Source: Amoeboaphelidium protococcarum X5
Taxonomy: Eukaryota; Fungi; Aphelidiomycota
Reading direction: 5' to 3'
Assembly (NCBI GenBank): GCA_023515725.1
Contig: JALDTO010000124.1
Coordinates: 1-5,635 of the forward strand
Length of the DNA: 5,635 nt
Shown here: piece after piece, positions 1-5,635 of the stretch
Layout of the letters: each line of letters starts with the position of its first letter
Position numbering within the stretch: position 1 is the first letter of the stretch
Notes under the pieces: model-generated
The model's input: only the letters and a program-made list of their open reading frames with translations
Told to the model about the DNA's origin: nothing
The model's database searches: none
Position numbers and translations under genes: made by a program

Positions 1-118
1 GGCCTTGAGGACATGGCTTACCAGCGCCACACGAGCCAACAGCATCGGTGCTAGTTGTTTCAGCAAACGCGCCAGCTGCAAAGATCAGCGCAATAGATTG
101 AATTAGGACGAACTTCAT
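1..118 (-). CDS. 5' part of a secreted protein with a probable hevein-like (CBM18 / Chitin_bind_1) domain; runs off the left edge
   Basis: ATG at 118-116 in an AAAAATG context gives MKFVLIQSIALIFAAGAFA-ETTSTDAVGSCGAGKPCPQG... This is a typical signal peptide (K, hydrophobic core, AFA cleavage site) followed by CG-x4-C-x2-G, the same spacing as the first CBM18 domain of the gene at 3196..3591 (GACGNGTSCAEG). The diagnostic CCS-x2-G-x-CG lies outside the window. Confidence 0.75.
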   Translation of the reverse strand, partial: MKFVLIQSIALIFAAGAFAETTSTDAVGSCGAGKPCPQG

Positions 119-213
119 TTTTTAGGTAGATAGATTTATATTAGTTTATGGATAACTTTATTACTATTATTTGTTAATTTAGAAGAAAAGAAAATGCTTC
201 ATGATAACGTGAA

Positions 214-220
214 TTTATAG
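214..220 (-). promoter_or_regulatory. Candidate TATA box (CTATAAA on minus strand) of the left-edge CBM18-like gene
   Basis: TTTATAG at 214-220, 96 nt upstream of the ATG. The identical 7-mer lies 94 nt upstream of the second CBM18 gene. Confidence 0.4.
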
Positions 221-817
221 TGCAAACTTGTATAATCTTCTTATTGGCTAGGAGTTTCAAATGTAACAAGCACGATGCACCACGTCACACCTCCTGATCA
301 TTGTACTACACTAATGTAACGATGTCTGGAAAACTGAGGACATTGAAATTTGTGGAGCACAGTATGTATCTACTATTTAGATCCTCCTAGACGATTGATA
401 GAATGCGCTTAACATTAATGGTTTTAAACGCTTAGCTTGATCAGTTAACTATTGCTACAGTATGGTGATTAAACCATATCTGTAGAATTATATTATAAGT
501 ATTGTTATACCCGTGAACATTTTCGCTAAGTTATAAATAATTGTCCTGTCCTAAAACTATACATAGAGCGGTGTAATATTCATCACTTGATACGCGTTAT
601 CAACCAGAGCTTTGTCTGTCAGTAAAGCCGAGTGCTTGTTATCTCCTTAAAATACAGTCCTCTTTAACACGTCTCTTACATCGTAAGGATATGATAAGCA
701 AAGCATTTACTTTCAAACCCATTCATCATATATTGCGATAACTACTTTACTGTACATACACAAGAACAGCAACTTGACAGTGCGCGTTATCTTTTCGAAA
801 AGTCAAATCTTTGTGTT

Positions 818-833
818 TCTCTCTCTCTCTCTC
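818..833. repeat. (TC)8 microsatellite / pyrimidine tract about 60 nt upstream of the COG4 ATG
   Basis: Directly visible tctctctctctctctc followed by acactct. CT-rich tracts near transcription starts are common in fungal promoters. Confidence 0.85.
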
Positions 834-894
834 ACACTCTTCATTCAGTAGTAGCCTTTGCCAACCTCTAACACTATACTGTTGTCTCTGAAAT

Positions 895-3018
895 ATGACT
901 GTTAATAGCATTGCTTAATCTTTAGAGAGCCCAGATTTACTAAGACTTTAGCTATAAAGCTTGATTGAAAAAGAAGCTGAAATCGATTAATAGATAGAAT
1001 CTCTCCTACAAGAATCCCGGGTTGAATTGATTGATTCTAAAGTCCGTGCATTGTTAGACTCAAACCAACTTCTATTCCAACAGACTGGGGATACTGCCAA
1101 CCAAATACAATATTCTGTCAAGGCAACTAGTAGCGATGTCGCTAATCTTTACAATAAGATCAAAGATTATGATTTAGAGTCACAAGATATTCGACAACAG
1201 TTGAAAACGCTTCATGATTCCGAGCTATTCGTCGAAATGGTAAAGGATATCTCTGACATCATGCAGTAGCAGCAGGATTTCAACCTTTAATTGGCATGCG
1301 ATCAAATTAAAATATTTAACGAAAGATTTTCAGACTTTACAGCAGTTGATTTGAGTGTTGAAATTGGTGGAGAGTCGCTGAATGTTGAGGCGTGTTAGAA
1401 GTTTGTTCAAAGTCAGTCTCTCACTCTGAAGAAGATTATTGACCAGCGATTACAGAGATACCAAGAGTCTAAATAAGATGCGCAGTGGACGTAGACATGG
1501 AGGCTGCTTCCTCTCATAAGTCAGTAGAAGCATGGTATGGAGTGTCTGACTAATAATCTTATCCAGTCTATGAGAAGAGATCTGCCAGTGCCTGGTATCG
1601 ATGCATCGTCTGAGAAAATTGTGCGCTACGTAGCAACACTGGTTGATTATGTAGCACAATTGCTGACTAGATTCAAGTAGGTGATTTTGAAGTCTTACGG
1701 CGTGTATGGTCTCATGTATCTTCTTAAAGGTCTAGAAGCTGAGTTGGAGCTACAGGGATGCCGTATACTGGATGTGTATAGTGATTCAAAGTCTTTAAAT
1801 TTATTGCTACAACGAGTATAAATTCAGTCATCCATGGGAGTATCAACATCGTCCAAGTTTAAGTCTTAATCTTAATCTCAGTAATAAGATGCCAATATTG
1901 ATATGAAAGATGTTGCGTCTGTTGTCACTGATCTTGTCGCGTTTTCACATCATTTTGTACTGGTTCGATTGTTCATGCTGTCATTTGGAAAGGAGGTTTA
2001 ATCTATGCGTGCATAGATTGCCATCTAATAGATCGATGATCCATGCATTGAGTTTTTGAATAATCCTAAATTGTCTCGAGAAGATTTACTCAACAAGAGC
2101 AGCAAGTTGAATGATCGTGTTAAAGAGCTAATGTCCATCTCTTATGTTCAATTTGAATCCTTTATGATTACTTAGAGTGTCAACAAGGCTGTGGCCAACG
2201 ACAAGTACGTGGAAGATGAATTGCATGGTGAGAATATCTCAAGCTGTGTGGACACTACATTCTTTGTGCTAAAGAAGAGTATAAGTAGAGCTATACAGAG
2301 CTGTAACGCGGACATTGTATGCTCTATCGTGAATATAGCGGTATCAGTACTGGATTCCACTTTCTACAGAGGGCTTAATAGTAAGGTGATGTACAATTTT
2401 GGTGCAAACGTGCAGTATATTGTTGAAAATAGAGATCTTCTCGGTGGGTACGTGATTCTGTTGAATGATTTTGATGTCGCGGCCAAGTACACTGTCAGAT
2501 TGAGTCGAGATATTTAACACCAGGTGGACTAGTTTATGGTCGTGACAAACTATCCTCTAAATGTAAAAGATCTGATACTGAGCTGTCTGTAGTCATTAGA
2601 TGAGTTTTAAGGAAGATTTTAGGAGGCAATGATGGATGGAGTTCAGGTGTTGTATATCTCATTGTACAAGAGCATCGTTAAGTAGTTGGTTAGTGATAGC
2701 TTGAAGACTGCCAAGAATGGTTATCACAATATCGACAAGTTTAGGTAGGGAATTAATGCGATATTAAAAGAGTGTCACTTGATGCGCGGTAATGTTGTCG
2801 TTGAATTGATGTCAATGATTATGGACGTGTTGAATCATATATATGTTTAGCAAATGGAGTCTGTTTAATCATTGCAGGATGTTAGATACGCAGTTTAGAG
2901 TTAGTTGGCATAGTACTAAAAGTACTTCTAGTCTATACTTGAAGAATATGATATCGATCTGGATGTTCCAAGTTTTTTGTCATCAAAGTTGGATCCTATC
3001 TTAAGTTTGCTATCATGA
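895..3018 (+). CDS. COG4: Conserved oligomeric Golgi complex subunit 4 (707 aa with TAA/TAG=Gln)
   Basis: Single frame from ATG 895 to the first in-frame TGA at 3016-3018, containing both ORF-track fragments (1027.. and 2191..) and 36 internal TAR codons (16 TAA, 20 TAG). Recognised COG4-like segments: N-terminal coiled coil (IDSKVRAL...LYNKIKDYDL), WRLLPLISQQKHG, VILKSYG...LLKGLEAELELQG, and VKELMSISYVQFESFMITQSVNKAVANDKY...SSCVDTTFFVLKKSISRAIQSCNADIVCSIVN, which closely resembles the COG4 motif around 'VNKAVALD...SSMVDDVFYIVKKCIGRA' (recalled, not searched). Confidence 0.88.
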
Positions 3019-3195
3019 GGTTCACTAAACTAGCAAGCTAATACGAGTTTTTGAAATTTTTATTAATATTCTGAGTGATCCAAATGTTAACGCTGTGTAA
3101 AATACCAAATAAATGAAGAAAAATGACTGGTTAATATTGAAATTTTATAATACTTCATCAGAACAATTACTGCAATAAGACACAATTACATGGTA

Positions 3196-3591
3196 TCATT
3201 CCTCTGGAACTTCGCAGTTTCCATCAGAGTACTAAGTCTGGCAGGTAGTAGTAGCACAATATAGAGCACCAGTACCGCAGTAACCCCATTCATTACAACA
3301 GTTTCCGGCTGAACAGCCATACTCAATGCCATCAATGACGCCACAGCGACCCTCAGTGTCAACAGGCAATTGGCTTACATTTTCATAACAATCAGCGCCA
3401 GACCAAAAGTCTTAACACCCATTGCCACAGTATAAATCACCTTGACCACAGAATCCGTAAGCGGAGCAACAGTAGCCCTCAGCGCAGGAAGTGCCATTAC
3501 CACAGGCACCTGGCTCTTGAGCTGCCGTCATAAACACGGTGAAACAACTAACCAGCAGAAACGCGTAAAATGATAAAGTCTAAAATAACAT
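3196..3591 (-). CDS. Secreted 131-aa protein with two tandem hevein-like chitin-binding domains (CBM18), no catalytic domain
   Basis: ATG 3591 to TGA 3198-3196: MLFQTLSFYAFLLVSCFTVFMTAAQEPGACGNGTSCAEGYCCSAYGFCGQGDLYCGNGCQDFWSGADCYENVSQLPVDTEGRCGVIDGIEYGCSAGNCCNEWGYCGTGALYCATTTCQTQYSDGNCEVPEE. Signal peptide, then two 8-Cys domains with the CC(S/N)xxG(F/Y)CG-x5-YC signature. Three Gln are encoded by TAR (3580-82 TAG, 3412-14 TAA, 3232-34 TAG). Confidence 0.93.
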
Positions 3592-3684
3592 TTTTATATC
3601 TATGTATGAGTAAATAGCTATTAAATTTGATAAGAGTAGTTTATTTTTATATATAAAGAAGATGTAATAATAGAGTGTGAGGCT

Positions 3685-3691
3685 TTTATAG
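3685..3691 (-). promoter_or_regulatory. Candidate TATA box (CTATAAA on minus strand) of the tandem CBM18 gene
   Basis: TTTATAG 94 nt upstream of ATG 3591, in nearly the same position as in the other CBM18 gene. Confidence 0.4.
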
Positions 3692-3907
3692 CCAAAGTTT
3701 TGTAATGGATGTAACTTGAGCTCTTAGTTATCATAGGTGGGTCACAAACTTGTAACTAGTCACACGTATCACCTATCTGTCACAATGAGAGCAACTGACC
3801 ACTTAAGTTCATTCAAAAACCTGGACACAAATACAGAAAGAAGAACAATGGAAAAGGAGAATTGCAAAACCAAGATAAAGTAATAAGGCACCAAATACCA
3901 ACAGATT

Positions 3908-5374
3908 TCATTTGTTTCTACCGTCAATCACAAATGCTGTCAGAAAAGGAACAGCAATCAAACCAAGTAGGACGCAAATTCCACCAACTGGTATTGAGAG
4001 TGGTTGTTGCATGTCAGAAAATTTCTGCACTTGCTTATACTACTCCAACTTATACTGAGCCTTCTACTTTCTTGGATTAGACATTGACTAATGACGCTCA
4101 AATAGTAGTTAACTCTTCTTTACAAAGTGATGAAGAGATTTCCGCACCACTAAATTCAAATCGAACAGAACAGTCGTTGCGTCTTTGTATAGTAATGCTA
4201 AGGTGTCCTCTTCATCTTGATCATCTTTAGCATCACCAAGCTCTTTATCATCATCATCTAAAGATAATGCACCAAGTAATTTCTCATAATCAGAGGTTGG
4301 ATACAACTAATCAATATCAAACTACTAATTTGCTTCTTATAAAGAGGCAGCGTCATCAAGCTTATATACATCGTGCGTAGACTCAAACTATTACACGTAA
4401 CCAAAAAAGTCTGTAATCAGCATTTAATCTTAGTGTCGCGATAGTAGATCTGTCCGAACACCAAAATGACTGTAAAGCAGATCAGGTCTCAATGATGAGA
4501 ACAAGTCATTAAGCTTCGCCTTGCTCGACATTGAAGTCACCTGCGACTCCATGAAATCCAAAAGATAGTATGTAAATCTATCAATGACTGCCACACCTAA
4601 ATCATGTGAGGTATGATGACTATACGAGTTCTCCTTCTTCTTACTACTACCTGCAGCCATTACATTAGGCGAGTAGAATCGGAAATATAAAGTATTAGCC
4701 TGGCAAGTATCTATCATGAACAAAATTTCCTTATATCGACGCTTCTCATTCATCTAATGGAAGGCATCCGCAATATCCCATGAGCTGATTTCTTCATTAT
4801 CTTGAAACTTTAAAAATTCATCTCCACCATGTCCGGTCATGTACACAAGAACATTACTCTTATCGTCAGACATTAAACGCTTAGATTTCGGAACATTCTA
4901 CTCATGCCGGCCTGTGAGGACACGTAAGAAATTCTCCACCGTCACTTCATAGCCTCTATAGTCAACTTCAACATCCTCGCCATACAAATCAAGTCTACGA
5001 TCAGCATTATTGTATATCGTTCCCGGGTATTTATTACGAGCATTGCAGGCAACATCATCAGCTAGCATAAGAATGATATGAGAGTCTGGAATACCAAGTC
5101 GCTTTACCGTACGATAGAATGATAGAGTATTCGCAATGTGTCGATAGTTGAACCAGAATCTTGATGTACACACCAGCACAGCCCAATTGTTGGAGTGTTT
5201 TGCCTCACTTTGACTAAAAGAATCAGCATAGAAAGCTCTCACGGCCGACTGTACTTGTAACTCTCTACTATTCTCATTAGGAGAATCGACAAACACCAGT
5301 TATTCATTGCCTTCAGAGGCAGCTAATATAAAAATATAGCAGATTAACAACAGCGAAATGGATATCAGCTTCAT
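3908..5374 (-). CDS. GPI8: GPI-anchor transamidase catalytic subunit (peptidase C13 family; Gpi8/PIG-K), 488 aa with TAA/TAG=Gln
   Basis: ATG 5374 (signal peptide [22 protein letters not shown]) to TGA 3910-3908, one frame joining the three ORF-track pieces across 15 TAR codons (6 TAA, 9 TAG). Hallmark motifs: [25 protein letters not shown] (catalytic His), [17 protein letters not shown] (catalytic Cys), [15 protein letters not shown], and a C-terminal TM helix ([21 protein letters not shown]) with a short tail DGRNK. Confidence 0.97.
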
Positions 5375-5510
5375 ATTAGTAGATGTACACAGATTGGGTT
5401 TGAGTTAAAAGACTGATGTGTTGCGGTTAAAAAGAAAGAGAAACGTTGTAATGAAACAAGATGCAATGGAGTGATAATAAAATTTCAATTCATTTGTACA
5501 ATTCATTATT

Positions 5511-5635
5511 TCAATTAATTGCAATAGTCTTCTTACTTGGCAGTGCCTCGGCTCTCTTTGGAATCTTCACCTCCAAGACGCCATTCTCATAATTGGCAGA
5601 GATGTTATCAACATCCGCGTTCTTTGGCACCATCA
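5511..5635 (-). CDS. 3' end of a small heat-shock protein (HSP20 / alpha-crystallin domain); starts beyond the right edge
   Basis: ...MVPKNADVDNISANYENGVLEVKIPKRAEALPSKKTIAIN-TGA (5513-5511). It has the sHSP signature A-x-Y-x-N-G-V-L-x-V-x-I-P-K and the C-terminal I-x-I motif. Confidence 0.92.
   Translation of the reverse strand, partial: MVPKNADVDNISANYENGVLEVKIPKRAEALPSKKTIAIN

Follow-up and report, generated by a model that had tools for sequence, protein, structure and literature searches.

Glutamine at UAA and UAG in the nuclear genes of Amoeboaphelidium protococcarum: an independent look at a known code

Amoeboaphelidium protococcarum is a parasite of algae. Its nuclear genetic code is almost certainly NCBI table 6, with UAA and UAG as glutamine and UGA as stop, and the mechanism would consist of tRNAs with UUA and CUA anticodons together with an altered release factor eRF1. 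We analysed a stretch of 5,635 nucleotides from strain X5 (contig JALDTO010000124.1, positions 1 to 5,635; 'the window') along with other DNA of the same genome. The reading of TAA and TAG (TAR) as glutamine, already proposed in a sequence-only reading of the window, is supported along three independent lines: codon exchange between duplicated genes, conserved glutamine columns and tRNA genes with cognate anticodons.

The recoding is real, yet it has been known for this species since 2013, and the present result is a rediscovery. Passages in PMC5304391, PMC6299283 and PMC11687900 credit it to Karpov et al. 2013 (Protist 164:195, PMID 23058793). It has no discovery value, since the code is published and already used in the GenBank annotation of the assembly. 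Its practical importance is that every window of this genome needs table 6; otherwise genes are invisible or resemble pseudogenes.

The features of the window are as follows.

1..118, minus strand: 5' part of a second gene for a CBM18-type secreted protein, truncated where the contig stops
895..3018, plus strand: intron-free COG4 gene of 707 aa with 36 in-frame TAR codons and a TGA end
1264..1275, plus strand: Gln run CAG TAG CAG CAG; in the duplicate copy TAG is the first codon
1864..1887, plus strand: Ser/Gln run with four TAA codons; TAA and CAR are mixed in the duplicate copy
3196..3591, minus strand: gene for a secreted-type protein of 131 aa that has two CBM18/hevein domains, with 3 in-frame TAR codons and a TGA end
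3412..3414, minus strand: TAA closing the first hevein domain at C-Q; CAA in the duplicate copy
3908..5374, minus strand: gene of the GPI8/PIG-K transamidase (488 aa) with 15 in-frame TAR codons and a TGA end
4754..4756, minus strand: GPI8 codon 207, a TAG where homologs conserve Gln; the duplicate copy has CAG
5511..5635, minus strand: 3' part of an HSP20 gene, closing with TGA (5513-5511); Pfam HSP20, E 6.9e-9

The codon count gives 16 TAA + 20 TAG = 36 for COG4 (895-3018, plus strand), 1 TAA + 2 TAG = 3 for the CBM18 protein (3591-3196, minus strand) and 6 TAA + 9 TAG = 15 for GPI8 (5374-3908, minus strand). All counts and coordinates of the sequence-only reading (36 + 3 + 15 in-frame TAA/TAG) were reproduced, and its descriptions of the two glutamine runs, of the TAG at 4756-4754 and of the TAA at 3414-3412 are correct. 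The three genes contain no internal TGA and no frameshift, and the four gene ends visible in the window, including that of HSP20, are all TGA. Position-specific base composition predicts about 12 TGA codons for the three genes against none found internally, a comparison that is partly circular because the frames are cut at TGA. In a six-frame scan of the window, the standard code leaves no stop-free frame of at least 150 codons, while TGA as the sole stop yields frames of 708 and 552 codons.

Pfam matches span TAR sites in the window genes. For COG4, the separate stop-free pieces match COG4_m (E 1.4e-11 and 6.5e-4) and, weakly, COG4_N (E 0.012); in the CBM18 protein, Chitin_bind_1 matches the pieces flanking the TAA (E 2e-7 and 3e-7); GPI8 matches Peptidase_C13 (E 4.6e-22). 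The genes at the two edges of the window behave in the same way: a full HSP20 copy elsewhere in the genome carries in-frame TAR, and full-length paralogs of the 1..118 gene on the contig with the COG4 duplicate (C192) have in-frame TAR and TGA ends.

The pattern extends beyond the window. In 198 kb of genome DNA, the standard code gives a single ORF of 300 or more codons and TGA-only stops give 66; the number is 12 if only TAG is sense and 3 if only TAA is sense. Across 50 ORFs (23,306 codons) we counted 361 TAA and 384 TAG against 367 CAA and 372 CAG. UAA and UAG are almost certainly ordinary glutamine codons making up about half of all glutamine codons, with UGA as the stop at every end examined. 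In the mitochondrion, TAA is kept as a stop. The earlier claim that TGA is the sole stop holds for all gene ends examined, in a sample of less than 1% of the genome: among the gene pairs there is no UGA within genes, all ends are UGA and none is a TAR codon.

Genome-wide duplication has been described in this organism (PMC10608142), and the duplicated genome serves as an internal test of codon meaning. We compared 15 duplicated gene pairs of the same genome (6,626 codon pairs). TAR and CAR are exchanged at 58 of 407 sites (0.143), close to the synonymous exchange of Leu TTR and CTR (59/472, 0.125), whereas non-synonymous first-position T/C swaps range from 0 to 0.011. When TAR changes to another codon, the partner is a glutamine codon in 58 of 77 cases; TAR never stands opposite TGA. 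The individual exchanges (TAA with CAA, 0.19; TAG with CAG, 0.10; TAA with TAG, 0.12) all proceed at synonymous rates. In the window itself, the duplicate of COG4 also has 707 codons and is 92.5% identical under code 6, and the copy of the CBM18 gene writes codon 60 as CAA and codon 120 as CAG. Contigs from three public runs likewise show the C>T at 1264.

Conserved columns point the same way, more strongly for TAG than for TAA. The TAG at GPI8 codon 207 had been placed at a conserved glutamine, and glutamine indeed occupies the column in 83 of 90 fragments of homologs and in 56 of 64 longer homologs; most other TAR sites of GPI8 lie in variable columns and are uninformative. In eRF1, one of the copies encodes the catalytic GGQ as GGT GGT TAG, the second as GGT GGT CAG; a stop-free piece ends at the equivalent of human G184, which places the TAG at Q185. 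For the hevein TAA, the sister domain had been offered as a control. It does use CAG, but it reads YCATTTCQ rather than the claimed YCGxGCQ motif. The duplicate gene copy, with CAA at that codon, is a better control.

The sequence-only reading had called for tRNAs with UUA and CUA anticodons. Two loci of each were found, and all four match Rfam RF00005 above the cut-off (48.6-52.1 bits) with UUA or CUA in the anticodon register.

C158:362956-363027 and C200:31431-31502: tRNA genes with CUA anticodon, Rfam RF00005 match
C158:383536-383608 and C200:16432-16504: tRNA genes with UUA anticodon, Rfam RF00005 match

They were located by a T-arm/anticodon pattern; a DNA search of the genome that used tRNA-Gln(UUG) as query missed them, as did a D-arm pattern, and a pattern search of the genome for tRNA-Gln(CUG) gave no match, the pattern probably being too strict. 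Their variable loop is short and resembles that of tRNA-Gln(UUG). In both types position 27:43 is unpaired, leaving a 4-bp anticodon stem. These tRNAs would decode UAA and UAG, and the behaviour of the codons suggests that they are charged with glutamine.

Substitutions in the stop-reading motifs of eRF1, the other predicted component, are also present. Compared with the human protein we find F56Q, T58A, S60V, R68K, L124M, L126Q and K130R, which touch the TASNIKS and YxCxxxF regions; the changes at T58, S60, L124, L126 and K130 overlap positions known from PMC3384315. L69Q is not diagnostic, as it is found too in a standard-code eRF1 (8ip8). Human eRF1 carrying T122Q/S123F/L124M/L126F recognizes UGA only (PMC3384315). 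By analogy with this Stylonychia-based mutagenesis, the altered factor has probably lost most UAR recognition.

If that loss is partial, UAA might be ambiguous. A partly restricted eRF1 competing with UUA/CUA tRNAs unpinned at 27:43 could leave UAA as glutamine within genes and, near the mRNA 3' end, as the terminator of a minority of them, comparable to Condylostoma and Blastocrithidia. We regard both this reading and its mechanism as unlikely, though worth weighing; it refines TAR as glutamine and is no alternative to it. The GTS and NIKS motifs of eRF1 are intact, a CVVM string followed by TAA occurs at C154:678009, a few genes end in TAA-TGA or TAA-TAG-TGA, and the TAA share of glutamine codons rises to 0.38-0.40 (against 0.25) 11-20 codons before TGA, although these numbers are small and false read-through into UTRs could raise the share. 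Against it, the final 10-60 codons ahead of TGA are not depleted of TAA or TAG (50 independent ORFs), and the TAA share in the last 10 codons equals that of gene bodies (0.25 in both), in a test with small counts that measures distance from TGA rather than from the poly(A) site. The paired real genes all remain conserved and protein-like until TGA, with decay after TAA in none, and in two genes the terminal TAA-TGA matches CAA-TGA in the other copy. Genome-wide, the codon after HDEL is TGA 7 times, TAA once and TAG twice (control codons 0-4), and after CV[IV]M it is TGA 8 times, TAA 3 times and TAG 3 times (controls 0-6). The use of all three stops as sense, as in Condylostoma and Blastocrithidia, is absent, and the gene pairs are all free of internal TGA. 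If the ambiguous reading is true, UAA would serve an opisthokont as both stop and sense codon.

The remaining readings deny glutamine, the genes or the source. That TAR stands for some other amino acid (Glu, Tyr, Lys or Leu), or that TAA and TAG differ in meaning, is very improbable. Some TAR codons fall in E-rich variable columns (GPI8 159, proteasome beta5 256), and the 15 gene pairs include 9 exchanges with Lys and 5 with Glu; Glu, Tyr, Leu and a split meaning were nevertheless rejected because TAA and TAG both swap mainly with glutamine codons at synonymous rates and TAG writes the invariant GGQ of eRF1. Less probable still is that the genes are pseudogenes, that sequencing errors created the TAR codons, or that RNA editing or splicing takes them out. 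The genes eRF1, Pelota, proteasome beta5 and GPI8 are essential, carry TAR in both copies and are under purifying selection (50 synonymous differences and 1 non-synonymous between the eRF1 copies), and DNA contigs from public runs agree with the window, with zero differences across long pieces, which rules out the pseudogene and error readings. A standard-code copy would have implied pseudogenes; the own-genome DNA search found just one other copy of the region, likewise rich in TAR. Editing was rejected since it would have to change about 3% of all codons and cognate tRNAs exist.

An origin of the DNA in a new lineage with its own reassignment is equally remote, provided that the GenBank species label is right. 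The proteins exactly equal those of the GenBank A. protococcarum MIR68 assembly, whose accession range is given to strain X5 (PMC10057920): a gene on contig C57 is KAI3641497.1 (MIR68_000627), the code-6 translation of GPI8 is identical to an NCBI protein of 488 aa, and the duplicated gene set is found as well. The sequence-only guess of an aphelid was right, the source being A. protococcarum itself; its conditional suggestion of a new independent reassignment therefore fails. In GenBank, the proteins of the window genes already show Q wherever a TAR codon stands, which is prior knowledge and no independent proof, because annotators chose the translation table. Metagenomes scanned with the proteasome beta5 protein gave 45 related loci, none of which had TAR aligned to a conserved Gln.

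The preferred reading, table 6, does not differ from the published A. protococcarum code: the species and the reassignment are the same. We found no description of the 27:43 mismatch and the eRF1 substitutions in the literature searched, which did not extend to the two primary papers (Karpov 2013 and the genome paper of 2022). UAA and UAG as glutamine with UGA as stop is shared with the other table-6 systems (Tetrahymena, Paramecium and Stylonychia/Oxytricha; Hexamita; Streblomastix; some Ulvophyceae), as are UUA/CUA cognate tRNAs and an altered eRF1 N domain, but the A. protococcarum code has an independent origin within opisthokonts. Stylonychia eRF1 has L124M and a change at L126 in common with A. 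protococcarum, which in contrast keeps T122/S123 and has Q instead of F at 126. Another aphelid, Paraphelidium, reads the standard code (PMC6299283). Condylostoma, Parduczia, Blastocrithidia and Amoebophrya sp. ex Karlodinium also have reassigned stops, but theirs are ambiguous stop/sense codons, whereas in A. protococcarum UGA is never internal and gene ends show no depletion of TAR. Ambiguous-code lineages are known to have a tRNA-Trp CCA with an anticodon stem unpinned at 27:43 (PMC13092985); that tRNA is near-cognate to UGA, while the 4-bp-stem tRNAs of A. protococcarum are fully cognate to UAA and UAG. A. protococcarum remains useful as a relative of fungi that can be cultured and has a reassigned stop.

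The nuclear code of A. protococcarum is NCBI table 6, in which TAA and TAG (together TAR) are read as glutamine and TGA is the stop. With the standard code, every frame in the window is shorter than 150 codons; when TGA alone terminates, open frames reach 708 and 552 codons. The genes were identified by searching each between-stop piece separately, and their domain matches extend to either side of the TAR codons. The TAA and TAG counts claimed in the sequence-only reading for the three complete genes were all reproduced by recount, and these genes contain no internal TGA or frameshift:

895-3018, forward strand: COG4, 707 codons, 16 TAA and 20 TAG, ends in TGA
3591-3196, reverse strand: tandem CBM18/hevein protein, 131 codons, 1 TAA and 2 TAG, ends in TGA
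5374-3908, reverse strand: GPI8/PIG-K, 488 codons, 6 TAA and 9 TAG, ends in TGA
right window edge: HSP20 fragment, ends in TGA

The window is an entire contig of an assembly of 23,646,343 bp in 346 contigs. A second copy of the region, with 89% identity, lies on contig C192, and eRF1, Pelota and most tRNAs are likewise paired in the genome. A codon-exchange test could therefore be applied to duplicated genes (15 pairs, 6,626 aligned codon pairs) without any outside assumption. In these pairs TAR and CAR (CAA and CAG) are swapped at 58 of 407 sites (0.143), a rate like that of the synonymous first-position control, Leu TTR/CTR (59 of 472; 0.125), while non-synonymous first-position T/C controls are swapped at rates of 0 to 0.011. 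The separate rates for TAA/CAA (0.19), TAG/CAG (0.10) and TAA/TAG (0.12) are each synonymous-like. A codon other than TAR stands opposite TAR in 77 cases; Gln accounts for 58 of them, Lys for 9 and Glu for 5, and TGA for none.

Conserved positions also point to Gln, as had been claimed. GPI8 codon 207 (TAG) falls in a column occupied by Q in 83 of 90 homolog fragments and, among longer proteins, in 56 of 64; the remaining GPI8 TAR sites lie mostly in variable columns and carry little information. The two eRF1 copies spell the invariant GGQ differently, as GGT GGT TAG and GGT GGT CAG; when aligned with solved structures, its Gln corresponds to human Q185. Across 198 kb of nuclear DNA the standard code yields 1 long ORF, against 66 when TGA alone is a stop, and TAR makes up half of the Gln codons. 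The two eRF1 copies differ by 50 synonymous changes and 1 non-synonymous change. TAR-bearing genes are thus under purifying selection, and a pseudogene reading was therefore rejected.

TGA is the stop at all four window gene ends, as originally read, and in every paired gene examined. An alternative, which we consider unlikely, is that UAA encodes Gln within genes yet also terminates some of them. In a small sample, TAA and TAG show no depletion across the last 10-60 codons ahead of TGA. The codon after HDEL is TGA in 7 cases, TAA in 1 and TAG in 2; after CV[IV]M it is TGA in 8, TAA in 3 and TAG in 3, inside the control-codon range. In two genes, TAA-TGA ends match CAA-TGA in the duplicate copy. 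None of these small-sample tests favours a dual meaning of UAA. Genes ending TAA-TAG-TGA-TGA or TAA-TGA occur, all on the reverse strand, in three genomic stretches (L017, 8120-8999; L005, 1823-3922; L021, 786-3128).

The code change is nuclear, since ORFs of the mitochondrial contig C346 terminate in TAA. This contig (28,427 bp, about 24% GC) has a tRNA-Trp with anticodon CCA, and its cob is interrupted by introns bearing ORFs that by eye resemble LAGLIDADG endonucleases.

GenBank proteins of this assembly are already translated with UAR=Gln. The 488-aa NCBI protein for the window GPI8 is identical to its table 6 translation, and the C192 copy is MIR68_006113. The proteasome beta5 gene on contig C57 is a 100% match to KAI3641497.1 (MIR68_000627, Amoeboaphelidium protococcarum), which its table 6 translation reproduces exactly; the second-closest beta5 is from Paraphelidium. 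KAI3631655 and KAI3639621, which belong to strain X5 according to PMC10057920, lie inside the MIR68 accession range, making X5 the probable strain. Three other A. protococcarum GPI8 copies are 475 aa long, vs 488 aa in the window, where ~14 additional in-frame codons (about 3989-4030) precede the transmembrane helix. The small secreted tandem-CBM18 genes (window 1-229 and 3196-3591; stretches L026-L028) form a local family, with more copies in tandem on C192 and also on C329 and C235.

No public run recorded as RNA was found; a dual RNA-seq study of A. protococcarum appeared in 2021 (PMC8657485). Contigs from one run of unlabelled type, from a related strain, cover the genes with zero coverage between them, which looks transcriptome-like. 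Among the matches listed, this run has C>T at 1264, giving TAG as in the duplicate copy. Being contigs only, of unlabelled library type, it is no more than suggestive of TAR being kept in transcripts. In the transcript-like run X5, depth over the HSP20 region (5453-5635) climbs to about 180,000, a summed value because several HSP20 paralogs have the same 3' end.

Two loci were found for each of the tRNAs expected to decode TAR, all as Rfam hits above the cut-off:

C158:362956-363027: tRNA, anticodon CUA
C200:31431-31502: tRNA, anticodon CUA
C158:383536-383608: tRNA, anticodon UUA
C200:16432-16504: tRNA, anticodon UUA

They are probably charged with Gln. Their variable loop is short, as in nuclear tRNA-Gln(UUG), but a DNA search with the latter misses them, as they are too diverged. 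With C at position 27 facing A or U at 43, the anticodon stem of both kinds has 4 bp, unlike that of tRNA-Gln(UUG) with its U27:G43 pair. A tRNA-Trp unpinned at 27:43 promotes UGA readthrough (PMC13092985); the CUA and UUA tRNAs, also unpaired there, are fully cognate. No match to a strict tRNA-Gln(CUG) pattern was found in the whole genome.

Relative to human, eRF1 carries the substitutions F56Q, T58A, S60V, R68K, L124M, L126Q and K130R, with GTS and NIKS retained. A Stylonychia set including L124M and L126F makes human eRF1 UGA-only (PMC3384315); L124M is common to both, while position 126 is Q here and F there. The A. protococcarum protein may thus have lost most UAR recognition. The codon for position 126 (YxCxxxF motif; L003/L004, 1441-2757) differs between the copies, CAR against TAG. 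With this codon and the GGQ Gln written TAG in a copy, eRF1 synthesis itself needs recoding.

The stop-to-Gln recoding is real and was rightly read from the sequence, and it is already known. The suggestion of a possible new independent reassignment does not hold, since the genome is that of A. protococcarum itself, for which three papers (PMC5304391, PMC6299283, PMC11687900) attribute the finding of UAR=Gln to Karpov et al. 2013. What remains of value is the detail of the tRNAs and eRF1, and the question of UAA termination. A metagenome scan gave no further lineage with a table-6-type code, and Paraphelidium, unlike A. protococcarum, uses the standard code (PMC6299283).
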